A DNA stretch of 64,000 bases from a virus. Lineage: Duplodnaviria; Caudoviricetes. A program made the position numbers and the translations under genes. Shown here one piece after another: positions 1 to 64,000 of the stretch. Numbering within the stretch: the first letter of the stretch is position 1; each line of letters opens with the position of its first letter. Location of the stretch: positions 96,001-160,000 of IMG/VR virus record IMGVR_UViG_3300049141_000098; one strand, written 5' to 3'. The notes under the pieces were generated by a model, which was not told the DNA's origin, searched no databases, and worked only from the letters and a program-made list of their open reading frames with translations.

Positions 1-728
1 CCGCCGGAGACGATGCCGGTATCCAGCCCGCCACTCAGGCCTGGATCCCCCTTGGGTCCTTCTGGGCCGACCAGGGACTGAAGCCACTCTTCCTGTGTCC
101 CCTGGAAGCCGTTGTCCACGGCAACCTGGTACGCCGAGTCACCCTCAGGGCCAGGACCACCCGGCGCCCCAGGAGTTCCGGGTTCACCGGGTGCACCGGG
201 AGTTCCGGGCGGTCCGACCAGGGAAGCGAGCCACTCTTCCTCGCTTCCCTCAAATCCGTTCTCGACAGCGACTTCGTACGCCGAGTCACCCGCCGGGCCC
301 TGCTCCCCCTGGCCTGGCGGCCCAGGGGGGCCAGGCTGCCCCCTGGGACCGGGCACCGGTACATACTCAATGCCACAGAGATCTACGGACAGGTAGTCGG
401 TAATGTCGAGCGGGCTGTCCCCTGTGGGTACGACCAGATACTGCGTACCCCAGGATCCTCCAACGTACTGTCGCAGGCGCCACAGTCGACCTTCGTCCGG
501 AAGGACGCCGACAACATCAGTGCATACGACATCCTCAGCGAATGAGCCGTTTGCATCGAGGTTGACTCGGCCGCCGCCGATCAGGATCTGATTTCCCGTC
601 TGGTCGGTCCAGCGATCCGGAACCGGCTCGAAGATGACGTAATGCTCGCCATGCGTTCCGTCATACGGCTCTCCGGTCACGGGATTGACATACTTCCCTA
701 CGACGGTTCGCTCTGTAGGCAGCGGCAT
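1..728 (-). CDS. Collagen-like (Gly-X-Y) protein, phage tail fibre/spike type; partial, runs off the left edge
   Basis: Translated by hand from ATG at 726-728 (SD GAGGAGG at 734-740): MPLPTERTVVGKYVNPVTGEPY...GPRGQPGPPGPPGQGEQGPAGDSAYEVAVENGFEGSEEEWLASLVGPPGTPGAPGEPG...DSAYQVAVDNGFQGTQEEWLQSLVGPEGPKGDPG; no stop before position 1. Confidence 0.85.
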   Translation of the reverse strand, partial: MPLPTERTVVGKYVNPVTGEPYDGTHGEHYVIFEPVPDRWTDQTGNQILIGGGRVNLDANGSFAEDVVCTDVVGVLPDEGRLWRLRQYVGGSWGTQYLVVPTGDSPLDITDYLSVDLCGIEYVPVPGPRGQPGPPGPPGQGEQGPAGDSAYEVAVENGFEGSEEEWLASLVGPPGTPGAPGEPGTPGAPGGPGPEGDSAYQVAVDNGFQGTQEEWLQSLVGPEGPKGDPGLSGGLDTGIVSG

Positions 729-990
729 CCAAGCCTCCTCTCCCAATGGGAGCAGCGTAGATGCTGATGAGGCCCTTATGGATCACAACAAAGGGCGGCG
801 GTCGCCCCCTCGGAAAGAACGACCGCCTGTACTGCCCACGTTCAGCATAATGAGGAAATCGAAAACCCTCTGACGCAGACTCCATGGGCGCTGAATGGAG
901 TTCTGCCTGCGGCAGAGGGTTCCTTCACCTTCACGACGACAGGAAGGTGCGGCAATCATAGCGGCCATGCCGCTACTTGACGGTGAACTC

Positions 991-2085
991 CTACAGCATG
1001 ACGAGGAGCTTCGTGCCGGGGATCAGCTTGCGGTTGACACTGGTCGATTGCACGAAGATCGTGTACTTGTCGTTGTGGCCCGGCTTGACCGTGACCTCCG
1101 TGTCCGGCAGGCCAAGGAGCTGACGCGCCGCCGGGCCCGTGAAGACCTTGCCGGTCTTGCGGCCGGTGACTGGGTCCTTCTCCGCGATGGCGAGCTGCTT
1201 GTTGCCCTGGACCCTCTCCCTCTTGGACAGCTCGTAGAAGGCGCAGCCCGTCTTGTACGGATGACCAGAGGCGTTGACGAAGTCGCGGATCTGCATCTGC
1301 TGGTCGACGGGGATGAGGATGTACTTGCCGGTGTCCAGAGCGTCGAGGTTGGCCTTCACGTCGGTGGTGCTCAGATCCTGGCCCATCGCAAAGAGACTCC
1401 GGGTGCCGCGCACGCCCTGCTCACGACCCCGCAGGAAGCTCGTAGCTGCCGTCTTGACGGTGCCGATGGCCTCCTCGACGCCCTGATCGGAGTCGGCGTC
1501 CCAGATGGCGATGTTGCCCGCTGGAAAGCCATACTCCTGCGCGGTGCGCTTGGCCAGGGAGTTCGGGACCATGATGGCTGATGTCCAGTTGTCGGGCAGT
1601 TCGTTCATGGCGACCTGAATCCGGTCAAGCCACTTACGCAGAACGGCCCGACCTCGACCGCCGTACATCCTGGTGTGCATCTCGCCAGTCTCCGAGCGGC
1701 CGGAGGCGTTCTCCTCGCCGTCGGTGACGACGACCTGGAGGAAGGAGTGCTCGCCGTACTTCTGCGAGATTTCGCTAGCCAGGTCATCGAGGGACCTGAC
1801 GGCCGCTTCAATGAGGGCCGTGGCGCCCCTGTTGACCCTGTACAGGCCACGCATGGACGGCAGGTGCTTCACGTCCATGTCCCAGACCAGGTTCTCCACC
1901 TCATGGTCGAAGGCGTACAGCGAGATGCGAGTCTCGTGGCCGAGCCGGTCGGACTCTTCCTGAAGTCCCTTCACGAACTCATCCACGACCGTGATGAGCT
2001 GGTCCTCGTGCTTGTGCATCGAGGCTGATTTGTCCACTACGAGCGAGACGTGATTGACCTTGTGCTTGATGCGGTTACCGGTCAT
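991..2085 (-). CDS. von Willebrand factor A (vWA) domain protein
   Basis: MIDAS-like VVDKSASM, GATAL and VVVTDGEEN motifs; ATG at 2083-2085. Confidence 0.8.
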   Translation of the reverse strand: MTGNRIKHKVNHVSLVVDKSASMHKHEDQLITVVDEFVKGLQEESDRLGHETRISLYAFDHEVENLVWDMDVKHLPSMRGLYRVNRGATALIEAAVRSLDDLASEISQKYGEHSFLQVVVTDGEENASGRSETGEMHTRMYGGRGRAVLRKWLDRIQVAMNELPDNWTSAIMVPNSLAKRTAQEYGFPAGNIAIWDADSDQGVEEAIGTVKTAATSFLRGREQGVRGTRSLFAMGQDLSTTDVKANLDALDTGKYILIPVDQQMQIRDFVNASGHPYKTGCAFYELSKRERVQGNKQLAIAEKDPVTGRKTGKVFTGPAARQLLGLPDTEVTVKPGHNDKYTIFVQSTSVNRKLIPGTKLLVML

Positions 2086-2227
2086 GCCACAACCCCTTTT
2101 CCGGTGCTCCTCCAGCGATGTTTCCACTGTATCGGGGACCACTGACAATCGCCCTGACCTGCGCATTTGCACATGGCGGAGCCCTGCCGTCGGCGTGGAC
2201 GACAGGGCTCTGGAACCGCTCAGGACT

Positions 2228-2638
2228 TCAGGGGAAAACCACTTTCTGAGGATCCTCTCCGGGTGAGCACGCCACTGCCCGCTGCGTGTTGGCGATCTCC
2301 AGGTCGCCGCGCGCACTGATCACCAAGGGGTCTCCGCACCCGAACCCGTTGACCACCCAGCCGACGATGGGGTGCACGCCCGTTCGCCCCACCTCGCGAG
2401 TCACGAGGTGCCAGCCTTCGGGGGCGGGAAGGACGGTCAGGACCTTCGAGTGCTTCACCTCGTCATCGTCGAGGTGAGAGAAGCCAGGCAGTTCGGCGGC
2501 CTTCTTCAGCCGCCCCTCAGACCAGTCGACGGTCAAAGCGAACCCTTCGTCGTCCCATCCCAGCACCGGCCGGGACTCCTGACGACCGCCCTCCACGTTG
2601 TAGACCGCGCACAGTTCGGGCCCACTGTTGCCGTACAT
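2228..2638 (-). CDS. hypothetical protein
   Basis: ORF with GC3 bias in a co-directional run; start MYGNSG chosen. Confidence 0.6.
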   Translation of the reverse strand: MYGNSGPELCAVYNVEGGRQESRPVLGWDDEGFALTVDWSEGRLKKAAELPGFSHLDDDEVKHSKVLTVLPAPEGWHLVTREVGRTGVHPIVGWVVNGFGCGDPLVISARGDLEIANTQRAVACSPGEDPQKVVFP

Positions 2639-2655
2639 GTTCCACCCCCATTTCT

Positions 2656-3366
2656 TCACGAGTGATACGTGTACAACACCGGCCTGAGCTGTCGCCAGAC
2701 GTCTGGTGAGGTGAACAGCTCGCCCCACTCACAGACCCAGCGGATCACATCGGGAACCAGCGGCACAATGAGCTGCTCGGCCTCGGCGTGATCCGCGAGG
2801 CCGAACCCCAGCCCCTGAGCCACCTTGTCGAGCACCGCAGCCCGGTCCGCCTCCGTCACGCCGTCCTTCAGCGGTTCATTGACGAGCCTGCGCCAGACGC
2901 GCACGACGTCGGCCTGCTTGCCCGTAATCTGCTCGCCTGTCCAGGCATCCATCCAGAGGCCTTCATAGGGGTGGATGCCGCCGATGGTGGACTCCACGCG
3001 ATAGTCGGTGAACTTCCCCCGGATCGCCTCCTCCTGATAGTCGATCGGGTCGTCGTAGCGATGCCACCGGGGCTCACTGGCCGGGCGCACCACCAGGACA
3101 TTGGGCAACCCGAACTCACCCTCCCAGGTCACCGCCTTGTGAGCCTCGCTGGATTCGTTACTCTTCAGCGCCTGCCGTTCCACGGCGGCATCCAGATTGC
3201 CCGGGTACCGCTCGGCCAGCCACTGATCAAAGCTCAGCTCGACCTCTTCGAGGGACCGGTCGAGCAGGAAGCTCTCAGTATTGATACGCGAGTCGGTGAT
3301 TCGGTGGCCCTCGTGGGCCACGTCCGTCAGCCCGTAGCCCATCACCTTGTGAATGCGGGTACTCAT
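2656..3366 (-). CDS. hypothetical protein
   Basis: 236-aa ORF with SD GGAAAGGAGA. Confidence 0.75.
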   Translation of the reverse strand: MSTRIHKVMGYGLTDVAHEGHRITDSRINTESFLLDRSLEEVELSFDQWLAERYPGNLDAAVERQALKSNESSEAHKAVTWEGEFGLPNVLVVRPASEPRWHRYDDPIDYQEEAIRGKFTDYRVESTIGGIHPYEGLWMDAWTGEQITGKQADVVRVWRRLVNEPLKDGVTEADRAAVLDKVAQGLGFGLADHAEAEQLIVPLVPDVIRWVCEWGELFTSPDVWRQLRPVLYTYHS

Positions 3367-3429
3367 CGTCTCTTCTCCTTTCCGAAATCCGCGAGCCGCT
3401 CGACATAGCGGCCGGGCGGCCCTCTCTAC

Positions 3430-3873
3430 TCACCGTGTCGCCATATAGGCGGCGACACCCTCCATGAGGTGATGCGCCGACTGGTCCATCAGGTACGCCC
3501 CGCCGAGAGGGCCGCCCATTTCGTAGAACGGCATCTTTTTCGTGGCGTTGGCCGCTTTCTGAACGGGCCAGCGCCGGTCGATCACGTAGTGAGTCGCCCC
3601 CGACAGGGCGAGCGCACAGGCCATGCTGCGACCCCGCAGGCCAAGCCCGAGAGCCCGGTTGCCCGCGAGAAGCACGAGGGCTTGCGTGACGGTGTACGAG
3701 GCGACATGGCCCGCGAGAGCCCGGTGGCCTTCGAGACCGGGCTTCGCCTTGTGCTGGGCCTGATGATCGGTCTGGATCCAGTGGTCGGCGACGTCGGCCG
3801 CGATCCGGAACAAAGCATAGGCGGCAGAGAACCGGGCGGCACGTGACGAAATCATGGGATCCCTTTCGGTCAA
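3430..3873 (-). CDS. DUF3307-like membrane protein
   Basis: ADHWIQT...LAGHV...THYVID...DQSAH histidine/aspartate pattern with hydrophobic segments. Confidence 0.65.
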   Translation of the reverse strand: MTERDPMISSRAARFSAAYALFRIAADVADHWIQTDHQAQHKAKPGLEGHRALAGHVASYTVTQALVLLAGNRALGLGLRGRSMACALALSGATHYVIDRRWPVQKAANATKKMPFYEMGGPLGGAYLMDQSAHHLMEGVAAYMATR

Positions 3874-3877
3874 GCCG

Positions 3878-4141
3878 TCAGATCAGGGTGATGCCACTTG
3901 AATCGAAGCGAGAGAGGTACCCCGCCTTCTCCAGTACGTCCAGATCAGCCGTCTGTACCACTCCACCGCTGTATCCGCTTGCTCCGTAGGCGTACGACGT
4001 GAGGGCGATGAGCAACGCCAGAGGACGCCCCTCAATCCCGTCGCGCACGGCCGCCCTGTACAGACGACTGATCCCCTTCAGGGGGTCCTTCTCGTCCAGG
4101 AGGTGAACCTGGTCGACAATCTCATGCCCTTGAGTGCTCAC
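3878..4141 (-). CDS. small hypothetical protein (winged-helix-like)
   Basis: ORF; resembles the neighbouring 4252-4524 product. Confidence 0.6.
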   Translation of the reverse strand: MSTQGHEIVDQVHLLDEKDPLKGISRLYRAAVRDGIEGRPLALLIALTSYAYGASGYSGGVVQTADLDVLEKAGYLSRFDSSGITLI

Positions 4142-4251
4142 GCTTCCGTCTCCCCTCCGAAGACCGCGATCTTTTCGCGGCTGTTGATTGAGCCTCGCAC
4201 CGATGGGCGAGGCTCAGCGTCCAGGACTGGACGGTACGGCGGTGCCGTGGG

Positions 4252-4524
4252 TCACAGGATGAAAACCTCGTGCGGCTTGGGCCGCTGAACCATGCCGCAG
4301 GCGACCAGGTAGTCCAAGTCTTCCTCCGACACGTAGTTGAGGAGGCCCGCAGGGCCCCGACCCTGCGCCACGTGCATCATGACGGCCAGCGCACGGACCG
4401 CGTTGGCGCTGACTCCCTTGTGGATCGCCGCCTCGATGATGCGATCCAGCGGCGTCTTCTTCGGGACACTGTCGTCCAGGATGAGAACGCGTGTGACTCC
4501 GGCCCGCGCAGGAACCTCGCTCAT
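4252..4524 (-). CDS. small hypothetical protein (winged-helix-like), paralogue of 3878-4141
   Basis: ILDDS..LDRIIEAAIHKG...ALAVMM...DLDYLVACG vs LLDEK..ISRLYRAAVRDG...LALLIA...DLDVLEKAG. Confidence 0.6.
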   Translation of the reverse strand: MSEVPARAGVTRVLILDDSVPKKTPLDRIIEAAIHKGVSANAVRALAVMMHVAQGRGPAGLLNYVSEEDLDYLVACGMVQRPKPHEVFIL

Positions 4525-4631
4525 GATCTTCCCCTCTCCGAACTGCGATCTTTTCGCAGAAACTGGATCAAGCCTCGCAGGAATCCGCGATGCACGATGC
4601 ACAGCAGTGGGCATCGAGAGGGTGGGGTCCG

Positions 4632-5141
4632 TCACCCCCTGCGGGCGGGCAGCTTCAGGACCGGCATTGAAGGCACTTCCGTCAGGTCCACGGCTTGGCC
4701 CACATCACCCTCGTGGGACATCAGGGGGTTCATGGACCAGACCAGTTCGTAGTCGGCTTCCGTGAGGAGCCCGACCCACACGTGCCCGGCATCCTGGGCC
4801 GTGGCCGTCCAGGACGGCACCGTACTTCCCCAGGACGCTGTGAATTCGAGCCCCAGCATCCCGCGAGGTCCGGTTTTCGAGCCGGGGGCTACTCCCCTCA
4901 GGATTACCGTGACGCCGCCGTCGAGGATCTCGCACTCCCCCGCCGCACGTCCGATGTCGGGTTCACCGTGGGTGAGATTCGCTGGTGATGCACCATGCAG
5001 CCGGAACGCGAGATCCAAGGCCTCCATGGTGTCGGTGTCGCCCGCTCGCATGAACAGCAGGGCCGCCTTGCTGCCGTCGGGGTACGTGAACACCCCGTTG
5101 CTCACCCTGACGTTGCTGCTTTGCTGCACCTGAATCTCCAC
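4632..5141 (-). CDS. hypothetical protein
   Basis: GTG start after SD GGAAAGGAGAAGG. Confidence 0.65.
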   Translation of the reverse strand: MEIQVQQSSNVRVSNGVFTYPDGSKAALLFMRAGDTDTMEALDLAFRLHGASPANLTHGEPDIGRAAGECEILDGGVTVILRGVAPGSKTGPRGMLGLEFTASWGSTVPSWTATAQDAGHVWVGLLTEADYELVWSMNPLMSHEGDVGQAVDLTEVPSMPVLKLPARRG

Positions 5142-5308
5142 TTCCTTCTCCTTTCCGTGAATCCTCTGACGTGATCCGACGCAACCCTGAGGGGAACCGG
5201 CTTCACTCTGGATGGCTCGACGGTATCGCGAAGCGCTTCCCGGAACCGAGAGAAGTACGGAGCGGGCGGATGCATTGCAGGAGGCACAGACCCCGTGCAA
5301 TGCATCTT

Positions 5309-5899
5309 TCAGGAACCCGTCACCAGCTCAGGACTGAACGCATCCAGCTTGCCGTCGGTGGCGCGGTGACGCCTCGCGGCAGCCGCCAGTTCCCAGCCTC
5401 GATCCGTCAGGCCGAAGCGGGCCCACGGCATCAGTCGACCTTCGACGTGGCCGGTCAGCAGATCCGCCGGGCTGGGGTCGTACAGGGCATGGCCGTCAGG
5501 ACGCAGGTAAGACTGACCGGTCGGACTGATCGGCGGCATCTCGACGGTCACGAGCCCCGCATCCACCAGGTCCATCAGAGCGTCACCCATGCAGCACCCG
5601 AAGAGTGTGATTGAGCCTCCGTCCGGTGCCTTGAGGCGCAGCCCGTACTGATCGGCGGCGTCTTCCGAGGGCACGGTTTCGTACGGATTCCGCTCAGCCC
5701 ACAGCATCGGCCAGCTCCGGCGCGACAGTGTCAACTGGCTCCAGTCGATACGGCCATGATTGTCGGTGACCCGATTCTCGACGTACACGAGGAGCGACCA
5801 GTGGTCCCTCCCCCAGCGATCCATCGATATCGGAGTGCGCCCGACCCGGTCGCGCCACTGCGGCGCACCGCTGAAGATTTTGTCCAGCACGAAGGACAT
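5309..5899 (-). CDS. hypothetical protein
   Basis: ORF with GC3 bias. Confidence 0.65.
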   Translation of the reverse strand: MSFVLDKIFSGAPQWRDRVGRTPISMDRWGRDHWSLLVYVENRVTDNHGRIDWSQLTLSRRSWPMLWAERNPYETVPSEDAADQYGLRLKAPDGGSITLFGCCMGDALMDLVDAGLVTVEMPPISPTGQSYLRPDGHALYDPSPADLLTGHVEGRLMPWARFGLTDRGWELAAAARRHRATDGKLDAFSPELVTGS

Positions 5900-5931
5900 C
5901 GCAGTTCCCCCACTCAGTTTTCGGATTCCCC

Positions 5932-6468
5932 TCAACCCGAGAGCTGATCATCTACCGCTCGCGCGACATCTATCAGATGTCCGAAGATAAAGCACGCGAA
6001 GTCGTCGCAGGTGTCTCGGTTGTGACTTCTGATCAGCTCTGGATAATCCTTGCTCATGGCGGCGATATGCGCCAGCGCACGGGACAGTGCCCGTGCGGCA
6101 TCCGGCCCGAGAACCCCCGCCAGGTCACCGGCTTCCCCGCCCATGCCGTTCAGCATGCCGTCGCGGTACGCCGTCGCAGCCGGATAGCACCGGTAGTACT
6201 CGCTCTCGCGCAGATCTCGGGACACTGCATCGGCGCGGGAGGCCAGCGCCTGAGAAGCCCGCCTTGCCGCCTCAGCGTTCTCCGCCGCGTCGTTCTCGAA
6301 GACCACCCCGTGGTGATCGGCTTCGTGGATGGAGATCTCGGTGTTCATCTCAGCCACGTCGATCGTCTGACGGCCGAAGTTCTTCACGATGCCCCGCGTT
6401 CCACCCTTGCCGCAGGTGCGGCACAGGAGGAGCTGGCCAGCCACCTCGTAGCGGCTCAGGTCAGCCAC
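5932..6468 (-). CDS. hypothetical protein
   Basis: ORF overlapping the upstream stop (translational coupling). Confidence 0.7.
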   Translation of the reverse strand: MADLSRYEVAGQLLLCRTCGKGGTRGIVKNFGRQTIDVAEMNTEISIHEADHHGVVFENDAAENAEAARRASQALASRADAVSRDLRESEYYRCYPAATAYRDGMLNGMGGEAGDLAGVLGPDAARALSRALAHIAAMSKDYPELIRSHNRDTCDDFACFIFGHLIDVARAVDDQLSG

Positions 6469-6847
6469 AGGGGGCCTCCGTAGGCATGCGAACCTGGACT
6501 TCCCAGTACGTGTAGCCGGGGTTCCAGCCGATGCTCGGGATCCCCCTCTTCCAGCATGACTCGACTGTCACGGGGACATCGTCCAGCGCGATCAGACCGT
6601 CGATGATGAAGGTGACGGCCGGATCATCCTGCGTCACGCACTCGGCCAGAAGGGGCACTTGGACTGCCGATCCGTCTGGATATGTCACGGAGTACACGAA
6701 ATGGATCTGATCTGCGTGCCAGTCAAGGGCACCTTCGCCTCGCCACCCGAACACTCCGTGCAGTTCTTCCGGAATCTGCTTCAGGATCCACTCGGGCGGC
6801 ATCGGGAACCGGCTCCGCATCGGCAGGTCAAGACTGGTCATCCGCAT
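6461..6847 (-). CDS. hypothetical protein
   Basis: ORF in coupled run. Confidence 0.6.
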   Translation of the reverse strand: MRMTSLDLPMRSRFPMPPEWILKQIPEELHGVFGWRGEGALDWHADQIHFVYSVTYPDGSAVQVPLLAECVTQDDPAVTFIIDGLIALDDVPVTVESCWKRGIPSIGWNPGYTYWEVQVRMPTEAPCG

Positions 6848-7181
6848 CCCTCTCATCGTGCGCCGAGCAGTTGTGTGCGCATCCCGCACACATGCAGCGA
6901 CAGATGTTCGGCTTCGTCTCGTAACCGGGACACCGGCCTTCGGCGATGCGGGCGGCGGCTTCGCCCCAGTAGCAAATGTCATGCCAGTCATGGGACTGAG
7001 ATGCCTCGTCCAAGATCATCTCGCGTCGGTCATTGACCTTCTCGTAGATGTCGCAACACACCAGTTCGGCTCGGATGCGGAAGGCGATCCCAGTCTGAAG
7101 CTCATCCGGGTTCTCTCCAGCCGAAGGGTGAGAGTCGTGATGAGCCAGGGTGTTCAGCCAACGATCGATAGGGCGCCTCAC
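6828..7181 (-). CDS. Cys/His-rich hypothetical protein
   Basis: C-terminal CRCMCAGCAHNCSAH; coupled start. Confidence 0.6.
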   Translation of the reverse strand: MRRPIDRWLNTLAHHDSHPSAGENPDELQTGIAFRIRAELVCCDIYEKVNDRREMILDEASQSHDWHDICYWGEAAARIAEGRCPGYETKPNICRCMCAGCAHNCSAHDERDADDQS

Positions 7182-7729
7182 TTCTCATCCTCCTGAGATG
7201 TGGTGCCGTTCTTCTTGGTCAACAACCGGATGCCATCACCCTTGTCACGCGGAATCAGATGAAGATGAAGATGCATGACCTCCTGGCCCGCTTCCGTGCC
7301 GCACGTACTGAGGACGTTCATCGCGCGCAGCGAGAATCGCATCAGCTCGGCTGCCCGGCGCGCCGTAAGGGCAAAGACCTCGGGATCCTCCCTGAAGTCC
7401 TGGACATGCACCTTCGGGACGATCAGCGCATGCCCCTCGGTCACCGGACTGAGCGGCGTGAAGGCCACGGCGTCGGGCCAGAAGTCCGGTCGGACGATCC
7501 ACTCGACCGGCGCGTCTCCGGCGATGATGTCGCAGAACACACAGGGCTTCGAAGCGAGCGGTTCCATGAACGAAATCTCGGCCTCGCACCCCTGACACAT
7601 GGCGGACCCCAAGTTGAGGAAGTCTCCCGGGTAGAACGGAATGGCTGGGCGGTTCAGCTCCCACCAGCACGTCAGGCAGAACCAGTTGTCGTCGAGAGTC
7701 CGGTAGGCGACCGGCTTCTCGGGCTTCAC
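7178..7729 (-). CDS. HIT family nucleotide hydrolase with N-terminal Zn-ribbon-like extension
   Basis: CVFCDII...GHALIVPKVH...GQEVMHLHLHLIPR (HIT signature H-x-H-x-H); N-terminal CLTC...CQGC. Confidence 0.9.
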   Translation of the reverse strand: MKPEKPVAYRTLDDNWFCLTCWWELNRPAIPFYPGDFLNLGSAMCQGCEAEISFMEPLASKPCVFCDIIAGDAPVEWIVRPDFWPDAVAFTPLSPVTEGHALIVPKVHVQDFREDPEVFALTARRAAELMRFSLRAMNVLSTCGTEAGQEVMHLHLHLIPRDKGDGIRLLTKKNGTTSQEDEK

Positions 7730-7980
7730 GTGCCGTCCACCCCGCAGCCGGGGCAAACCAGGTTCTGGCCGTCGTTGATCCAGGTCCACTGGGTCTCATC
7801 GGCCCGCAGGCAGTTCTCTGGAAGGTACGGCCACGGCTCGCCACTCGGATTCGCGATGACCTCACGGCCCGGTACTGGGAGATGCCCGTACCCGAGCATC
7901 GCACGGACCTCGGAGCTGGGGATGTCCTTGATGGCCACCCGCTGAAAGTTGTACTCGACGATCTCGTTCGGATTGATCAC
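7726..7980 (-). CDS. hypothetical protein
   Basis: ORF with C-terminal CPGC; 4-bp overlap with the HIT gene. Confidence 0.6.
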   Translation of the reverse strand: MINPNEIVEYNFQRVAIKDIPSSEVRAMLGYGHLPVPGREVIANPSGEPWPYLPENCLRADETQWTWINDGQNLVCPGCGVDGT

Positions 7981-8090
7981 GGCCCGCCGTCCCCTTGATC
8001 GGAAAAGGGTTCTCAACTGACACCCTTTTCCCTCCTTTCCGTGAACACAATTCTATCACGGGGAGGTTGAGGGTTCGGGGAGCTTTTCAG

Positions 8091-8141
8091 GGCACACACT
8101 CCCTCACCCCGATACGTGACCGGCGCGAGGGAGTGTGTGCC
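8091..8141. terminator. hairpin (15-bp perfect inverted repeat)
   Basis: GGCACACACTCCCTC ... GAGGGAGTGTGTGCC. Confidence 0.6.
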
Positions 8142-8276
8142 GAAGCGCATCCGCCCGACAGAGAAGTCGCGGCGGCACCACCGGCGTGGAACCGGCCGCA
8201 TCGAAGCCGCTGCGAGCGCCCGCTCCTCCCCGGCGACTTCAACAATAGCCTAGGCCACCCGAGTTGAAGTCCGGAA

Positions 8277-8543
8277 TCACGAACTGAACGGCCAAGAGTC
8301 CCCGGCGGTACGGCACAGGTACACGCGCGAGGCATGCACCGGAATCCCGGGAAACGACGATGCCATCGACGCCTTCCAGGCACCCATGGCGGCCTCTGCT
8401 GCCGCATCCTCCGCAGCGGCCTGCGCGGTGTTCTCGGACAACGGGAACTGCGCGTCGAGGTTGGTCTCCACCGTACCGCCGGACTCGTCGTACAGCCACA
8501 GCGAGTACTTCACCGCGTACGCACCAGAAGGAACAGACACCAC
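8277..8543 (-). CDS. hypothetical protein
   Basis: GC3-rich frame AYAVKYSLWLYDESGG... Confidence 0.5.
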   Translation of the reverse strand: MVSVPSGAYAVKYSLWLYDESGGTVETNLDAQFPLSENTAQAAAEDAAAEAAMGAWKASMASSFPGIPVHASRVYLCRTAGDSWPFSS

Positions 8544-8879
8544 TACCCCCGCAAATCGGATAGATACGCCAGCTTCTGACGCATCGCCAGCACGTCGTCG
8601 ATCACGTCTCGCCCGGCAGTGAGAGCCGCAGACCGATATCGGGGCAAGCCACCACCCTGCCGTCCGGCCGACCACCGGCCCGCAAGATGCGGCCGAAGGT
8701 TGACAAGATCATTTCAGCGTAGCGGTGTCCTCCTCCGAGCACGGCGCGCAGCGTCGGGCTCCTAAGAAGCTAAGCCATCGCGGAGCGATGGCGAAACCGC
8801 AGAGGAGGCTGACTGTTGGCACGCGCGGGAGGGCGGGGCCGCAGCCCACCGGTACCCACCGTCGGGGCGCGCCTGATGA

Positions 8880-9260
8880 CGAGACGTGTACAGGCTCGCT
8901 GCGGCGGCGCCCGTACAACAGGAGGATTCTTACCTTTCTTGCGTCGGGGGATACTTCATCCACGCAGGTCAGGGGTTTGCCGAGCGTGCACAGATGTGAA
9001 ACGGGGTTGCACCTGGAGCGTCGAAGGGTTTTACATCTGTGTACCTGGGTTGCACTTTAAAGTGAAGGGTGATTGGGCATAAAACGGGACGTGTTGCCTT
9101 CCCCAAGAACCCTGCCAAAAGGGACGTATAGCACTCGCAGGCCAGCGTTGCGGAACGTGTGAGTCCGCTTCGTTGGGGGTAATCGCAACGGACAGACCCA
9201 TGCACTTGACTGAGCGGATCGTCGCCAACCTGCACCGAAAATAGGTGCGTTGTGTTAGCG
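8880..9260. other. candidate replication origin / control region A
   Basis: AT-richer non-coding stretch upstream of initiator-like genes; inverted repeat CACAGATGTGAAAC (8989-9002) / GTTTTACATCTGTG (9028-9041); several TGCAC copies and two GGGACGT copies. Confidence 0.4.
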
Positions 9261-9285
9261 TTATTTGCACGGAAAGGAGACGCTC

Positions 9286-9675
9286 ATGGGTGGATACCTC
9301 GGAAACACCATCAGCATCGAGCGGATGGGCGAGTTCCGCGATGCCTGCGCTGCGACCTCTGTCTCAGACTGGGTGGTGATGCTCGACCTCCCGCCGCAGG
9401 CCCTCGTTCTCTACATGCGGATGTGCCATCTGGCCGGGGTTGAGGACGCACAGCGAGTTCGTGTGACGCTGACCCACGATGAGGCGAACACGCTCTCTGG
9501 GGGCGATGGAGAAGCTGCGCTGAACGACCTGCTCACCGTGGGTGCTGTCACGAAGGTGGCGACCTACAGGAGCGGCAAGGCGCGCTACGAGATCCAGGAC
9601 TTCCCGCCGCACATCAGGGCGACGCTGAGCGAATACCGCCAGGCCGGGGGGCTGCCGGTCGTCTCGCTCGGCTGA
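9286..9675 (+). CDS. winged-helix initiator-like protein
   Basis: DWVVMLDLPPQALVLYMRM...LNDLLTVGAV resembles the N-terminus of the next gene; SD GGAAAGGAGA. Confidence 0.6.
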   Translation: MGGYLGNTISIERMGEFRDACAATSVSDWVVMLDLPPQALVLYMRMCHLAGVEDAQRVRVTLTHDEANTLSGGDGEAALNDLLTVGAVTKVATYRSGKARYEIQDFPPHIRATLSEYRQAGGLPVVSLG

Positions 9676-9747
9676 ACAAAAAGCAAGGGGCCCCGCTGGC
9701 ACGGGACCCCTCAATCACAACGAACTCATTAGGGATGGTACGAAGTC

Positions 9748-10761
9748 ATGGGCGAGAAGGCAACGTTTCACCTCGGTGATGACTGGGTGGCCCTGTTGGA
9801 GCTGAAGCCCGCAGCGCGCACCGTCTACGGGATTCTTCGGTGCAACGCAGCCTTCGGACGGGCTGGCGTGGCCACCCACACGGTGCATGTGACCAGCTCA
9901 TGGTTCACGGAGATGACGCAGCACTGGAAGAGTCCACTCACGCCGCCAACCGTCCGGCGCGGCCTGAACGAGCTGATCGAGAAGGGCGTGCTGCTGCGGC
10001 TGAACGACCCTCAGGACGGCTCCGGCTTCGTCCTCGCCTTCGTTACCGATCCCGGCCAGCAGTACGACGGCCCCGTCAACGGCTTCGAGCATGCGAAGAA
10101 GGTCTCCAAGAGGTGCGGCACCCGGGCGTACTACGTGCGACGGGATGAGGTTCCGGGGATTCCGTCGGTGACTGGCGTGCGCCGGGACAAGGGCCGGAGC
10201 CGCAAGGTTCCCGCCCCTGCCCCCCGGCAGAGCATCGGCGCCGATGAACCGGACTTCGAGGAAGCAGACTTCAATGAATTCGACGATCCGGACTTCGGCA
10301 TGGAACCCCCGCAGGGGGGCGACGGTCCTGCCGAGGTGAAGCTGGACCCCCTGGATGCCGAAGCGGAGGCGCTCGCCGAGGCCCTGGAACGCAAGACGGC
10401 GCGGTTGAACGTGACTGGTCATCGCCTGACGCGGGATCAGTGTCGCATCGTGGCTCGTGAATGCGCTCCAGCTCTTGCACTGGGATGGGACCCGGCTGCG
10501 CTGGCGCAGCGTATGGTCAGCCAGATGGGCCCGAAGATCCACAGTCCACTCCTGTTCCTGCCGAAGAAGGCGGTGGAACTGGGCGCCCCTCCGGTGTCGC
10601 AGCCGTTCCCTGTCCAGACCCGCCGCGAGGTGCCCAAGCCGGAGCAGCCCGCCGCCCCCACGCCGGAGGAGGCTGCCAGCGGCGTGGCCGGACCCGGCAT
10701 GCAGAAGCTCCACGAGTTCCTGACTGGACGTCGTGCCAAGAATCCGGGGAACAAGGACTGA
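9748..10761 (+). CDS. putative replication initiator (N-terminal winged HTH, acidic linker)
   Basis: DDWVALLELKPAARTVYGIL...TVRRGLNELIEKGVL; directly upstream of the helicase. Confidence 0.6.
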   Translation: MGEKATFHLGDDWVALLELKPAARTVYGILRCNAAFGRAGVATHTVHVTSSWFTEMTQHWKSPLTPPTVRRGLNELIEKGVLLRLNDPQDGSGFVLAFVTDPGQQYDGPVNGFEHAKKVSKRCGTRAYYVRRDEVPGIPSVTGVRRDKGRSRKVPAPAPRQSIGADEPDFEEADFNEFDDPDFGMEPPQGGDGPAEVKLDPLDAEAEALAEALERKTARLNVTGHRLTRDQCRIVARECAPALALGWDPAALAQRMVSQMGPKIHSPLLFLPKKAVELGAPPVSQPFPVQTRREVPKPEQPAAPTPEEAASGVAGPGMQKLHEFLTGRRAKNPGNKD

Positions 10762-10787
10762 CACTGGCCTAGGCCATGCGGTAGTGT
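10758..10787 (+). promoter_or_regulatory. housekeeping-sigma-type promoter with GGCCTAGGCC in the spacer
   Basis: CTGACA (10758-63), 18-bp spacer containing GGCCTAGGCC (10766-75), TAGTGT (10782-87). Confidence 0.55.
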
Positions 10788-10849
10788 CGATGGCGCCGCC
10801 CTCAACACTGAAGCGGTTGCCTTGAGTTGAACCAAAGCTGGGAGATGAA

Positions 10850-12256
10850 GTGCAAGAGGCCACCAGCATCCTGGACGCACTGGTCAACCGGAAGGCCGAG
10901 CGCGAGGTCCTCGGTGCTCTCATCGTCTCGGAAGGACACGATCTCGACTGTCGTGATGGAGTACTGAACGCGCTCATCGGCTACGACGACAAGGTGTTCA
11001 CCACTGCTGCGCACAAGGTGATCTACACGGCCATCCGGGCGCAGCATCTGGAGAACCAGCCCACGGATGTTACCGGTGTCGCGTCAAAGCTTCGCGAGAT
11101 GGGCGAGCTGACCACTGAGACCTCTGAGTTGCTCTACAGCATGATGTCCGAGGCAGCCTACCCGGCTAACGCGGAAGACACCGCTCTTGGCATCCTCGGG
11201 CTGTATCAGCGTCGGGAGCTGGGGCGCGTCCTCTCCGAGTGTTCGAAGGATGTGCTGGTCGGGCCCGGCTCCTACGAGGAGATCGCGGCCGACGTCTCGA
11301 TGTCGGTGTCTGCCGTCGTGGACCAGTCGGTCAAGGAAGAGAGCATCATCGACGGCGCGACGGGTCTCGGAGAGACTGTCGGCCAGCTACTCGGATGGAC
11401 CGAAACGCCTCCGAAGGGACTGTCCACCGGGTTCGCCCGGCTGGACGAAATCACTGGCGGCCTGCGCCGGAAGCAGATGTGGATCTGCGCGGGGCGCCCC
11501 GGCCAGGGAAAGACCGTTCTGGGAATCCAGATAGCCCGGCACGTGGTGCGCTTCGAGGGTGTCTCGGTGCTCGTCATCTCGATGGAGATGCCGAAGGCTG
11601 AGCTGTTCAGCCGGGTCATCTCCTCCGAGTGCAACATCCGCCACAAGAAGGTGATGTCCGGCGCGCTCACCAAGGAGGAGCAGCAGAGGGTCGTCGAGCA
11701 CTGGGAAGCGGAGGGGAGGCGGCAGGAGGAGGGTGGCGCCGTCTTCATCGTGGACGACGAGGGCCCGCAGAAGGTCGGGGAGATCTTCCTCAAGGCCCGC
11801 AAGGCGATCAGGGAGCACAACGTCGGCCTCGTGGTCGTCGACTACATCCAGGAGGGGAAGGCAGACCGCCCGACCTTCAACAACACCGAAGAAGTCACTG
11901 AGGTCTCCAAGGGACTCCGGGCCCTGGCCCGCAAGCTGAACATCCCCGTCCTCGCACTGGCCCAGCTCAACCGCGCCGTTTCTGACCGGGCGGACAGCCG
12001 TCCCCGTATCAGTGACCTCAAGCAGAGCGGTCAGATCGAGCAGGACGGCAACGTGATCGTCCTCATCGACAACCCGTCCGCGTCGGACAACAACAACGAA
12101 GGCGTCGACAACTCGGCGGTCTTGATCGTCGGCAAGAACAGGAACGGCAAGAACAACGTCGATGTCGACGTTGAGTTCGACGGTGATTTTGCCCGATTTA
12201 TCGATGGCGAGGCGATCGCAAACCTTGCACAAACCGGTGGGGTGACCGGTTTGTAA
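10850..12256 (+). CDS. dnaB: replicative DNA helicase, DnaB family
   Basis: TGFARLDEITGGL, Walker A GRPGQGKT, ISMEM, VVVDYIQ, LAQLNR, SDLKQSGQIEQD. Confidence 0.95.
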   Translation: MQEATSILDALVNRKAEREVLGALIVSEGHDLDCRDGVLNALIGYDDKVFTTAAHKVIYTAIRAQHLENQPTDVTGVASKLREMGELTTETSELLYSMMSEAAYPANAEDTALGILGLYQRRELGRVLSECSKDVLVGPGSYEEIAADVSMSVSAVVDQSVKEESIIDGATGLGETVGQLLGWTETPPKGLSTGFARLDEITGGLRRKQMWICAGRPGQGKTVLGIQIARHVVRFEGVSVLVISMEMPKAELFSRVISSECNIRHKKVMSGALTKEEQQRVVEHWEAEGRRQEEGGAVFIVDDEGPQKVGEIFLKARKAIREHNVGLVVVDYIQEGKADRPTFNNTEEVTEVSKGLRALARKLNIPVLALAQLNRAVSDRADSRPRISDLKQSGQIEQDGNVIVLIDNPSASDNNNEGVDNSAVLIVGKNRNGKNNVDVDVEFDGDFARFIDGEAIANLAQTGGVTGL

Positions 12257-12281
12257 ACGATTCGGAAGGGTGGGGTGAGCG

Positions 12282-12725
12282 GTGATTGCAGGGGATTTTC
12301 TGACGGTTGACGACCTTGGTCCACTGGGAAGGCTCGTCGATCCCGGCGAGTTGAGGGTCCTGGAACCGAGGGATATCGAGGAAGTCCGGCGGGAGCGGGC
12401 CTGGGTTGGCGAGAAGTACACGGAGGCCGCCCGGCGCGCGGACGCCTACCGCAGACGCATCCGCCGAGGCGGCCTGCTCGGGGAACATGCCGATGAGCTG
12501 CGCGAATGCTTCAGGGCGTGGACCATCGAGGCGGCCAAGCTGTCGCTTTGCGGCCGATGGCTCGCTAGTATCGAACACATGCTCGACAAGGGTGAACAGC
12601 AGGTCATGAAGACCCCCCAGGGCTTCGTGTGGGGTTCGATACCACAAGTGACGGAAGTTGTTCAACGGGTGATCAAAGCCACGGATGATGAGATAATCGG
12701 TGGCGTTGTCTTTCGGGCCAGATAG
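12282..12725 (+). CDS. hypothetical protein
   Basis: ORF in the replication operon. Confidence 0.65.
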   Translation: MIAGDFLTVDDLGPLGRLVDPGELRVLEPRDIEEVRRERAWVGEKYTEAARRADAYRRRIRRGGLLGEHADELRECFRAWTIEAAKLSLCGRWLASIEHMLDKGEQQVMKTPQGFVWGSIPQVTEVVQRVIKATDDEIIGGVVFRAR

Positions 12726-12959
12726 GTTCGGTTGCGCATGGCCGGGTGTCTGTCGTGAGACGGATTGCCTGGCCTCTTTTCACCCTTTCGAGGGACGGAT
12801 GGAGGGCGATTTTCGGGGGATGGGGAGTCATCAGGACGTGTCTTCTGGCCAAGCCCGATACGGCCCGTAGCGCTGGTAGTGCAAGTGGCCCAGGCCATGT
12901 AGTAGCCTGGCCTGGGCGGGAGTTGATGATCGAGTCCCGCCTTCGGAAAGGGTGAAGAG

Positions 12960-13523
12960 ATGAAGATCGTCATGGGGCCCATCACGAGGATGCGCCCTGG
13001 GTGGGGCCTGGAGAAGGGCAAGATGGCCGTCCTCGTCACGAACGACTCGGGCGGGCGGCCGGAGGTACTGGCTGCACAGATCCTGTTCGGCGCAGCCATG
13101 CAGGGGGCCCGGGTTCTGATGCTTCTTCCGCTCGATCGGGAGACTGACGGAACCTGGGAAGCGATGATCAACCTCATGGCCGACGGCAACGCCAAGTTGG
13201 CAGCACAGGCACTGCGAAGCCTCCCGATCTCGCTCCACGCCTGCGGCACCGGCTGGGAAAAAGTTGGCCGAGCCGATCTGGTGTTTGCTCCCGGCCTCAA
13301 TTCACAGGAGATGCGACGGCTGAGCGCACGTACCGAAGCACCGATTCTCGCTGTCGGCAGCGAGTTTGACTGCCAATCACCGAACCGGCCCGTCGAGGTC
13401 ATTCGCGTGGGCGGCGACACCCTCCTGCTCGATTCGGAGGGGTTTGAGATTCCAGTCGTTTACGACCCGAGTGGACCCATCTACAGGGTCCGGCATGATG
13501 AGCCTTGCAGCGCCCTGTCATGA
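12960..13523 (+). CDS. degenerate DnaB/RecA-fold-like protein lacking Walker A
   Basis: GWGLEKGKMAVLVT...LAAQILFGAAMQGARVLML aligns by eye to DnaB GGL..G.L.v.a.RPg.GKT.....A......VL; GKT is absent. Confidence 0.45.
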   Translation: MKIVMGPITRMRPGWGLEKGKMAVLVTNDSGGRPEVLAAQILFGAAMQGARVLMLLPLDRETDGTWEAMINLMADGNAKLAAQALRSLPISLHACGTGWEKVGRADLVFAPGLNSQEMRRLSARTEAPILAVGSEFDCQSPNRPVEVIRVGGDTLLLDSEGFEIPVVYDPSGPIYRVRHDEPCSALS

Positions 13524-13555
13524 ACGAGGCGTAGGCGTCTGGCGGTGAGGAAGGT

Positions 13556-15109
13556 GTGGGGATGACCCAAGGGTCAGGGCTTCGGAACGTTCTTGCTGCA
13601 TTGGACAAGAAGGGGTCTCGCGTGACCCCGCGCGGGGGGTATTACGTCGCCCAGTGCCCTGCCCATGACGATCGGATGGCTTCTCTCAGCGTCTCCCAGG
13701 GGGAGAGCAAGGCGATCCTCAACTGCCACGCGGGTTGCTCCTACGAGGATGTCCGCATCGCTCTCGATCTGCCGAAAACTGCCACCTTCGACAATGAAGG
13801 CAAGGGGAACCGGGGCGGGGGGCTCGCGGCCGACCTGTGGATGCCCTGCCAGGCGAAGAAGAGGGAGTCGGGCGACCCCGAGCCCTGCTCGGGGCACAAG
13901 GCGGCCGAGTACCGGTACACCGACGAGGACGGCAACCTGCTCTATGCGGTAGCCCGCTGCTCCCGCAAGGGCGACGGATGTCCCCAGCCCTTCGCTCAGT
14001 GGGTCCCCGACTCCTCGAAGAGGTTCGGCAAGAGGTGGGGGCTGCCGAGCGGAGTCCGCCGTGTTCTGTACGACCTGCCCCGCGTTATCCAGGCAGCGAA
14101 GGCTGGAAAGCGCATCTGGCTCTTGGAGGGCGAGAAGGACGTCGAGCGGATGAAGGCCGACTTCCCCGACGAAGTCGCCACCACCGCGATGTCCGGCGCA
14201 GGGAAGAGCAAGTGGCGCATGGAGTACACCCGGTGCTTCATGGGGGCCTCCGAACTCATCATCGTCGCCGACTGTGACAAGCCGGGCTTGGAGTATGCCG
14301 AAGAGATCCACAGTCACGCGAGCAAGGTCGTCGAGCGGGTCAAGGTCGTGTGCACGCCCCTCATGGAGGACGGCGCCGACTTCAGCGACCACCGCAACTA
14401 CGGCTTTGGGCTGGACGAGTTCGAGATCGTGCCGTTCGAGGCGATTGAGTATCGCCCCCGGATGGTCATCGAAGTCGAAGAACACCACCGGGCAGAACCG
14501 ATCCTCTTCTCAGGGTTCGACCAGGCGAAACTGGAAGGCGCCCTACTGGGGTCGATGGTCAAGTACGGCCTGCACTACGACATCAGTGAGGCAGACGTCC
14601 GCTCCAGCGACAGGCTGCGCATCGCGGTCAGCGCGATCAGCAAGATCGCCTCCCGGGGTGGGGTCATCACCCCGGAGACCGTGGCCGTCGAGGTCGAGAA
14701 TATGGGCCAAGGGGCGTACGAGCCGGTCCTCGCGTTCCTGCTGGGGCTGGAGCGGAGCGCCTTCAGTGATACCGAGAAGCCGAAGAAGGCTGCCCGGATC
14801 CTGCGCGGCCGGAGCATAAGGGAAGGCGTCGTGCTCGCCTGCCGAGTCATCGAGAGCCACGCCCAGAACGAACGCTGGGAGATCGATCAGGTACTGACCC
14901 AGATGCGCAACATGGCCGACCGCAACATGGAGGAGTACGCCAAGCTGGCCTACTCCGGCAGTTCCAGCCCGGCCGAGGACGCGTTCACGGGGGACATCGT
15001 CGAAGAGGTTGCGCGCGAAGAGGGCATTGCTACGAATTCCACCACGGGTATCGTGCGCGAGCTGCGCCCTGCGGTGGCGCGACGTGAGACGGTGGTGCGA
15101 AGCGGCTGA
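13556..15109 (+). CDS. DNA primase (Zn-binding + TOPRIM) with C-terminal extension
   Basis: CPAHDD..SLSV...CHAGC; IWLLEGEKD; IIVADCDKPG. Confidence 0.9.
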   Translation: MGMTQGSGLRNVLAALDKKGSRVTPRGGYYVAQCPAHDDRMASLSVSQGESKAILNCHAGCSYEDVRIALDLPKTATFDNEGKGNRGGGLAADLWMPCQAKKRESGDPEPCSGHKAAEYRYTDEDGNLLYAVARCSRKGDGCPQPFAQWVPDSSKRFGKRWGLPSGVRRVLYDLPRVIQAAKAGKRIWLLEGEKDVERMKADFPDEVATTAMSGAGKSKWRMEYTRCFMGASELIIVADCDKPGLEYAEEIHSHASKVVERVKVVCTPLMEDGADFSDHRNYGFGLDEFEIVPFEAIEYRPRMVIEVEEHHRAEPILFSGFDQAKLEGALLGSMVKYGLHYDISEADVRSSDRLRIAVSAISKIASRGGVITPETVAVEVENMGQGAYEPVLAFLLGLERSAFSDTEKPKKAARILRGRSIREGVVLACRVIESHAQNERWEIDQVLTQMRNMADRNMEEYAKLAYSGSSSPAEDAFTGDIVEEVAREEGIATNSTTGIVRELRPAVARRETVVRSG

Positions 15110-15134
15110 CACGGCCTAGGCCATTTGCTAGGCT
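15106..15134 (+). promoter_or_regulatory. housekeeping-sigma-type promoter with GGCCTAGGCC in the spacer
   Basis: CTGACA (15106-11), 17-bp spacer containing GGCCTAGGCC (15113-22), TAGGCT (15129-34). Confidence 0.6.
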
Positions 15135-15195
15135 CGGTCGCAGAAGAAACAGAGCCCCGGCGCGCGATGCCGGGGCTTGGGGAAGGAGAAAGACC

Positions 15196-15423
15196 GTGGC
15201 ATACCCCGAACGGGAGACATACCGGGACACATGGTGGGAGGCGCGCCTCAAGGAGGCCGACACCCCCCAGAAGAAGGTCACCGTACTTCAGGGCAAGATC
15301 CTCGCCGACATCTCCAAGCTGCCCGAGCGACACCGGGACGCGGCTCGCGAACTGGCCGCGCACGTGCTGGAGGGACTCGTGGATGAGATCCAGATCAAGG
15401 TCGCCGAGGAGGCCTGGGCATGA
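15196..15423 (+). CDS. hypothetical protein
   Basis: SD GGAAGGAGA; coupled to next ORF. Confidence 0.65.
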   Translation: MAYPERETYRDTWWEARLKEADTPQKKVTVLQGKILADISKLPERHRDAARELAAHVLEGLVDEIQIKVAEEAWA

Positions 15424-15767
15424 TTCGTGTGTCTGCCCGGCATCTCGATCTGCACGCACTGGACCACGAAGAGGAGATTCGCATCCTCGCCGGAACCACC
15501 AGCGTCCAGATCTTCTCGGACGAGCACGCTGGGGACATCTCCATGAACGTCAGGCCGACGGGATCCGGAGACCGGTGGATCGAGCAGGGCGGCGCGAAGA
15601 ACCGCTGGCTGAACCTGGCCTCGCTCATGCCGCTACGCATGTACTGGCTCACCGCCCACCGAACCGACCCGGCCGACCGCAGCAGCGTGGTGATCCAGTT
15701 CCGGGATATCACGCCCGGGGTGTCAAATCCCGACCAGATGATGAGTGGAGCGACCCGCTGTCAGTAG
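15420..15767 (+). CDS. hypothetical protein
   Basis: ATGA overlap. Confidence 0.65.
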   Translation: MIRVSARHLDLHALDHEEEIRILAGTTSVQIFSDEHAGDISMNVRPTGSGDRWIEQGGAKNRWLNLASLMPLRMYWLTAHRTDPADRSSVVIQFRDITPGVSNPDQMMSGATRCQ

Positions 15768-15831
15768 GCGGTGGAAGACTGGCGCGGTGGCCGTAGTCGC
15801 CGCGCATCCCCACTACTTCCTGGAGTCAGCT

Positions 15832-16218
15832 ATGTCTGCCAAGTCCGGAGCCCTGCTCATCACACCTAACGGCGACATTGTGGAGATCGACCTCCCTGCG
15901 GAGGGGCGGGACCGCATGGTCGTGCTGTACGCGGTGTTGCGATGCACGGAGTACGACGTCGTGCGCGTGTCGAGCAGCCTCGATATGTGGATCGACGGCG
16001 AGTACCTGTACAACCACCCCGACGAGCCCAACATCCCGGCCACCTTGTTCCTGACCCACTTCGGCGATGTCACCCAGATGATTTGCGGACCCGTCCTGAT
16101 CACCGGAGGGGCCGACGCCGAGGGGGACACACTGCCCCTCAGCCGACACCAGCTTCTCGCCGTACTCACCAAGCTGGCTGACGGAGCAGAGGACCTGCGC
16201 AGGCGGTTCGGAGTGTAG
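15832..16218 (+). CDS. DUF3846-like protein
   Basis: ALLITPNG...DMWIDGE...N..AT...ICGPVLITGG.D.EG...L pattern. Confidence 0.7.
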   Translation: MSAKSGALLITPNGDIVEIDLPAEGRDRMVVLYAVLRCTEYDVVRVSSSLDMWIDGEYLYNHPDEPNIPATLFLTHFGDVTQMICGPVLITGGADAEGDTLPLSRHQLLAVLTKLADGAEDLRRRFGV

Positions 16219-16518
16219 AAGTATGGCGGAATCGGTCCGCCGAATCGCGGGGGATGTGGAGCAAGAAAGCAACCGGGCGGGGCAGGCAGGGAAGAGCGCG
16301 CCGGATACGACCGTGGGTTGGGGGCTGACCAGTTCGGCTGTGCCGGTGCCAGCGGACAGACCGGCTACACCTGCGTACCCCCGCCCGGTCCCCCTGCGGA
16401 GACTGGGCGCAACGGAAAGACTGCTCCCGGAAAGGAGATGAGAAGTGAATGAATGGTCCGCAACCGACGACATCCTCACCGACGGCACGATCGTCATGAA
16501 GAACGAGCGGTGGGTCCG

Positions 16519-16836
16519 ATGGGTCTGAGCGACCGGGACTACCGGCTGTCGATGTTCACCAGCAGGCGGGCCCGAGAGGAGGGGCGCAACGACGGCTTGC
16601 GATCACTGCTGGTGCACCGCCTGCGCGACGCGTCCAAGGCCGTGCTACGCATCCCCCTCAAGCGCAACCTCGCCAGGGCGGACGACGCGTCCGACTACAG
16701 CGTCTACTGCGAACCCTGTGACGCCTGGTTCGTGCTCGACGACTGGGGTGAAGAGGTTCGCCACAAGAAGTGCGGGCGGCTCTACGCGCTGGAGTTCGCC
16801 GTCTTCTCACTGGTCGAAGAGCCGCCAGAGAAATGA
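16519..16836 (+). CDS. hypothetical Zn-ribbon-like protein
   Basis: CEPC...HKKCG; GC3 bias. Confidence 0.55.
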   Translation: MGLSDRDYRLSMFTSRRAREEGRNDGLRSLLVHRLRDASKAVLRIPLKRNLARADDASDYSVYCEPCDAWFVLDDWGEEVRHKKCGRLYALEFAVFSLVEEPPEK

Positions 16837-16892
16837 CGCAGAAGCCACGACAGCCACCCAGCAAGTCGTTACCCCAGTCGAGGAGACCCTCC

Positions 16893-17234
16893 ATGGATAC
16901 CAGCAAAGCCGAGCCCATCCCCTGGAGCGCCGACGAGTTCGAGGTCGGCGACAAGTTCGCCATCCCGCCGCAGCGCGCCAAGGTGTACACCATCAAGGAA
17001 CGCGCCGAGCGGCGCGGCTTCATCGAGTTCAAGGCCACCCTCTGGAGCGAGATCGACCAGGAGGAATGGGGAGACTTCAGCCTCACATTCCCGGCCGACT
17101 TCCCTCTGTCTGCCCGACGCCGGATCCGCACGATCGTCGCTCCATGCATGATCTGCGGAGAGCCAGGTAAGCACGAGCTGGATACCGCCTACTCCACGTA
17201 CAACAACGGCGTGTGCGGCAAGCACGGGGAGTAG
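16893..17234 (+). CDS. hypothetical protein
   Basis: SD GGAG; C-terminal CMIC...CGKH. Confidence 0.6.
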   Translation: MDTSKAEPIPWSADEFEVGDKFAIPPQRAKVYTIKERAERRGFIEFKATLWSEIDQEEWGDFSLTFPADFPLSARRRIRTIVAPCMICGEPGKHELDTAYSTYNNGVCGKHGE

Positions 17235-17265
17235 AGATGGGTAGGACCGCAATCAAGAACGACGG

Positions 17266-17583
17266 GTGGGCGTGGTGACGGCACCGAACAGGCCCGCGTT
17301 CCCCCTGGTCATCCGGAAGGGGGCCGTATGGTGCTGGGAGCCTCTCAACCCCGCTGAGCGGTGCGAGATCGAAGTGCTCTCTGCGGAATGGACCGGCCAG
17401 GAGTGGTACATCGAAATCCAGGCACTGGAGGATGCCGGTCACATGTGGACCGGCATGCGAAATTGGTACGAGCTGAACTGGTTCGTCGAAGCCTCCGTGC
17501 TCGTGAGCGAACCGAGAGGGGCTGCTCACGACACCAGCAGTCAGGCGATGGCGACGATTGAAGTTGCGTACAGATACGAGTGA
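17266..17583 (+). CDS. hypothetical protein
   Basis: Trp-rich ORF. Confidence 0.6.
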   Translation: MGVVTAPNRPAFPLVIRKGAVWCWEPLNPAERCEIEVLSAEWTGQEWYIEIQALEDAGHMWTGMRNWYELNWFVEASVLVSEPRGAAHDTSSQAMATIEVAYRYE

Positions 17584-17646
17584 ACCGAACTCGCGCATCG
17601 TCGGCGCCCTCGGCCTACTACGTCAGCTCTCAGGGAAGGGGGCACG

Positions 17647-18003
17647 GTGAACAGCGAAAAGATGAGTGACGCCGAACGCGCCGCGATACTTCGAGGCGTG
17701 GAGCGCAGGGAGACCGAGCGGGCGAAGGCCAAGGCGCCCGCAGAGCGCGACCTGATGGAAGCCCTGCTGGCGGCCGACGTACCATTCGAGCGCGCGGTAT
17801 CTCTGGTCGCCGACTCGAACCGTCAGGCCACCCTAGGGACGCAGGCGCAATACGCCGACCTCATCCGGGAGAGTCAGATGCCTCAGTTCCCCAGGGATTC
17901 TGAGGTGTACCGCCGACTCGGAATGATCGCCGACATGCTCGATCCGATGATCGAAGGCGATCCCTGGAAGTTCGGCACGCCGGATGGTCACGCTTCCAGG
18001 TAG
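17647..18003 (+). CDS. hypothetical protein
   Basis: ORF with SD GGAAGGG. Confidence 0.6.
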   Translation: MNSEKMSDAERAAILRGVERRETERAKAKAPAERDLMEALLAADVPFERAVSLVADSNRQATLGTQAQYADLIRESQMPQFPRDSEVYRRLGMIADMLDPMIEGDPWKFGTPDGHASR

Positions 18004-18239
18004 GCGATGATGATGACCGAACCGAGGACGGTGGTCGTGTAGAGCACACGGACACCGTCCTCTTGGTATTCACGCAGCGGCGTTCGTCCGACCAGATCCC
18101 CCAGCCACGGGTTGACCGCAAGGGCCACGATGGCCCGGTCGGCCGCAACCGTTTCCGGTAGAGAGAGCTTCTGGATTTGCTTGTGGGCGATCTCGGTGAA
18201 GACCACCTGAGCCCGGCGGGGCCCGTGCTTAGGCGACAC
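17988..18239 (-). CDS. RelE/ParE-like toxin
   Basis: VVFTEIAHKQIQKL...LAVNPWLG...LREY...VRVLY; 83 aa, overlapping upstream small acidic ORF. Confidence 0.7.
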   Translation of the reverse strand: MSPKHGPRRAQVVFTEIAHKQIQKLSLPETVAADRAIVALAVNPWLGDLVGRTPLREYQEDGVRVLYTTTVLGSVIIIAYLEA

Positions 18240-18459
18240 GCGACCCCGCCACGTTCACTCCGAGGGACCGGTAGTGCGCATCGCGCACCTCTTCCCACGG
18301 CGTGCACTCCGAGACGTCGGGAAGCCCGTGCTCGGCATAATGATCCAGAACATCCGCCAGCGTGACGTCACCGTCAGCCCGCCTGGACTCGGCGGCCTGG
18401 CGGAGGGCCGTGATCTCCTCGGCGTCGAACCCCTCATCGGGCTGCGGTACGTCAACCAT
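18229..18459 (-). CDS. putative antitoxin
   Basis: 76-aa acidic ORF, TPWEEVR motif, overlapping the toxin start. Confidence 0.6.
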   Translation of the reverse strand: MVDVPQPDEGFDAEEITALRQAAESRRADGDVTLADVLDHYAEHGLPDVSECTPWEEVRDAHYRSLGVNVAGSRVA

Positions 18460-18558
18460 GCTGATCCTCCGGCGAACATTCCGAAACGACAGGGAACTTC
18501 ACGGTAGCGCGAACATCGAGATCCTCGCACCCGCTTGAAGTCACGACTCCCCGACCCG

Positions 18559-19029
18559 TCAGTACTCCGGCTCAGGCTCCTCCTGCACCGGGCCCAAAGG
18601 ATCACGGTCGTAGCCCTCGAAGGAGTCGTCGTAGTCGTCATCGACTTCGTCCGGCCCCTCGTCCTCTTCGTCGTAGTACCCCTCGTCATACGAGTCGTCG
18701 TCCTCTTCGAAGGGGCCCTCGGCGAAGTTGGCGTGCCGCCAGCCCGTACACGAGGTCTCACAGCCGCACCCCTTGGCGCACTCTGGGCAGATCATCTCCA
18801 GAGACCAGCCACACGTCTTGCAGAGCACCTGATACCTGGGCTCCGTCTTGATGACGTGCAGGGCGGAGGCGTACGTCGTGACGTCCTGGTAGTGCGTGAT
18901 GGCATCCACGAGCATGTCCCGGTCCTCGTGAGCGAGGATCTTCAGGGCGTCGTGGCGCTTGAGACGCACCGGATCGACACTGTTCTGCAAGGCCGCCACA
19001 GCGATGGCGCGGGCGTGGTTCGCGGTCAC
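18559..19029 (-). CDS. Cys-rich protein with highly acidic C-terminal tail
   Basis: CKTC..CPECAKGCGC..C followed by EEDDDSYDEGYYDEEDEGPDEVDDDYDD. Confidence 0.65.
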   Translation of the reverse strand: MTANHARAIAVAALQNSVDPVRLKRHDALKILAHEDRDMLVDAITHYQDVTTYASALHVIKTEPRYQVLCKTCGWSLEMICPECAKGCGCETSCTGWRHANFAEGPFEEDDDSYDEGYYDEEDEGPDEVDDDYDDSFEGYDRDPLGPVQEEPEPEY

Positions 19030-19228
19030 GGCAGACTCCTTCTGCGCACGATCCCATGACTCGCTGCGCGAAGGCGTCAGCGTGCTGAATAAAAGTGGGA
19101 GATGGTCCGATGCGTAGCACCCCTCGGAGACCCGTTCCGTCATGGGCGGAACGTTCCGGGACCTGGACCTGGCCCACGACCCACTGGCCGCATATCCAAT
19201 ATAGCGCACTAGCTACGGAGTTGAGGGG

Positions 19229-20086
19229 CTATGTGGCCATCTTCTGCAACGGCGCGAAGGGCGAGACCGACAGGGCGACCATGTCCGGGGTGACCCGAGC
19301 TGGGAGTTCTGGAGCGTCCGGATCCGGGCAGAGGCGGGCCAGGTCAACGGCCTGCTTCAGGATGGTGCGCACTGATGTCTGCGGATCCAGTCGATGCCCC
19401 CGGTAGGTGACCAGCAAGGGACCCCGGTCCTTGTGGCTATCTGGCCCCTTCCAGGTGCGCAGCGGTACGTAGGCCTTCACCTGATCACGGATCTCATCAG
19501 GGAGGGCGTATCGCTGCAAGCCCCCGCCGCGCTGCCAGACAGTGGCAAGCATTCGCCCGCTCTGCTCGTAGGTCACGCCGTCCAGGTTGATCTCGCAGAC
19601 CTGCCGGGACCGCAAGCCGGACAGCAACAGGTAGACCAGCAGCCGGTCGCGCTCGGCGTAGTCGTCTTCGAGCTGATCGGCTCCCCAGCGGATGAGGTGT
19701 ACCTCCCCCTCGGTGAGGCGGGGAGGAGGGGTGCCGAGGTGGGCCTTGCCGCTCAGGCGGGGGTCGACTGGGTTGTGCAGGGCGTGCTTGAAGTGGACGG
19801 CGTAGGCGTAGAAGGAGCCGACGGCCGAGACTCGTAGCGCCCGCACCCGGGGTGCGCCGCCTCGCATGTCGAGCCAGGTCTTGATGTGGGACGGCTCCGC
19901 GCTCCAGGTTCCGATCTTCACCGTGTCCTCGATGAAGTCGATCCAGTCGGCCACATGTTCGGCGTACCGCTCCGGGCTGGTGCCTCGCAGGTGTCCACCG
20001 CGCCTGCCACGGCGGTCGCGAGGGGCGGGCGCGGTGGGGTTCTTCGGATCACCGATCCATTTCTTCAGCACAACGCGGGGATCCAT
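19229..20086 (-). CDS. tyrosine recombinase (Xer/Int)-like protein lacking C-terminal catalytic residues
   Basis: SAM-like N-domain (RVSAVGSFYAY..NPV), RDRLLVYLLLSGLR; box II reads VTPDMVALS instead of TPHxLRH and no Tyr follows. Confidence 0.75.
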   Translation of the reverse strand: MDPRVVLKKWIGDPKNPTAPAPRDRRGRRGGHLRGTSPERYAEHVADWIDFIEDTVKIGTWSAEPSHIKTWLDMRGGAPRVRALRVSAVGSFYAYAVHFKHALHNPVDPRLSGKAHLGTPPPRLTEGEVHLIRWGADQLEDDYAERDRLLVYLLLSGLRSRQVCEINLDGVTYEQSGRMLATVWQRGGGLQRYALPDEIRDQVKAYVPLRTWKGPDSHKDRGPLLVTYRGHRLDPQTSVRTILKQAVDLARLCPDPDAPELPARVTPDMVALSVSPFAPLQKMAT

Positions 20087-20314
20087 GCCGACATCTTGCC
20101 TTGAGTTGATTCATAACCGCACCAGGGTGTGCTTGAGATGGCACCGCAACCAGTCCGGACCGGATACCCTGGAGGCGCGCCCCGGTCCACTGCGGGTGCT
20201 CCAACCAGCGAGAGCGGTCTTCCGTCTCACTTGCGACCCCAGTTGGCGCTGGACATGGTCCGAGACGGAGGCCGCTTTCGTCTGCCCATAGCTTGCTGTA
20301 GGGGTGGGCTGAGG

Positions 20315-20797
20315 TCAGTGCCTACGGCCGGTTTCGGCACCAAGGGGTGCCACGTACAGGGGGCCACCCTGCCCGCCCGGCCGGTGGATCATGCCGTGGC
20401 GAATGAGATGGTCGACGACTTCCTTGTGGGTGGCCTTATCGCAGACGTAGGTCTCGGTGAAGGCGGTGCGCGGAGGGAACTGATCGCCCGGCTTGAGGCG
20501 CCCCAGATTGATGTGCAGCAGCACGTCGGCCAGCACCTCAGCGGTCGACCGGAGGTTCGCGCGATGCAGGGAGCCCTTGTGGACTCGCAGCACCCCCTCG
20601 GGCCGGTAGCGGGGAAGCTCGTCCTCCGTCAGCCCGAACTTCAGGGCTACCTCCGCCCGCTGTTCAGGCGTCGAGGTGGCCGCCAGCTCCTGCATGATGG
20701 CGCGCCTGATGTCGCCGAGTGCTTCCCGGTAGGCCCGGGAGAGGGCCGCGAGCTGAGTCACTTCGGTCAGGGTGTACGCCTTGGGGTTGGTGCTCAC
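20315..20797 (-). CDS. protein with C-terminal GntR-type winged HTH
   Basis: HINLGRLKPGDQFPPR..FTETY...VVDHLIRHGMI. Confidence 0.7.
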   Translation of the reverse strand: MSTNPKAYTLTEVTQLAALSRAYREALGDIRRAIMQELAATSTPEQRAEVALKFGLTEDELPRYRPEGVLRVHKGSLHRANLRSTAEVLADVLLHINLGRLKPGDQFPPRTAFTETYVCDKATHKEVVDHLIRHGMIHRPGGQGGPLYVAPLGAETGRRH

Positions 20798-21330
20798 CGG
20801 TTCTCCTCCGTCACTGCACGGCGAGGCCCCATCAGGCGGTCGCCGAGGGTGTCCGCGAAGGGGAAGGTTGGCGTCGGGACGACCGGGGGTCGTTTGGGCC
20901 GGATGCCGAGCACCAATCGGGCGGCATCGATCGCCTCGCGATCCGACTTGCCGTGCAGGATGAGCCGGACGCTCTCCTGGGAGAAGGTGTTCGCCAGAGT
21001 CATTCGCACAGGCCCGGCCAGTTTCCGCAGCGTCGGTGAATCCTGGTCGGCCTCTTCTGGGGAGCGGCACGCATCGGCTGCACGGCACAGCAGGATCACT
21101 TCGTTCGCTTCGTCTAGGTAGTTCCTGACGTACAACTTCCCCGGTTCTCCGTCAAGCTGGAAGAGCAGCTCGCAGCGGGTGAGCTTCTCCAGGGCGAAGC
21201 CGATGGTCGTGGCGGAGGCTTCGTATCCCCGGGCGAGGTCTTTGCGGTGGAGGAGCTGCTGTCCTGGGGTCAGCTTCCCCAGAACGATGGCGCTCGCCAG
21301 GTCCAGGGCGATGTCGTTCGCGGTGGCCAT
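20794..21330 (-). CDS. GntR-type winged HTH regulator
   Basis: IVLGKLTPGQQL...DLARGYEASATTIGFALEKL. Confidence 0.75.
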   Translation of the reverse strand: MATANDIALDLASAIVLGKLTPGQQLLHRKDLARGYEASATTIGFALEKLTRCELLFQLDGEPGKLYVRNYLDEANEVILLCRAADACRSPEEADQDSPTLRKLAGPVRMTLANTFSQESVRLILHGKSDREAIDAARLVLGIRPKRPPVVPTPTFPFADTLGDRLMGPRRAVTEENR

Positions 21331-21352
21331 TCCTTGGTCATCCGTTCTCCCG

Positions 21353-21961
21353 CTAGGGCAGGGTGCTCCATCCGCCGCAGGTGCGGCACGAGATCGATAC
21401 GGGGACGTCGGTCTTGTCTGCCTGGTCGAGGATGTGGCTGATCTCGTCTCGGGTGGCGATCTTGCCGACCCAGCCGTTTCTGCCGTCGACCACGGGGATC
21501 CGGGGGCAGGTGTCGCGGTGGACGCTCACGCGTTGAAGTTGGGTGCCGTCTGAGCGCATGGCGAGCTTGAGTGCCAGGACGTGATCACGGTCGGGCGAGG
21601 AGTCTCCGGGGCGCGCAGCCACCACCTTGAGGGGATCGGGATTCACCGTCAGCCGCCTGTCGCTCTCGTGCAGTCCTCGTTCGATCAGCCGGGATAGGTC
21701 GGCTCGTCGAGGTGCACAGTTGGTGGTCGCTTCGTCCGGCTCCTCGCATTCAGGGGCGCCGCTGGTCAGTCGTCGCACGGGGATGCCAAGAGCGACAGCG
21801 AGGCGGTCCAGCTCGGCCAGTGTCACGGCGGCGTGAGTACCGGTCTCGATGCGGATCACAGTCGGCAGTGAGAGTTCGGCGCGGTCGGCGAGCTGCCGCT
21901 GGTCGAGTCCGGCGCGTTCGCGTTCCGTCCGAAGCCGCTCCCCCACGGGTGCGAGATCCAT
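21353..21961 (-). CDS. XRE-family HTH regulator with C-terminal domain
   Basis: GERLRTERERAGLDQRQLADRAELSLPTVIRIETG. Confidence 0.85.
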   Translation of the reverse strand: MDLAPVGERLRTERERAGLDQRQLADRAELSLPTVIRIETGTHAAVTLAELDRLAVALGIPVRRLTSGAPECEEPDEATTNCAPRRADLSRLIERGLHESDRRLTVNPDPLKVVAARPGDSSPDRDHVLALKLAMRSDGTQLQRVSVHRDTCPRIPVVDGRNGWVGKIATRDEISHILDQADKTDVPVSISCRTCGGWSTLP

Positions 21962-21990
21962 CCAACTCCCCTTTCCGAACCTGGATTCAC

Positions 21991-22140
21991 CCTACTCGAC
22001 ATCGACTTTGTACAAAAGGAGCTGCCTCCACCAGGTGAGAGGTGGGGGTTGACGTCACACGGAAAGTGCGGGGCGGCGCCGCGCGCGACATCCCCTAGTG
22101 GGTGGTGGTCTCCTTTTGTGCAAAGTCGATGTCGAAGAGG
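21991..22140. repeat. 26-31 bp inverted repeat pair around an 88-bp spacer
   Basis: TCGACATCGACTTTGTACAAAAGGAG (21996-22021) and CTCCTTTTGTGCAAAGTCGATGTCGA (22110-22135), 25/26 match. Confidence 0.9.
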
Positions 22141-22265
22141 CTTTCATCAAGGCGCACTTCATTGACGTGACGTTCATGAGGGGCGATTGGGAGAACTGAC
22201 ATCCTTGGCGGAAACACCATCCAAGGAGTCCACTCCCCGCCCCGGCGCCGCCTAGCCTGCCGCGC

Positions 22266-22607
22266 GTGATCCACTTCCACGGCTACGCCTACACCGGCCA
22301 CGGCTACACCGACTCCGAGATCCACGCAGGCCGGGCCCCCTCCCGCTACCTGCCCATCGAAGTCGACTGCACCTCCGGCCCCGACCGGCACCTCGCCACC
22401 CTCAATGACGCCATGACCTGGCTGGAGGCGGAGCTGACCCGCCACGAGCCCCTCGACGCCGAAGCCTTCCCCGTAAAGGTGCGCCTGGAGTACTCCCGCA
22501 GCCGACTCCAGCAGAGCGCGGGCGCGATCGTCGTGTACGGCTACTGGTCACGGGCCGGACAGTACGTCGCACGCCGCATCCTCCCCTGCGCTCACTGCCC
22601 GAACTAG
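22266..22607 (+). CDS. hypothetical protein
   Basis: strong GC3 bias. Confidence 0.65.
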   Translation: MIHFHGYAYTGHGYTDSEIHAGRAPSRYLPIEVDCTSGPDRHLATLNDAMTWLEAELTRHEPLDAEAFPVKVRLEYSRSRLQQSAGAIVVYGYWSRAGQYVARRILPCAHCPN

Positions 22608-22993
22608 GCCTCCCGTCGGTCCTCCAGACGCGGCACCCCGGCTGCTTGGTGATCGGCCCGGTCAGCGGCGGCCAGCAGCATCATCGCCAGCCGCCGCGCA
22701 TCCGGTGTGTACATCGGCACGAAGTCCTCCCCGGGCGCCATCGACTCCGGCGTGGAGATGTACACCATGCCGTTCGCCGTTTCCTCGTTGTCGAGCGTGC
22801 GCACCACCCACACCAGATCCCGAGTGCCGTACGGCCGGGGCATTTCCCGCAGGTCCCACTCATGACCAGGCCACTCATGATCCGGACCGTTGATCCTCGT
22901 CGGCTTCGGAGACTCCCCCACCTGAGCCATCGCGGTCAGCCTGCGCAGCTCCCGGCGGATGTCCCCCAGCGTCACGTCGTCGTCCATGGGCAC
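22604..22993 (-). CDS. hypothetical protein
   Basis: strong GC3 bias; convergent with 22266-22607. Confidence 0.6.
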   Translation of the reverse strand: MPMDDDVTLGDIRRELRRLTAMAQVGESPKPTRINGPDHEWPGHEWDLREMPRPYGTRDLVWVVRTLDNEETANGMVYISTPESMAPGEDFVPMYTPDARRLAMMLLAAADRADHQAAGVPRLEDRREA

Positions 22994-23299
22994 AACATAG
23001 CCCGAGTGGCCTGAGCCACCGAAAGCCCGCCACAGCGAGAGGGTGCGACAGGCGGGCTGGCGCGCGTGTGCTTCGAGCCAGCCCCACCCGCCCCAGCCAC
23101 GCCTGCTGTCGCGTCCCCCTCCCCCGCCACGATGCTCGTGTCACCGTCCGGTTCCTCCTCGGTGTACACCCCGAGGACCGCAGCGCTTGCGCGAGGACCG
23201 CAGGGCTGCCCGTACGACGCCGCGCCTTCCGCTCCCTCCTGAAAGTGCACTAAGAGGAGCGCACGGTCTACAGCGCTCTGACCTGCGGAAACACACTCA

Positions 23300-23409
23300 C
23301 GGATCATGCAACCGGAGACGATTCATCATGCAATGCGGGACGGTTCATCATGCAATTGCAGACCGCTCATGATGCAACGAGAGACCGTTCAAGATGCAGC
23401 GAGAGACGC
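23300..23409 (+). repeat. five tandem 22-bp iterons (candidate plasmid origin B)
   Basis: ATGCA cores at 23306, 23328, 23350, 23372, 23394; consensus TTCATcATGCAAcgnGAGACnG. Confidence 0.85.
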
Positions 23410-23411
23410 TT

Positions 23412-23642
23412 CACTGTTACTGAGAGGAACAGTGTTGTGCGCTGAGATGCAGTTCACCGCGCCGTGGTCGAGTCACTCGGGGGGGCGGGCTTCGGCTGCC
23501 ACAAGAAGACGGTTCGGCGTGCGGGATGTGGTCGAGATTCGCCCAGGAGGGGGAGAAAACTGCACGACAGCGTGGGACTGTTGTTGTGAGGAACAGTGAT
23601 ATGCAATCATCCCCGCGTCCACTGTTCCCCAGGGGAAAGGTC
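23412..23642. promoter_or_regulatory. three CACTGTT-N9-AACAGTG dyad sites
   Basis: 23412-23434, 23576-23598, 23620-23642 (imperfect); spacer ends in GG in each. Confidence 0.75.
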
Positions 23643-23654
23643 CGGCTTGCTGAC

Positions 23655-24140
23655 ATGTCAGCAAACCCCGCTCCGAGGCGGCGCTTCGCCGACCCCGCGA
23701 CGGGTGAGGTCCACGAGTACGTCGATCTGGACGGCGACCGTCGCCCGCCTGCCTACAACTTTCCGGGAGGTTTCACCGCAGTAAGCAACAGAACCGGCCT
23801 GCAAATCCTGTCCAAGGAGAGCGGTCTGACGCCATCAGACCGGGACGTGCTCGCACTCCACGTGCACGGTCCGGAACGGCGAGGAGACGTGCTCCGCTGG
23901 CCTCGCGCGAAGATGTCCGATTTCCTCGGAATCAGCGCCCGCACCGTAGCGACCGCGATCAAGCGCCTGACCAAGGCCGGGTATCTGATCGAGGCTGAAA
24001 AGCACGGGCGTGTCATCTACTACAAGGTCAGCCCGCACCACGCCTCACGGGTAGGCGGTGAGCAGCAGCGGCAAGACGCGGCAGCGCACCGGATCCCCGT
24101 CGTTCCCGGCACTCCACAGAAGAAAGGTCGGACAGCATGA
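23655..24140 (+). CDS. RepL-like plasmid replication protein (winged HTH)
   Basis: DPATGEVH N-terminus; LTPSDRDVL...KMSDFLGISARTVATAIKRLTKAGYL...YYKVSPH; immediately downstream of the iterons. Confidence 0.7.
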   Translation: MSANPAPRRRFADPATGEVHEYVDLDGDRRPPAYNFPGGFTAVSNRTGLQILSKESGLTPSDRDVLALHVHGPERRGDVLRWPRAKMSDFLGISARTVATAIKRLTKAGYLIEAEKHGRVIYYKVSPHHASRVGGEQQRQDAAAHRIPVVPGTPQKKGRTA

Positions 24141-24463
24141 GCGCACCGCTTGTCTCGGAAGGCGTCGAGCCCAAGGTGCTGCGCAAGGCAATGGGGCTGC
24201 CGCATCCCCAGATGCGGATCGTCCTGTTCTACCTCACGACCGAGAAGGACCCGGACTTCAACGACGCCGTGGTCATGACGGGCGAGAGGATCGCCGAAGA
24301 GATCGGCATGAACCGGCCTCTTCTGTCCAGGACGATTCCGCGCCTTCTGGAGGCGGGCTGGCTTCAGGTCGCCTCCCGGCACGGCAACGTCCGCTACTAC
24401 GGGCTCGGTCCTGAGGCCGAGCCCAAGCCGAACAACGTGGTGCCGCTCCGGCGCACCGCGTGA
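24137..24463 (+). CDS. second MarR/RepL-like winged HTH protein
   Basis: MTGERIAEEIGMNRPLLSRTIPRLLEAGWL...YYGL; ATGA overlap. Confidence 0.75.
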   Translation: MSAPLVSEGVEPKVLRKAMGLPHPQMRIVLFYLTTEKDPDFNDAVVMTGERIAEEIGMNRPLLSRTIPRLLEAGWLQVASRHGNVRYYGLGPEAEPKPNNVVPLRRTA

Positions 24464-24470
24464 ACAACAC

Positions 24471-24506
24471 TGTGGGGCACGGCGTTGCATCTTGCTGTGC
24501 CCCACA
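24471..24506 (+). terminator. hairpin after the rep pair
   Basis: TGTGGGGCAC ... GTGCCCCACA. Confidence 0.55.
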
Positions 24507-24534
24507 GCAACAGCGTGGTGCAGTGCATCCCGGT

Positions 24535-24557
24535 CACTGTTCCTGAAGGGAACAGAA
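24535..24557. promoter_or_regulatory. fourth CACTGTT-N9-AACAG dyad site
   Basis: CACTGTT CCTGAAGGG AACAGAA. Confidence 0.65.
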
Positions 24558-24644
24558 TCGTGCAGATCCCGGATCGGCAGGCTAGTCAGGCACCCGGATG
24601 TTGAGCTGGAAGCTGCATGGGGTCCTGAGTCATCAATGCCTCCT

Positions 24645-25127
24645 TCAGTGCCCTGCGATCAGATGGTCGCGGCTGCCCGGGGCGCCGATCGCTTCTCGGT
24701 GAGCCAGGGCTTCGCGGAGCAGACGCCGCACGGTGTCCGGCATGTCCTCGGCGTACATCTCGGACAGCACGGCGATCTGGTTGTGCATCCGGGCGGGCGC
24801 AGTGGTGATCAGCCGTTCACCGATCCGGGGGCGGCCACCCTTCGGACGCTCGAAGTACCGCTGTACCGCTTCTGGATAGTTGTTCTCCTTCAGCCAGGCG
24901 TGTGCCTCCTGGTCTGACAGCAGGGTGTAGGTGCTGCGATCCGGATTGGCGACGACAAACCGATTAAGGACCCAGAAGCCATCGTCGGTCAGGTAGAGCT
25001 CCTCAGGGAGGGCGTAGCTGCCCTCGGGTTGCTCATTGCCTTCGAACTTCTCGGCATTGTCACTCTCGAACCATCCGCCGAACGTCGAGCCGTCGGAGCG
25101 GGTTCCGGTGTAGATGACGCGAGCCAT
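24645..25127 (-). CDS. paralogue 1 of a tandem family, with C-terminal RHH/CopG-like segment
   Basis: WFESDNAEKF...LYLTDDGFW...EAHAWLKENNY then KGGRPRIG...DTVRRLLREAL. Confidence 0.7.
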   Translation of the reverse strand: MARVIYTGTRSDGSTFGGWFESDNAEKFEGNEQPEGSYALPEELYLTDDGFWVLNRFVVANPDRSTYTLLSDQEAHAWLKENNYPEAVQRYFERPKGGRPRIGERLITTAPARMHNQIAVLSEMYAEDMPDTVRRLLREALAHREAIGAPGSRDHLIAGH

Positions 25128-25158
25128 CAGGGTCTCCTTGCCTTGATCGGAATTGTCG

Positions 25159-25467
25159 TCAGGTCAGCAGGCGGGACAGGGCCTCGACGTAGTCGTGCTG
25201 CTTGAGCCAGTCGCGTGCGTCAGCCCGACTGATTGAGGTGTACGTGCTGGTGTCTCCGACTTCTGACCCGTTGCGCGAGTTGAGGACCACCGTGTTCTTG
25301 ATCCACGTACCATCGTCGGTCCTGTACAGATCTTCCTTCGCGGTTCTGGAGCTGCCGTCAGGCAGCGGGCAGAACGAGCCCTTGAATCGATCTGCGGCGT
25401 CGGTCTCAAACACCTCGGAGTGCAGTGAACCGTCTGATGCGACGGCGAGGTAGGCGACGATGGCCAT
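25159..25467 (-). CDS. paralogue 2 of the tandem family
   Basis: VFETDAADRF...LYRTDDGTW...DARDWLKQHDY. Confidence 0.7.
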   Translation of the reverse strand: MAIVAYLAVASDGSLHSEVFETDAADRFKGSFCPLPDGSSRTAKEDLYRTDDGTWIKNTVVLNSRNGSEVGDTSTYTSISRADARDWLKQHDYVEALSRLLT

Positions 25468-25504
25468 GCTGATTTCTCCCTGGATTTCGGAGTCGGGGAC
25501 GACG

Positions 25505-25787
25505 TCAGGTGAAGTAGCGCTTGACTGCGACGGTGTAGCCGTTGTCCTCCAGCCAGGTGCGAGCGGCGTCGGGATCGACCTGCCTGCCCAGGAACCCCGG
25601 CGATCCGATCTCGGCCGTACCGATGACCCACTGGCCATCGTTCGTCAGGAAGAGGTAGAGGTCGCACATGACGCCCTTGGCCCTGACTTCGGTGGAGTCG
25701 CACACGAACTTCTCGGCAGTCTCCGTGTCGAAGAGCCCGTCAGGTCCGCTGAGGTCGAGCGGGCGGATAGTAGGCGACGAGATTCAT
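25505..25787 (-). pseudogene. paralogue 3 of the tandem family, apparent frameshift near codon 7
   Basis: MNLVAY in one frame continues as IRPLDLSGPDGLFDTETAEKF...LFLTNDGQW...AARTWLEDNGY in another frame (extra base near 25768). Confidence 0.6.
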
Positions 25788-25803
25788 CACCGTATGCCCC
25801 CTT

Positions 25804-25856
25804 GGGTTTACGTTACTTAAACCAAGCATGTCACAAGGTTTGAGTGATGTAAACCC
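25804..25856. promoter_or_regulatory. AT-rich 20-bp inverted repeat in a divergent promoter region
   Basis: GGGTTTACGTTACTTAAACC / GGTTTGAGTGATGTAAACCC (17/20; all mismatches are G.T). Confidence 0.65.
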
Positions 25857-25960
25857 TCCCCGTAGTGAAGAGGCTGTCGATCAGGTGGAGTTGGCGGCAC
25901 TCAAGGCGACGCGACGAAACTTGCTGTATAACGGAAGCGGTATAAGATAACGTTGACGTT

Positions 25961-26230
25961 ATGAGGATGCTACGCAAGGCCAGCCAGACAGGGGTCGGAG
26001 ACCCCGAACGAGACCTGTCCTATGAGATCGCTGAGCAGGTCTTCGATCTGCGTGCCGAGCAGGGACTGACTCAAGGCCAGCTCGCCGAACGGGTCGGCAC
26101 CAAGCAACCCGCCATCTCTGGAGTGGAAAGCGCCGTCAAGCTGCCCACCCTGGGCCTGCTCTTGCGTATCGCGGCAGCGCTGGACCGGCGCCTCGTCGTG
26201 CGTTTCGAACCTCGGAAAGGTGAAGAATGA
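25961..26230 (+). CDS. XRE-family HTH protein (HigA-like)
   Basis: LRAEQGLTQGQLAERVGTKQPAISGVES...PTLGLLLRIAAALD. Confidence 0.85.
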   Translation: MRMLRKASQTGVGDPERDLSYEIAEQVFDLRAEQGLTQGQLAERVGTKQPAISGVESAVKLPTLGLLLRIAAALDRRLVVRFEPRKGEE

Positions 26231-26763
26231 ACCGTCGAGCACGCTTCGTGCACCTGATCCACGAACGGGCCAGCGGCCTTGTTCACCGAGCAGACCGGAT
26301 CTTCATTGCGGTGGTGCTGCTGTCCGGAGTACCCGCCTTTGTCCCTGCGACCCGACTCAGTACCTCGATCGGACTCGCACTCTCCCTATTGGTGATCGCG
26401 ACCCTTCTCTTCAAGAGACAGCACGGTGCCAGGCTGTGTGAGCAGTGCGTCACCGAGTTCACGATCAACGCCCCCGAGCACGCCGCACAGCATCGGCGGC
26501 GCTTTCGCCTCTTCCATACGGTGACCCCGTTCTACCTGATGCTGCTTCCCGTTGCGGTCGCGCCCCTCTTGGAGGCCCCCTGGAGTGGTGTCGCCTATCT
26601 GCCTGTCGTCGTCGGTCAGGTACTTCTCGCGCTGGTGACGCGTTTCCATGGGGCCTATCAGCCCTGGTGCCCCTACTGCCGACGAGACGACGGCGGTGGC
26701 GACGAGACGGAGCCCGCTCCGGACCCCAGCGGTGGTCACGGCCGACCGCTGCCGGTGACGTGA
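26227..26763 (+). CDS. membrane protein with Cys/His motifs
   Basis: four hydrophobic segments; H...LCEQC and H...PWCPYCR. Confidence 0.7.
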   Translation: MNRRARFVHLIHERASGLVHRADRIFIAVVLLSGVPAFVPATRLSTSIGLALSLLVIATLLFKRQHGARLCEQCVTEFTINAPEHAAQHRRRFRLFHTVTPFYLMLLPVAVAPLLEAPWSGVAYLPVVVGQVLLALVTRFHGAYQPWCPYCRRDDGGGDETEPAPDPSGGHGRPLPVT

Positions 26764-27093
26764 GCCGAGGCCGTTCCCGCGTTATGCAGCGCCCGAGCAC
26801 TTCGCTCGGGTGCTGCACTATTCTCGCTGAAAACTGTTGCCAGATCACAGAGTTCATCTGCTACGGTGGAACCACCGCACCAGCTCGGTGCCCACGCCCG
26901 GTTCAGCCGGGATCGGTCGAGAGCTGAGGCAGGCCCACCGGACCCAGACCTTCACAGCCGCCATCACGCCCCGTTCAGCGGGGAAGATCGCAAGGGGCTA
27001 CAGGTCAGGCCATCCAGGTGGGAGACCTGACCACTCCTGATCTGCTCGGCCGTATCAACGCATACCGCCCGGCAGAAGAAACGGCATCCAACG

Positions 27094-29385
27094 ATGTCCA
27101 ACACTCTTGAGCCCAGCAGTTTCATCGATTCCGCCTCGTTTGTTCTGCCACCCAAGGTGGCCAAGCTTGACGCGGTGCGCAAGCTCATCCCCCGCCTGAT
27201 GGAAGTGACCGGCCTCGGCGAGACGGCCGCGACCACCATCGCCCACTCCGTCGTCGACCCGACCGCCGTACGGACCGCCCTCGCCGAACCGCTGCCCGGC
27301 CTGACGGCGCACCGCCACTCCCATCTCCAGGTGATTCCGGCCCGGGTGTGGACCCCGTGGCTCACGCCTCCCGCTGACGACATCGCCCGCTACAGCACTC
27401 AGAAGACCCTCCCCATCGCGGACCCCTCTGTGCCGAGGACACCGACCCTCGAAGAGAGCCGTGACGGACTGACGTTGAGCTGGGCGACCGCCGCCGACCG
27501 GGACTGGCACCTGAAGGACAACCGGAAGATCTACGCTCAGGACATCTACCGGGACTCGTTGCGGATCTTCCCCGAGAAGGGCGGCATCATCACCCCGCTC
27601 GTGCTGGCGCCGCAGACGGAGCACTTCCAGGACGGTGGGGAGGCGCTGAGTCTGCTGCGCATCGCCGACGGCCGTTACCGCTACTACGGCGTGCTGGACC
27701 TGCTGGAGCGGTATGCCGACCTCGAACAGGCCGCATTGGACGGCCACTTCGGGCCCGGCGTCATCACTCCTGAGACCTTCCGCGCCGCCCTCGGCCGCGA
27801 CCGTATCGCTTTCAGCAAGGTCATCAACGCCGTCCGGGACGCCTGCATCCGGATCGGATATGGCGAGGACCGCCAGCAGTACATCGGCGTGCACTACCTC
27901 GCCAGCATCCTGAGCCTGCCCGCCTACATTGCTGTGGGCACCGTAGACCCGGTCACCAGTGAGGTCCGCTCCATGGGCACCGACCGGGGCTACCCGGCGG
28001 GTGTCGGTTACACCCTCGGCCACGGTGTCGGCGCCTGGCACACGGGCAATCCCGCTCGCGTTGTGGTTACCGGCCAGCGGGAGTTCAATGGCCTGCTGCT
28101 GCCGGAGGCCTCGGTCGACACCGGCCTGATCGACGTCGCCACCAAGCGGCTACGCGTTCGGGGTGTCAACAAGAGCGTGATCGAAGCCGGTGAGAGGGGA
28201 CGCCTTGGCGCCGCCGCCCGGTTCGTATGGTGGTGCAGGGCCATCGGGCAGCTCGGGGGTACACCGGCCACCGCAGTGGCCGCCTTCGCCCGGCACACCG
28301 TCAGCGAGGGGCCATGGCCGCAGACCATCTCCCAGGCTCTGCTGGCCTGTGCCTCGCATCTGATGGAGGAGGATCGCGACGTCGTCTATCCTGCCGGGGA
28401 TCACCGTGACGCTGAGAGCGGCCCCGACTCCCTGTGGCTGCTGGTAGCCGACGCCAGGAACCTGACCCCCGTTGCCGCACTCGACGTTCAGGGCTACAAG
28501 CTGCTGGCGCATCCGCGCTGGCGTAACGCCACTCACATCGCCCTGGCTCACCTGGCTCTGATCGGTGCTCTCCCGGCGGAGGATCCTCTGCCGGGGCAGG
28601 TTCTCAACCCGCACCTGCTGTCCGGGGTTGCTCTTGCCTGGGCGAACAACAAGGCCCTGGTCCTGACCCGGGCGGACGGAACCGTCCTCCGGGACGACGA
28701 GGGACGGGTGATCCCCATCGACGGGCGCACTCTGGGGCAGGTCGATCCGCCGTGGATCGACAAGATGCTCTACCAGGGATTCGAGTACATGCAGCCCCCC
28801 ACGGCAGCCAGCCCGATCCCCGGAGCCAGCCACATCTTCAAGATCCGTCATGACGTGGTCTACACGATCCCTTCTGAGCCGCTCGACGAGGATGCCATCG
28901 AGGCGACTCCGGAGGCCTTGGCCAAGGTGGTGCGCCGCTGGTTCCCCGACGCGACCGGCATCGTCCTGACGGACTGGAGCGACAAGTTCATCACCGGCGT
29001 AATGGTCGGCAGCGTGTACGTGCGCCTCTTCGACCGCAGGGGCGAGATGGAGGACGCCCGCAGCCGAGGAGTTTGGTACCCGGAAGGCCGCCCGCCCGGC
29101 ACCAAGGACATCGTCGACTTCGACACCGTCGGGTCCGGCGCCCCGGTGGGCACCCTGTTCGGCGCCGGAGACTGGCTCGTCGACACCGTCAGCAACGGCG
29201 CCGGAGTTGACATGGTCGCCGCCGACGAAGCCTGGTACCAGGAGCTGGACGACGCGATCATCCAGGAGGTCGACGACGCCCTGGAAATCCAGAAGGCGGC
29301 CGACATCAAGGCCGGGGACAAGCCGGATACCCGATGGGAGGTGCCGGTGCTCCGGCTGCCGGAGGTCGGAAAGGGGAAGAGGTGA
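27094..29385 (+). CDS. large hypothetical protein with possible ParB/Srx-like segment
   Basis: 763 aa; GIITPLVL...LRIADGRYRY resembles ParB-like G..P.vv...i.dG.rR. Confidence 0.75.
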   Translation: MSNTLEPSSFIDSASFVLPPKVAKLDAVRKLIPRLMEVTGLGETAATTIAHSVVDPTAVRTALAEPLPGLTAHRHSHLQVIPARVWTPWLTPPADDIARYSTQKTLPIADPSVPRTPTLEESRDGLTLSWATAADRDWHLKDNRKIYAQDIYRDSLRIFPEKGGIITPLVLAPQTEHFQDGGEALSLLRIADGRYRYYGVLDLLERYADLEQAALDGHFGPGVITPETFRAALGRDRIAFSKVINAVRDACIRIGYGEDRQQYIGVHYLASILSLPAYIAVGTVDPVTSEVRSMGTDRGYPAGVGYTLGHGVGAWHTGNPARVVVTGQREFNGLLLPEASVDTGLIDVATKRLRVRGVNKSVIEAGERGRLGAAARFVWWCRAIGQLGGTPATAVAAFARHTVSEGPWPQTISQALLACASHLMEEDRDVVYPAGDHRDAESGPDSLWLLVADARNLTPVAALDVQGYKLLAHPRWRNATHIALAHLALIGALPAEDPLPGQVLNPHLLSGVALAWANNKALVLTRADGTVLRDDEGRVIPIDGRTLGQVDPPWIDKMLYQGFEYMQPPTAASPIPGASHIFKIRHDVVYTIPSEPLDEDAIEATPEALAKVVRRWFPDATGIVLTDWSDKFITGVMVGSVYVRLFDRRGEMEDARSRGVWYPEGRPPGTKDIVDFDTVGSGAPVGTLFGAGDWLVDTVSNGAGVDMVAADEAWYQELDDAIIQEVDDALEIQKAADIKAGDKPDTRWEVPVLRLPEVGKGKR

Positions 29386-29834
29386 CGGGGCGTCCACCCG
29401 GAACCACCCCAAGGCAGGCCAGAGAGGAGTTGCGCGCTGCCGGGTATGAGCCGCTGGAGCCTTACCCCGGCACGGTCCTGGAGCCCTGGCGCGTGCGCTG
29501 CGTTGAATGCGAAGCAGAACGCACCATCACCCTCAACTACATACGCCGAGGGAGGCGCTGCCTCCATAAGGACCCGGACCGCCTCCGGGTTCCGACGGAC
29601 GTGGCAGAGGAGGAGCTGCGCGCGGCAGGTTACAGGCCCCTGGAGCCGTACCCGGGCAGTGTGGGGGCCGGATGGTTGGCGATGTGCCTCACGTGTGGCA
29701 ACCAACGTCGCCCTTCTGTCACGAAAATTCGGCAAGGGCGCCGTTGCGGACACCTCAACATCTATGAACCGCAGCGATTCAGCGGCACAGGGGCTGACAC
29801 CTCTGCGCCGCCTTCGGAAGGAGAAGGAAAGTGA
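29382..29834 (+). CDS. protein with two tandem Zn-ribbon-like repeats
   Basis: ELRAAGY.PLEPYPG....W...C..C......I..GRRC.H twice. Confidence 0.75.
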   Translation: MTGRPPGTTPRQAREELRAAGYEPLEPYPGTVLEPWRVRCVECEAERTITLNYIRRGRRCLHKDPDRLRVPTDVAEEELRAAGYRPLEPYPGSVGAGWLAMCLTCGNQRRPSVTKIRQGRRCGHLNIYEPQRFSGTGADTSAPPSEGEGK

Positions 29835-30361
29835 CCAAGGAAACCCCTCTCGACGAGCCGTGGACCTGTCACGACTGCGGCAAGCAGCAGCAGCTCGTCA
29901 CCCACAACGGCAAGTCGTTCTACAGCAACAGCGGCTGGTACTGGGTGCAGCTCCATCCGGGCGAGAAGCCCGTCTACCTCGACATGGGCTGCTTCAACTC
30001 CTACGACCAGGACTGGCCGGACTACGAAGGTACACACGAGACCTCGGCGTGGCGTGGTGGCGAGTGGGAGGGCATGTGGCTATGGGTGCTGCCCAGCGAC
30101 TACTTCGCCCGTCGCGATGCCTACCGCATCCTGCCCCGTTGGGAAATGGCGGGTGACGGCTGGCGTCTGGTGACTCACGACAACCGAATCCTCGGCTACC
30201 TCAAGGGCTACACGGGCGACGTGCGCAAGAAGGGCATGTACGAGCAGTTGGATGCCGACCGGAATCGGCTGCCCGACAGTGAACCCATGCCCTTCACGTA
30301 CGCCAAGGGTGCGGTCCACGTGTATCTCGGACTCGGCGGTCCGGGGATGGTGCAGCGATGA
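29831..30361 (+). CDS. hypothetical protein
   Basis: GTGA overlap; Trp/Tyr-rich. Confidence 0.7.
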   Translation: MTKETPLDEPWTCHDCGKQQQLVTHNGKSFYSNSGWYWVQLHPGEKPVYLDMGCFNSYDQDWPDYEGTHETSAWRGGEWEGMWLWVLPSDYFARRDAYRILPRWEMAGDGWRLVTHDNRILGYLKGYTGDVRKKGMYEQLDADRNRLPDSEPMPFTYAKGAVHVYLGLGGPGMVQR

Positions 30362-30582
30362 CCGGAAGCTGGCATATCCGTCAGCGACTGGCCCCTCTTC
30401 CGCTGATCCCGGCGCCGGTGGCGCTGATGCAGGAGCTGGTGAAGGAGGATGCGTCAACCGACAGGGTTGCGGAGATCCTGGCCGACTACCCGCCGGATGA
30501 GCTGCGGGTGATGGCCGCCAAACTGGCTGAGATGGCCGAGATGGTCAACGACTATGCCGACAAAAGGAAGATGCGGCGATGA
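30358..30582 (+). CDS. hypothetical protein
   Basis: ATGA overlap. Confidence 0.6.
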   Translation: MTGSWHIRQRLAPLPLIPAPVALMQELVKEDASTDRVAEILADYPPDELRVMAAKLAEMAEMVNDYADKRKMRR

Positions 30583-31142
30583 CGACCAACCAGACTCCGT
30601 ACGCCCCCGGCTGCCCGGTCAAGGGCGAACACTCTCCACTCCCCCACCTGGAAGGTGTCTATCCTGCCATCGGCAGCGTCCCCGACATGTCGAAGGCGAT
30701 CACCGCCTTCATGGTGGACTGCATCCCCTGCGTGGAGCGTCATCGCGGCCTGGCTGGTCAGCACTCGGACTTGGTCCACGAGGCGCTGTGGCTGTGGCTG
30801 GGGACTGTCGCCACGACCCGTGTCGGCATGGGGCTGCCGCCGGTCGCGACCGCCGCCGACATGATGGACGGTCTGTTCGAGAACCTCGTGGCCACCCTGC
30901 CGTCTATCAGCGAGAAGGCCGCCAGTCCCACGCACAAGATCTTCCAAGGCCTCTCCCTGTATGCGGTTGCGGCCCCGGGAGGGCAGGGCAACGTCTGGCA
31001 GCAGGCGGACCTCCAGCGCGCGCTTGACGCGCTGAATGCAGAGCACCGGGAGCTGGTCTGGATCGACGTCATTACCCTGCTCGGCGGCTGGTATCAGGGT
31101 GCAACGCGTGCTCACTGGGAGGCGGAAGGGGTAGAGCCGTGA
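30579..31142 (+). CDS. hypothetical protein
   Basis: ATGA overlap. Confidence 0.7.
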   Translation: MTTNQTPYAPGCPVKGEHSPLPHLEGVYPAIGSVPDMSKAITAFMVDCIPCVERHRGLAGQHSDLVHEALWLWLGTVATTRVGMGLPPVATAADMMDGLFENLVATLPSISEKAASPTHKIFQGLSLYAVAAPGGQGNVWQQADLQRALDALNAEHRELVWIDVITLLGGWYQGATRAHWEAEGVEP

Positions 31143-32233
31143 CGATCAATCAGCCGTCGCTGGACGTCGCGTCCGAGGAGCTGAACCGAGTCGAGGAGCT
31201 GGTTCGGTATCTCGCCGCCCATGACGGTCGTTTGCCGACCGACGATATGCCTCTGGCGTGGTGGGCGCTCGATGTGCTGGACGGGCCGCGCAGCTCTCCG
31301 GTGCACCGACTTCTGCAAGACATCCCCTTGAGGGATCTCAGTCGCCCATTCTCTCCCGGACGGGCCGCCACCTGGGCGAAGTTCGTCCAGCGCCTGGACC
31401 AGCTCGACTGGATGGAGTATCGGGGTGAAACCCTGGACGACACGGTGACGAAGGATCTCGAAACCTGGGCCCAGTCCGCCGTGGTCCGCTATCTCTCAGG
31501 CAGCATGAAGCCCACCGAGGAGTTGCTGCTGCGCAAGCGGCCGGTGTGGAGCTTCGAGCGACCGCTGTCCGGCAAGCGGCGCAATCAGGCGGCCTGGGGA
31601 ATCGGCCTGCGGGAGGTGAAGGCATTCCACCGAACGCACGGCCACACAGACATCCCCGAGGATCTGATCGTCGAGGGGGTCCCCGTCAGGCTGTGGTGGA
31701 AGCAGGCGCGCGACCGGTACGCCGGAAACGGCCTGAAGCCCCACGATCGCCAGCGCCTGGAGGGCTTGAAGCTCGACCTGCGCAGCGACGGGGAGCTGGC
31801 CAAGGCCGAAAAGCGCAAGGCGGCTGAGGAGCGTCATCGGCAGGCCATGGAGAATCGGCAACGGGCCAAGGAGGGGGTCATCAGGGCCATTGCCGAGCGG
31901 CGAGGGGTGGATGACATTCGCCCGGTCCTGAAGGCCATCCGCTCCTTCGCCGACCAGTACGGGCATACCGGCATTCCCGTCGGCGCCGTCACGGAGGAGG
32001 ATGGGATCGAGTTCGGACGGTTCGTTGACCAGTGGCGTCGCATGTACGCGGCACGTGGACGGCAATTCGGCGGAGACCGGGAGCTGCGGGACGCGCTGGA
32101 GTCCATTCCGCAGTGGACGTGGATGCGAACCCCCGCCTCGCCAACGGTCCAGCGACCTGCTCCGGTCGCGATCCCCGAGGACACCACACAGATGAACCGT
32201 TCGGGACTGAGGCAGTTCCTGCCCGCTGACTGA
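31139..32233 (+). CDS. helicase-associated (HA) domain protein without a helicase core
   Basis: W..GL..VKAFHRTHGHTDIP....VEGVPVRLWW..AR..Y...L....RLEGL and a second copy SFADQYGHTGIP...FGRFVDQWR. Confidence 0.75.
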   Translation: MTINQPSLDVASEELNRVEELVRYLAAHDGRLPTDDMPLAWWALDVLDGPRSSPVHRLLQDIPLRDLSRPFSPGRAATWAKFVQRLDQLDWMEYRGETLDDTVTKDLETWAQSAVVRYLSGSMKPTEELLLRKRPVWSFERPLSGKRRNQAAWGIGLREVKAFHRTHGHTDIPEDLIVEGVPVRLWWKQARDRYAGNGLKPHDRQRLEGLKLDLRSDGELAKAEKRKAAEERHRQAMENRQRAKEGVIRAIAERRGVDDIRPVLKAIRSFADQYGHTGIPVGAVTEEDGIEFGRFVDQWRRMYAARGRQFGGDRELRDALESIPQWTWMRTPASPTVQRPAPVAIPEDTTQMNRSGLRQFLPAD

Positions 32234-32249
32234 GCGGCTGGGCGTTCAC

Positions 32250-32284
32250 GAAACCCCCTGGAGGGTTGCTCCCCAGGGGGTTTC
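32250..32284 (+). terminator. intrinsic terminator-like hairpin
   Basis: GAAACCCCCTGG ... CCAGGGGGTTTC. Confidence 0.7.
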
Positions 32285-32416
32285 TCCTACCCCTACCTTA
32301 GATTGTGTCTAAAAGTTGCAACTCCGAGGATCTCGAAAATTGTAATTGTGATCATGGATGTGACTGTGTCAGGATGGTCTTACCCCCGCAAAGGGGGCTC
32401 GGGAAGGGGAAGATCA

Positions 32417-34177
32417 ATGAATGCACAGCCTGAGACGATGGCCCTGACGGCCTTCCGCAGTGAACTCACCGACGTCATCGGACGGCTCGATGAAACAGGC
32501 CCAGTACGGCTGAAGAACCACGGCAGCGTCGTCGCCGAGATCCGCTCGGCCACCCCAGAGGGCGACCGGCGGTACGCCGCAGGCATCCTGGAGGCGTTCT
32601 TCTACCTCGAAGAGAAGTGCAGTACCGGGCTCACCGGAAATCTGGTCAATGTCGGCGTCGACACGCTGGAGGCGCTGATCGAGCTGGCGAGCCGTCACAA
32701 GGCGCTCATGGAAACCGGCGTCACCTTCGACCCCTATCCGGAGCACACTCTCCCTGAGAGCGGACCCCTGACGGTCGACGAAGCCCTGGCACGCCTCTAC
32801 TTCGGCGACAACTATCCGGACGCCACCGATGATCCGTACGCCTGGTTCGAGACCTGCACCATCCTCCAGGCTGAAGCCGCACACCGGGGTTTGGACGCCG
32901 AGCTGCCCTACCCCAACGCCTACGACGAGGACGAGCCCACCTTCGTCGAGCTGGCTATCTCCTCAGGTCACACCCCGCAGAGTCTGCTTCAGTTCGGGGT
33001 AAACGCCCTCGATCAGGGCGTACCCCTGAAAAGCCTGGCGGACCTCCTCGGCGAGAACGCCGTCCCTGCGGACGTCGTCTCCATGAAGGGCTATGACGAG
33101 TACTGGTTCACCCGGCTGACCGAGGCGGGGTTGCCTCACGGTGAGGCCGTGTCCCTTTACCGGGCCGGACGGAGTGGCGAAGTCGGTGACGCAATCGTTC
33201 TGGCCAGTGCTGGAATCCGCGCAGCCAAGGAGATCGAAGAGCTGCTCGACTCCAAGATCAACCTGTCGCTGGTGACCCGTGCTCACAGTGACGGCCTGAC
33301 CCCCGAGCAGTGGCGCGAGCGAGTCCCGCTGATTCAACATCTCAAGTACGAGAAGAGTGGGAATCTGCCCTTCGGTCTTCTCGTCGAGGCCGTCGAGGAG
33401 AAGGTGTCACTGGTTCGCTGGGACAAGAGCAATCTGCCCATCGAAGGGGAGAACTCGCGACGCTCCTTCCACGCAGACAGCAGTGAACGGCAGAAGATGT
33501 ACCCATGGGTGCACGTCTACCCCGATGGCGTCCTCGACCTCGCCCGTGCTGGTATCTCCCCCTCATTCATCATCGCTTTCGGTAAGCTGATGCGGCACCA
33601 CTTCAGCGACACCAGCTCCTCGGAAGAGTTCATCGCCAGCGCGATCGAAGCTCACGCCAAGGGCCTGACCGCTGACATGGCGAACGCCATGTCCCGCCTG
33701 GAGTCCAAGCAGCCGAAGTTCACTCCGGATCAGCTTGCTTCCGTCCTGAAGGAGGGCCTGTCCAGCACGGGTCAGGCGCATCACCTGGCCGACTGCTACG
33801 CCGACCCGGAGCAGTGGATCAAGGATCTGCGCGCCCGGCGCGAAGGGCAGTTGATGACGGACGCCTTCGTTGCCACGATGGAGCACACCGAGGCCTGGCA
33901 GGTCGTCAAGGATGCGGCCTGGGAGATGAAGGGCCTCATCAAGGCACGGGCGTTTAACGGAGGGGTCTACCTGAAGGAGATCGTCGAGAAGTTCACAGCC
34001 GGTGATCCTCTCAACGACTACGAACTGATGATTCTTCTCAGCCGCGCCGCGCACGCCTTCGGTGATCTCAGCTACCTGCCGAGGAGGTGGCGTGACAAGC
34101 ACGAGGGGCAGGCGGATGCCGTCCGCCAGCTCGCCAAGAGCTTCGACAAGGCCCACCGTCCCGTCGTGGGCAACTGA
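32417..34177 (+). CDS. 586-aa protein with N-terminal Phd/YefM-like domain
   Basis: MALTAFRSELTDVIGRLDETGPVRLKNHGSVVAEI matches the Phd/YefM pattern; rest unassigned. Confidence 0.7.
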   Translation: MNAQPETMALTAFRSELTDVIGRLDETGPVRLKNHGSVVAEIRSATPEGDRRYAAGILEAFFYLEEKCSTGLTGNLVNVGVDTLEALIELASRHKALMETGVTFDPYPEHTLPESGPLTVDEALARLYFGDNYPDATDDPYAWFETCTILQAEAAHRGLDAELPYPNAYDEDEPTFVELAISSGHTPQSLLQFGVNALDQGVPLKSLADLLGENAVPADVVSMKGYDEYWFTRLTEAGLPHGEAVSLYRAGRSGEVGDAIVLASAGIRAAKEIEELLDSKINLSLVTRAHSDGLTPEQWRERVPLIQHLKYEKSGNLPFGLLVEAVEEKVSLVRWDKSNLPIEGENSRRSFHADSSERQKMYPWVHVYPDGVLDLARAGISPSFIIAFGKLMRHHFSDTSSSEEFIASAIEAHAKGLTADMANAMSRLESKQPKFTPDQLASVLKEGLSSTGQAHHLADCYADPEQWIKDLRARREGQLMTDAFVATMEHTEAWQVVKDAAWEMKGLIKARAFNGGVYLKEIVEKFTAGDPLNDYELMILLSRAAHAFGDLSYLPRRWRDKHEGQADAVRQLAKSFDKAHRPVVGN

Positions 34178-34204
34178 GGAACCCTCAAGGAAAGGGGAAG
34201 GACA

Positions 34205-34423
34205 GTGAAGTTCTCGAAGAAGGTCGCCCTCGGGGTTGCTCTGGCGGCCGGTGCCGCGTGGGCTGTGTATCGAGCGAAGGTTCGCGCTGATCAGGCCTGG
34301 TTCCGGACGCCGGAGTGGCAGGCCGGTGAGCGCGAGGCCGACCAGGAGCTGAAGGACGGCAAGGGTGTGATCTTCGACAGTCCGGAGGACATGTTCACGG
34401 TGGTGGATCGTGCCGACATTTGA
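34205..34423 (+). CDS. antitoxin-like protein with hydrophobic N-terminus
   Basis: DQAWFRTPEWQAGEREADQELKDG...FDSPEDM typical of actinobacterial antitoxin C-termini; overlaps the toxin gene. Confidence 0.65.
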   Translation: MKFSKKVALGVALAAGAAWAVYRAKVRADQAWFRTPEWQAGEREADQELKDGKGVIFDSPEDMFTVVDRADI

Positions 34424-34739
34424 GCAGACTCCGCGCTTCCTTAAGGACCTCAAGCGTCTGGATTCGCAGAGTCTGGAACGCTTCAAGCAGGTTGTTCTGG
34501 AGCAGTTCGTGCCGGACGTCGATGCCGGAACCTTCCGCAAGTCGCTGCGAGTGAAGCAGATGCAGGGCACCCCGAAGGGGCAGGTCGTCTACGAGATGAC
34601 GTGGGCCCACGACGGCCGGGCCACCTTCCAGTATGGCGAGGAGATCAAGGACGGCGTTCCGCATGTCATCTGGCGTCGCGTCGGCACCCACAGCGCGCTC
34701 AACATCGTGCCGGGCAGGATGAGCAAGTTCAGCGGTTGA
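34410..34739 (+). CDS. RelE/ParE-like toxin
   Basis: PTFEQTPRFLKDLKRL...LRVKQMQG...YEMTWAHDGRATFQY...VIWRRVGTHS. Confidence 0.8.
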   Translation: MPTFEQTPRFLKDLKRLDSQSLERFKQVVLEQFVPDVDAGTFRKSLRVKQMQGTPKGQVVYEMTWAHDGRATFQYGEEIKDGVPHVIWRRVGTHSALNIVPGRMSKFSG

Positions 34740-34853
34740 TCTGGTGTCCTGCGGAACGTGCGCCGCCGAGCATGAGGACGGGCGACGGTTTCACTGGAAT
34801 TTCATTCCTCAAAACTGCTACAGAACAGCAAAGTTCTGCGCTAGAGTTGAAGA

Positions 34854-34893
34854 GTCAGCCGATGAACCGAGGTTGAGCGGCGAGTCGGCTGAC
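34854..34893 (+). other. leader hairpin upstream of the tRNA array
   Basis: GTCAGCCGA / TCGGCTGAC; TAGAGT -10-like hexamer at 34842-34847. Confidence 0.5.
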
Positions 34894-34895
34894 GT

Positions 34896-34971
34896 AGGGG
34901 TGTAGCTCAGTTGGCCAGAGCGCCGGTCTCCAAAACCGGGTCTGTCGCGAGTTCGAATCTCGCCTCCCCTG
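34896..34971 (+). tRNA. tRNA-Trp (CCA)
   Basis: anticodon arm CCGGT CTCCAAA ACCGG; T-loop TTCGAAT; CCA end not encoded. Confidence 0.9.
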
Positions 34972-35011
34972 CTGATCCCCGGGGTGCCACCCCCGTCTCC
35001 CCGGGGATCGC

Positions 35012-35085
35012 CGGGATGTAGCGCAGCTTGGTAGCGCGTCCGCTTTGGGAGCGGAAGGCCGTGGGTTCAAATCCCGCCATCCCGA
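35012..35085 (+). tRNA. tRNA-Pro (TGG)
   Basis: CGGGATG/CATCCCG acceptor; TCCGC TTTGGGA GCGGA. Confidence 0.92.
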
Positions 35086-35087
35086 CT

Positions 35088-35218
35088 GGCGATCAGTAAG
35101 ATCTGGTTGCTCGGCACCGTGCACGGCCCGCTAGCGCGGCTCATGTCCCGACATACTGGAAAGAGCGACAGCGCGGGGCAAGCCGTGAAGAGTGTGCGAA
35201 CACGGCGCACCTCTCGCC
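35088..35218 (+). ncRNA. candidate multi-branched structured RNA
   Basis: GGCGA/TCGCC closing stem; GTTGCTC/GAGCGAC enclosing three small hairpins; further hairpins at 35172-35187 and 35189-35214. Confidence 0.4.
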
Positions 35219-35232
35219 CACAACTGAACAGC

Positions 35233-35359
35233 TCTTCCGTAGTCCAGCGGCCTAAGACAGTGCGGTCGTGGGGATCGAGACCCCAGAGGTTAAAACCTCG
35301 AACCGCTTCGGCGGAATGGCCCCGACGCACTAACGCGGGTTCAAATCCCGTCGGAAGAG
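35233..35359 (+). ncRNA. tRNA-like RNA with a 61-nt three-hairpin region in place of the anticodon loop
   Basis: TCTTCCG/CGGAAGA acceptor, GTC-CAGCGGCCTAA-GAC D arm, GTGCG/CGCAC anticodon stem, GCGGG-TTCAAAT-CCCGT T arm. Confidence 0.75.
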
Positions 35360-35367
35360 AATCACAT

Positions 35368-35447
35368 GAGGTCAGTGACGGAATTGGTAGACGTTGGTGA
35401 GGGTGCACGCCAAGCCCCTCGTGCGGGTTCGAACCCCGCCTGATCTC
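35368..35447 (+). ncRNA. tRNA-like RNA with a Leu-type D arm and non-canonical anticodon region
   Basis: GAGGTCAG/CTGATCTC, ACG-GAATTGGTAGA-CGT, GCGGG-TTCGAAC-CCCGC; no U33-containing 7-nt loop on a standard 5-bp stem. Confidence 0.7.
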
Positions 35448-35450
35448 CTG

Positions 35451-35508
35451 AACCCCGAGGACTCTGTCCTCTTTCTCAGGGCGTCGTCCAAGGGAGTTCT
35501 CGGGGTTT
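35451..35508 (+). terminator. long hairpin
   Basis: AACCCCGAGGACTC ... GAGTTCTCGGGGTT. Confidence 0.5.
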
Positions 35509-35533
35509 TCACATACAGCGAAAGGGGTGGGGT

Positions 35534-35872
35534 ATGGGTGCAGGTCACAACCTTCTGCACATCACGGTGGACAAAGAGGCAGTGCACGAGCGCTTCCCCG
35601 ATCTCGATGCCCGGATCGCCGACCACATCAAGCAGTGGCGCGACTCGGTCGAGCCGGGCACTACGGTCACCATCAACAAGATGATGAACTGCTCCAGCAC
35701 CTGTGGCTGCTCGGCCGACGGCCAGTCGACCAAGTGCACGGGCGCGGGGCACGGCATGCCAGCCGAGATCGTGTTGGGCTTGGTCTTCCCGCCCGATGGA
35801 GGCCCGTGCTCGATCGAGGGTGTGAAGGGCATCGCAGACACCACGCCGAAGCAGATCCAGCGCACCGCGTAA
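35534..35872 (+). CDS. hypothetical Cys-containing protein
   Basis: SD GAAAGGGG; GC3 bias. Confidence 0.65.
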   Translation: MGAGHNLLHITVDKEAVHERFPDLDARIADHIKQWRDSVEPGTTVTINKMMNCSSTCGCSADGQSTKCTGAGHGMPAEIVLGLVFPPDGGPCSIEGVKGIADTTPKQIQRTA

Positions 35873-35960
35873 CGAACGGGGATGCCCACGTGGTAGCCCT
35901 GTCATGAGAGTGATCCGTCCGCGATTTCGAGGCAGAGGGCATTCGAATCAAGGAGGGATC

Positions 35961-36128
35961 ATGACGGAGAACAAGCTGCGCCGTACGTGTTCGCACTGCG
36001 GAGTGGTCGGTGAAGTGGGCGTCGACATCTTCTGGATTACGGACCCCTACATTGAGGAGATTGAAGGCGAGGTCGTCAAGCAGTGACTTCACGAGCATTG
36101 TGCAGATGAAATCGCTGACGAGATCTAA
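35961..36128 (+). pseudogene. small Zn-finger-like gene interrupted by an in-frame TGA (pseudogene or readthrough)
   Basis: MTENKLRRTCSHCG...DPYIEEIEGEVVKQ*LHEHCADEIADEI; TGA 36084-36086; SD AAGGAGGG. Confidence 0.6.
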
Positions 36129-36170
36129 AACTCTCCACCGGGAAGGCCGCCCCGGAACATTAGCGGCCAT

Positions 36171-36243
36171 ACCCCCGTAGCTCAGCGGATAGAGCAGACG
36201 CCTTCTAAGCGTCGGGTCGCAGGTTCAAATCCTGTCGGGGGTG
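36171..36243 (+). tRNA. tRNA-Arg (TCT)
   Basis: ACCCCCG/CGGGGGT; GACGC CTTCTAA GCGTC. Confidence 0.93.
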
Positions 36244-36396
36244 CGACGGTGCACGGCTCGGACTCATACTCCGCCCCGTGTATGGAGGATCAGGTGGCGG
36301 TGGGAGGTCAGCCACTACCCCAGGATCCCCTGACCCCTGGAGGCGAGTGACCTCTCCCTCCGGGGGTTCCGGTAGAACGGAAGGAGAGGAGGAAGC

Positions 36397-36777
36397 GTGG
36401 GGTGCTCTCACAGGAGTGAGGGTTTGAACTTCACTCACCGCGACGTCCCCGAAGCCGTTGCCTACGCCAAGGGGAAGTACTACACGGACGGCGTGAAGCG
36501 ATTCTTGTACTACTGCGCCAGCTTGGAATGCTACGGCCGGGATGACAATATCCATGTCGGCAGGGGCAAGCTCAGCGGTAAACTGAATCGAAGGTTGAAC
36601 GTCGACTTGGTCAACTTCTACACGCACTGGGAAACGTTCGGCACAGGGGGAAAGAAGAGGGATCTCGTGGGACTCCAGACGCGCAGGCGTCGAGCACGAG
36701 TCCTCAAGCAGCTTCCCTATCTGAGGTGGGAAGATGACGGAGGGCCGTCGAGGATAGGGCCGAAACACAGCCCGTAG
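36397..36777 (+). CDS. hypothetical basic protein
   Basis: SD GGAGGAAG; ORF inside the tRNA array. Confidence 0.55.
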   Translation: MGCSHRSEGLNFTHRDVPEAVAYAKGKYYTDGVKRFLYYCASLECYGRDDNIHVGRGKLSGKLNRRLNVDLVNFYTHWETFGTGGKKRDLVGLQTRRRRARVLKQLPYLRWEDDGGPSRIGPKHSP

Positions 36778-36793
36778 GAAAACTCAATAGCGA

Positions 36794-36866
36794 GCATCCG
36801 TAGCTCAGTTGGTAGAGCGCCTGACTCTTAATCAGGCTGTCGCTGGTTCGAGACCAGCCGGATGCA
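36794..36866 (+). tRNA. tRNA-Lys (CTT)
   Basis: GCATCCG/CGGATGC; CCTGA CTCTTAA TCAGG. Confidence 0.93.
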
Positions 36867-36973
36867 CGGGGTGGTATGCACTGCGGCAGACTTCCCCTGC
36901 AAAAGACAAGATCCGCAATTCCGGTGAGCATCCGGGTTACACCTGCTCAGGGCTGGCATCCCTAACTGCCGTG

Positions 36974-37047
36974 GGGCCTGTAGCTCAGACAGTCAGAGCG
37001 CCGGAGTGAAATCCCGGAGGTCGGTGGTGCGAAACCATCCGGGCCCA
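36974..37047 (+). tRNA. tRNA-Phe (GAA), degenerate / possible pseudo-tRNA
   Basis: GGGCCTG/CGGGCCC; loop GTGAAAT; D-loop lacks GG and T-loop is TGCGAAA. Confidence 0.6.
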
Positions 37048-37050
37048 CAA

Positions 37051-37138
37051 GTCGGACGACGAGCCGCTAACGCTGATCTACTGTGACGGGTGGATCGCAG
37101 GCGAAGGCGGCCCCTGCGGGGAAGCGCCGTCGTCCGGC
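37051..37138 (+). ncRNA. candidate four-way-junction structured RNA
   Basis: 11-bp closing stem GTCGGACGACG/CGTCGTCCGGC with arms AGC/GCT, GATCTAC/GTGGATC, GCAGG/CCTGC. Confidence 0.5.
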
Positions 37139-37159
37139 TGTCAACAATTCCATATTCAA

Positions 37160-37231
37160 TCCCCGGTAGTTCAACTGGCAGAACACCGGCCTCTGGAGTC
37201 GGGAATCCTGGTTCAAATCCAGGCTGGGGAG
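37160..37231 (+). tRNA. tRNA-Gln (CTG)
   Basis: TCCCCGG/CTGGGGA; CCGGC CTCTGGA GTCGG. Confidence 0.92.
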
Positions 37232-37233
37232 CG

Positions 37234-37299
37234 GCCGGTAGCTCAGGTTCGAATCCTGGATCAGACTGCGGTCTGAGTAGTGTAGGGAAGCACGCCAGC
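37234..37299 (+). ncRNA. circularly permuted tRNA-like module 1 (no anticodon loop)
   Basis: GCCGG-TAGC-[TCAGG TTCGAAT CCTGG]-ATCAGAC TGCG GTCTGAG-TA-[GTG TAGGGAAG CAC]-G-CCAGC. Confidence 0.75.
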
Positions 37300-37301
37300 A
37301 A

Positions 37302-37369
37302 ATGGGAGGTCTGGGTTCGAGCCCCAGTCGCGGCTTCGGTCGTGATGGTGTAATTGGCAGCACGCTCAT
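37302..37369 (+). ncRNA. circularly permuted tRNA-like module 2 (no anticodon loop)
   Basis: ATGGG-AGGT-[CTGGG TTCGAGC CCCAG]-TCGCGGC TTCG GTCGTGA-TG-[GTG TAATTGGCAG CAC]-G-CTCAT. Confidence 0.8.
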
Positions 37370-37372
37370 CAA

Positions 37373-37445
37373 TCCTCGATAGCTCAATTGGCAGAGTACG
37401 GCACTGTTAATGCTGGGGTTACTGGTTCGAGTCCAGTTCGGGGAG
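37373..37445 (+). tRNA. tRNA-Asn (GTT)
   Basis: TCCTCGA/TCGGGGA; CGGCA CTGTTAA TGCTG. Confidence 0.92.
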
Positions 37446-37540
37446 CGAGGGAGCCTTCAGGCTCACCAGGGTCAAGCGGGCCCCTGACCGTTCGAGTCGG
37501 CAGAAAAGCCCGCCCAGAACCCTTCGGAAAGGGAACGAGA

Positions 37541-37735
37541 ATGGGTGAAAGGCTTGACCGGATCAAGCGGGTTATCAACCCGCCAGTCACTGCCGAGTGG
37601 ATCGACACGGTGGTAACGCAGCGCAGCGAACAGGCCGACGAGATCGAAGAATCGAAGGGCCCGAAGGCGGCGCAGCGGCATCGCGAGAAGACCGGCAGGA
37701 TGGTAGGGAAGATGTTGCGAAGAGGCGTCATCTGA
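37541..37735 (+). CDS. small hypothetical protein
   Basis: SD GGAAAGGG; 64 aa. Confidence 0.6.
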   Translation: MGERLDRIKRVINPPVTAEWIDTVVTQRSEQADEIEESKGPKAAQRHREKTGRMVGKMLRRGVI

Positions 37736-37742
37736 CCGACCC

Positions 37743-37860
37743 GGGCGGGTGCCAGAGCGGCCTATTGGACCGGACGCAATCCGGTTGATCCGTCTGAGCC
37801 TCGGCGTACGGCAACGAGGCTCGTCAGCGGTGATCGTGGGTTCAAATCCCACCCCGTCCA
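37743..37860 (+). ncRNA. tRNA-like RNA with a 5-nt anticodon loop and 51-nt variable arm
   Basis: GGGCGGG/CCCGTCC, CCA-GAGCGGCCTAT-TGG, CCGGA CGCAA TCCGG, long arm 37785-37835, GTGGG TTCAAAT CCCAC. Confidence 0.75.
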
Positions 37861-37995
37861 CAACGCTTGCGCCCAGGCGGAGCGATACAGCAGAGCAACA
37901 CGTGCTCGCCGTGTACGACTTGACGCATCTAGGGGACCCTCCTCTCCACTCTGCGAGAGGGTGGGGCCGACGGAAGCTGTGAACCTTCGGAAGGG

Positions 37996-38277
37996 ATGAA
38001 GAGGATGGACGCAGGGAGCCTGGACCGGCACATCACCGGGAACTGGGGAGAGGACTCTGTCGCACCGGAGTTCGTCGCAGCGCGAGAGCTGGGCGACTTC
38101 GAGGCGAGCGCCGAGGTCGTCATCGACGCCGCGCCGCAGACCGACGAGAAGTGCATCCCCGTGACGGTGGAGAAGGTGTCGATCACCTCCGGCATGGTGT
38201 ACGTGACGACGAAGGAGCTGGCCTGGCCCCTCGTCATCCCGGAGGATGACACCGTCTGGTTCGCCGACGAGAACTGA
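37996..38277 (+). CDS. hypothetical protein
   Basis: GC3 bias, SD GGAAGGG. Confidence 0.65.
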   Translation: MKRMDAGSLDRHITGNWGEDSVAPEFVAARELGDFEASAEVVIDAAPQTDEKCIPVTVEKVSITSGMVYVTTKELAWPLVIPEDDTVWFADEN

Positions 38278-38284
38278 TTCACCC

Positions 38285-38500
38285 GTGACTCACCTCAGTG
38301 AGGCCCTGGAGCGGCACCTCGCATCGACTCCGCGCCTTGCGGACGACCTGCCCGAACTGGTCGGGTCGCAAGAGCTGGCTGATGCCATGCTGCGCGGTCG
38401 GCATCAGGCGAATTTGTACGAGGCGACCTTGTTGGCGGCGTACTGCAAGACGTCGGTGAAGGATTTCTTCGAGCTGGACAGCACCAAGAAGGGAAACTGA
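38285..38500 (+). CDS. small XRE-like hypothetical protein
   Basis: ...ANLYEATLLAAYCKTSVKDFF resembles an XRE C-terminal helix. Confidence 0.45.
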   Translation: MTHLSEALERHLASTPRLADDLPELVGSQELADAMLRGRHQANLYEATLLAAYCKTSVKDFFELDSTKKGN

Positions 38501-38769
38501 TGGAGCAGGGCCGGATTACCGTCAAGGGATCAATCGAGTTTCGTGATGCGGCGATAGAGCTGTCCAAGAAGGGGAGCGAGGTGTACGCCAGCCTTGCCGG
38601 ATCCGCGAAGACGTACCGAATCCTCACCGGCACGATGAGTCGGGTCACCGTGGAGGATCTCTTCTCAGCAGACCACCCGCCAATCCTGATGGAGGACTTC
38701 GCCACAGCGCTCGTCATCGCGGACAAGAACGGCAAGGACGTGCCGACCATCGACGTCTTCACACCCTGA
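38500..38769 (+). CDS. hypothetical protein
   Basis: TGATG overlap. Confidence 0.6.
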   Translation: MEQGRITVKGSIEFRDAAIELSKKGSEVYASLAGSAKTYRILTGTMSRVTVEDLFSADHPPILMEDFATALVIADKNGKDVPTIDVFTP

Positions 38770-38783
38770 TCGGGGACGGGCCG

Positions 38784-39293
38784 GTGTACATTCCGCCGTC
38801 GTTGCGGCTCAAGGATCCGGCGCTGATCGAGCGATGGGAAAGGCTGGCTGTGTACGCGCGGGCAGTCCCGCCGCGACCCGCCATCATGCGCTACACCAAC
38901 TCGCTGCATCCCGAGTGGGTGCTGACGGGTCACCGCGCCAAGGGCATGGCTTCCGCAATCTTCTTCACCCGGGGCGAGGCTCACGACTTCGACGCCTTCG
39001 ACGAGGTGGAAGCGGGTGGAGAGTTTCACAGCGTGACCACCGAGTACAAGGTCAGCGAGAGAACCCCGTTCGTCATCCGCCGCGTCGATGCCACCCACCT
39101 GCGCGTAACCGAGGATGGCGACGATCTCGAACTGGCGTCAAACCAGAAGCAGGGTCTGGTAGGTCTCCTTCGATCCACACTGGGAGCCCAGAAGGCGGGG
39201 CTGCTCAAGCCTGACGCGCAGGAGCTGGACGAGCTGCTGGCGTTCCTGGAGCACGCCAGTGCAGACGTCGAAGAGGGTGTCCTCGGGCCGTAA
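38784..39293 (+). CDS. hypothetical protein
   Basis: GC3 bias. Confidence 0.65.
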   Translation: MYIPPSLRLKDPALIERWERLAVYARAVPPRPAIMRYTNSLHPEWVLTGHRAKGMASAIFFTRGEAHDFDAFDEVEAGGEFHSVTTEYKVSERTPFVIRRVDATHLRVTEDGDDLELASNQKQGLVGLLRSTLGAQKAGLLKPDAQELDELLAFLEHASADVEEGVLGP

Positions 39294-39363
39294 GACAGCC
39301 CGAGCGGAGAGCAGTACTGGCTGCCGGAAAGAGTCCGGCGGCTGACTTCGGAAAGGAAAAGAG

Positions 39364-39549
39364 ATGGGACGTTACGACGGCGGGCATGCGCCCGTGGACA
39401 GTTCGAGCTGGGACCAGCCGGTCAGCTCGATCAAGGACGGTGAACCCCACCCGGAGCCCGCCCGCAGCCGCAACGGCCAGCGTGAGGTCACTCCCGACCC
39501 GTACACCCAGGACAGCCCGCACGTGAAGCGGAACTTCGGGAAGCAGTAG
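39364..39549 (+). CDS. small hypothetical protein
   Basis: SD TTCGGAAAGG. Confidence 0.55.
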   Translation: MGRYDGGHAPVDSSSWDQPVSSIKDGEPHPEPARSRNGQREVTPDPYTQDSPHVKRNFGKQ

Positions 39550-39597
39550 CGCGCCGTAGCTGCACGGCCGGACGGCAATAGGCCGAAAACATCACAA

Positions 39598-39623
39598 CAG
39601 CCACCCTCGAAAGGGGGTGGCTG
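39598..39623 (+). terminator. hairpin
   Basis: CAGCCACCCTC GAAA GGGGGTGGCTG. Confidence 0.6.
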
Positions 39624-39683
39624 TTGGCGTATTACCAGGTAGATTCTCCTACCAGTAACACTGCGAACGTTCGGAGAACAGAC

Positions 39684-39890
39684 ATGCCTTTGGGCACCGT
39701 GAAGTGGTTCAACGCCGAAAAGGGCTACGGCTTCATCCAGCAGGACGACGGCGGTGCCGACGTCTTCGTGCACTACAGCGCCATCCAGATGGACGGATAC
39801 CGCGCCCTCGAAGAGGGACAGCGCGTCTCCTTCGAGACGCAGCGTGGACGGAAGGGCATCGAGGCACAGGGTGTGACCCCCGCGTCGTGA
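39684..39890 (+). CDS. cspA: cold-shock domain RNA chaperone
   Basis: [15 protein letters not shown]...[25 protein letters not shown] (RNP1/RNP2). Confidence 0.97.
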
Positions 39891-40465
39891 CCACGTACGC
39901 CCCGACGCGTGCGAGCTGGGACGACTGGGCCCTTGGCCTTGCATACGCCGCAGGGCCCGGTCCGACCGGCCGCGCAGACTGCACGAGAAGGCGCGTAGGT
40001 GCAGTCATCGTCGAACCTCAGCGTCATCGAGTCATAGGGCTCGGGTACAACGGCTCCGAGCCTGGCGGCCCGAGCTGCCTGAAGGGCGAATGCCCGAGGG
40101 GACGACACTTCCGGCAGGCTGAGCCGTACATGCGCGAGTGTGCCCATTGCGGAGACGATGACAGCTTCTGCTCCGATTGTCGTTACCTCTTCAAGTGTGC
40201 ATGCGGTAACGCATGGCCCTGCCCGGATTCAGTGCCACCTGGAAGCTCCTACGACACCGGGCCGGGGGCATGCATCAACGGCCACGCAGAGCAGAACGCG
40301 CAGGCGAACGTCACGGCGCCAGAGTGGCTGAAGGGCGCCACGCTGTACGTCACCGAGGAGCCCTGCGGGGGGTGCGTGCGGCAGATTCGGACCACCACTG
40401 AGATCGTGGCGATCGTATGGCCCCACGGGAGGCTCGACTTCGAGCGTCCAGGGCTGGACAAGTAG
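39887..40465 (+). CDS. dCMP deaminase family protein with Cys-rich insertion
   Basis: [12 protein letters not shown]...GYNG...HAEQNA...[11 protein letters not shown]. Confidence 0.9.
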
Positions 40466-40468
40466 ACA

Positions 40469-40498
40469 GAACGAGGGCCCTCCAGGGGACCCTCGTTC
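40469..40498 (+). terminator. hairpin
   Basis: GAACGAGGGCCC TCCA GGGGACCCTCGTTC. Confidence 0.6.
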
Positions 40499-40510
40499 CA
40501 TATCCACGTT

Positions 40511-40520
40511 GGCCTAGGCC
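40511..40520. promoter_or_regulatory. GGCCTAGGCC palindrome at the head of a gene run
   Basis: intergenic, followed by TACTCT -10-like hexamer. Confidence 0.55.
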
Positions 40521-40557
40521 GTGATACTCTCGAAGAGTCAACAGCCTTGCCAGCAAG

Positions 40558-41019
40558 GTGACTTCGGAAAGGGAAAGAGGCGTCGTGGACGCGATCGAAG
40601 TGAGCAGGAAGCTCCGGGAGAACGACAACGGTGAGCTGATCTTGTTCGTCGGGCCCGACTACCAGCGCATGCAGGTGCGGGCGCGCATGGCAGGTTTCCC
40701 AACCCGGCAGGCCAGCCGCACGGAAGACGTTCAGGCCCTCAAGGAAGAGATCGCCGCCAGCGGCAAGTCGCTCATCCTTCTCGCCTCCGCGCCGGAGGTG
40801 GAAGGGTCTCTCGACCGCAGTGCGTTCGCGGATCTCGCCCACCTCGCCTACGGCTCTGACCGAGTCGTCTACTTCGGCGTCGAGTCATCCGTCGTCATCC
40901 ATCCCCTGCCCGCCAGCACTCGACTGACAGCCCGCCATGGCGCTCTGCACGTGCATCAAGCCGTCGACACTGTCGCGCCCGGAGAGACGGTGGTCGGACT
41001 GTCGGTGAACCACCTGTGA
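40558..41019 (+). CDS. hypothetical protein
   Basis: GC3 bias; start uncertain (alternative 40584). Confidence 0.6.
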   Translation: MTSERERGVVDAIEVSRKLRENDNGELILFVGPDYQRMQVRARMAGFPTRQASRTEDVQALKEEIAASGKSLILLASAPEVEGSLDRSAFADLAHLAYGSDRVVYFGVESSVVIHPLPASTRLTARHGALHVHQAVDTVAPGETVVGLSVNHL

Positions 41020-41282
41020 GCGATCCGGGTATCAGCCCAGCCCAGGTGTCCGTCGTCCTCGACGCGATGATCCATGACTTCCAGGCCATGTTCCCCGGCA
41101 TCGGACGGGACACGGCCACGCTGTGCCTCATCACCATGAGCGAGGTCATGCGCGACTGCGGCGCCGCCAACGAAGCTGAGACTCTCTTCCTGAACCGCAT
41201 CGAGGAAGCCGAAGGCAGGCGAGAGGCTTGGGCTCTCGATGTACGACGAGCAGTGAAGAGCAAGGAAAGGGGAGGCTCGTGA
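41016..41282 (+). CDS. hypothetical protein
   Basis: GTGA overlap. Confidence 0.65.
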   Translation: MSDPGISPAQVSVVLDAMIHDFQAMFPGIGRDTATLCLITMSEVMRDCGAANEAETLFLNRIEEAEGRREAWALDVRRAVKSKERGGS

Positions 41283-41554
41283 CAGAGCCCATCGGGAACC
41301 CAAACTTCGACAGCGAGAAGGCCATGGAGGGGATTGACCAGATCCTCACCTCGATTGAGGACGGCTACGGTCTGACTCGCGATGAGGCTTTCCAGTGCCT
41401 CAAGGAGATGGCCCTCGCGCTCACGGAGTTCCGTCCAGGAGACCCAGGCTTGGAAGCCAGCTTCCACAATGGAGTCTTTGACTGCGTGAACGACTTCCAG
41501 ACCTGGGCGGAGAAGGTTGACCGGGCGATCCGGAGCTGGGGTGACGAGGCGTGA
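41279..41554 (+). CDS. hypothetical protein
   Basis: GTGA overlap, SD GGAGG. Confidence 0.65.
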   Translation: MTEPIGNPNFDSEKAMEGIDQILTSIEDGYGLTRDEAFQCLKEMALALTEFRPGDPGLEASFHNGVFDCVNDFQTWAEKVDRAIRSWGDEA

Positions 41555-42076
41555 GCGACATCCATGACCCCGACCGGTACATCGGCCGCTACGTCACCCT
41601 GGCCGAAGACGATGAGAGCGCCGCAGGGTTCCTGGTGGACGTGACTGACGACGTGAGGTACGAACCTCGGCCGGTTCGCTGGGTCGCTCTCGACTGGGGT
41701 CAGGGCTGGCCCGTCAGCGCCGACACCACGATCACCGTGGCGCCCGAGCCGCCCGTCGAGCCTGAGCCGGACAACGTGCAGAACCCGATCGACGTGATGC
41801 ATCGGGCGATGCATGCCGGGGGTGACTGCACCGAGGGCACGCACTGCATCAAGTCGACCTACGCCTACGCCGCGTTGCGGGCTTTCCGGGGGTGGCAGGA
41901 GAGGCAATCCGACCGGTACTGGGTCCATCACTATGTCGATCGCGTGAAGGCCAGCCCGGATGACGACAGTCTCGCTTCGAACCTCATCCGAGAAGCGAAG
42001 TCCGAAGGCGCCCCCCTCGCACATCATCGACCGCATGCAGTCCCTCGTGGACTGGCGCAAGAAGGAGCAGGCGTGA
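41551..42076 (+). CDS. hypothetical protein, apparent extra C in the C-run near 42011-42016
   Basis: alternative frame SHIIDRMQSLVDWRKKEQA* ends in a GTGA overlap at 42073; as written the frame fuses to the next gene. Confidence 0.5.
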
Positions 42077-42267
42077 ACGAGGTGTACCGCAGCAGGCGCC
42101 TTGCTGCGCGGGAGGCCGAGGTAGTGGCGGAGTTCCTTCATCCCACCACGGACGCCCCGATGGTGACCTGGTATCAGACAAGCACCATCGGTGGCGAGGA
42201 GCCGGAGTTCTACTCCGCCAGCAAGAAGGAGTTCTTGTCGTGGTTCGAGCTGAAGAGGCAGTCGTGA
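42073..42267 (+). CDS. hypothetical protein
   Basis: own SD AAGGAG and GTG. Confidence 0.55.
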   Translation: MNEVYRSRRLAAREAEVVAEFLHPTTDAPMVTWYQTSTIGGEEPEFYSASKKEFLSWFELKRQS

Positions 42268-42494
42268 AGGACATCCGCTGCATCGAGTGCGGCAAGGTGC
42301 CCGGCGAGATCGGTGAGTACATCGACGCAGGCCGTGAGAACGGCGTGACGCCAGAGCTGTACGTCGAGCAGGAGGAAGGGACGTACAACCCGGAGAACGG
42401 CCACTTCCTGTGCACCGACGACTTCATCGCGATGGAGATCCGCACGGGCCGCCGCCTCGTCGGCAACAACGGAAGAGCCTGGACGGCGCCGTAG
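42264..42494 (+). CDS. small Cys-containing hypothetical protein
   Basis: CIECGK...EEGTYNPENGHFLCT. Confidence 0.65.
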   Translation: MKDIRCIECGKVPGEIGEYIDAGRENGVTPELYVEQEEGTYNPENGHFLCTDDFIAMEIRTGRRLVGNNGRAWTAP

Positions 42495-42549
42495 GCAAGC
42501 AGAAGAGCAGGCGTTACGACCTGGTCAGTCAGGCGGAAAGGGGAGGGGC

Positions 42550-42924
42550 ATGCAAGGCGTCACCTATCGACAGGAGATCGAGGCGGCGCGCGACCGGCTG
42601 CGCTCAACGGCCAGGGCCGCCACCGACGCACCGTGGGAGAAGGTTGTCGACCGCCACCAGAGAGGTGTTAGGACGCACAGCGTCTGGTCCGAGAAGAGGG
42701 ACCGATATGTCGCTGAAGTGACCGACACTGAGGAAGACGCTCGCTACATCCAGCTCATGGACTCCCTCTCCGGCCTCATGGTCGCCGACCTGATGACCTC
42801 CTTCCTGGAGACATGCGACGACGACCTGGATGCGAGCAGCGGTCATGAAGAATGCAATGCGGCCGACTGTCAGATCGCGGCCTTCATGACGCTGGCCTTT
42901 CGAATCAACGGGATGAACCCGTGA
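42550..42924 (+). CDS. hypothetical protein
   Basis: SD GGGAGGGG. Confidence 0.65.
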   Translation: MQGVTYRQEIEAARDRLRSTARAATDAPWEKVVDRHQRGVRTHSVWSEKRDRYVAEVTDTEEDARYIQLMDSLSGLMVADLMTSFLETCDDDLDASSGHEECNAADCQIAAFMTLAFRINGMNP

Positions 42925-43052
42925 GTGGCGGCCGGATCGTGGGACTGTCCGTCGCGCTGGCGCCTGCAATCTGCGGCATTCTGCTCGGCCTGGGGTGGAT
43001 CGCGTATCGACTGCACCTGCATTTCACCGAAGGGGAGGGTGACGATGCCTGA
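42921..43052 (+). CDS. small membrane protein
   Basis: single hydrophobic helix; GTGA overlap. Confidence 0.5.
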   Translation: MSGGRIVGLSVALAPAICGILLGLGWIAYRLHLHFTEGEGDDA

Positions 43053-43479
43053 GACCGATATTCCCCGGTATGAGATCGCCGAGCACGCCCTGAACAAGAT
43101 CGGCGAACTGCTGGACGAGTGGGAAGGTTCCGACTGGTCACGCACGGGCCCCGCCCAGGAGGTTCGGGGGATCGTGGACATTGCCAGGGCGCGCCTGCAC
43201 ATGGCGAAGCAGCAGCGGAACTATCGGCGGCGGCCGACATGGCTGGCTAGGGTGACCTCCAGCGTCTACGGGCGGGGATTCATGAAGCCCGGGGAGTTCG
43301 GCAAGGACCCCGATCCGCACCTGTGCTTCACCGTGGAGATCACGGACGGTACGAAGACCGCACGAGGCACGAGGGTGGAAGTCCAGGCTCCCGACAGCGA
43401 GATGGAATTCCTGGCCATGCAGATTCACAACATGGTCGAGCTGCGGCAGAGGCTGAAGGCGGAGGAGAGTGGATCATGA
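43045..43479 (+). CDS. hypothetical protein
   Basis: SD GGAGGG. Confidence 0.65.
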   Translation: MPETDIPRYEIAEHALNKIGELLDEWEGSDWSRTGPAQEVRGIVDIARARLHMAKQQRNYRRRPTWLARVTSSVYGRGFMKPGEFGKDPDPHLCFTVEITDGTKTARGTRVEVQAPDSEMEFLAMQIHNMVELRQRLKAEESGS

Positions 43480-43679
43480 GTAGGCCTCTCCCCTGCCCTG
43501 GCTGCGGCGGTGAGCGTAAACCCCGGACGTACCTGTGCGGAAACTGCTGGTGGCTGCTCAAGCCTTGGGTTCGCGAAGCACTACGACGACGCGACAACCT
43601 TGCCAGAGTTCGGCTGCTGCAACTCCGCAAGCGCATCGCCGACGGCATCCCCCTTGAAAACTTGGAGGTCACGCGATGA
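43476..43679 (+). CDS. small Zn-finger-like protein
   Basis: CPGCG...LCGNCW. Confidence 0.6.
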   Translation: MSRPLPCPGCGGERKPRTYLCGNCWWLLKPWVREALRRRDNLARVRLLQLRKRIADGIPLENLEVTR

Positions 43680-44233
43680 CGGAGTGCACTTGCTCCCCTG
43701 TGGGTGGCATGTCGCAGTGCATCCGCAGCGCGACCTGCCCTGCGCACGATGGGGGCATGTGCGCACAGTGGGGAGATCACGACCCCATGGGCCTCCTCGA
43801 CCCCAACCGCGAGTGGCCGCGCCAGGGTGACCTAGTGACGGCCAAGTCCGGGAGCGTGGAACGGACCGGCAAGCTGGTCGACTTCCACATCATCCAGACC
43901 TCCCCCGGGAACGAGTACGCGATCACCATCTCGACCATCCGGAAGCCGGATTGGGGCATGTACTGCCGACATGGTCTGAAGATCGTTGAAGCAGAACCCG
44001 CCGAGCATACGCTTCAGGGACCCCGACCGCTCTGCACCCTCGGAATAGGCGACTGGAGCCATCGGTGCGCCGAGAGCAGGTACTGCCCGGCTTGCTATCC
44101 GACTGGCCGCAAGGTGCAGCCGTGGCCCTGTCAGGAAGACGGCTGCACCGAGGCCGATTTCGAGCGGGAGCAGCAGGTGGAGATCGAGGAGTACTACGAA
44201 AGTCTGGCCGAACATGCTCGGGCCGACTGGTGA
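43676..44233 (+). CDS. Cys-rich hypothetical protein
   Basis: ATGA overlap; C-terminal PWPC....CT. Confidence 0.55.
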   Translation: MTECTCSPVGGMSQCIRSATCPAHDGGMCAQWGDHDPMGLLDPNREWPRQGDLVTAKSGSVERTGKLVDFHIIQTSPGNEYAITISTIRKPDWGMYCRHGLKIVEAEPAEHTLQGPRPLCTLGIGDWSHRCAESRYCPACYPTGRKVQPWPCQEDGCTEADFEREQQVEIEEYYESLAEHARADW

Positions 44234-44357
44234 GAAGAGGAGTCGCGTCGTGACCTGCGAGTGGATCCCGGGAGAGGCCATTCTAGGCTGTGACTGGGAT
44301 AGAAGCTGCCCGGTTCACGGAGAGGAGCCGCCAGACCCGGCGGAAGGGGAGGGTGAG

Positions 44358-44933
44358 ATGAGCACTCGCGTATTTACCCGCGAGGAACTGGACGCGATGC
44401 ATCTTCCAGATTGCTGGCGTCCGGCGTGGAATTACGAGCGCCGAGAAGGAGAGGCCACCGCTCTTCACCTGGAATGGCACGAGGAGAAGCGCTGGTCGAC
44501 CGTCTGGCGACTGATCTTCAAGGCACCCGACGACGGCAAGATCTACGAGATCTTCTACCGCGAGGGCTCCACCGAGAATCAGGAGGACAGTGACCCCTGG
44601 AACGACGAAGACCGAGTGACGGCAACAGAGGTTGAAGCGCGACCCGTTGTGCGCTCTGAGTGGCGGCCAGTCCGACGCGGTCTAGTGCAACTCGGCAATG
44701 CCCTAGTCGACGCCGAGTGCGTCCGACCATTTCCGCCAGCGCAAGGCATTGCCGACGAGGTAGCGCACGGATGTTGGGAGCCGAACTTTGTCTGGCTGAG
44801 GGAGAAGGCGAAGGAGCTACGTCTTCTCCATGCTGGGATATTCGCCCCCGACACTGGCCTGCCTGAGATGCTCGTGACCTATCTCGACCGCGCCGAGGCC
44901 GCTGCCAAGCGGGGCAAGGAGAAGTTGGCATGA
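44358..44933 (+). CDS. hypothetical protein
   Basis: SD GGAGGG. Confidence 0.65.
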   Translation: MSTRVFTREELDAMHLPDCWRPAWNYERREGEATALHLEWHEEKRWSTVWRLIFKAPDDGKIYEIFYREGSTENQEDSDPWNDEDRVTATEVEARPVVRSEWRPVRRGLVQLGNALVDAECVRPFPPAQGIADEVAHGCWEPNFVWLREKAKELRLLHAGIFAPDTGLPEMLVTYLDRAEAAAKRGKEKLA

Positions 44934-45223
44934 GGTACGGAACCTACTTCGAGAACTCGGGCGCGCCTACCGAGGTCGAGCGTGGCACGTACTGCCCAGA
45001 CGGCGAGAAGATCGCCGAGTTCCCGGCTGGTCGACCGCAGGAGATGCAGGTCATCGAGCCATGGCCTTGCGAGAAGCCGTGGTGCACTCGGGAGAAGTTC
45101 GATCAGGCCCGCGCCGAAATGGAGGCGGAGCTGGCCGATGCGGACAAGCACGCCTGGGGATGTATGAGTGGCCCCGGGCATGAGGGCCCCTGCGATGGAG
45201 ATACCCGGCCGGAGTATCTGTAG
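44930..45223 (+). CDS. hypothetical protein
   Basis: ATGA overlap; PWPC....CT. Confidence 0.65.
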   Translation: MRYGTYFENSGAPTEVERGTYCPDGEKIAEFPAGRPQEMQVIEPWPCEKPWCTREKFDQARAEMEAELADADKHAWGCMSGPGHEGPCDGDTRPEYL

Positions 45224-45265
45224 GGCTTCAGAGAGGGCGAAACGGAAAGGGGAGGGTGAGTTGAG

Positions 45266-46099
45266 ATGGGGCGTCAGCGGCCCGCGAACTCGACGGTTCG
45301 TCACGGCAACCCCGCGTGTGTCAATTATGGTTGCAAGGAGGCTGAATGCATAGAAGCTTCCCGGGTCTACAAGAGGGAGAACGACAGGGCGCGGCGAGAG
45401 GGCGTCAGGGCTACGGTCGATACCGCCGAGGCGGTGAAACATATTCACGAGCTGATGAAATTCGATATGCCCATTCCGGACATGGAAAAGATCTCCGGGG
45501 TGCATTCGAAAACGTTCGTGAAAATACTCAACGGCCGGTGCGAGCGCATCCACTGGGTCACCGAAGAAGCCATCCTCGGCATACCCGTACCGGAGACCGG
45601 GTGGGAGTCTTCGGCTGACTGCTACGTCAATGCCATCCCGGCAACTCGACGGCTACAGGCACTGGGTGTACAGGGTTTCACCGTGCCCGTTCTCTCGACG
45701 GAAATGAACGTGGAGCAGAGCGTCATCAACTCCGTCCGGTCCGGGCGGAGGCTCCGTATTCGAATGAAGACCATGCGCTCCATCAGGCGGGCTCATGACC
45801 GGCTCTATGACGCTGACCCTCTGGACTACGGAGTGTCGCGCGGGGATCTGACTCGCGCTCTTCGATTCGCCGAGAAGCAGGGTTGGTATCCAACTGAAGC
45901 GTGGGCCGATATCGATGACCCAGAATGCGAGCCGATCCTCAAGACACCTCGCTACATTTCTCTCACGGAGGATGCTCGGGAGCTGATAGAGCAGCAGGAT
46001 TACACGCTGGAACAGGCAGCCGGACGCCTGGGTGTCACGGTGAATGCAATCCAGAAGGCAAGGGCCAGGTATCGAGAGAACATGGCGAAAGCGTCGTGA
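45266..46099 (+). CDS. multi-HTH DNA-binding-like phage protein
   Basis: N-terminal H...C...C.C..C, then repeated helix-turn-helix-like segments (ATRRLQAL...G; LEQAAGRLGVTVNAI). Confidence 0.7.
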   Translation: MGRQRPANSTVRHGNPACVNYGCKEAECIEASRVYKRENDRARREGVRATVDTAEAVKHIHELMKFDMPIPDMEKISGVHSKTFVKILNGRCERIHWVTEEAILGIPVPETGWESSADCYVNAIPATRRLQALGVQGFTVPVLSTEMNVEQSVINSVRSGRRLRIRMKTMRSIRRAHDRLYDADPLDYGVSRGDLTRALRFAEKQGWYPTEAWADIDDPECEPILKTPRYISLTEDARELIEQQDYTLEQAAGRLGVTVNAIQKARARYRENMAKAS

Positions 46100-46350
46100 C
46101 CGAGAATTCTGGTCGGCTGCTGGTCTGCACTCGCTGTGGCAGTCCAGCAGCCGTCGCCGAGGACACCGAAGGATGGGTCGACTGGGGTCTGGCCATTGTC
46201 GATGAAGACGGCGTGGTTCGGCCGCAGAGTGTGGACCCTGAAGGGATCACCGCCGTCACGAACATCCTCCGAGTGCGCGCATGCTGCACCAACCCGGAAT
46301 GCGAGTACCAGTGGACGCTCCGGCGTCGATTCGACCCCACGAGGATCTGA
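46096..46350 (+). CDS. Zn-ribbon-like hypothetical protein
   Basis: CTRCG...CTNPEC. Confidence 0.6.
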   Translation: MTENSGRLLVCTRCGSPAAVAEDTEGWVDWGLAIVDEDGVVRPQSVDPEGITAVTNILRVRACCTNPECEYQWTLRRRFDPTRI

Positions 46351-46367
46351 CCAGGCAGGGAGGGAAC

Positions 46368-47183
46368 GTGGCGACACCGACGAAGATGACCACGCCGGAG
46401 CTGAACGAGGCGCTGCATGCGCACTTCATCCGCCCCGAGGACCGGATCGACCAGGCTAGGGCTGGAGCCGTCTACCTCACCGAGGTCACGGCACCCAACA
46501 GCAACCGGCGAGCAGACGCTGTGCACATCGGACTGTGGTCCTCGCGCGGCGCCGGACGGATAGACGTGTGCGAACTGAAGATCAGTCGCGACGACTTCCG
46601 GCGAGAGCTGGACAAGCCGGAGAAGGCGGAGGCCTGGTGGCCCTACTGTGACGCCTTCTGGATCGTGGCCCCCTCTGTTGAGGTGGCGCCGCCGGAGGAG
46701 CTGCCGGACGGCTGGGGGCTGATGGTCCCCGGTCCGCGCGGGCGGCGCTTCAAGAAGATCGTCGAACCGAAGAAGGACGAACCGGCAAAGATCACGCTGC
46801 CTCTGCTGCTCACCCTCCTCAAGAACACGGAGACAACGCGCACCAACGCCCTGCACCAGCAGGGGAAGAAGCTGCGACAGGAGGCGTACGAGCGCGAGCA
46901 GCGAGCGCTGGCGCGACGTCAGGCCAACACCTCCTCGGGGCGTCGCGTGGAGGCCCTGGATCGCCTGGAGGAGGTGTTGGGGTTGAAGCTGGACGACTAT
47001 CCGTGGGACGGCCGGATCACCCCGGAGACGGCCGCCGAGAGCCTGAAGACCTTCATGCAGGGGCAGGCCGCCGTTGACAATGCCAAGAAGGATGCCGAGC
47101 ACATGGTGCGCGAGCTGGACCGGGTTGCCAAGCAGGCGGGTGAGCAGGCCGATGCCTTGCGCAAGACTCTGGGGATCGGGTGA
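46368..47183 (+). CDS. MmcB-like PD-(D/E)XK endonuclease-fold protein
   Basis: EV...RRADAV...ELKISRDDFRREL..PEK...YCDAFWIVAP. Confidence 0.8.
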   Translation: MATPTKMTTPELNEALHAHFIRPEDRIDQARAGAVYLTEVTAPNSNRRADAVHIGLWSSRGAGRIDVCELKISRDDFRRELDKPEKAEAWWPYCDAFWIVAPSVEVAPPEELPDGWGLMVPGPRGRRFKKIVEPKKDEPAKITLPLLLTLLKNTETTRTNALHQQGKKLRQEAYEREQRALARRQANTSSGRRVEALDRLEEVLGLKLDDYPWDGRITPETAAESLKTFMQGQAAVDNAKKDAEHMVRELDRVAKQAGEQADALRKTLGIG

Positions 47184-47239
47184 CGACCCGCCCCCTGCGG
47201 GGCTGGCGCTTTGTGTGAACTCTGCAAGGAGAATCGGGA

Positions 47240-47596
47240 ATGGAACCGCAATCGGTGAAATGCAACTTCTATGTACGAACCCCATCGAAGGATGACAAGT
47301 TCCACTACGACCGCGTCTCCATCAAAGGGCAGCCCGGAAGTGATGGCAGCTTGTCCACATTCCACCCTCCGGTAGTCGACGATCGCGTATTGCTGATCGA
47401 CCAGCACGGCCAAGTCCCCGATGGGGTCTACCGGGTCATCGAGCGGGGCTGGCTCCCCGTTGCCTACGGCTCGGCATCATGGCCGCATGGCGCACCAAGT
47501 GCTCAAACGGGCCCAACCCTGAATCTGCTCGTCGAGGAGTGCGACGGGATGTTCATGAACGAGTCCGATCTGCCGTCACCGTTCGGAGGGGACTGA
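47240..47596 (+). CDS. hypothetical protein
   Basis: ORF in co-directional run. Confidence 0.55.
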   Translation: MEPQSVKCNFYVRTPSKDDKFHYDRVSIKGQPGSDGSLSTFHPPVVDDRVLLIDQHGQVPDGVYRVIERGWLPVAYGSASWPHGAPSAQTGPTLNLLVEECDGMFMNESDLPSPFGGD

Positions 47597-47597
47597 C

Positions 47598-47921
47598 ATG
47601 GGGGCATACGCCAGCATCTGCATCGTCTACGGGGTGGCCATCGACATCGAGGCCTCCGCGCTGGATTGGTGGGACCTGCCGGAAGAGGGAGAGGTGACCG
47701 GCATGGGCGTGGGGCTGTACGGAGGCTTCAAGAATCAGCACTTAATCATCTCTAGCACCCTGGAGAGTCTGGAACCGAGTGACGTGAAGGCCGTGCAGCC
47801 GTACCAGGCGGCCAGCGACCCCTACCTGACGTGGGACGCCATGCTCGTCGCGACGGCCGAGGATCTGAAGGTCCCCATCGTGGGTCAACCCGGCTGGCTC
47901 TTCAGTTTCGACGAAAGCTGA
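47598..47921 (+). CDS. hypothetical protein (contains a TTA codon)
   Basis: SD GGAGGG; TTA at 47742-47744 in frame. Confidence 0.65.
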   Translation: MGAYASICIVYGVAIDIEASALDWWDLPEEGEVTGMGVGLYGGFKNQHLIISSTLESLEPSDVKAVQPYQAASDPYLTWDAMLVATAEDLKVPIVGQPGWLFSFDES

Positions 47922-47925
47922 GGGC

Positions 47926-48363
47926 GTGATGGCAGAAGCCGAACCCTGGTGGATGGTCGGCTGCGACGGCTCGGTTCCTCACTTCTACCAGGCGCGGACA
48001 GGGAGGTCTGCCGTGGCGAAGTTCCGGGCCAACCTGATCGAGATGGAACGGGGCGGCGCGGGCGTCAGCCTCAAGGACGCCCGCTACATCGTCAGGGCAT
48101 TGGAGCCCCAGGTCATCGACGGTCCCCTGACGGCGCAGGAGGCTTACGACGTCGACCTTGGCTGGCTGTGGGCCACCGCCATGTGCGATCAGCATCTCGG
48201 TGCTGAGGTGATCCCCAGCGGTCCGGCCACCCGGGGGCAGGCCGTCGACTGCATCGGGGAGGATCAGGTGATCCGCATGGAACGCTCGGCACGCAAGAGG
48301 TACCGGCTGAACGGATGCGGCCAGGGGAAAGGCGCGGTGTCATCCGATGCGCAGCAAGCTTAA
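47926..48363 (+). CDS. hypothetical protein
   Basis: GC3 bias. Confidence 0.6.
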   Translation: MMAEAEPWWMVGCDGSVPHFYQARTGRSAVAKFRANLIEMERGGAGVSLKDARYIVRALEPQVIDGPLTAQEAYDVDLGWLWATAMCDQHLGAEVIPSGPATRGQAVDCIGEDQVIRMERSARKRYRLNGCGQGKGAVSSDAQQA

Positions 48364-48559
48364 GCGCTGGATCGAGCGCGATGAGGGCCACAGAGACAAC
48401 CCGTGGCATCACGAGTTGGTGCACTGGCTCTACGGTCCGGCAGCCTGGGGTCGCAAGTGCTACCGGGTCAGGTACCCATGGCTGCATGTGCACCTGATTC
48501 CCGGCCGCTGGTTGGACCGGGCATGCGCGCGAGCGGAAAGGGAGAAGAGGTATGAGTGA
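48347..48559 (+). CDS. Trp/His-rich small protein
   Basis: overlapping coupling on both sides. Confidence 0.5.
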   Translation: MRSKLKRWIERDEGHRDNPWHHELVHWLYGPAAWGRKCYRVRYPWLHVHLIPGRWLDRACARAEREKRYE

Positions 48560-49067
48560 AGCGGGTGACGACAGCGCTCTGGAAGAGGCGCTGCTGCGAC
48601 AGTGGCGGCCTGAGAGGGCCGACACGCTCGAAGGAGCGCGAGATCAGATCGAGCAGCTCATGCTTCCGGGGTTGATGCGAGGCGGTCTGAGCGCCGCAGA
48701 GGTGCGCGTCGAGGCCATGAACGTGCTGGCGCGCTTCGAGCGGAAGTCCTCCGAGAGGATCCTCACTGGCATCGTGGAGGGACCGAGGGAGGCCTGTCGC
48801 AGCACCCAGCACTGCGCCTATCACGGCTGGTGTCACCGCTGTGACCCCAAATTCGCTGCCTTGATGAACGAGATTAACCACATCATCCAGTCTGCTTCGA
48901 GCGACCATCATGCCTGGGGCCCGCTTTATGAGCAGATCGGCAAGGTGCTGCACGGCAGTGCCGAGGTGATCCTGGCTGTCGAGCTGGCTGAAGCCCGGGA
49001 GACGCAGCAGCGGCTGGAGCGACAGCTTCGCGAAGTCAAGCACCGGATTGAAGGGCTGGAAAAGTAG
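48552..49067 (+). CDS. hypothetical protein
   Basis: HCAYHGWCHRC; C-terminal coiled coil. Confidence 0.65.
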   Translation: MSEAGDDSALEEALLRQWRPERADTLEGARDQIEQLMLPGLMRGGLSAAEVRVEAMNVLARFERKSSERILTGIVEGPREACRSTQHCAYHGWCHRCDPKFAALMNEINHIIQSASSDHHAWGPLYEQIGKVLHGSAEVILAVELAEARETQQRLERQLREVKHRIEGLEK

Positions 49068-49070
49068 AAC

Positions 49071-49096
49071 AGGCCGGGGGTTCCGACCCCCGGCCT
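49071..49096. terminator. hairpin between convergent genes
   Basis: AGGCCGGGGG TTCCGA CCCCCGGCCT. Confidence 0.7.
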
Positions 49097-49135
49097 GCTG
49101 CTATCTCGTATTAGTGCCGGTCCTTGGGAAGCTGG

Positions 49136-49903
49136 TCACTCACCTGCTCCGGCTTGTTCGGCCTGGCGCACCTGCTCTCGGGTGCTCCCTCCGGGCATGC
49201 GGGCACGCTGGAGTTGATACTCCAGCTCCGGCAGAGCCTTGCGCTTGCGCGCCAGAACCTTCGGCAGGACCGGATGACTGCGCTCCATGCTCACCCATCG
49301 CTCGTACAGGGCGATGCGCGCCTCCAGGATCCGCTTACGTTCTACGGCGGCCCCAACCCGGTCATCGCCGAACGTGCCTGAATCGACCTTGAGTTGCGCA
49401 TCGCGCAGGCGCTGCACCTCTACTGGCACAAAGGCGGGTGTCAGGACGGTGGTGCGCAGGGCGGGCAGGCCGCCCGACTTGTTCTCGATGAGCTGGTCCG
49501 GCTCCGCTTTCGGGTAGTCAGGCTGCCGGTCGAAGCGTGCAGCCCCTGGTCGCCGCACGGCGGAGGCGGGCTGGAAGCCCCCCAGGAAGATGGCCAAGGG
49601 GCGATCGTTGTTCATTCCGCGCACCGAGGCGATCTTCAGGTCGGCCAGGGTCCTGGTGATGTGCTTGGCCTCGACGGCGCCGAGAGCGGTGCCATTGCGG
49701 TCTGGCAACTGGGCAAGGTCGCGAGACGTGACCGGCTGCCTGGTCGCAAACGACCACGCAAGAAGTGCCAGGACGGAAACTTCTTCCTGGTCGAGCTGTC
49801 CGAAGATCCGAGGTGACGGCGGCACACCTGTCCAGCCTTGCTTCCCGTTCACGCTCTCCCCTTTCCTCGTCCCTGGCGATACAGGGATCAGGGTAAGCAT
49901 CAT
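49136..49903 (-). CDS. hypothetical protein
   Basis: 255-aa ORF; start uncertain. Confidence 0.6.
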   Translation of the reverse strand: MMLTLIPVSPGTRKGESVNGKQGWTGVPPSPRIFGQLDQEEVSVLALLAWSFATRQPVTSRDLAQLPDRNGTALGAVEAKHITRTLADLKIASVRGMNNDRPLAIFLGGFQPASAVRRPGAARFDRQPDYPKAEPDQLIENKSGGLPALRTTVLTPAFVPVEVQRLRDAQLKVDSGTFGDDRVGAAVERKRILEARIALYERWVSMERSHPVLPKVLARKRKALPELEYQLQRARMPGGSTREQVRQAEQAGAGE

Positions 49904-50028
49904 AACCGCCCTGACCTGGCCTCGTCACGCTCCGTTCCAGGCATGAGAAGTGTCACGAATGAGCTACAGCGAAGTGGCCCATGCCATCAAAACAGCTCTG
50001 GCACAGACGTGTTCATGTCCGATAGACT

Positions 50029-50038
50029 GGCCTAGGCC
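50029..50038. promoter_or_regulatory. GGCCTAGGCC palindrome directly after a TAGACT -10-like hexamer
   Basis: intergenic; TAGACT 50023-50028. Confidence 0.55.
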
Positions 50039-50080
50039 GAACAGGAAAGGCGGCCGAAGAAACTTCGGAAAGGACAAAGC

Positions 50081-50227
50081 GTGATGCTCGAATTTCGCTC
50101 CGGAACTGAACGAAGCGACGGGGGTGGGGAAAGCTCCGGCGGAGTCCCTGCGGGAAACCGAGGGCAGGGATCCGGCAACAGCGGTAAGTCCGTCAAGGAC
50201 TGGAAGGCGGGACGGGGGCCGCAGTGA
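50081..50227 (+). CDS. small Gly/Ser-rich hypothetical peptide
   Basis: SD TTCGGAAAGG; 48 aa, below the ORF-track cutoff. Confidence 0.4.
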   Translation: MMLEFRSGTERSDGGGESSGGVPAGNRGQGSGNSGKSVKDWKAGRGPQ

Positions 50228-50302
50228 GCAACATGCAGAAGGTCGAGGAGCTGCCCACCATCAAGGCCGTCGCCGCTGACTAACGGCACATCGCGCAAAG
50301 CG

Positions 50303-50340
50303 AAGAACCCGCCCCTCCGTCAGCAAGGGCGGGTTCTTTT
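50303..50340 (+). terminator. intrinsic terminator
   Basis: AAGAACCCGCCC ... GGGCGGGTTCTT followed by T-run. Confidence 0.8.
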
Positions 50341-50394
50341 GCGCGCTCATGACTACCCTGTGGTCTTGATGGTGATCCAAAAACAGGAGGCCCG

Positions 50395-51240
50395 ATGGCC
50401 AACGGATACGACACCCATTCGCTGGCGGCGACCAATCTGAACGAGGCCGCCTCCAGCTCCGATGTGGCGCCCATGACGGCAGTCCGGGATAAGCGCTTCA
50501 CCCGTACCGGCATCGGCTTTCGCAGTCAGGCCACGGAAGCCGCCATGCGGGACTACCCGGGCGGTGTCGCCAGCCGCAAGCGTGGCCAGGTGGACGAGTC
50601 CAAGCTGCCATGGGAAACCGCCCAGGAGGCCACCTCGCCGCAGATCCGGCCGAGGGATACCCTGCCTCCCTCCGGCATGCGAGAGGCCCTGCCGCCGTGG
50701 CTGAGGGGCAAGGACGAGGAAGAGCAGAAAGAGGCCCTGCCGCCCTGGCTCCAGGACAAGAAGGACGCCGAGAGCAAGGACGACGAGGAACGGGAGTCTG
50801 CCCGCACCGGCGTCCGCGAGAGCTGGTTCGAAGACGATGGCGAAGCCCTCGCTTGCAGCAACGGCTTCCCCGACGAATGGCAGGCACGTAACGCCCTGTC
50901 CACGCTGGCGCAGTTCGTGGACGGGGGCACGCTCAAGGCCATCCAGAACCAGATCAAGCAGACCTATCCCGGCGTAGACCGCGAGGAGGGTGCCAATGCG
51001 TCCGTTCCGACTTACGTGGGCGAAGCGCAGGGGAACCTGGCGGAAGCGCCCCTCGACGCCAAGAAGCGCAACAATCTCGACAGCTCCGATTTCGCACTTC
51101 CAGGCAGGAAGTACCCCATCGACACCCCGGAGCGCGCCCGCTCGGCGCTGGCGAGGGTGAAGCAGTTCGGTTCGCCGGAAGACCAGCGCAAGGTCAAGAC
51201 AGCCGTGCAGAAGAAGTACCCGAACATGAAGACCGACTGA
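50395..51240 (+). CDS. acidic protein with C-terminal DUF6582-like domain (phage head-associated type)
   Basis: DFALPGRKYPIDTPERARSALARVKQFG...V..AV.KKYP; two EALPPWL repeats. Confidence 0.75.
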   Translation: MANGYDTHSLAATNLNEAASSSDVAPMTAVRDKRFTRTGIGFRSQATEAAMRDYPGGVASRKRGQVDESKLPWETAQEATSPQIRPRDTLPPSGMREALPPWLRGKDEEEQKEALPPWLQDKKDAESKDDEERESARTGVRESWFEDDGEALACSNGFPDEWQARNALSTLAQFVDGGTLKAIQNQIKQTYPGVDREEGANASVPTYVGEAQGNLAEAPLDAKKRNNLDSSDFALPGRKYPIDTPERARSALARVKQFGSPEDQRKVKTAVQKKYPNMKTD

Positions 51241-51244
51241 CAAA

Positions 51245-51287
51245 GAGACTCCGCCTGGGTGCGAGGTGCAACTCAGGCGGAGTTCTC
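51245..51287 (+). terminator. hairpin
   Basis: GAGACTCCGCCTGGGT ... ACTCAGGCGGAGTTCTC. Confidence 0.65.
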
Positions 51288-51520
51288 AAGGGTGAGCCCA
51301 GGTCAGGTGAGGCCACCCCTCCGTACACCCATCGTTCCAGTCACGTGACGGCTGGGGCAACGGTTGAGGGTGGGTGTGTTGCGTCGAAGGCGCAGAAAAG
51401 CCAAGGGCCCGCATCCTTGGGCTGGGTGAAGTCGGCCTGGATGCGGGCTTGAGGTGATCGTAGCGAAACAAAGGAGGCTTTCGACACGAATGTAAAGCTT
51501 GTAGGGGGATTCGGGCGGTC

Positions 51521-51817
51521 TTGATTAGGTATGGAGTAACAAGAGAGCAGTATGTCGAGATGTTGCGTCAGCAGGGTGGCGGTTGTGCCATCTGCGGCGG
51601 CATGGACCTTGGCAAGAGATCTGGCTTCAAGCTCAGCGTGGACCACTGTCACGAGACCAACATCATCCGTGGTTTGTTGTGCAGCAACTGCAACTTGGCG
51701 ATTGGGTATTTTCGGGACAGGCCCGATTTATGCCGTGCAGGGGCTGTATATCTTGAACAAGAGCGAGAGGGTGCTCCCTTGATTGCGAACGGCGTAAGAG
51801 TTTCCGGGGCTCACTAA
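51521..51817 (+). CDS. endonuclease VII-family (HNH-like) nuclease, N-terminus possibly truncated
   Basis: YGVTREQY..ML..QGGGCAICG...LSVDHCHET..IRGLLCSNCN.AIG.F.D; AT-richer; TTA at 51728-51730. Confidence 0.88.
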   Translation: MIRYGVTREQYVEMLRQQGGGCAICGGMDLGKRSGFKLSVDHCHETNIIRGLLCSNCNLAIGYFRDRPDLCRAGAVYLEQEREGAPLIANGVRVSGAH

Positions 51818-51853
51818 TCTTGGTGGAGTGAACTAAGCTCTACCGGTGAAACG

Positions 51854-52174
51854 GTGAACATGAAGCACATGCGACGGTGGGGCGCTGTATACATTCTGAT
51901 CGCCTTGTGGGCCGGATCATGGGCTGCTCAAGCTTGGGCCATGCAGCCGGTGATTGAAAAGCAGGGATGGACTGAGTTCTGGGCAGCAACTTTTGAGAAC
52001 CTTCAGTCGGAGTGGGCTCAGCTCGTCTTCCAGGCAATCCTGTTGCTCGGTGCCAAGCACTGGCTCTTCCAGGCGGATGCCCGCGACCTGGAGCGAGTTG
52101 AGGAGAAGATCGATCGACTACTCGGCAACGAATCCGGCAACAAGGGCGTGCCGGTCAGTCGACCCGTGAAGTGA
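51854..52174 (+). CDS. DUF6766-like membrane protein
   Basis: FWAATFENLQSEWAQL motif with hydrophobic N-terminus. Confidence 0.65.
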   Translation: MNMKHMRRWGAVYILIALWAGSWAAQAWAMQPVIEKQGWTEFWAATFENLQSEWAQLVFQAILLLGAKHWLFQADARDLERVEEKIDRLLGNESGNKGVPVSRPVK

Positions 52175-52700
52175 ACCGCCGGACGAGGTCGTCAGGAACC
52201 GCGATGAACTTGCAGTTCGCCCAGCGGCAGATGTCCCTGGGGGCCGCGCCGTACTGGATGTAGGAGGCCGTGTCAGCGAAGCGGTCCCGGGCGAACTGCT
52301 CGGCGTCGAAGTCGATTCCGGACTCCTCGTGGCTGACCCTCTCTTGCTCCACGTTCCTGGCCCACTCTTCGTCTGTGCAGGCCCACTCGCGGCGCTCGTG
52401 AACGAGGAGGATGCCGGATGCCTGGACCTGCCAGTCTCGGTCCGTACGGAACGAGGTCGTCAGTTCCATGACCAGGTCGCCGACGCGCGGGTTGTACATC
52501 CGCTCGAAAGCGGCATCCCGGTCAGCGAACCGGGCGTGCAGGATGTCGTCGTACCGCTCCCGGGTCAGGGAGATCAACTCCAGCCTGCGGTCGACCGAGG
52601 CATCGTCCAGGGTCAGCAGATGCCCTTCGTCCAGGTCTCGGCCCTGAACTCCTTCATGGGGCTGGAGGTACTGTGTGGAAGACGTCATTCTTGTCACCAT
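52155..52700 (-). CDS. hypothetical protein
   Basis: SD GGAGAGGA; GC3 bias. Confidence 0.65.
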   Translation of the reverse strand: MVTRMTSSTQYLQPHEGVQGRDLDEGHLLTLDDASVDRRLELISLTRERYDDILHARFADRDAAFERMYNPRVGDLVMELTTSFRTDRDWQVQASGILLVHERREWACTDEEWARNVEQERVSHEESGIDFDAEQFARDRFADTASYIQYGAAPRDICRWANCKFIAVPDDLVRRFTSRVD

Positions 52701-52744
52701 TCCTCTCCGTTTCCTGGGATGAATTCTACCCGGAAAGGTGACAG

Positions 52745-52918
52745 TCAGAGCTTCCACATGCGAGTTCGGTGCCGCGTGGCAACGAACGAGGTCGGGGACG
52801 GCTTGATGTGATCAGGCCACCAGTTTTTCGGTTCGAATCGGGTAGCCCGGCCCGTTGTTCCGCCGTGGAAAGCCTGGGCATCTGCGGTGCAAGCCTGAGT
52901 TTCAGGAGTGCTGGCCAT
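52745..52918 (-). CDS. small hypothetical protein
   Basis: SD GAGGAGGGG. Confidence 0.45.
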   Translation of the reverse strand: MASTPETQACTADAQAFHGGTTGRATRFEPKNWWPDHIKPSPTSFVATRHRTRMWKL

Positions 52919-53120
52919 CGTGCCCCTCCTCGGTGCGCTTCCAGGGGTAATCGTTCTCCGCCGCCCATTCGGCCAGCTCCGCACTGTCGCCACCCCAGTG
53001 GGCCCCCAGGATGCGGAGAGGGGCTACCTTCTCGCCGGGCATGAGCTGATTGTAGATGTCCGGCTGAGAGCTTCGGCATGTATGAACGAGGCCGCCGGGG
53101 CGGAACGTCGTATCGCTCAT
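52902..53120 (-). CDS. small hypothetical protein
   Basis: SD AGGAG. Confidence 0.55.
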   Translation of the reverse strand: MSDTTFRPGGLVHTCRSSQPDIYNQLMPGEKVAPLRILGAHWGGDSAELAEWAAENDYPWKRTEEGHDGQHS

Positions 53121-53159
53121 TCGCCAAACTCCTTTGCCCATTCGATGAACTGATACAGC

Positions 53160-53606
53160 TCATACAGCATGACAGCCCCCTGTATGCAGAGGAACAGAGC
53201 GACAGACATCAAGGTGGTGGCCAGCGCGCCAAGAAGAATGCGCAGTGGCGACGGCGTAGGCATCGGCGGTCCCGCGAGAAAAGAGAGGGTGAATGATCAA
53301 CGCCATGTTACTGCGAGTCCGGCCTTGAAAAGACTCTGGCAGCAGCACCGGAAGGAGTGCCCGCGCGGAGTAAAAATGAGCGCCGAGGCCGAGGTGACCT
53401 GCCGCCAGAAGGTGCCAACCGTGAGCCGTCGCCTCGATGCTGGTGTCGGTGGCGGTATCGACGAGCGTGTTGGCGGCAGGCCTCAGGGGAGCGAACGGCG
53501 TCGAGGCCCACTGCCTGCCCGAAGGTGCAGCCACGCCGACGGTCAGGGTAGTTGTGAAGATTGCAGTGGAGCAGGTTCTGCCGTTGTCATATGCATGATT
53601 TCCCAC
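53160..53606 (-). CDS. hypothetical protein (uncertain)
   Basis: open frame with weak codon bias. Confidence 0.3.
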   Translation of the reverse strand: MGNHAYDNGRTCSTAIFTTTLTVGVAAPSGRQWASTPFAPLRPAANTLVDTATDTSIEATAHGWHLLAAGHLGLGAHFYSARALLPVLLPESFQGRTRSNMALIIHPLFSRGTADAYAVATAHSSWRAGHHLDVCRSVPLHTGGCHAV

Positions 53607-53662
53607 TCATAGTGCACATAAAATAGAGCTAGAACCAAACCGAAAAAGGAAAGGAGTGGGGC

Positions 53663-53956
53663 GTGACGATGAGTATGGCGACTGGGGTCTTGGCGAAGGG
53701 TGCGATGGAGGCGGCACTTTCGTTCGCCGAGTTGAGCTGGAACGACCTCAAGCGCGGACCGCACCCCGACGACGGACACGACTGCCTCTACGTGGAGGCC
53801 GACATACAGCAGTACAGCCAGTTCTTGACGGCCCTCGCCGTTCAGTACAGGACGGCCGACCGGCTGCTCTTCATGACTGACCAGGTGCGGCTCCAGCATG
53901 ACGACCAGGGAGACACCAGGTTCTGGCTGCCCGGGGTGGAGGTCACTGGCCGGTGA
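53663..53956 (+). CDS. hypothetical protein
   Basis: SD AAGGAG; divergent orientation. Confidence 0.6.
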   Translation: MTMSMATGVLAKGAMEAALSFAELSWNDLKRGPHPDDGHDCLYVEADIQQYSQFLTALAVQYRTADRLLFMTDQVRLQHDDQGDTRFWLPGVEVTGR

Positions 53957-54000
53957 ACGAACGAAGGGGGCATCACCGGGTGCCCCCTTCTCGGTGCCGC

Positions 54001-54198
54001 CTACGCCTGGCGGGCGTCGCCTTCCGGGCAATCCTCATCGGCGGCTCGCAAGTCGGCCAGAAGGTCCTCCCCCAGGGTGCGGGCGTCCGCGATGGCCAGT
54101 TCCACGTCAGTGATCATCAAGACCAGCTCCTCTGGAGTCCTGCCCCGGAGGCGCCTCATGATCTCCGCAAATCCCGTCGCCTTCTCTTCGTCACTCAT
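54001..54198 (-). CDS. small hypothetical protein
   Basis: GC3 bias. Confidence 0.55.
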   Translation of the reverse strand: MSDEEKATGFAEIMRRLRGRTPEELVLMITDVELAIADARTLGEDLLADLRAADEDCPEGDARQA

Positions 54199-54273
54199 GC
54201 GAGGAGGCTCCGAGCGTCCTTGCGGGAGACCTGTTTCGTTACCCAGCACAGTCCACCCCCCGGGGCCCCTGCG

Positions 54274-54747
54274 TCATTCCCCCCGCTTCCTGCGCTTGCG
54301 GCTGCCTGGCGCGTTGACCGTCTCTTCCCAGCCGTCGGGCACATTTGGCTGCACGCCGATCAGGAGCACCCAACCACCCCGCTCCACACCCTCCTCCTGG
54401 AGGATGTCGTCCAGCTTGCCGACAGGTTCCCCTTCTTCGCCGATGACCGTGCCGTCCTGATCGAAGCCGACCACCTCGACGGAGCTTTCACCTCCGCCGG
54501 GCTTAGTGCGAAAGACCACGTCAGGGGCGTAGTCCCAGACGGCGAAGAACTCGTTCGGTGACCACTCCCCACGGCCTCCCGAGTTGACCCGGAAGGCCGC
54601 GTTCTTCACGGAGTCCATGCGGTTCTTCGGGAAGGCCGCATCCGCAACGAGCATCGTGGGGTTGGCGACCAGGGCCGCTTCCTTCGTCGTGTATGACGAA
54701 GGTCCCTTCGGAGGCTTCCTCAGGTACACACCACGAATGCGAGCCAC
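54274..54747 (-). CDS. hypothetical protein
   Basis: SD AGGAG, GTG start. Confidence 0.65.
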   Translation of the reverse strand: MARIRGVYLRKPPKGPSSYTTKEAALVANPTMLVADAAFPKNRMDSVKNAAFRVNSGGRGEWSPNEFFAVWDYAPDVVFRTKPGGGESSVEVVGFDQDGTVIGEEGEPVGKLDDILQEEGVERGGWVLLIGVQPNVPDGWEETVNAPGSRKRRKRGE

Positions 54748-54816
54748 TGGGCCAACTCCTTCGGAGACGGAAACGATGCAGGATGCTACCCGCACTGAGC
54801 AGCGCCTGCACCTACC

Positions 54817-55107
54817 CTAGGCTGCCAGGAGATCACCCGAAAATTCAGGGAGGAACAGGGGCAGCTTCAAGAACGGAAGCGACCGGAAGTCCCCAGAGGG
54901 ATTGGCTGGACGCAGGGTGTCTCCCGTGGGGTACATGAAGCCTTCGGCAGCATCCCAGGCCTCGTCCTCCGTGGTGAACAGGACCCCACCCAGTCTCTCT
55001 ATCGCAGCGGCCGTCACCGGGCCGACGGGGTAAGGCTCAAGCCCCCGGATGAAGAGCGGGAAGTCCCGCGCAGTCCAGAGGTTGTGACGAACCAGGGTGT
55101 AGGTCAT
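54817..55107 (-). CDS. hypothetical protein
   Basis: SD GGAAAGGGG. Confidence 0.6.
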   Translation of the reverse strand: MTYTLVRHNLWTARDFPLFIRGLEPYPVGPVTAAAIERLGGVLFTTEDEAWDAAEGFMYPTGDTLRPANPSGDFRSLPFLKLPLFLPEFSGDLLAA

Positions 55108-55135
55108 CGCTGTTCCCCTTTCCGGAGGTGCTCGA

Positions 55136-55348
55136 TCAGACCGTGATGGTCTCGATGCTGCGCACCGGCCCCTCGGCCGGTGGGATGTCGTCGCAGTCGA
55201 TGCGGTACCAGAGCTGGCGCCTGAGATCATCCAGGGCTTCTTCTCTGGTGTCTCCGCTGCCGGTGAGCCCCGTCCGGGGCTCCTTTGCGATCACGCCGTG
55301 TCGTCCGTAGTCGAGAACATCGACAGTGAACTCCACCGTATTCTCCAT
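55136..55348 (-). CDS. HicB-like antitoxin-fold protein
   Basis: IA..P..G..GSGDTREEALDDLR..L...I...DIP. Confidence 0.65.
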   Translation of the reverse strand: MENTVEFTVDVLDYGRHGVIAKEPRTGLTGSGDTREEALDDLRRQLWYRIDCDDIPPAEGPVRSIETITV

Positions 55349-55374
55349 CTCTTAGGGGGTTACGGTAGCACGAA

Positions 55375-55399
55375 AAAGGACCCCCATCGGGGGTCCTTT
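55375..55399 (-). terminator. intrinsic terminator
   Basis: AAAGGACCCC CATC GGGGTCCTTT with A-run on the left (T-run on the minus strand). Confidence 0.75.
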
Positions 55400-55434
55400 C
55401 CGTGTTAAATCTGCGCCTGAAAACGGTTAGCCGG

Positions 55435-55848
55435 TCAGCTTCCCTGCTCCAGGAACTTCAGCTCGTCCAGAGCGCGCCTGTGCTGCTTCCTGTAGCGCGT
55501 CTCGTCTCGCTCGGCCTTGGCCGCCGCCTCCAGGTGCTTCTCTTTCCGCTCCTTCGCGTCCGCTTCGGCCGCGACGAGGCGGGCGATCTCCGCCCGCTTG
55601 ATCTCAGCTTCGGAGCGAGTGCCGGAGTTCTCCTGGATCCACTTGATGAAGTCGTCCAGCTCGGTGGCGACGAAGTACTTCGTCTTGCCGAACTTCTTCG
55701 CGACCTCAGGGATGCGGTTGGCGTATCTCGTGAAGTGCGAAGAGAGAGACTGGGCGGTGATCGCGGTTCTCTTCTCGAAGTCCGCGCGCGTTTCCAGCTC
55801 GTCCTCGCGACCTCTGAACTCTGGGCGCAGCCACTCAACCCCAGCCAT
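55435..55848 (-). CDS. Xis/AlpA-like HTH protein with C-terminal coiled coil
   Basis: ADFEKRTAITAQSLSS...FGKTKYFVATELDDFIKW; charged helical tail. Confidence 0.6.
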   Translation of the reverse strand: MAGVEWLRPEFRGREDELETRADFEKRTAITAQSLSSHFTRYANRIPEVAKKFGKTKYFVATELDDFIKWIQENSGTRSEAEIKRAEIARLVAAEADAKERKEKHLEAAAKAERDETRYRKQHRRALDELKFLEQGS

Positions 55849-56957
55849 TACGCAACCTTCTCCTGGTGGAACTTACGGACGTCGTCAGCACGCCAGACCT
55901 CAGGCAGGTCGGAGTGCTCGGACACCGAGCGAAGCTGAGACAGCTCCGTGATGCCCGGCCCTTCCCTGCGCTCCTCCCACATGCGGTAGTCCAGCCAGAT
56001 CTGCATGGCTCGGCGCACGTGCCCCACCTGCTGGCGCCGTTCGAGGTCAGTGACCGACTTGCTGCCTCCACTGCGCACCAGGTACAGCTTGCGAAGCAGG
56101 AACCTCGGGTCCTTGCCCTTGTCTCCGATGCTGGGGAAGCCTTCGCTGTAGCCCGGCTTCAGGCCGCTGAGGAAAGACTGGACGTGATACACGTCGGCCC
56201 CGGCGGCGAGAGCCATCATCGTGGACGCAGCGAGCGCGCTGAGCGGGATCCTGCTGGCCGCAGCCTGGACCACTTCCCGCATCCAGCTTCCGCCGTTCTC
56301 CCAACTCTCATGGAAGAACGGCCAGTCGTGCACCAGGTCGTAGATTTCTTGGTTGGTCGCGTCGGAGATCTGCCACTCGCTCTTCTCGACCCCGTAGATC
56401 ACCGGCAGGATGAGCTTGGCCGCCGCAGCGCAATAGTGCGCATACGGGACATCTCCGAGAAGCTGGCCCGCGTTGCGTCCACGGTTGGTATCCGTAACCG
56501 CGAACGTATCCCACTGCCCGTTCACCGTGACGGGAACCCAGATGGACTTCTTGGCCAGGAACGCTGCGGCGGCCCGGTGCTGTCCGTCCAGCAGGAAGCC
56601 TTCGCGCGTGAAGACCATAGGTGAAGCGATGCGAGGGTTCCATTCGTCGTCCTGGATGGTCCGGATCAGACCCTTGTTGTTGCGGGAACCCTTGAGGGCG
56701 GCCATCAGGAACGACCGATTGCTGGTCATCTTGTCGTGCTTGAGGCGCTTCGGCATCACGCCGAGCCGGATCACTCGGTACCTGAGGATGTCCCCAGCCA
56801 TCTCTGGCGTGATTTCCTGCGCCTTGTGAGGGAAGGGCATGTCCTTCGGGTGACCCCGGGGAATCTCAGGGAGCGGGAACTTGGACTTGCGGGGATCGGA
56901 GACGAACTCGAACCCGAGCACCTTCTCGATCGCACTTCCGGCGTCATCATGCGCCAC
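55848..56957 (-). CDS. ParB/Srx-like (DGQHR motif) protein
   Basis: PMVFTREGFLLDGQHRAAA...FAVTDTNRGRNAGQLL. Confidence 0.8.
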   Translation of the reverse strand: MAHDDAGSAIEKVLGFEFVSDPRKSKFPLPEIPRGHPKDMPFPHKAQEITPEMAGDILRYRVIRLGVMPKRLKHDKMTSNRSFLMAALKGSRNNKGLIRTIQDDEWNPRIASPMVFTREGFLLDGQHRAAAAFLAKKSIWVPVTVNGQWDTFAVTDTNRGRNAGQLLGDVPYAHYCAAAAKLILPVIYGVEKSEWQISDATNQEIYDLVHDWPFFHESWENGGSWMREVVQAAASRIPLSALAASTMMALAAGADVYHVQSFLSGLKPGYSEGFPSIGDKGKDPRFLLRKLYLVRSGGSKSVTDLERRQQVGHVRRAMQIWLDYRMWEERREGPGITELSQLRSVSEHSDLPEVWRADDVRKFHQEKVA

Positions 56958-57053
56958 GTGTATCTCCTTTCCAAGAACACTACTTGAATCAAACATCGTT
57001 ACGGCGGGCGCCGTCAACACCGTCGTCTTTGCGGTGTTGACGGCCGTGATGCT

Positions 57054-57309
57054 CTAGTCCAGAATCCGGTCCACGATCTTGCCGAAGGCGTTGCCGATCA
57101 TGTCGCCAGCCCCCTCCGCCAGGTCACTGATGCGCCCACCCAGCCTCGACTGCCTGCCCCTCCGCCCCGGGTCTCGTCCGGGGCGGAGGGGAATCGCCGT
57201 GATCCTTCTGGTGGGCGGCAAGAGCGAAGTCCGCAAGCTTGTCATCCATGTCGAACGGCTTGCCGCAGACAGGGCAGTGGTAGATGTTCTCGCCCTCGCC
57301 CTCGCTCAC
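57054..57309 (-). CDS. small hypothetical protein, apparently split by a frameshift near 57165-57175
   Basis: MSEGEGENIYHCPVCGK... in one frame, ...GRISDLAEGAGDMIGNAFGKIVDRILD in another. Confidence 0.4.
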
Positions 57310-57764
57310 GCCTCCCCCGCCCCTTCGGAGGCGCCCTGATTCGTGAGACCGGCCTGGCGGATGATGTGCCGAGCCAGGCGAACCGTCTCGGGTCCGCCCA
57401 CGCGATTCAGCAGATCCAGGTTCATGCGGCCCACTCGGGACAGGGACTTGAAGACGTCCGACAGCAGCGCCGCAGTCCCCGGATCCCTCATGAGTCGGTC
57501 CGACTCCCCGCAGAGCAGCAGTGCCGCCTTCTCCAGGTCGCTCTGGCCGGACTCACCGACAGGTCGCTCCAGATCCACGAGGCCGGTTAGGCCGTGGGGT
57601 TCGGGACGGCGCCAGACGCCGTCATCCCCCTTCTCGAACTCGGAAATGCACACCCAGTTCCCGCTGTAGAGCTTTGTACCGTGGTCGTCGCTGAAGCCGT
57701 CAATCGTCGTCCGACGCCCTCGGTCGATCAGCGGGTCACCCTTCGTGGGCTCAGGCCGGTCCAT
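57306..57764 (-). CDS. hypothetical protein
   Basis: SD GGAAAGGGG. Confidence 0.65.
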   Translation of the reverse strand: MDRPEPTKGDPLIDRGRRTTIDGFSDDHGTKLYSGNWVCISEFEKGDDGVWRRPEPHGLTGLVDLERPVGESGQSDLEKAALLLCGESDRLMRDPGTAALLSDVFKSLSRVGRMNLDLLNRVGGPETVRLARHIIRQAGLTNQGASEGAGEA

Positions 57765-57813
57765 GTCCCTCCCCTTTCCGTTTCGCTCAGTCGTGGCGGT
57801 ATGAGCACAGATG

Positions 57814-58146
57814 TCAGGCGGTCAGGCCGAGGCGTACGTATTGCCAGTTGACCTGGCCAAACGCCTCAAGGACCGACAGGGTGTCATCGTGATCGGCAAG
57901 CGCGCCGGATACCTTGTCGAGAAGGCGAACCGCGTCACGCGTGAGACGACGGCGCTCTTCGGAGGAAAGAGAGGTGCGGTCGAAGAGCAGCCGCGTGAGG
58001 TACACCCTCACCTCTTCGCCGGTTTCGTCCAGCTTCGCGTAGTTGCAGGCGGTATCGAAGAACCTGGAGTCGTTCTCGATCCAGACGGAGATGCTGTGAG
58101 TCGGCCAGTTCTGCCCATCGTACGGACCCTCGTTCGGGTTGGTCAT
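57814..58146 (-). CDS. hypothetical protein
   Basis: NWPT..ISVWIEND motif; SD AAGGAAG. Confidence 0.65.
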   Translation of the reverse strand: MTNPNEGPYDGQNWPTHSISVWIENDSRFFDTACNYAKLDETGEEVRVYLTRLLFDRTSLSSEERRRLTRDAVRLLDKVSGALADHDDTLSVLEAFGQVNWQYVRLGLTA

Positions 58147-58214
58147 ACCCTTCTTCCTTTCCGATTCCGGCGCCCTTCCGGGCGCCCTCCAGTCCTCTTC
58201 GAGCGGCTTCCAGG

Positions 58215-58248
58215 GGGCTTCCAGGTTGGAATTCCAACCTGGAAGCCC
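58215..58248. repeat. perfect 34-bp palindrome
   Basis: GGGCTTCCAGGTTGGAATTCCAACCTGGAAGCCC, no loop. Confidence 0.95.
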
Positions 58249-58256
58249 AGGTCAGG

Positions 58257-58613
58257 TCACCTCTGCGGGTCCCAAGCGGTACTGCTCTTGTGACAGTCCA
58301 CGTACGCCTGCGGCGACCAGTCCTCTTCGGAGAGGAAGCCAATCTCCTTCTGGCGCTGAACCCACATCAGGTAGTGGGCTCGCCAGTTGCCGACGATCGC
58401 CCACTGGTGATCTGGCCAGTCGTGCTCGATGCTTCGCTTGTGACCTTCGGCGGACCGCCACGGGTTGGGCCGGTCGTCGGTCTCCTCGAAGTACGAGTTC
58501 ATGAGGCCGCCCCTGCGGGGCAGGTCGTCCTCCAGCAGAACGGCGAGGAGCTGCACCTTGCCAGGAACGGTGCCGTTCACATCGGCGAGAGTCGGCTTAC
58601 CCTTCGGCTGCAT
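58257..58613 (-). CDS. hypothetical protein
   Basis: SD GGAGAGAAGG. Confidence 0.65.
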   Translation of the reverse strand: MQPKGKPTLADVNGTVPGKVQLLAVLLEDDLPRRGGLMNSYFEETDDRPNPWRSAEGHKRSIEHDWPDHQWAIVGNWRAHYLMWVQRQKEIGFLSEEDWSPQAYVDCHKSSTAWDPQR

Positions 58614-58782
58614 GGCTGTCCTTCTCTCCACTCAGGCCTGTCATCACGGGCGTCCAGCTCTTGACGCCCTTCACGGTCGGCGCCTCTGCCAGCGCCTTCC
58701 GGTTCGCCTCCTGGGCGGAACCGGCTTCCACGAACACCTCTGCTGAGGCGTGCCCGTGCAGAACAACTCGGTACAGCGACAT
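58597..58782 (-). CDS. small hypothetical protein
   Basis: SD GGAGAGGAGAGG. Confidence 0.55.
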   Translation of the reverse strand: MSLYRVVLHGHASAEVFVEAGSAQEANRKALAEAPTVKGVKSWTPVMTGLSGEKDSHAAEG

Positions 58783-58807
58783 CAGATCCTCTCCTCTCCG
58801 TAACTGC

Positions 58808-59494
58808 TCACCGCCCTTGCAGCGTCTTCCTTCGGCAGCGCTCGACGGCTGCCCTCAGACGCTTCTCGGAGACGCCCTGCTCCTTCGGGAGCCCTCTTTC
58901 GTAGGCCTGAGCTAGCTGCTCATCCCGGGTTCCATCGGGCGGCGCAAACAGGGGTTCGCCCGGGTCGTCCCTCAATTCCGCCAGGCCGTTGGCGATCGTC
59001 CAGGCGACCAAGGGGCGATACCCCTCCAGGCGGTCGTATGCGTCGTCCCAGTCCTCGGCGACGAGCTGAGCCGTCAGCTCCAGGAATGGGAAGGCATGCG
59101 CGATCCGTCGCCAATCATCGTTCACTTCACCGACTTTGGGCCACTTCCCGAGCAGAGCCATTCCTGGGCAGTGCACCTGACCGCCCCAGCTCACCCACCC
59201 GTGTGGACCGTCCACGCTGAACGAGGCGATCTGATCGTTGTAAACGTAGTGAGGGTCAAGGGCGCCGAGGCCTTCGGCCACCGCGTCCCACTCGTCGTAC
59301 CAGCCATCATCACCCAGCTTCGAGGTCACGCCGAACGCGCGACGCACCATCGAGTTGACCTTGCGCTCATTGCAGGTCACTCCCCCATGGAACGACGTGG
59401 TACGGAGGATGACCAGGTCAGCCTGCTCCGGTCGGATGTTCTTGCCTCGCACTATCAGACGCGGCCACTTCGGTAGTTTCACTTCGTACGACAT
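58808..59494 (-). CDS. hypothetical protein
   Basis: KWPRLIVRG...GKWP...W..IAHAFPFLEL; SD GGAGGAGGG. Confidence 0.75.
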   Translation of the reverse strand: MSYEVKLPKWPRLIVRGKNIRPEQADLVILRTTSFHGGVTCNERKVNSMVRRAFGVTSKLGDDGWYDEWDAVAEGLGALDPHYVYNDQIASFSVDGPHGWVSWGGQVHCPGMALLGKWPKVGEVNDDWRRIAHAFPFLELTAQLVAEDWDDAYDRLEGYRPLVAWTIANGLAELRDDPGEPLFAPPDGTRDEQLAQAYERGLPKEQGVSEKRLRAAVERCRRKTLQGR

Positions 59495-59505
59495 GAGCCC
59501 TCCTC

Positions 59506-59874
59506 CTACAGCTCGCCTTCGAGCACGGCCAGGATCTTCTCCAGGACGGGGACGGGCTGCTTCTTGCGCCAGACCTCGACACCGTGAGCCCGCAGGGCGG
59601 CCTCGACTTCATCGCGGGTCTGCTCCAGCTTCCAGTCCTCCGGTTTCCACAGCTCGCTGTGGCCGTAGCCGTCGTTGATGATGCCGTTTTCGATCCTGTA
59701 CGCGTGAGTCCCGAACTCCGGCTTGCCTTCCTGCTTCAGGACGTGCACGAGCTTGGTGCCGACCTTGTGCACGATGCGGGTGCGCGGCTTCTGGTCCCGA
59801 GCCTTGCGCTGGAGGTCGCTCCGGTCCACGAGCAGCAGCTCATCCCCCGGCTGGACGCCCTTCAGGCTTCCCAT
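59506..59874 (-). CDS. hypothetical beta-barrel-like protein
   Basis: GC3 bias. Confidence 0.65.
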   Translation of the reverse strand: MGSLKGVQPGDELLLVDRSDLQRKARDQKPRTRIVHKVGTKLVHVLKQEGKPEFGTHAYRIENGIINDGYGHSELWKPEDWKLEQTRDEVEAALRAHGVEVWRKKQPVPVLEKILAVLEGEL

Positions 59875-60158
59875 CGCTCCCCCAGCAGGTCATCGATCTT
59901 GTCGTGGAATGAACGGTGCGCATTCAGGTGCACTACGGAATCTTCGTGGTGTGTTCCGTCGTGTAGGACGAGGGCGCCACACTCCTTGCAGGAGGTCACG
60001 GCCCAGCCGCTGGGATATGACTCCACGCCCTCGAAGCCACCCCGCGCCGAAGGCTCCAGCGCTTCTGTGAACCATTCGTTGAACCACAAGCTGAAGCAGT
60101 GCCGCGCCCCCAACTTGGGGTCGACCCGTTTCTCGCTCCAGGTCGTGTCATGGAGCAT
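59862..60158 (-). CDS. hypothetical protein
   Basis: CKECGALV...H..FH. Confidence 0.6.
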   Translation of the reverse strand: MLHDTTWSEKRVDPKLGARHCFSLWFNEWFTEALEPSARGGFEGVESYPSGWAVTSCKECGALVLHDGTHHEDSVVHLNAHRSFHDKIDDLLGERWEA

Positions 60159-60167
60159 GTCGCCTCC

Positions 60168-60503
60168 TCAGAAGCCCTGGCTGATCCAGCGCACGCCATA
60201 CAGGCCGGACTGGACATTCTGGCCGGTGTGCTCGACGAGCACCCGGTAGTGCCACTTGCAGTGCCTGCACTGCTCCGACCAACCGCCTTGCCTCTTGGCC
60301 AGATCGGACGTGATGCCGTTGAAGCTCAGGCGCCGGGTGTGAGTGACGCAGCAGGGGGAGGTGGTGATGATCCTCGGCTCGTCACTGAAGGCAGCCTCCA
60401 GGATGGCAGGGCGAACCACCGCCACACCCTTCCGGCTGGCGCTGTAGTTGTCGTACTCCTCGCCGATCAGGTAGACGTCCTTGCGTTCGGTCACGTTGTT
60501 CAC
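60168..60503 (-). CDS. hypothetical protein
   Basis: SD GGAAAGGG. Confidence 0.6.
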   Translation of the reverse strand: MNNVTERKDVYLIGEEYDNYSASRKGVAVVRPAILEAAFSDEPRIITTSPCCVTHTRRLSFNGITSDLAKRQGGWSEQCRHCKWHYRVLVEHTGQNVQSGLYGVRWISQGF

Positions 60504-60528
60504 CCTTTCCGATTCGTCAAGTCGGGAG

Positions 60529-60663
60529 CTAGCAGCCTTTACAGTGCTCCCAGTCGCCACGCTGGACGCGCGGGCAATGCTCCTTGCAGTGCACGCGGAT
60601 GCGTTCACCGTCATAGTCTTCTCGCACTTCACAGGCACACCCCGGATCGTTCTCTCTCTCCAT
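60529..60663 (-). CDS. tiny Cys/His-rich peptide
   Basis: MERENDPGCACEVREDYDGERIRVHCKEHCPRVQRGDWEHCKGC; SD GGAAAGGG. Confidence 0.4.
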   Translation of the reverse strand: MERENDPGCACEVREDYDGERIRVHCKEHCPRVQRGDWEHCKGC

Positions 60664-60755
60664 GGGGTCACCCCTTTCCGAGCCCTTCACTGACGGCCAT
60701 CGTCAGGCGCAGCGTCACTGCGCGACCGGGCTGGCTGCCCGGTTTCGGCCTCGGG

Positions 60756-61139
60756 TCAGTCGCTCTTGGAGTCGATCTCGGCCACGCGTTTGGCCAGTCG
60801 AGTCACCTGGGTACGCGCATCCCTGACGGCTTCGTCGAGGACGTAGAGCAGTCCCTCACGCATCTGGTGGGGCGAGGTGATGTCGGCGCCATGCTCGACG
60901 CTTGCCAGTTCGACGCCATCCAGGGATACCGTGCCAACGAGGATCACGTCCTTGCTGCTGAACTCCAGGGCTTGGATGGCGCCCCGGTAGTACGGGACGT
61001 CGTCCTGCGTGGCCTGTCGGATGAGTACGTTGACCACGAAGCCCTTGTGCAAGAAGCGGGCTCGGCCGTCGATATCCCATCGGAAGCCGGGGTCGAGGTC
61101 CGGGCTCGGATGTAGCTGGCGCCAGCGCTGATCGGTCAC
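60756..61139 (-). CDS. hypothetical protein
   Basis: GTGA overlap. Confidence 0.65.
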   Translation of the reverse strand: MTDQRWRQLHPSPDLDPGFRWDIDGRARFLHKGFVVNVLIRQATQDDVPYYRGAIQALEFSSKDVILVGTVSLDGVELASVEHGADITSPHQMREGLLYVLDEAVRDARTQVTRLAKRVAEIDSKSD

Positions 61140-61456
61140 GACGCTTCCTCGCTGCCTTGGGGTACGGCCTTCCGCCCCTTTTCGGTGACGACCTTGTGGT
61201 TGTCCGGATCGAAGATCACGTAGTAGTAGTGCTCGTCCTCGCCGACGATCCAGCCGAGGACGTAGCGGCCGTCGTCCTTCTGGTGATCCTTGTCCAGTTC
61301 GCCCGCCAGGGACGTGAGACCGGACATGACGAACGTCCGATACCAGGCGTCTCGGGCGCGGTCTCGGGCCTCCTCGGGCGCTGTGTAGCCGTCGTACAGG
61401 TCGGTGGAGTCAACCACCAGCTTCTCGTAGTCGTTCGCCTGCTCGGTGCTGCTCAC
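61136..61456 (-). CDS. hypothetical protein
   Basis: GTGA overlap. Confidence 0.65.
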   Translation of the reverse strand: MSSTEQANDYEKLVVDSTDLYDGYTAPEEARDRARDAWYRTFVMSGLTSLAGELDKDHQKDDGRYVLGWIVGEDEHYYYVIFDPDNHKVVTEKGRKAVPQGSEEAS

Positions 61457-61794
61457 GCTCGTCCCCCTTTCCGCAGTTCCTCTTGAATCTCATCGGACGG
61501 CTCGATGTGAACGTCTCCTCCCGCGTCCCGGTTGGCCGCGAGGGGCATCCGGACCAGTTCCGTCATCGTCCACTGTGAGCCGATCGCCAACGGAAGCCCT
61601 TTCGAGTTCTCGTGGACGGGCACTCCGTCGGCGTCGTAGACGGTCCACACCCACGCCCCCAGAGCTGACCTGTTCCAGCCGGAGTACGAGCCTGCGGCGC
61701 GACCCAGCCAGGCGCCCTCCGGAATATCCAGGTCGGGAAACGCCTGCCGGATCTTCTCCAGCAGGCGCTCCGACACCTTCCGCCGAACCGTCAT
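61453..61794 (-). CDS. hypothetical protein
   Basis: ATGA overlap. Confidence 0.65.
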   Translation of the reverse strand: MTVRRKVSERLLEKIRQAFPDLDIPEGAWLGRAAGSYSGWNRSALGAWVWTVYDADGVPVHENSKGLPLAIGSQWTMTELVRMPLAANRDAGGDVHIEPSDEIQEELRKGGRA

Positions 61795-62123
61795 GACCGA
61801 GGGCGGCGTCCCATGGACGCAATCTCCTGGAGCATCTGCTCCTTCTCGGCCAGGATCTTCGCCCGGTCGAGGCCGAAGTGCTCGTAGATGAGGCGCGTCA
61901 GCTCCTCTCCTCGCACCGCTTGCACCGCAGTGCACTCTTCGGTGCCCTCGAAGACGGCAGCGCGCGTGGTCACCGTCTTGCCAAACTCGATGTCCCTGTC
62001 CTGTGCGAACTCCACGAAGGCGCGGATCGCATCGATCTGCCCGAGCACTTCGCGCTGCTTCTGGTGCTCTGGGTAGCGACTCGCAGGCCCCGTAGTGATG
62101 TCCACGTAGGCAGCCTCACTCAT
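61791..62123 (-). CDS. hypothetical protein
   Basis: SD GGAAAGGAGA. Confidence 0.65.
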   Translation of the reverse strand: MSEAAYVDITTGPASRYPEHQKQREVLGQIDAIRAFVEFAQDRDIEFGKTVTTRAAVFEGTEECTAVQAVRGEELTRLIYEHFGLDRAKILAEKEQMLQEIASMGRRPRS

Positions 62124-62158
62124 GGCTCTCTTCTCCTTTCCGTTAGGTGTCGCTTGGG

Positions 62159-62518
62159 TCAGCGATTCACGGCCGTGATGTGGCCGTAGCCGCTGATCCT
62201 TACCTCGATCCCAGCAGCATCCAGAGCAGCCCGGGTCTGCTGAATGAGGGCGTCACGCTCACCCTGTCGCACCTCGTCCGGGACGCCAGTGCGCCCGATG
62301 ATCGCGATGTCGATGACCTTGCCGCCCTCTTTCACTGCCGTCGGGAAGCTGTAGCCGGAATGAGTGCAGTAGAACCCCAGTTCGTCATCCCATCCGGTCT
62401 CGGCCTGTGGCACGTGTGCTGCGCTGAGGGCCTCGACCACATTGCTCCGGAAGAGCACACCCTTTGTGGCGACAGTCCGCATCATGCGCTCCGATGCCGC
62501 TTCGTACTCGTTGTTCAC
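62159..62518 (-). CDS. hypothetical protein
   Basis: SD GGGGAGAGGG. Confidence 0.6.
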   Translation of the reverse strand: MNNEYEAASERMMRTVATKGVLFRSNVVEALSAAHVPQAETGWDDELGFYCTHSGYSFPTAVKEGGKVIDIAIIGRTGVPDEVRQGERDALIQQTRAALDAAGIEVRISGYGHITAVNR

Positions 62519-62537
62519 GTCCCCTCTCCCCTTTTCG

Positions 62538-62885
62538 CTACAGGTACGTTGAGCCTGACCGCTGGTCGTTGCGGGCCTGATCCATCTGCTCCTCCTTGCT
62601 GAAGGGGCGGAACAGCCAAGCGGCAGCGAAGACAGCGGCGAAGGCGCAGCCCAAGACAACGGAACCGGTCAGGTTGGACAACTCGTCAGCGTGAGGGCTC
62701 TTGTCGGTAGCGAACGCGACGTACACCACCACCTGCAAGACACCGAAGGCAATGGCCGCCTTGATGTCGCCGCCCTTCTTCGTCTTCAGCGCTCGCCAGG
62801 CGAACGGCACCGCCAGCAGCAGTCCGGCCGAGAGGAACGGAATGAGTGCCGCGACGATCTGAGCCTTGCGAGTGTTCAGTCCCAT
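62538..62885 (-). CDS. membrane protein
   Basis: three hydrophobic segments. Confidence 0.65.
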   Translation of the reverse strand: MGLNTRKAQIVAALIPFLSAGLLLAVPFAWRALKTKKGGDIKAAIAFGVLQVVVYVAFATDKSPHADELSNLTGSVVLGCAFAAVFAAAWLFRPFSKEEQMDQARNDQRSGSTYL

Positions 62886-62999
62886 CACAGGGACCCCCCT
62901 TGAGTGTTCGCTGATTCTGGCGACGCGCGATCCAACGTCGTGCGCCGCCATGACATTCTGGCGTGAATTCAGCCCGAGGTAGGGCCGATCTCGCCTGGT

Positions 63000-63377
63000 T
63001 CAGGCTGGATCGACCCGAGGAGTGCGCGCGAAGTCCTTCAGGTCCGGTTGCGTTGCACCGTATGTTCGATCCCAGTAGGAACGAGGGGCGCTGTGCTGTA
63101 CGTACATCCAGACCCGGACGTTCGCGTAGATGACGGCCGTGAGGTCAACCAGTCCCGCGCAGACGACGCCATCCTGATCGAGGACGATCGCGTCCTCAGG
63201 GCTTGCCTTCCAGAGGCCCGCGCGCATCTCCTGGACGAGGTCGACGATGATGCCGCTGTCCCTCAGCCGCGTCTCCACGAACTCAAGAGGCACACCGGCC
63301 AGCCATCGTGCGGCCGTAGCAGGATCCACCAGCTCCCGGACCGCCTCGGCTCCCTCGCACATCTCGCCCTCACTCAT
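63000..63377 (-). CDS. hypothetical protein
   Basis: overlap coupling. Confidence 0.6.
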   Translation of the reverse strand: MSEGEMCEGAEAVRELVDPATAARWLAGVPLEFVETRLRDSGIIVDLVQEMRAGLWKASPEDAIVLDQDGVVCAGLVDLTAVIYANVRVWMYVQHSAPRSYWDRTYGATQPDLKDFARTPRVDPA

Positions 63378-63657
63378 CTCGGGCGAGAAGGGGACGTACC
63401 TCGCGCCCGGTTGGCGATCCAGGCTGCCATCCTGGAGGGTCGTCGTCGCGCAGCAACGCGCCAGCCAGGAGGCCAGCCAGCCGCAGCCGGAAGATTTCCT
63501 CCCAGTCCTCGGTGTCGTACTGCGTCAGCACGTCCTCGGGGGCGTACAGAACCGGTACGCCGAGGATCTCCAGTGCGACCACCGGGTTGCCCTTGCGGTC
63601 GGTCGTCTCACCGACCTGGATCAAGTCCTGGATCTCACGTACGTTGATCGATGCCAT
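63370..63657 (-). CDS. hypothetical protein
   Basis: SD GAGGAGAAGGGG. Confidence 0.65.
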   Translation of the reverse strand: MASINVREIQDLIQVGETTDRKGNPVVALEILGVPVLYAPEDVLTQYDTEDWEEIFRLRLAGLLAGALLRDDDPPGWQPGSPTGREVRPLLARDE

Positions 63658-63729
63658 CCCCTTCTCCTCTCCCTGTGCGGCCCGGCGGTCAGCGCGTGAA
63701 GTCTGCGCCGCCGGGCCGTCGTTGTGTAC

Positions 63730-63945
63730 TTACTGCCAGTCCGACGGGTGCTCGAATCCTGCCGTCAGGCTCTCGTCCAGCAGGGTGAAACCGTCGATGA
63801 ATGACCGAAAGTCCGGCGGGATCCGGTCGCCCTGATGGTGTTGCGCAAGATCCCGCAGGCTCACGAGGATCTTGTCGATCTGCTGCCGAGTGAGACCCTC
63901 GGTCTGCCCCTCGCGCAACTCCCGCTGAACTCTTCCCACCACCAT
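63730..63945 (-). CDS. small hypothetical protein
   Basis: GC3 bias. Confidence 0.55.
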   Translation of the reverse strand: MVVGRVQRELREGQTEGLTRQQIDKILVSLRDLAQHHQGDRIPPDFRSFIDGFTLLDESLTAGFEHPSDWQ

Positions 63946-64000
63946 GGCCGCGTCACTTCGCTTGCCGTTGTGTGCGACATCGACCCGGCCTGCGTAGGGC

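Follow-up and report, generated by a model that had tools for sequence, protein, structure and literature searches.

Beside seven canonical tRNAs, a soil jumbo phage of Streptomyces type (259.6 kb) carries in its tRNA array five tRNA-shaped elements (e1-e5) that are non-decoding. Because their folds are kept in related phages via compensating mutations, we conclude from the alignments that the five are selected working RNAs and not decaying genes. They behave as accessory genes of the array. Our joint reading, to which we assign a probability of about 0.6, is that e1-e5 are separate, maintained, non-decoding tRNA-shaped RNAs that would be processed out and act as mimics, engaging proteins that recognize the body of a tRNA.

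The array and its tRNA-shaped RNAs

The window, that is, the whole 64,000-nt stretch of phage DNA that was analyzed, contains the following features.

34896-34972 and 35012-35086, plus strand: tRNA-Trp(cca) and tRNA-Pro(tgg), start of the array (ARAGORN; Rfam RF00005, 61 and 69.6 bits)
35233-35359, plus strand: e1, tRNA body with a ~61-nt three-hairpin domain replacing the anticodon loop
35369-35448, plus strand: e2, Leu-like tRNA body, reported by ARAGORN as tRNA-???(ggtg)
35534-35872, 35961-36086 and 36397-36777, plus strand: interleaved small ORFs (ORF list)
36171-36244, plus strand: tRNA-Arg(tct) (ARAGORN and Rfam)
36794-36867, plus strand: tRNA-Lys(ctt) (ARAGORN and Rfam)
36974-37048, plus strand: tRNA-Phe(gaa) with an odd TGCGAAA T-loop (ARAGORN and Rfam)
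37160-37232, plus strand: tRNA-Gln(ctg) (ARAGORN and Rfam)
37234-37299, plus strand: e3, circularly permuted tRNA-like module whose MFE fold is the permuted cloverleaf
37302-37369, plus strand: e4, second permuted module, starting 2 nt past e3
37373-37446, plus strand: tRNA-Asn(gtt) (ARAGORN and Rfam)
37541-37735, plus strand: 64-aa ORF in the interval between tRNA-Asn and e5
37743-37860, plus strand: e5, class II tRNA-like RNA with a Ser-type D-arm (fold z = -3.07)
39624-39890, plus strand: cold-shock-domain protein gene, context only (Pfam CSD, E 8.8e-30)

ARAGORN and Rfam together define the canonical set (Trp, Pro, Arg-tct, Lys, Phe, Gln and Asn), which scored 53-72 bits against RF00005 (gathering score, 29 bits). 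Its tRNA-Phe, called degenerate in the preliminary description of this DNA, is a normal-scoring tRNA (53 bits, anticodon GAA) in which only the T-loop is odd. For e1-e5, the Rfam tRNA search, reported down to E<=1, gave zero matches to RF00005, and ARAGORN reported e2 alone, as 'tRNA-???' with a 4-base anticodon. The same description had located the five elements to within 1 nt of the positions above and found no usable anticodon in any of them; a 7-nt anticodon loop with U33 is absent throughout. Given these scores and loops, we rejected the assignment of the elements to the canonical tRNA class.

Across e1-e5 the anticodon loop has been lost in one of four ways, and every element retains the acceptor/T helix as well as the elbow formed by D-loop and T-loop. 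All five T-stems are perfect, with 5 bp and a TTCRANN loop; this motif was counted 12 times within the 3-kb array, three times in a second tRNA/Y-RNA cluster and ~11 times, on both strands, outside both clusters in the 260-kb genome. Additionally, the acceptor stem of e1, e2 and e5 is open and 7 bp long, and these three have U8 and a D-arm with GG.

A Pfam search assigned no family to the small ORFs interleaved with the array (35534 to 36777). Homologues exist for the 112-aa ORF of the array, and the 64-aa ORF is missing in some relatives, one contig fusing 37516 straight to 37743. No terminator-like sites were found in 34300-38400, and the sequence is compatible with co-transcription of the array elements. 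The cold-shock gene had been noted before; its CSD domain was confirmed, and the gene is syntenic in related phages. A RelE-type TA pair said to lie upstream was not recovered: ORFs 34205-34423 and 34410-34739 have no Pfam family at E<=0.01, and their sole match at E<=5 is DUF6242 (E 0.21). Of the genes suggestive of a tRNA-damage context, RNA ligase, RtcB and CCA enzyme are all missing from the phage genome.

Architecture and conservation of the elements

In e1, the 7-bp acceptor starts from U1-A72, the D-arm is of class II type, the anticodon stem has 5 bp and the variable loop 4 nt, and a T-arm and a discriminator G complete the body; one of the three hairpins of the insert is capped by UUCG. 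Neither ARAGORN nor Rfam calls e1. Our model R3 found e1 in two copies only, in the window and in the related contig L032 (82% identity), between which 32/32 pairs are kept (100% paired) with 2 double compensatory changes. The body of e2 has the D-loop GAAUUGGUAGA, an 8-nt loop without U33 (G33) and a 10-nt variable region. AGGG of this loop is pairable with CCCU of the variable region, a candidate pseudoknot that is invariant among homologues although adjacent positions change. These homologues are 98% (L025) and 86% (L032) identical to e2; the loop has 7 nt in L032 and 8 nt in the other two copies, and none of the three has U33. In the e2 alignment, 100% of cells are paired and both double changes are in the acceptor.

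The order of parts in e3 is closing stem, 4-nt variable, T-arm, a 7-position acceptor hairpin with a UGCG cap, UA, the D-arm GUGU-AGGGAA-GCAC, G and closing stem. Likewise, in e4 a UUCG loop caps the 7-bp acceptor hairpin, and the D-arm is GUGU-AAUUGGCA-GCAC; tRNA-Asn and e4 have the same D-loop, AATTGGCA. The two form a head-to-tail tandem with closed acceptors and 5-bp closing stems, and only 2-3-nt linkers take the place of the anticodon loop. Their helices form only in the circularly permuted register, and all pairs are canonical apart from a C.A mismatch in the e3 closing stem of the window copy, which is U-A in L027 and L028, where e3 is conserved at 97% and 88%. Acceptor substitutions in e3 among relatives turn A-U into G.U. 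The permuted fold of e3/e4 lies within ~0.6-1.7 kcal/mol of the MFE. In the e3+e4 alignment, 95.2% of cells are paired, compared with 33-42% when partners are slid, and there are 3 double changes; the three double compensatory changes of e4 are spread over the closing stem, T-stem and acceptor, with a single one in each. Permuted tRNA genes of the red-alga type, whose 3′ half precedes the 5′ half and whose processing restores an anticodon loop to give a decoding tRNA, were rejected for e3/e4, which have no anticodon-loop sequence and an acceptor shut by a stable tetraloop. In L025, a deletion (joint 36743/37333) took e3 and the e4 T-arm, and the leftover e4 D-stem is incompletely paired. This truncated e4 is a natural control in which decay is visible, as opposed to the intact copies.

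The third type of architecture is that of e5, with a 7-bp acceptor, a T-arm, a D-arm with a 3-bp stem and an 11-nt loop (GAGCGGCYUAU), and an anticodon stem capped by the 5-nt loop YGYAA. Its variable arm of ~50 nt has a 9-bp inner helix and conserved internal and apical loops. Among four homologues (window, L025, L035 and L028), 98.3% of cells are paired with 9 double-change pairs, and double changes affect 6 of the 9 pairs of the variable-arm helix; 0/500 shuffles attain the observed values. The loop has 5 nt in 4/4 homologues (CGCAA, UGCAA or CGUAA), and model R2 scores the homologues at 120-145 bits. Since the discriminator varies (A/C), there is no conserved identity set. G3:U70 is present in 1/4 homologues, the window copy, together with A73, and is G-C in the other three. 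As in class II tRNAs of the Ser type, which are substrates of SerRS and of the MenT3 toxin, there is a 7-bp acceptor, a 3-bp D-stem, a long paired variable arm and a standard T-arm; unlike in tRNA-Ser, the loop is 5 nt, the variable arm is ~50 nt instead of 16-21 and G73 is absent. Neither ARAGORN nor Rfam recognizes e5 as a tRNA. Like the tRNA-like domain of tmRNA, e5 mimics the acceptor and T-arm and has no decoding anticodon, and Rfam aligned it end-to-end to both ends of the tmRNA model. However, we rejected e5 as a tmRNA (RF00023), as the alignment scored 23.3 bits against a gathering score of 47, the D-arm is normal, the tag reading frame and pseudoknots are absent and G3:U70 occurs in the one copy; ARAGORN found no tmRNA. 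Unannotated 118-nt RNAs similar in architecture to e5, class II and tRNA-like but anticodon-less, are present in the cultured phages Kela, Satis and Frankenweenie; they show 9 double changes at 99.1% pairing (0/500 shuffles) and cluster with ~85-nt anticodon-less RNAs, a Y RNA, an RNA ligase (PF09414) and a Ro-like gene.

Across all elements, every helix is kept; paired cells make up 95-100%, and each element shows 2-9 double compensatory changes. As substitutions respect pairing to this extent, tRNA pseudogenes were rejected. The alignments comprise 2-4 sequences each from related phage contigs; shuffles reached the observed values in 21/500 cases for e1, 71/500 for e2 and 142/500 for e3+e4, the covariation statistics for these three being weak because the alignments are small. 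The earlier view that the elements are not decaying stands: the remodeled structures survive via compensatory changes, and not with the random changes that had been named as evidence to the contrary. Assembly error, also raised at that time, is countered by the homologues in other contigs, which give independent support. One soil-metagenome run carries the stretch with zero differences and may be the source sample.

Presence among the relatives is mosaic (L025, L027, L028, L032 and L035), some relatives carrying e5 alone, others e3+e4 alone, e1+e2 alone or e2 with e5, and no neighbor gene consistently travels with the elements. This implies that they are gained and lost independently, and a single co-functional set or 'system', as first described, is therefore unsupported. 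The overall interpretation of the preliminary description thus held for non-decay and for the likeness of e3/e4 to YrlA (below), lacked support for the single set and failed for the RelE pair.

Proposed relation of e3 and e4 to Rsr-linked Y RNAs

The phage has its own Rsr protein (TROVE+vWA), accompanied by three Y RNAs that bear a handle; two of the three carry permuted modules. The loci lie 50 kb apart.

80411-82018 in genome coordinates: Rsr ORF
133234-133369 in genome coordinates: e3 and e4

Common to e3, e4 and Y RNA b is the unusual D-arm GUGU..GCAC-G-C. When we built model R1 from the Rsr-linked Y-RNA modules only, its best non-training match was e4 of the window (38.5 bits, E 3e-11); its matches to e4 span three phages (32-43 bits), and L028 is the one phage in which it matched e3 (28.9 bits). 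Furthermore, e4 is 76% identical over 67 nt to a module adjoining the 'Ro-like' gene of Faith1-type mycobacteriophages. We infer that e3+e4 are relatives of the tRNA-like module found in the Rsr(Ro60)-linked Y RNAs that this phage encodes.

The comparison with YrlA made in the preliminary description is apt for these two elements, which have the permuted T-arm, loop-closed acceptor-like stem, U8, D-arm and closing stem of YrlA-type Y RNAs (RF02553); in Mycobacterium smegmatis YrlA, too, the acceptor stem spans 7 positions. Unlike YrlA-type Y RNAs, e3/e4 lack a Ro-binding terminal stem or handle, lie away from rsr in a tRNA array, stand in tandem 2 nt apart and fall under every Rfam threshold. 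RF02553 (gathering score, 69 bits) gave no match to e3/e4, and an Rsr-linked RNA of the same phage reaches merely 32 bits against it. The boxes GGUGUG-N9-GUUACUUC and UGGUUAACC, common to all three Rsr-adjacent RNAs, occur nowhere in the array. TruB and DusA act on YrlA modules (Chen et al. 2014, PMC4201824), and the 7-bp-stem YrlA of M. smegmatis is cleaved by RNase P and has CCA added (PMC4201824).

Candidate roles

One possibility, which we regard as doubtful, is that e3+e4 and perhaps other elements are extra parts of the phage's Ro60/Rsr-Y RNA particle, binding Rsr or its partner nuclease directly and tuning RNA surveillance or degradation in the course of infection. Such a role is favored by the binding of phage Ro60 to both Y RNAs and host PNPase (PMC12135203), by the layout of e3/e4, the D-arm in common with Y RNA b, the match of model R1 to e4 and the company that the 118-nt and ~85-nt RNAs keep in Kela, Satis and Frankenweenie. 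On the other hand, both boxes are missing from the whole array, the long terminal stem is absent, rsr is 50 kb away and Rfam finds no YrlA match. It is unlikely that the elements are cis-acting, tRNA-shaped punctuation for RNase P/RNase Z cutting of the long array transcript with its small ORFs, or a shield of transcript ends against exonucleases, since e3+e4 are flanked by two canonical tRNAs that already offer cleavage sites and the same junctions in relatives do without e3+e4 (a 17-nt spacer in Satis, an ORF in L035). The conserved internal and apical loops of the e5 arm and the three-hairpin insert of e1 would also be superfluous for punctuation, even though the elements sit at tRNA/ORF boundaries (e5 after the 64-aa ORF, e1/e2 ahead of the 112-aa ORF), the region lacks a terminator-like site and Chen et al. 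(PMC4201824) discuss nuclease protection through the tRNA fold.

Decoys specific for anticodon nucleases (PrrC, RloC, VapC-type) were the original proposal. Phage tRNAs are known to counter tRNA-cleaving defenses (van den Berg et al. 2023, PMC10264068; Azam et al. 2024, PMC11555353), and like e1-e5 these defense-escaping tRNAs belong to actinobacteriophage arrays and are changed chiefly in the anticodon arm; relatives in the phage group also have the repair genes Rnl1, PNKP and Hen1. However, the defense-escaping tRNAs still decode, whereas our elements, having no usable anticodon, are unable to replace depleted tRNAs. Such a decoy is mechanistically awkward and in our estimate improbable, because the anticodon loop that these nucleases recognize and cleave is what the elements have lost or buried; Rnl1 and RtcB are absent from the phage and no nuclease is linked to the locus. 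We consider it very improbable that the elements are decaying or recombination-scrambled, functionless tRNA genes. While tRNA arrays do recombine, deletions cut elements in relatives (the L025 joint), the start of e3 resembles a tRNA 5′ end joined to a T-loop and Thr-Met junctions in Satis imitate a permuted module by chance (34.9 bits), all helices are retained among relatives with double compensatory changes, the hairpin caps are stable UNCG and GNRA-like loops, and the genuine decay in the L025 e4 remnant is unlike the intact copies. Lastly, the 4-base anticodon that ARAGORN gives e2 could suggest a quadruplet (+1 frameshift) tRNA, and GCA inside the e5 loop, with G3:U70 and A73 in the window copy, a Ser- or Ala-charged decoder of Cys codons. 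We give this almost no credence, as the e2 loop varies from 8 to 7 nt and never has U33, the e5 loop is 5 nt with three variants, and among e5 copies G3:U70 gives way to G-C and the discriminator varies.

Returning to mimics of the tRNA body, the most likely job of the elements is binding proteins that recognize tRNA shape, and a decoy role is plausible. Host tRNA-processing enzymes would release the elements from the array transcript, and the mimics would then bind, occupy or serve as harmless substrates of tRNA-body-recognizing proteins. In the case of e3+e4, the partner of the Y-RNA tRNA-like module might be engaged, untethered from Rsr; since the acceptor hairpins span 7 positions, RNase P may nick them as it does M. 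smegmatis YrlA. The open acceptor ends of e1, e2 and e5 could receive CCA. Decoys for readers of the tRNA body or acceptor end would fit better than anticodon-nuclease decoys. Acceptor-end toxins of the MenT3/AbiEii type are largely indifferent to the anticodon stem, and the shape of e5 may be one that such toxins read. In tRNA-Ser, MenT3 recognizes the acceptor/T helix together with the long variable arm (PMC11162799). An AbiEii domain was found above the cut-off in 62/101 Streptomyces genomes.

Anticodon-less bodies in the tRNA array

The preliminary description singled out five elements of the array, e1 to e5, as tRNA-shaped and lacking an anticodon, and the annotation it proposed agrees: ARAGORN and Rfam concordantly recognized seven canonical tRNAs (53-72 bits), and the Rfam tRNA model matched none of e1-e5 at E<=1. 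Only e2 was called by ARAGORN, as 'tRNA-???' with a four-base anticodon.

Elements of the array (window coordinates)
35233-35359, e1, anticodon-less tRNA body
35369-35448, e2, anticodon-less tRNA body
37234-37299, e3, circularly permuted cloverleaf
37302-37369, e4, circularly permuted cloverleaf
37743-37860, e5, Ser-type class II body with a capped anticodon stem and a variable arm enlarged to ~50 nt

In all five, a T-stem of 5 bp without mismatches closes a TTCRANN loop, a motif found 12 times within the 3-kb array, three times in the second tRNA/Y-RNA cluster, and ~11 times in the other ~255 kb (both strands). In e1, e2, and e5 there is also an acceptor of 7 bp, U8, and a D-arm containing GG. 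Elements e3 and e4 pair solely as permuted cloverleafs, in the order closing stem, 4-nt variable region, T-arm, 7-position acceptor hairpin with a UGCG or UUCG cap, U8-N9, D-arm, one nucleotide, and closing stem. This fold has the junction lengths of a tRNA and canonical pairs throughout, and its energy lies within ~0.6-1.7 kcal/mol of the MFE. A strict genome-wide scan for the permuted layout returned only e3, e4, and one Y RNA linked to Rsr, the phage's Ro60 protein.

Upstream of the array, where a RelE-type toxin-antitoxin pair had been proposed, we found two overlapping ORFs (72 and 109 aa; 34205-34739) that are conserved in the related loci L025 and L027 and match no Pfam family; neither half of the pair has Pfam support. 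The cold-shock gene proposed downstream is real. Scanning for sigma-70 promoters and terminators yielded nothing, and because no terminator-like site interrupts the array, its sequence is compatible with a single transcript. One soil sequencing run contains the stretch with 0 differences and may be the source sample; among the runs that contain the stretch, no RNA run is listed.

Several other features of the array were noted. tRNA-Phe(gaa) (36974-37048) has a TGCGAAA T-loop in which position 55 is G, and its anticodon stem is closed by an A.C mismatch; it still scores 53 bits. The ~70 nt following tRNA-Asn (37447-37520) are highly conserved in L025, L027, L028, and L035 and include the hairpin CCG-UUCGAGU-CGG, whose loop resembles a T-loop, enclosed by the stem GCGGGC/GCCCGC; a sixth structured element may lie here. 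An Rfam YrlA match at 34923-35065 and a Plastid-ycf2 match proved to be artefacts of neighbouring or antisense tRNAs. Descent of e1 and e2 from the relatives' Thr and Met tRNAs was also considered and rejected, as there is no similarity.

Conservation and covariation in related phages

The window covers bases 96001-160000 of a virus record that is 259,646 bp long, carries terminal repeats, and has a G+C content of 63.6%. Among cultured phages, the nearest to it are five that infect Streptomyces (Kela, JustBecause, Satis, Kradal, and Frankenweenie; 185-200 kb), in which the array is syntenic (Trp-Pro-Thr-(Met)-Lys-Arg-Asp-Phe-Gln-Asn-(Arg)). Closer relatives are ~250-kb contigs from soil metagenomes and one Streptomyces isolate assembly, which makes Streptomyces the almost certain host. 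We obtained the relatives' arrays through contigs carrying homologues (33 in all) of a 93-aa ORF directly 3' of e5.

Searches of IMG/VR for close relatives with the in-array 126-aa ORF, the 624-aa upstream ORF, or the exact e4 pattern found none, and the 624-aa ORF had no tblastn match among GenBank phages. Core patterns for e3/e4 and e5 matched only the L028 contig in IMG/VR, and the e2 pattern matched nothing there. Twelve IMG/VR matches to the e1 pattern were discarded as chance since R3, a covariance model from e1, rejects them. The 140-nt e3+e4 stretch was not found in 401 Streptomyces genomes, which gave just two weak partial matches. In other contexts of the 93-aa ORF family (L029, L030, L033, and L034), genes for tRNA repair, namely T4-type RNA ligase 1, a PNKP-like kinase/phosphatase, and a Hen1 methyltransferase, lie within a few kb; Rnl1, RtcB, and a CCA-adding enzyme were sought in the phage genome and none was found.

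Distribution of elements
window: e1, e2, e3, e4, e5
L025: e2, truncated e4, e5
L027: e3+e4
L028: e3+e4, e5, another odd tRNA-like of 87 nt
L032: e1+e2, odd tRNA-like of 89 nt
L035: only e5; an ORF occupies the Gln-Asn gap

The elements have been gained and lost as independent units, with e3 and e4 always co-occurring and e1 and e2 found together in two of three cases. Absence is argued here from assembled loci and contig joints only, leaving out the uncovered parts (e1, Phe-Gln-e3) of partially matching runs.

Pairing in alignments of homologues
e1: 2 sequences, 100% of cells paired, 2 double compensatory changes
e2: 3 sequences, 100% of cells paired, 2 double compensatory changes
e3+e4: 3 sequences, 95.2% of cells paired, 3 double compensatory changes; control, 33-42% paired with partners slid
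e5: 4 sequences, 98.3% of cells paired, 9 double compensatory changes; control, 0/500 shuffles attain the observed values

According to the preliminary description, canonical anticodon arms or random non-compensatory changes in homologues would speak against its proposal; instead, the remodelled folds keep their pairs in 95.2-100% of cells, in alignments of 2-4 sequences each whose statistics are firm for e5 alone. The sole e3+e4 mismatch in the window is a U-A pair in both relatives. In the long variable-arm helix of e5, double changes fall at six of nine pairs, and the 5-nt loop (CGCAA, UGCAA, or CGUAA) and the arm's internal and apical loops are constant. In e2, a loop AGGG and a variable-region CCCU are invariant amid changing neighbours and could pair as a pseudoknot. 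L025 provides a natural control: a deletion, with a contig joint at 36743/37333 in two runs, has removed Lys-Phe-Gln-e3 and the e4 T-arm, and pairing of the remnant e4 D-stem is no longer complete. Because homologues maintain pairing through compensatory changes and this orphaned D-stem does not, decay into pseudogenes and errors of assembly are both disfavoured. Purifying selection maintains the remodelled folds of these tRNA-shaped, non-decoding RNAs.

The odd tRNA-likes of L028 (4873-4959, 87 nt, ARAGORN Gly-ccc) and L032 (5019-5107, 89 nt, ARAGORN Arg-ccg) are over-long 'tRNAs' with a hairpin inserted in the anticodon region, capped by GCAA in L028. The Gln-Asn junction is an insertion hot spot; the spacer holds e3+e4 in the window, 17 nt in Satis, a small ORF in L035, and, in Kela (L001:4179-4251), an unrelated, very stable 73-nt hairpin (z = -3.1). 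After CDS 204 of Satis, the slot of e5 is occupied by an unannotated 150-nt tRNA-like (L002:4851-5000) whose acceptor and T-arm enclose further stems, among them an additional hairpin resembling a T-arm; it shares no homology with e5, and Kela and Frankenweenie have tRNA-Arg there.

Relation to Y RNAs and to RNAs of cultured phages

The phage Rsr is a 535-aa TROVE+vWA protein. Directly upstream of its gene lie three small RNAs with common boxes, GGUGUG-N9-GUUACUUC and UGGUUAACC, two of which contain permuted tRNA-like modules, and Rsr is likewise paired with Y RNAs in four of four cultured relatives. Both e3 and e4 share the unusual D-arm GUGU..GCAC-G-C with one of the Rsr-adjacent RNAs, Y RNA b. 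For R1, a covariance model from Rsr-linked modules only, e4 was the top non-training match (38.5 bits in the window, 42.8 in L028, and 32.5 in L027), on a scale of limited specificity where tRNA-tRNA junctions score 20-35 bits; R1 did not report the window's own e3. Unlike in Y RNAs, the boxes of the Ro-binding handle are absent across the whole array, the closing stems of e3 and e4 are just 5 bp, and rsr is 50 kb distant. The Rfam YrlA model reported neither element. Judged by sequence, e3 and e4 appear to work like the YrlA module yet are not YrlA as defined. In vivo, RNase P cuts the YrlA of M. smegmatis, which has a 7-bp 'acceptor', and CCA is added to it (Chen et al., PMC4201824); the same fate is plausible for e3 and e4 because their acceptor hairpins also span seven positions.

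Over 67 nt, e4 is 76% identical to a permuted module of Faith1-type mycobacteriophages, located 3' of a gene labelled 'Ro-like RNA binding protein'. In Faith1 (L020:1202-1270) and its sister phages Gardann and Zakai, the module follows a DUF2828+DUF7788+vWA protein ('RNA-binding' or 'Ro-like') and is partly annotated as tRNA-Asn or tRNA-Thr in some records; ARAGORN and Rfam find no tRNA there. The 'Ro-like' label for Faith1 gp55 rests on the Zakai annotation, and we rejected gp55 as a TROVE/Rsr protein, as it has no TROVE hit and BLASTP cannot align it to the phage Rsr.

A covariance model from e5 (R2) matches ~118-nt RNAs in three cultured phages, which adjoin a second odd tRNA-like of ~85 nt with a CUGG-N6-CCAG hairpin in place of the anticodon loop.

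tRNA-like RNAs in cultured phages
Kela, L083:1501-1618 (MT310898.1 88203-88320), -, ~118-nt RNA, e5 model
Satis, L084:1501-1618, -, ~118-nt RNA, e5 model
Frankenweenie, L082:1501-1619, -, ~118-nt RNA, e5 model
Kela, L083:1721-1805, -, ~85-nt tRNA-like, ARAGORN 'tRNA-Pyl(cta)'
Frankenweenie, L082:1704-1788, -, ~85-nt tRNA-like, ARAGORN 'tRNA-???'
Satis, L084:~1704-1772, -, ~85-nt tRNA-like

The ~118-nt RNAs share the outer architecture of e5 (7-bp acceptor, class II D-arm, extended 'anticodon' arm that ends in a small hairpin, long variable hairpin, and T-arm). Their fold is 99.1% paired with nine double changes (0/500 shuffles). On one side of them lies tRNA-Ile and on the other the genes for the Y RNA, an RNA ligase (PF09414), and the Ro-like protein. 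They are unannotated; Kela CDS 140 ('hypothetical protein') overlaps part of its copy. Since these RNAs occur in Kela, Satis, and Frankenweenie too, tRNA bodies without an anticodon are a recurrent trait of this phage lineage, including cultured members. We also tried e5 as a tmRNA, which gave 23 bits only, with no tag, no ARAGORN call, and no conserved G3:U70; an alanine identity was dropped because G3:U70 and A73 are not conserved.

Possible roles of the elements

Phage tRNA arrays are usually taken to supplement codons or to replace tRNAs that host defence systems have cut. Elements e1-e5 are conserved, non-decoding, tRNA-shaped RNAs, and an array devoted in part to such RNAs points to a second role for the tRNA scaffold in phages. 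After maturation by tRNA-processing enzymes, the elements would act as mimics towards proteins that recognize the body of a tRNA. They are unlikely to be decoys for anticodon nucleases because the anticodon loop is the part removed; readers of the acceptor end and tRNA body would fit better as targets. MenT3, for instance, depends on two features of tRNA-Ser, its long variable arm and its acceptor/T helix, and a shorter anticodon stem makes little difference to it (PMC11162799). Of 101 Streptomyces genomes sampled, 62 have AbiEii/MenT-family domains that score above cut-off, which is context and not evidence of interaction.

We give a probability of roughly one in four to the reading that large Streptomyces phages carry a diversifying repertoire of non-decoding tRNA-body mimics. 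In this reading the permuted modules with a closed acceptor, the class II bodies whose anticodon stem is capped, and the bodies into which a domain is inserted would serve as RNA decoys or sponges, directed at immune effectors of the host or at enzymes, such as MenT/AbiEii nucleotidyltransferases, that read the acceptor end or the shape of a tRNA. If true, phages would have a class of RNA-based counter-defence that consists neither of replacement tRNAs nor of Ro-bound Y RNAs. It is also possible that the elements play a role within the Ro/Y-RNA particle or that they serve as processing and stability punctuation.

Published work covers the Ro60/Y RNAs of phages (PMC4201824, PMC12135203) and phage tRNAs that still decode with an altered anticodon loop (PMC10264068, PMC11555353); a full-text literature search found neither permuted modules without a handle nor tRNA bodies lacking an anticodon described from phage tRNA arrays. 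The separation of the Y RNAs' tRNA-like module from Ro binding is the first such case found in that search and could help find the module's long-sought partner, left open by Chen et al. 2014 (PMC4201824). As Kela, Satis, and Frankenweenie are cultured and infect laboratory strains of Streptomyces, their similar unannotated RNAs make the question directly testable. Public records miss such RNAs, cover them with small "hypothetical" ORFs, or mislabel them as tRNA-Asn or tRNA-Thr.

Follow-up and report, generated by a model that had tools for sequence, protein, structure and literature searches.

Two tandem RNA modules, U1 and U2, lie between the tRNA-Gln and tRNA-Asn genes of a phage tRNA array, and each has the arms of a tRNA in permuted order without an anticodon loop. 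From their sequences and from comparison with related loci, we consider it probable that U1 and U2 are conserved, functional permuted heads of the YrlA type that have been stripped of the Ro60 handle and are members of the phage tRNA operon. YrlA (RF02553) is a tRNA-like Y RNA bound by the bacterial or phage Ro60/Rsr protein (Chen et al. 2014, PMC4201824). The window, by which we mean the whole stretch of 64,000 nt that was analyzed, comprises bases 96001-160000 of a 259,646-bp virus genome with direct terminal repeats. Public sequencing runs that contain DNA of the window are soil metagenomes, with no RNA run listed among them, and the nearest cultured relatives are Streptomyces phages of ∼185 kb, for example Kela and Satis.

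The gap between the two tRNA genes is 141 nt long and consists of CG, U1, AA, U2 and CAA, so that the pair begins 2 nt after tRNA-Gln, its units are 2 nt apart and it ends 3 nt before tRNA-Asn, as originally predicted. Two tandem permuted tRNA-like modules had been placed at 37234-37369, and both the coordinates and the description were correct in every detail checked. Neither ARAGORN nor Rfam at the gathering score made a call in this gap, in line with the expectation that standard tRNA finders would miss the units. The pair itself is 136 nt long and is bounded by tRNAs, and a Pfam search of the ten ORFs neighboring it identified no gene for a partner protein; only an HA-domain protein and a deaminase were found, both farther off. 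Other spacers of the tRNA array are likewise strongly structured, and the same operon holds three further anticodon-disabled tRNA look-alikes (35233-35359, 35368-35447 and 37743-37860). The positions of the individual features are given in Table 1.

Table 1. Features of the module pair and its surroundings (positions in the window).
Feature	Position	Strand	Basis and detail
tRNA array	34896-37446	+	ARAGORN
tRNA-Gln (CUG), upstream neighbor of U1	37160-37231	+	ARAGORN; Rfam tRNA, 59.2 bits
2-nt linker CG	37232-37233	+	Sequence; also precedes U1′ in relative G002
U1, permuted tRNA-like module without anticodon loop, 66 nt	37234-37299	+	Sequence, MFE fold, descriptor scan, R1 (70.2 bits), un-permutation
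U1 closing strand GCCGG, ∼tRNA positions 39-43	37234-37238	+	Pairs with 37295-37299; 4/5 pairs
U1 T arm TCAGG-TTCGAAT-CCTGG	37243-37259	+	Sequence; invariant in G002
U1 acceptor hairpin ATCAGAC-TGCG-GTCTGAG	37260-37277	+	6/7 pairs
U1 D arm GTGT-AGGGAA-GCAC	37280-37293	+	Sequence; G15 pairs with C48 (37242)
U1 closing strand CCAGC, ∼positions 27-31	37295-37299	+	Sequence
AA spacer separating U1 and U2	37300-37301	+	Sequence; kept in G002
U2, permuted tRNA-like module without anticodon loop, 68 nt	37302-37369	+	Sequence, descriptor scan, R1 (77.1 bits), un-permutation
U2 closing strand ATGGG	37302-37306	+	Pairs with 37365-37369; 5/5 pairs
U2 T arm CTGGG-TTCGAGC-CCCAG	37311-37327	+	Sequence
U2 acceptor hairpin TCGCGGC-TTCG-GTCGTGA	37328-37345	+	Sequence; 7 bp closed by C(UUCG)G tetraloop
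U2 D arm GTGT-AATTGGCA-GCAC	37348-37363	+	Sequence; A15 pairs with U48 (37310)
U2 closing strand CTCAT	37365-37369	+	Sequence
3-nt linker CAA	37370-37372	+	Sequence
tRNA-Asn (GUU), downstream neighbor of U2	37373-37445	+	ARAGORN; Rfam tRNA

Both units are built in the same order. A 5-nt strand is followed by a 4-nt variable loop (TAGC in U1, AGGT in U2), a 5-bp T arm with a loop of the TTCGA type and an acceptor hairpin of the 7-bp type with a tetraloop; after the acceptor come U plus a purine (TA in U1, TG in U2), a 4-bp D arm, one purine (G in both units) and, as the pairing partner of the first strand, another of 5 nt. The T stems (5/5) and D stems (4/4) are fully paired in both units, and the D loop of each has GG inside and A at both ends. 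The acceptor of U1 comprises 6 bp plus an A.G opposition at 7:66, that of U2 is paired at 7/7, and the acceptor tetraloops (UGCG in U1, UUCG in U2) are both of the UNCG type and closed by C-G. The pairing of the termini in the permuted register was confirmed, with closing stems of four of five pairs in U1 and five of five in U2.

Each unit was cut at its tetraloop, the halves were swapped, a synthetic 7-nt anticodon loop was added and the product was given to ARAGORN at default thresholds; un-permuted U1 and U2 were both called as tRNAs with exact boundaries. The same held for all 31 free modules of the kind described below. No tRNA was called by ARAGORN in the two chimeric linear combinations or in the native linear stretch, and, as had been claimed, the linear reading across the units is mismatched, with an acceptor stem of 4/7 and an anticodon stem of 3/5 pairs. 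A variant of the linear reading, in which CCA-GCAAA-TGG forms a mini hairpin, was rejected: it has the same 4/7 acceptor, and the change of ATGGG to ATAGG in relative G002 weakens the hairpin and preserves the permuted stem. Many phage contigs contain linear tRNA bodies that have a mini anticodon hairpin.

Folded by itself, U1 has exactly the permuted cloverleaf as its structure of minimum free energy (MFE), and the permuted cloverleaf of U2 lies within 0.6 kcal/mol of its MFE. However, the fold z-scores (−0.38 and +0.21) were not significant, and the MFE structure of the 140-nt RNA (−52.1 kcal/mol) has the two T arms pairing with each other, compared with −41.7 kcal/mol for the double cloverleaf. 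Thermodynamics alone does not single out the permuted fold, and this counts against our main reading. Real tRNAs often show a similarly unremarkable thermodynamic signal.

The rarity of the architecture was assessed with a descriptor that required a T stem of 5/5, an acceptor stem of at least 6/7 with a loop of at most 9 nt, a D stem of 4/4 with an A...GG loop and a closing stem of at least 4/5. This descriptor had no match in three shuffled versions of 2.2 Mb of phage DNA; in real phage DNA it found 37 distinct modules, 30 of which were not tRNA-tRNA junctions and 7 of which were. Within the whole 259,646-bp genome, searched with loose criteria, a 5/5 T stem together with a tetraloop-capped acceptor occurred only in U1 and U2. 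The Levitt pair 15:48, which is G:C in U1 and A:U in U2 and is kept in both units of G002, played no part in the selection of modules, so that testing it is independent of the scanner. G:C or A:U was found at 15:48 in 24 of 29 free permuted modules, compared with 12.7 expected (p<1e-4), and U8 and A21 were each present in 27 of the 29. Against Rfam, the units gave partial, sub-threshold matches to tRNA (19.9 bits, E 0.99) and to mascRNA (19.3 bits, E 1.7).

Homologues with compensatory changes, which the original prediction had named as a check, were found in G002, a 251-kb relative in which the order is tRNA-Phe, CG, U1′, AA, U2′, AA, tRNA-Asn. The structured spacer and tRNA-Gln of the window (37049-37231) are missing there, and because of this absence we regard the U1-U2 pair as a unit independent of its upstream neighbor. 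The pair differs from its G002 counterpart at 17 of 136 nt, and the identity of the units is 86-87.5%, compared with about 77% for neighboring coding and spacer DNA. At the paired positions, 7 of 84 changed and all seven changes keep or restore pairing. In the closing stem of U1 a C.A mismatch becomes U-A; in that of U2 a G-C pair becomes A-U through changes on both sides (a double compensatory change), and two one-sided compatible changes (U-A to U.G and G.U to G-C) are also present. The acceptor stems changed from A-U to G.U in U1 and from G.U to A-U in U2. At the unpaired positions, 10 of 52 changed. Most of these changes are found in the acceptor tetraloops of U1 (TGCG to GACA, 3 of 4 bases) and U2 (TTCG to CTCG), in the variable loop of U1 and at T-loop positions 59-60; the equivalents of U8, A14, G18G19 and T54-A58 are unchanged. 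With a single true orthologue pair, formal covariation or shuffle statistics have no power for this comparison, and the argument is the pattern of the changes. Judged by these sequences, U1 and U2 are not debris.

The cultured relatives have other arrangements at this place. The Gln-Asn junction is occupied by a 73-nt hairpin in Kela and by a 17-nt spacer in Satis, and no handle-less module was found in the tRNA arrays of these two phages; the U1-U2 pair is accessory, a point that tells against our main reading. A search for related loci with the 624-aa protein encoded upstream found nothing, and in contigs from four soil or rhizosphere runs, compared at 80% likeness, U1 and U2 were not covered and only foreign tRNA-Asn/Gln-like pieces were matched.

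The original prediction had noted that no Ro60 gene is visible. This is true within the window, but the genome encodes a Ro60 outside it, a 535-aa ORF with TROVE (56.8 bits) and vWA domains at genome positions 80411-82018 (− strand), 51 kb upstream of U1. Directly upstream of Ro60 lie tandem small-RNA (Y-RNA) genes that share the boxes GGTTACTTC and TGGTTAACC. One of these genes scored 32.1 bits with the Rfam YrlA model, under the gathering score of 69 bits, and the head of another has the D arm TAGTGTAACGGCAGCACGC, which is nearly that of U2. This Ro60 and Y-RNA locus is common to G002 and a further genome, G001 (Ro60 is 86% identical). Kela and Satis have it too, with the protein named "Ro-like RNA binding protein" in their annotation, from which the RNA is missing. 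The suggestion to look for TROVE or RtcB elsewhere on the replicon was therefore half rewarded: TROVE was found, but the genome lacks RtcB, and the RNA ligase family PF09414 is absent from it as well.

To compare U1 and U2 with these Y RNAs, a covariance model (R1) was built from eight handle-less modules only, namely U1, U2, their G002 orthologues and four modules from unrelated phages. The alignment of these eight sequences across lineages is 94% paired, a figure that is partly circular since the scanner demanded pairing. On the whole genome R1 gave four matches, to U2 (77.1 bits), U1 (70.2 bits) and two Ro60-adjacent heads (45.1 and 40.0 bits), and both of these heads align with R1 from end to end, closing stem included; no tRNA-tRNA junction in the window scored above 19 bits. 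The proposal to build such a model from the units was thus productive, with full-length matches to Y-RNA heads at 45 and 40 bits. In contrast, the cmsearch with the Rfam YrlA model that had also been proposed gave no match on 37234-37369 at E≤10. A YrlA match of 31.7 bits at 34923-35065 was dismissed as an artifact of the junction between tRNA-Trp and tRNA-Pro. The claim that the units carry no Ro stem was upheld, as neither of the handle motifs shared by the Y RNAs of this phage occurs in the window: GTTACTTC had no match there, and TGGTTAACC had no exact match, with one-mismatch matches at chance level. U1 and U2 thus consist of the same module as the Y-RNA heads of this phage, but lack the handle.

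The likeness to YrlA noted originally was borne out in both units for the order of T arm, acceptor-like stem-loop and D arm. It extends to the tRNA tertiary nucleotides, among them the 15:48 pair, for which compensatory G15:C48 or A15:U48 has been reported in YrlA (Chen et al. 2014, PMC4201824), and to closure of the domain by a stem at the position of the anticodon stem. YrlA-type copies next to Ro60 moreover occur in the same phage. The closest parallel in dimensions is the YrlA of M. smegmatis, which alone among the tested YrlA RNAs has an acceptor stem of 7 bp. RNase P cuts this RNA in vitro, and in vivo it undergoes cleavage and CCA tailing (PMC4201824); it has in common with the units a 7-bp-type acceptor stem and a 12-bp acceptor/T minihelix. 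YrlA has a Ro60-binding helix formed by its paired 5′ and 3′ ends, whereas U1 and U2 have neither the helix nor its motifs and their ends abut tRNAs; YrlA genes adjoin Ro60, whereas U1 and U2 are 51 kb distant; and, unlike YrlA, the heads are in tandem, 2 nt apart and flush between tRNA genes, stay below the 69-bit RF02553 threshold and have counterparts in a complete phage genome without Ro60. Because the Ro helix, Ro60 adjacency and the Rfam score all fail, U1 and U2 would work like the YrlA head and are not members of RF02553. Apart from Chen et al. 2014 and a single line in a survey of jumbo phages, a literature search on permuted or anticodon-less tRNA mimics in phage arrays found nothing, and in the literature searched we found no prior description of a handle-less, tandem, array-embedded form of the YrlA-type tRNA mimic.

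Other phages contain similar modules, both with and without a handle. Two IUPAC scans of IMG/VR were keyed on the T loop and a GTGT/GCAC D arm, and the loci described here are among the matches listed. Among these matches, handle-bearing heads adjoin Ro60 homologues at eight loci (L027, L030, L035, L043, L054, L065, L080 and L108), and an AT-rich handle-bearing family with the acceptor loop TTGGTC occurs inside tRNA arrays. Handle-bearing permuted heads in phage tRNA arrays have a conserved basal stem and flanks of 25-55 nt, whereas in U1 and U2 nothing extends beyond the 5-bp closing stem. Handle-less modules flush or nearly flush with tRNAs, also among the matches listed, were seen between tRNA-Leu and tRNA-Thr (L057), between tRNA-Asn and tRNA-Gln (L083), before tRNA-Gly (L132) and after tRNA-Leu (L239). 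In a 527-kb record (L069), complete by CheckV, three modules are interleaved with tRNA-Ile, tRNA-Cys and tRNA-Pro, and neither TROVE nor DUF2828 was found in this genome. A metagenome pattern combining the U1 D arm with the U2 T arm had no match, and a pattern for U2 had three, the flush module L239 and two ordinary tRNA junctions. The setting of U1 and U2 fits a wider theme of anticodon-less tRNA bodies within phage arrays.

We considered several other explanations for the pair. The modules might be bona fide Y RNAs that bind the phage Ro60 within a Ro60 particle, either via the closing stems or by means of a handle-only Y RNA in trans, as could be argued from the occurrence in one genome of Ro60 and of Y RNAs whose heads match the U1/U2 model, one of them with a D arm nearly that of U2. 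We judge this improbable: GTTACTTC and TGGTTAACC are absent from the window, the long 5′/3′ helix cannot form with termini that abut tRNAs, U1-U2 is far from Ro60, and the complete 527-kb phage has three such modules and neither TROVE nor DUF2828. Conversion to a decoding tRNA is a different matter. In Cyanidioschyzon merolae and some archaea, permuted tRNA genes keep the anticodon loop and yield a decoding tRNA via a circular intermediate, and U1 and U2 resemble them in having the 3′ half upstream of the 5′ half and acceptor strands connected by a short linker. However, there is no anticodon loop in either unit, and joining the unit ends leaves a loop of at most about 4 nt, so that a loop of 7 nt is out of reach; the chimeric linear reading fails, and the genome is without RtcB or a PF09414 RNA ligase. 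It is therefore extremely unlikely that these are permuted or split tRNA genes that mature by circularization or trans-joining in the red-algal manner. From canonical tRNA (RF00005), with which they share every arm except the anticodon loop and as which they are called once un-permuted, the units differ in their permuted order, the lack of an anticodon and the sealed acceptor end.

Two further explanations deny the modules a function as free RNAs. According to one, they are non-functional leftovers of tandem tRNA duplication and deletion, with the permuted pairing inherited from once-identical tRNAs; the junction is indeed a hot spot (the Satis spacer, the Kela hairpin and G002 without the tRNA-Gln cassette), and paralogous tRNA-tRNA junctions can mimic the pattern, seven of them having passed the scanner. 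Yet a relic would not be expected to preserve pairing in 7/7 stem substitutions while its loops change freely, to be better conserved than its flanks or to have stable UNCG tetraloops and an exact 7+5 bp geometry, which are unlike a decay product. A recent origin from three tandem copies also predicts a pairing linear reading, which fails, and unrelated phages have the architecture too, with covariation at 15:48; for these reasons we think it improbable that the modules are relics. According to the other, the units are punctuation, recruiting RNase P and RNase Z to cut or stabilize the tRNA precursor and having no role after release. A 12-bp acceptor/T minihelix is a determinant for both enzymes, and full minihelices of this length placed flush between tRNAs, in an array with other strongly structured spacers, are what this explanation predicts. 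But the flanking tRNAs already have the determinants for both RNases, relatives manage with a 17-nt spacer, and the conserved D arm, 15:48 pair and closing stem exceed the needs of a cleavage signal; we regard this explanation as rather unlikely.

We therefore return to YrlA-type heads without a handle as the reading to be preferred, and outline how they could be made and what they could do. U1 and U2 would be co-transcribed with the tRNAs of the array; a consensus scan across the array found no promoter or terminator, and the absence of an internal consensus is weak evidence for this step. Because the units lie 2-3 nt from their neighbors and tRNA processing is presumed to be standard, a two-elbow RNA of ∼140 nt would be freed by the cut at the 3′ end of tRNA-Gln (RNase Z or trimming), which would set its 5′ end, and by the RNase P cut at the 5′ end of tRNA-Asn, which would set its 3′ end. 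At the level of sequence and comparison, both units are capable of folding into an L-shaped tRNA body with the elbow nucleotides of the D and T loops and the 15:48 Levitt pair. Such a body would have two parts, a 12-bp acceptor/T minihelix that ends in a sealing tetraloop and an open-ended 5-bp 'anticodon' stem without an anticodon loop.

The sealed acceptor loops may not remain closed. If the YrlA of M. smegmatis is a guide, they may be opened by RNase P (and RNase Z) and tailed by the CCA-adding enzyme. Because U1 and U2 share the 12-bp acceptor/T minihelix with that RNA, RNase P cuts are predicted at 37270|37271 in U1 and at 37338|37339 in U2, and cuts by RNase Z, predicted one base past the stems, would result in a nicked complex of three pieces, of which the middle piece would be tRNA-sized. 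The least certain step is the activity of the released RNAs. As mimics of the tRNA body they may occupy a tRNA-recognizing factor rather than take part in decoding, acting as a free competitor, a decoy or an adaptor, and this factor would probably be the same partner that Ro60-bound Y-RNA heads engage, here untethered from Ro60. More tentatively still, and with considerable doubt, the handle-less flush modules may constitute a Ro60-independent class of enzyme-opened, CCA-tailed, anticodon-less decoys or sponges for host factors that recognize the body of a tRNA or its acceptor end. Release of the modules would then fall to the tRNA-processing enzymes of the host, and the products would be nicked, acceptor-competent look-alikes; the targets could be, for example, immune nucleases directed at tRNAs, toxins that are nucleotidyltransferases or translation factors that bind tRNA, and the modules would complement the other anticodon-disabled tRNA mimics of the same operon.

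For annotation, the finding means that both tRNA finders and Rfam overlook genes of this kind in phage tRNA arrays. For experiment, the units of 66-68 nt are a minimal natural construct for finding the binding partner of the head, and they are suited to asking how RNase P, RNase Z and the CCA enzyme treat sealed acceptor stems and whether phages use anticodon-less decoys. Finally, the natural uncoupling of the Y-RNA head from the Ro60 handle bears on the question of the function of the head, which has stood since 2014: here the uncoupled heads stand in tandem within a tRNA operon, in a genome that also encodes copies with a handle, and this, together with comparable heads in a phage that lacks Ro60, suggests that the head has an activity of its own.

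The window's permuted tRNA-like modules lack the Ro60-binding stem of Y RNAs (the handle), and elsewhere in the same phage genome there is a Ro60 gene with a tandem series of at least three Y-RNA-like genes upstream of it; these have GGTTACTTC and TGGTTAACC boxes in common. The permuted tRNA-like heads of two of these genes scored 45 and 40 bits with R1, a covariance model built from eight handle-less modules only, and one gene appears to be a handle without a head. A tRNA-Arg and a tRNA-Met gene lie immediately upstream of the series. The locus is kept in G002 (a 251-kb relative), in G001 and in the cultured Streptomyces phages Kela and Satis. At the Kela locus, a 250-aa PF09414 RNA ligase has on one side the protein annotated as 'Ro-like RNA binding protein' and on the other a Y-RNA head that carries no annotation (87215-87285; 53.7 bits with R1); when the whole genome that contains the window was searched, both PF09414 RNA ligase and RtcB were absent.

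Features of the window and of the Ro60 loci
Feature	Position	Strand	Remark
tRNA body, anticodon loop exchanged for ~61-nt insert	window 35233-35359		insert holds small hairpins
Type-II-like tRNA look-alike, no usable anticodon	window 35368-35447		ARAGORN: tRNA-???, 4-base anticodon
Phe-Gln spacer	window 37049-37159		very stable branched hairpin
Conserved stretch directly after tRNA-Asn	window 37447-37520		
Type-II-like tRNA look-alike, no usable anticodon	window 37743-37860		long variable arm
Ro60 gene (TROVE+vWA, 535 aa) and Y-RNA-like genes	G000:C1:80411-82600 = L005:4411-6600	(-)	outside window
Streptomyces phage Kela Ro60 region	MT310898.1:86333-87285		locus L248

In several Ro60-adjacent Y RNAs (loci L035, L043 and L005), a hairpin 5′ of the T arm imitates an anticodon loop (CUG, GUU or GUG), and because of this copy ARAGORN mis-calls such RNAs as tRNA-Gln, tRNA-Asn or tRNA-His. 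The handle-less modules of the window and of locus L083 likewise have tRNA-Gln and tRNA-Asn as neighbours. This is a hint that a Gln-Asn tRNA dimer was the ancestral form.

An AT-rich family of permuted heads with the acceptor loop TTGGTC was seen inside tRNA arrays (among the matches listed, at L017, L022, L028, L044, L048, L053, L063, L071, L079, L103, L105 and L116). Its acceptor-stem covariation is clear, and each head sits on a stem of AGGTTCT/AGAACCT and has an additional hairpin 5′ of the T arm. One genome carrying the family (G007; complete, 235 kb) has DUF2828 and lacks TROVE.

The window's Phe-Gln spacer folds at -53.5 kcal/mol (z -4.4). G002 lacks the entire cassette that this spacer forms with tRNA-Gln (37049-37231), and its tRNA-Phe abuts CG and the counterpart of the first module. 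The stretch after tRNA-Asn is ~95% identical to G002, against ~77% for the surrounding DNA; within it, a GAGCC-TTCA-GGCTC hairpin and a longer stem precede a 64-aa ORF (37541-37735), so that a leader is one possible role and a further small RNA is another.

The insert-bearing tRNA body, which received no call from ARAGORN or Rfam, comprises an acceptor stem (TCTTCCG/CGGAAGA), a D arm, a GTGCG/CGCAC stem and a T arm. The look-alike with the long variable arm has an 'anticodon' loop of 5 nt (ACCGGA-CGCAA-TCCGGT) and is kept in G002 at ~77%. Linear tRNA bodies with an altered anticodon arm, consisting of a 3-5 bp stem and a 3-5 nt closing loop (for example, GCAC-G-CTCTA-GCAA-TAGAG-AGGTC-T arm), were also found, among the matches listed, at L124, L140, L172, L217 and on many more phage contigs. 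They look like another type of tRNA mimic without an anticodon, the second that is widespread.

Follow-up and report, generated by a model that had tools for sequence, protein, structure and literature searches.

In a soil phage genome, a 118-nt element at positions 37743-37860 of the window (the whole 64,000-nt stretch of DNA that was analysed, bases 96001-160000 of a 259,646-bp virus record) folds as a tRNA in which the acceptor stem has 7 bp, the D arm is of class II and the T arm is normal, and combines this frame with an anticodon-type loop of five nucleotides and a variable arm of 51 nt. Judged from the pattern of substitutions among the homologues, this tRNA-shaped element is under selection, and so is its long arm. 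The most likely interpretation, to which we assign about an even chance of being correct, is that the element is a selected class II tRNA-derived phage RNA acting as a non-decoding mimic that engages a tRNA-binding factor.

The source record (G000) carries direct terminal repeats and has a GC content of ~63%; given its length and these repeats, the virus is a jumbo phage. The runs that contain the window DNA are soil and rhizosphere metagenomes, and a homologue of the 64-aa ORF that adjoins the element, 77% identical to it, is encoded on a 252,977-bp contig from the assembly of Streptomyces sp. NPDC058947, which, taken together, makes Streptomyces the likely host of the window phage. This contig (JBHYKT010000008.1 in assembly GCA_042741515.1, from a Streptomyces isolate; hereafter L037) carries a closely related array of tRNAs and ORFs and probably represents a related jumbo phage that resides in, or accompanies, the Streptomyces strain. 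In the window, the element is the final member of such an array on the plus strand (~34,900-37,860), where eight tRNAs called by ARAGORN are interspersed with small ORFs and several odd tRNA-shaped pieces; the composition of the array is mosaic between related phages. A simple scan of positions 34000-39000 found neither a sigma-70-type promoter-like site nor a plus-strand terminator-like site (other promoter types were outside its scope), the single terminator-like site being on the minus strand at 38745-38730, and this result is compatible with co-transcription of the array.

Homologues of the element were reached by several routes. In a 251,159-bp relative of the phage (genome G002, locus L003), reached via a dCMP-deaminase-like neighbour gene, the element is found at L003:8627-8746, with 74% identity. 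Three soil contigs that are nearly identical to one another (L033, L034 and L035) and were reached via the 64-aa ORF also contain the element, and a fourth contig reached in the same way, L036, ends inside it. Contigs from four runs were aligned to the window; two are identical to it and likely represent its source, and two rhizosphere variants, X3 and X5 (two runs), were also obtained. The family thus comprises five sequence variants in two deep lineages, and it is rare: BLAST of the element against 50,697 public phage records gave no match, three pattern scans of viral contigs recovered the 251-kb relative alone, and a protein scan of viral contigs with the 624-aa neighbour as the query gave no match. 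A pattern scan of metagenomes yielded 20 chance matches, of which 18 were left unscored by our covariance model of the element (R1) and two reached 14 bits on the opposite strand. When R1 was run over 151 Actinomycetes genomes (a tally that includes the unpublished genome G038, which enters no other result), it retrieved ordinary class II tRNAs only, 82-93 nt in length and scoring at most 57 bits, none of them long-armed. The variable arm is a single-copy sequence in both phage genomes, and a dispersed repeat or mobile hairpin was rejected for this reason.

The anticodon loop is free of insertions and deletions in all five variants, and the giant arm is present in each of them. Inspection of positions 37775-37779 at the read level had been proposed by the reading made from the sequence alone (hereafter, the sequence-only reading), and neither the contigs of the four runs nor the three homologous loci contain an indel there. 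The contigs do not restore the 7-nt CTGCAAA loop that this reading had named, along with ordinary arms in the homologues, as evidence against its claim, and the homologues have the giant arm as well. Given this agreement between contigs and loci, the 5-nt loop is real, neither an assembly error nor an artefact.

The minimum free energy fold of the element is a four-arm cloverleaf (-57.7 kcal/mol, z = -3.1) that none of 200 shuffled sequences matched in stability. All the features lie on the plus strand. The 5' strand of the acceptor stem, GGGCGGG (37743-37749), pairs with 37853-37859, and the homologues differ in this stem by a compensatory C-G to A-U substitution and by two wobble changes; the 3' strand, CCCGUCC, and the discriminator A at 37860 (together 37853-37860) are followed by no encoded CCA, which is likewise missing from the canonical tRNAs examined alongside the element. 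U8, G9 and the class II D arm occupy 37750-37768, the D arm proper (37752-37768) consisting of a 3-bp stem, CCA/UGG, and an 11-nt loop, GAGCGGCCUAU, with G18 and G19. Nucleotide 26 (37769) faces nucleotide 44 (37785), and the two form A-U in the window, G-U in L033 and C-G in L003, that is, by comparison of these sequences, a covarying pair stacked on the anticodon stem. The equivalent of the anticodon arm (37770-37784) is the stem CCGGA/UCCGG (37770-37774 with 37780-37784), unchanged in all variants, which closes the 5-nt loop at 37775-37779; the loop is CGCAA in the window, L033 and X5, UGCAA in X3 and CGUAA in L003, and never consists of seven nucleotides. The T arm (37836-37852; GUGGG UUCAAAU CCCAC) has a canonical loop and differs among the homologues by a compensatory change of U-A to C-G and an A/G change at position 57.

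The variable arm (37785-37835) is about three times the normal length and is present in every homologue. It is best divided into four parts, namely, from the base outwards, a 6-bp helix carrying a UG bulge, an internal loop, a hairpin of 8 bp and, at the tip, an apical loop of 11 nt. In the base helix, GAUCCG (37787-37792) pairs with 37828-37835 (CGGUGAUC), where the UG is bulged out; the same helix is continuous in L003 (GAUUCG/CGAAUC), with one compensatory change of C-G to U-A. The internal loop consists of UCU (37793-37795) opposite GUCAG (37823-37827), and the hairpin spans 37796-37822, with the stem formed by 37796-37803 and 37815-37822 and the loop at 37804-37814. Within the apical loop there is a self-complementary hexamer, CGUACG (37805-37810), replaced by CCAUGG at the equal offset in L003. 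The sequence-only reading had located the tRNA frame, the class II D arm, the CCGGA/TCCGG stem closing CGCAA and the 51-nt arm exactly where we find them. It had also proposed four nested pairings in the arm, and of this proposal the long paired arm stands but the four pairings taken together do not: GATC and CCG both use C37790, CTGA and GAGCCTCG both use G37796 and A37797, and given these overlapping bases, the four cannot all coexist.

Selection on the structure can be gleaned from the alignment of the three distinct sequences of the window, L033 and L003. Standard pairs account for 97% of the cells in this alignment, and 8 of the 35 pairs are changed on both sides, a combination of pairing and covariation that was reached by none of 500 shuffles and by no slid control. 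Four of the eight double changes fall in the long hairpin; the other four are spread singly over the acceptor stem, T stem, 26:44 pair and base helix of the arm. In the hairpin, two further pairs are changed on one side, and every pair is still paired, so that covariation of homologues in the long arm, put forward as a check by the sequence-only reading, was indeed observed. The window and L003 differ at 9 of the 16 positions of the hairpin stem, at none of the 8 internal-loop positions, in 1 of the 19 columns of the D-arm region and at none of the 10 positions of the CCGGA/UCCGG stem, and the ends of the apical loop (G...RCAA) are also fixed between the two lineages. Because these unpaired bases are fixed while the neighbouring helix drifts, we infer that the arm makes a sequence-specific contact. 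The self-complementarity of the apical hexamer is retained although CGUACG and CCAUGG differ in four of six bases, equivalent to two compensatory double changes; under composition-preserving shuffles, the chance of this is ~0.0013, where the covariation and the palindrome together represent essentially one deep comparison (five variants, two lineages). The central bases of the hexamer are adjacent, and the outer pairs would close a two-base loop, below the hairpin minimum of three; with the hexamer too tight for a hairpin of its own, pairing between two molecules is suggested.

Two other readings of the arm were considered and rejected. The apical loop has a 14-nt match at position 194,978 of G000, a candidate antisense target; the match lies in sense orientation with respect to the local gene and is missing from the relative. 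A K-turn in the internal loop, assessed by inspection only, was rejected, with tandem G-A absent from both strands.

Searches with standard tRNA and RNA-family models do not recover the element as a tRNA. ARAGORN makes no call on it, the Rfam tRNA model (RF00005) gives no match even at E <= 10, and the Rfam search found no match to a tRNA-Sec, YrlA, ribozyme or intron family; the sole Rfam match is that of the tmRNA model (RF00023) to the two ends of the element, at 23 bits versus a gathering score of 47 (E = 1e-6 in a 4-kb search). Inspected feature by feature, the acceptor stem, the D arm with G18 and G19 and the T arm with its UUCRAnY loop are all those of a canonical tRNA, and the class II scaffold is evident in the 3-bp D stem, the long D loop and the helical arm in the variable region. 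The combination of a 5-bp stem and a 7-nt loop with U33 and a purine at position 37 is absent, the loop having five nucleotides in all five variants.

The ancestor of the element can be narrowed down. The best ten R1 matches in the 151 Actinomycetes genomes, typed with ARAGORN, are eight tRNA-Ser(UGA) (53-57 bits) and two tRNA-Tyr(GUA) (51 bits), and in Jiangella muralis tRNA-Ser is top-scoring. Of the tRNAs found, tRNA-Ser alone (GGA, UGA) contains an exact copy of the 17-mer that covers the acceptor end and the D arm, and the other matches of this 17-mer are outside called tRNAs, many in apparent protein-coding sequence. The proposal of a Ser/Tyr-type class II D arm in the sequence-only reading agrees with these matches. 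The D-arm sequence is identical to that of a Gaiellales tRNA-Ser and, compared by eye, shares 17 of 20 positions with an actinomycete tRNA-Tyr. With this tRNA-Tyr the element also has in common the A31-U39 closing pair and A73, and the L003 loop CGUAA equals the Tyr loop CUGUAAA less U33 and one A. The element thus appears to descend from a class II tRNA of the Ser/Tyr type, and we lean towards Tyr ancestry.

The features that define the identity of a tRNA are not fixed in the family. The anticodon-like triplet is GCA in four of the five variants and GUA in L003, so that the Cys-like GCA, highlighted in the sequence-only reading, is not a conserved feature. The first loop base, 5' of the triplet at the position of U33 in a normal tRNA, is C in four variants and U in X3; as discriminator, the window and L003 have A and the other three variants (L033, X3 and X5) have C, G being found in none; and G3:U70 occurs in the window variant only, with G3:C70 in the other four. 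Of the Ser and Tyr identity elements (G73 for Ser; A73, G34 and U35 for Tyr; and a correctly oriented variable arm), A73 is present in two variants and C73 in three, G34 is kept and U35 is seen in L003 only. The suggestion of the sequence-only reading that the RNA might be chargeable, if SerRS still reads the long arm, is accordingly a conjecture, the discriminator being A or C rather than the G of tRNA-Ser. Such variation of the triplet, the first loop base, the discriminator and G3:U70 on one and the same body is hard to reconcile with a fixed decoding identity and makes a fixed amino acid and a fixed codon unlikely.

In the window, L033 and L003, the upstream 64-aa ORF terminates 7 nt before G1 of the element; together with its ribosome-binding site, this ORF constitutes a 225-bp cassette (37518-37742) that is an exact presence/absence difference between variants: X3 and X5 join 37517 to 37743. 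In L037, the ORF is present and the element is absent, its site being occupied by ~150 nt that show no significant similarity to it (z = 1.1) and no stable fold (z = -0.7). The two are therefore separable, X3 and X5 lacking the ORF cassette and L037 lacking the element. Given its absence from L037 next to a matching upstream ORF, the element is, by this comparison, a dispensable, self-contained module. Immediately 3' of the element, the DNA of the window and that of L003 are too different to align; the element itself is preserved between the two about as well as true tRNAs are.

Some additional features of this neighbourhood can be noted. A Gln codon (CAG) of the 64-aa ORF in the window, L033 and L037 corresponds to an in-frame TAG in the ORF of L003 (L003:8425-8619), and the part that follows this TAG differs by five synonymous and four non-synonymous changes, which indicates continued coding constraint. 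A spacer after the tRNA-Asn gene (37447-37517) is kept in three phages (L003:7796-7868, L037:5896-5968) and contains a T-loop-like GTTCGAGTC. In X3 and X5, the CCCGCCC at the end of this spacer lies 2 nt before the GGGCGGG of the element, to which it is complementary.

As a mimic, the element would be transcribed together with the surrounding tRNAs and ORFs and would then be excised, like the neighbouring tRNAs, by RNase P and the 3' tRNA-processing nuclease, with CCA added by host enzymes; these steps are expected from the intact state of the acceptor stem, D arm and T arm, which these enzymes read. With the loop contracted to five bases, a normal anticodon could not be presented, so that decoding would have been lost. 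The irregular arm helix of ~50 nt would provide a specific docking surface for a partner, given that the stems of the arm drift by compensation while UCU/GUCAG and the loop ends G...RCAA are fixed. An RNA of this kind could occupy a tRNA-binding factor without being consumed in translation, the candidate targets being synthetases that recognise a long variable arm and host defence nucleases directed against tRNAs. Pairing of two copies through the self-complementary apical loop might also occur. In the phage genome, no match was found to RtcB, to PF00587 (the class II synthetase core family, which includes SerRS), to the CCA-adding enzyme family, to FemAB or to reverse transcriptase.

The principal alternative, which we consider possible but rather unlikely, is that the element is a working, if unusual, decoder. 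The 26:44 pair and a CCGG/CCGG stem would then enclose a 7-nt loop, A-Y-G-Y-A-A-U, in which A31 and U39 are open and which presents the anticodon GCA for Cys codons or GUA for Tyr codons; the class II body would be charged by TyrRS or SerRS, and the RNA would supply a tRNA that the phage otherwise lacks or bring about deliberate missense incorporation or near-cognate stop read-through. The covariation of 26:44 (A-U, G-U, C-G) fits this arrangement, as does the register, which yields a pyrimidine at position 33 (U in X3) and A37, and the L003 loop retains C32, G34, U35, A36, A37 and the A31-U39 pair of actinomycete tRNA-Tyr. According to ARAGORN, the phage has no Tyr, Cys or Ser tRNA, and L003, the only GUA lineage, is also the one with an in-frame TAG in the adjacent upstream ORF and conservation continuing beyond it. 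However, A31-U39 is invariant and predicted to pair, the stem proper would be one base pair short (4 bp), position 33 is C in four of the five variants, and a single body carries anticodons of both the Cys and the Tyr box, with the discriminator varying too. Furthermore, neither ARAGORN nor the Rfam tRNA model recognises the element, and neither phage shows genome-wide recoding of stop codons: the conserved frames of both contain no genome-wide in-frame TAG, TGA or TAA, and the TAG in the small ORF of L003 is, in the comparison of the two genomes, the only clear mid-frame stop flanked by good conservation. The view of the sequence-only reading that the element is a structural RNA on a tRNA frame rather than a decoder accordingly holds for the structured frame, as borne out by the fold and the covariation, and is no more than likely for the non-decoding part, given that a 7-nt register fits the data.

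The element could also be a cis-acting processing signal, whose cleavage by RNase P and RNase Z would set the neighbouring mRNAs apart and stabilise them, in the manner of tRNA punctuation; this appears unlikely. Such a role would be consistent with the alternation of ORFs and tRNAs on one strand in a region where the scan detected no sigma-70-type promoter-like or plus-strand terminator-like site, with the position of the 64-aa ORF, whose stop codon precedes G1 by 7 nt in three phages, and with the acceptor, D and T arms being the best preserved tRNA features. It fits poorly with the occurrence of the element without the ORF in X3 and X5 and of the ORF without the element in L037, and it leaves unexplained the compensatory changes in the 51-nt arm, its invariant unpaired bases and the covarying palindrome.

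A more specific version of the mimic, and a speculative one that we regard as improbable, is a dimer, in which two copies would kiss via the apical hexamer and hold two tRNA bodies at a fixed distance. If this were the case, the RNA could trap a dimeric SerRS or TyrRS, or a multimeric tRNA-cleaving defence complex, as a bivalent inhibitor.

That the element is a decaying, functionless tRNA pseudogene, with its odd features reflecting damage, is very unlikely. The failure of the tRNA finders to make a call, the mosaic array with its other broken-looking tRNA pieces and the unrelated, unstructured sequence at the L037 site would all be expected of such a relic; yet, at 26% divergence, neutral decay would break many pairs, whereas the pairing extends to 97% of the cells with eight double changes, and the element is kept like true tRNAs next to a 3' flank that has diverged beyond alignment between the window and L003. 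Given that double changes in 8 of the 35 pairs retain the pairing, decay is largely refuted for the lineages of the window, L033 and L003. Finally, a miniature tmRNA-like or alanine-accepting RNA, as hinted by the Rfam match to the ends, the G3:U70 of the window and the ...UCCACAA 3' end, can be practically dismissed, with the score far under the threshold, G3:C70 in the four other variants, only 118 nt that hold no tag frame or pseudoknots, and a full D stem and anticodon-type stem that are absent from tmRNA.

The phage genomes encode other RNAs that resemble tRNAs. A TROVE/Ro60 protein is encoded near 81 kb of G000 (536-aa frame, 53.6 bits), in a region of ~79.5-83.5 kb (L120:4168-4600 and L121), 13-16 kb before the window, where the TROVE gene is accompanied by at least three Y-RNA-like genes; these genes have in common the boxes CGGTTACTTC and TTGGTTAACC, and one of them gives a sub-threshold YrlA match of 32 bits. 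A conserved, circularly permuted tRNA-like module is located at 37300-37372 (L003:7650-7721, L037:5760-5832), with compensatory changes in three pairs; its order is closing stem, T arm, acceptor-type stem with a UUCG/CUCG loop and D arm, which is the layout of the tRNA-like domain in YrlA-type Y RNAs, without the Ro-binding boxes. These Ro60/Y-RNA genes and the permuted module indicate that the phage invests in tRNA mimicry elsewhere, which we count in favour of the element being a mimic.

Several remodelled tRNAs lie closer to the element or in the relatives. At 35233-35359, a tRNA body has ~61 nt in place of the anticodon loop, and BLAST against L033, L037, L003 and L002 found no match to it. 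It is followed at 35369-35447 (L033:2915-2993) by an RNA that ARAGORN reports as 'tRNA-???' with a four-base anticodon (ggtg); this RNA, whose D arm is of a Leu-like class II type and whose terminal stem has 8 bp, is kept in the soil contigs. In the more distant relative L002, a 98-nt RNA after tRNA-Asn (L002:6835-6932) joins a 7-bp acceptor stem and a T arm to an unrelated core and is strongly folded (z = -4.1), and the 87-nt 'tRNA-Gly(ccc)' called by ARAGORN at L003:6787-6873 contains an extra insert in the anticodon region and so is another remodelled tRNA.

The tRNA gene clusters of phages are commonly interpreted as codon supplements or else as a stock of spare parts against defences that cleave tRNAs. 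Here, a tRNA body appears to have been converted under selection, keeping the half that the processing enzymes read, shutting the loop to five bases and acquiring a new domain in the arm. That phage tRNAs counter tRNA-cleaving defences is an established theme (PMC10264068, PMC11464382, PMC11555353), and a mimic would extend this known use. Should a defence nuclease or a synthetase prove to be the partner, the element would be the first RNA decoy of that kind and would reveal the variable arm as a site where new tRNA functions can arise. It is, in addition, a natural example of the arm size compatible with the tRNA fold, of use in tRNA engineering, and, together with the Ro60/Y-RNA genes and the permuted module, it points to unexplored tRNA mimics in phages related to the Streptomyces-associated contig.

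Among the known systems, the element is most directly compared with the bacterial class II tRNAs, tRNA-Tyr and tRNA-Ser of Actinomycetota, with which it shares the 7/5 acceptor/T branch, the 3-bp D stem with an 11-nt loop (GAGCGGCC...), the T loop UUCRAAU and an arm arising from the variable region. Unlike these tRNAs, it has a 5-nt rather than a 7-nt anticodon loop, mostly lacks U33 and is not fixed in its anticodon and discriminator. The variable arms of cellular class II tRNAs are roughly 13-21 nt long, and those matched by R1 measure 82-93 nt in all, compared with an arm of 51 nt and a total of 118 nt in the element. The pseudo-tRNA 'tRNA-Other' of Bacillus cereus is likewise tRNA-shaped and thought to be a regulator rather than a decoder; it is chromosomal and of class I size, with a loop of normal length. 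A tRNA with a group I intron, which would be recognised by an insert in the anticodon loop, a catalytic core of at least 200 nt and a canonical tRNA after removal, was rejected: the extra ~39 nt of the element are in the variable arm rather than the anticodon loop, taking them out does not yield a 7-nt loop, and they match no ribozyme or intron family.

The YrlA (RF02553) Y RNAs bound by Ro60/Rsr resemble the element in mimicking tRNA, the Y RNA being non-decoding. The Y RNAs of this phage, however, carry the boxes CGGUUACUUC and UUGGUUAACC and have their ends in the stem opposite the acceptor, whereas the ends of the element form a normal acceptor stem; with both boxes absent from the element and no YrlA match on it, identity with a Y RNA was rejected. 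Allo-tRNAs and tRNA-Sec-like tRNAs, which occur in soil bacteria and phages, also place a long variable arm and a non-Ser anticodon on a Ser-type body, but they have an 8/4 or 9/3 branch and a 7-nt anticodon loop, compared with the 7/5 branch, 5-nt loop and much longer arm of the element (PMC5389517). Identity with either was rejected on the 7/5 branch (8/4, 9/3 or 8/5 being diagnostic), the 3-bp D stem and the missing UCA (tRNA-Sec having a 6-bp D stem and a UCA anticodon), and no tRNA-Sec match was found on the element. Nucleases of tRNA-cleaving defence systems attack the anticodon loop, and the phage tRNAs that evade them resemble the element in belonging to a phage tRNA cluster and having an altered anticodon loop (PMC10264068, PMC11464382, PMC11555353). 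Those tRNAs are working decoders with point changes or high expression, in contrast to the element, which has lost two loop bases and gained a large arm and, for this reason, would act as a putative decoy rather than as a spare part.
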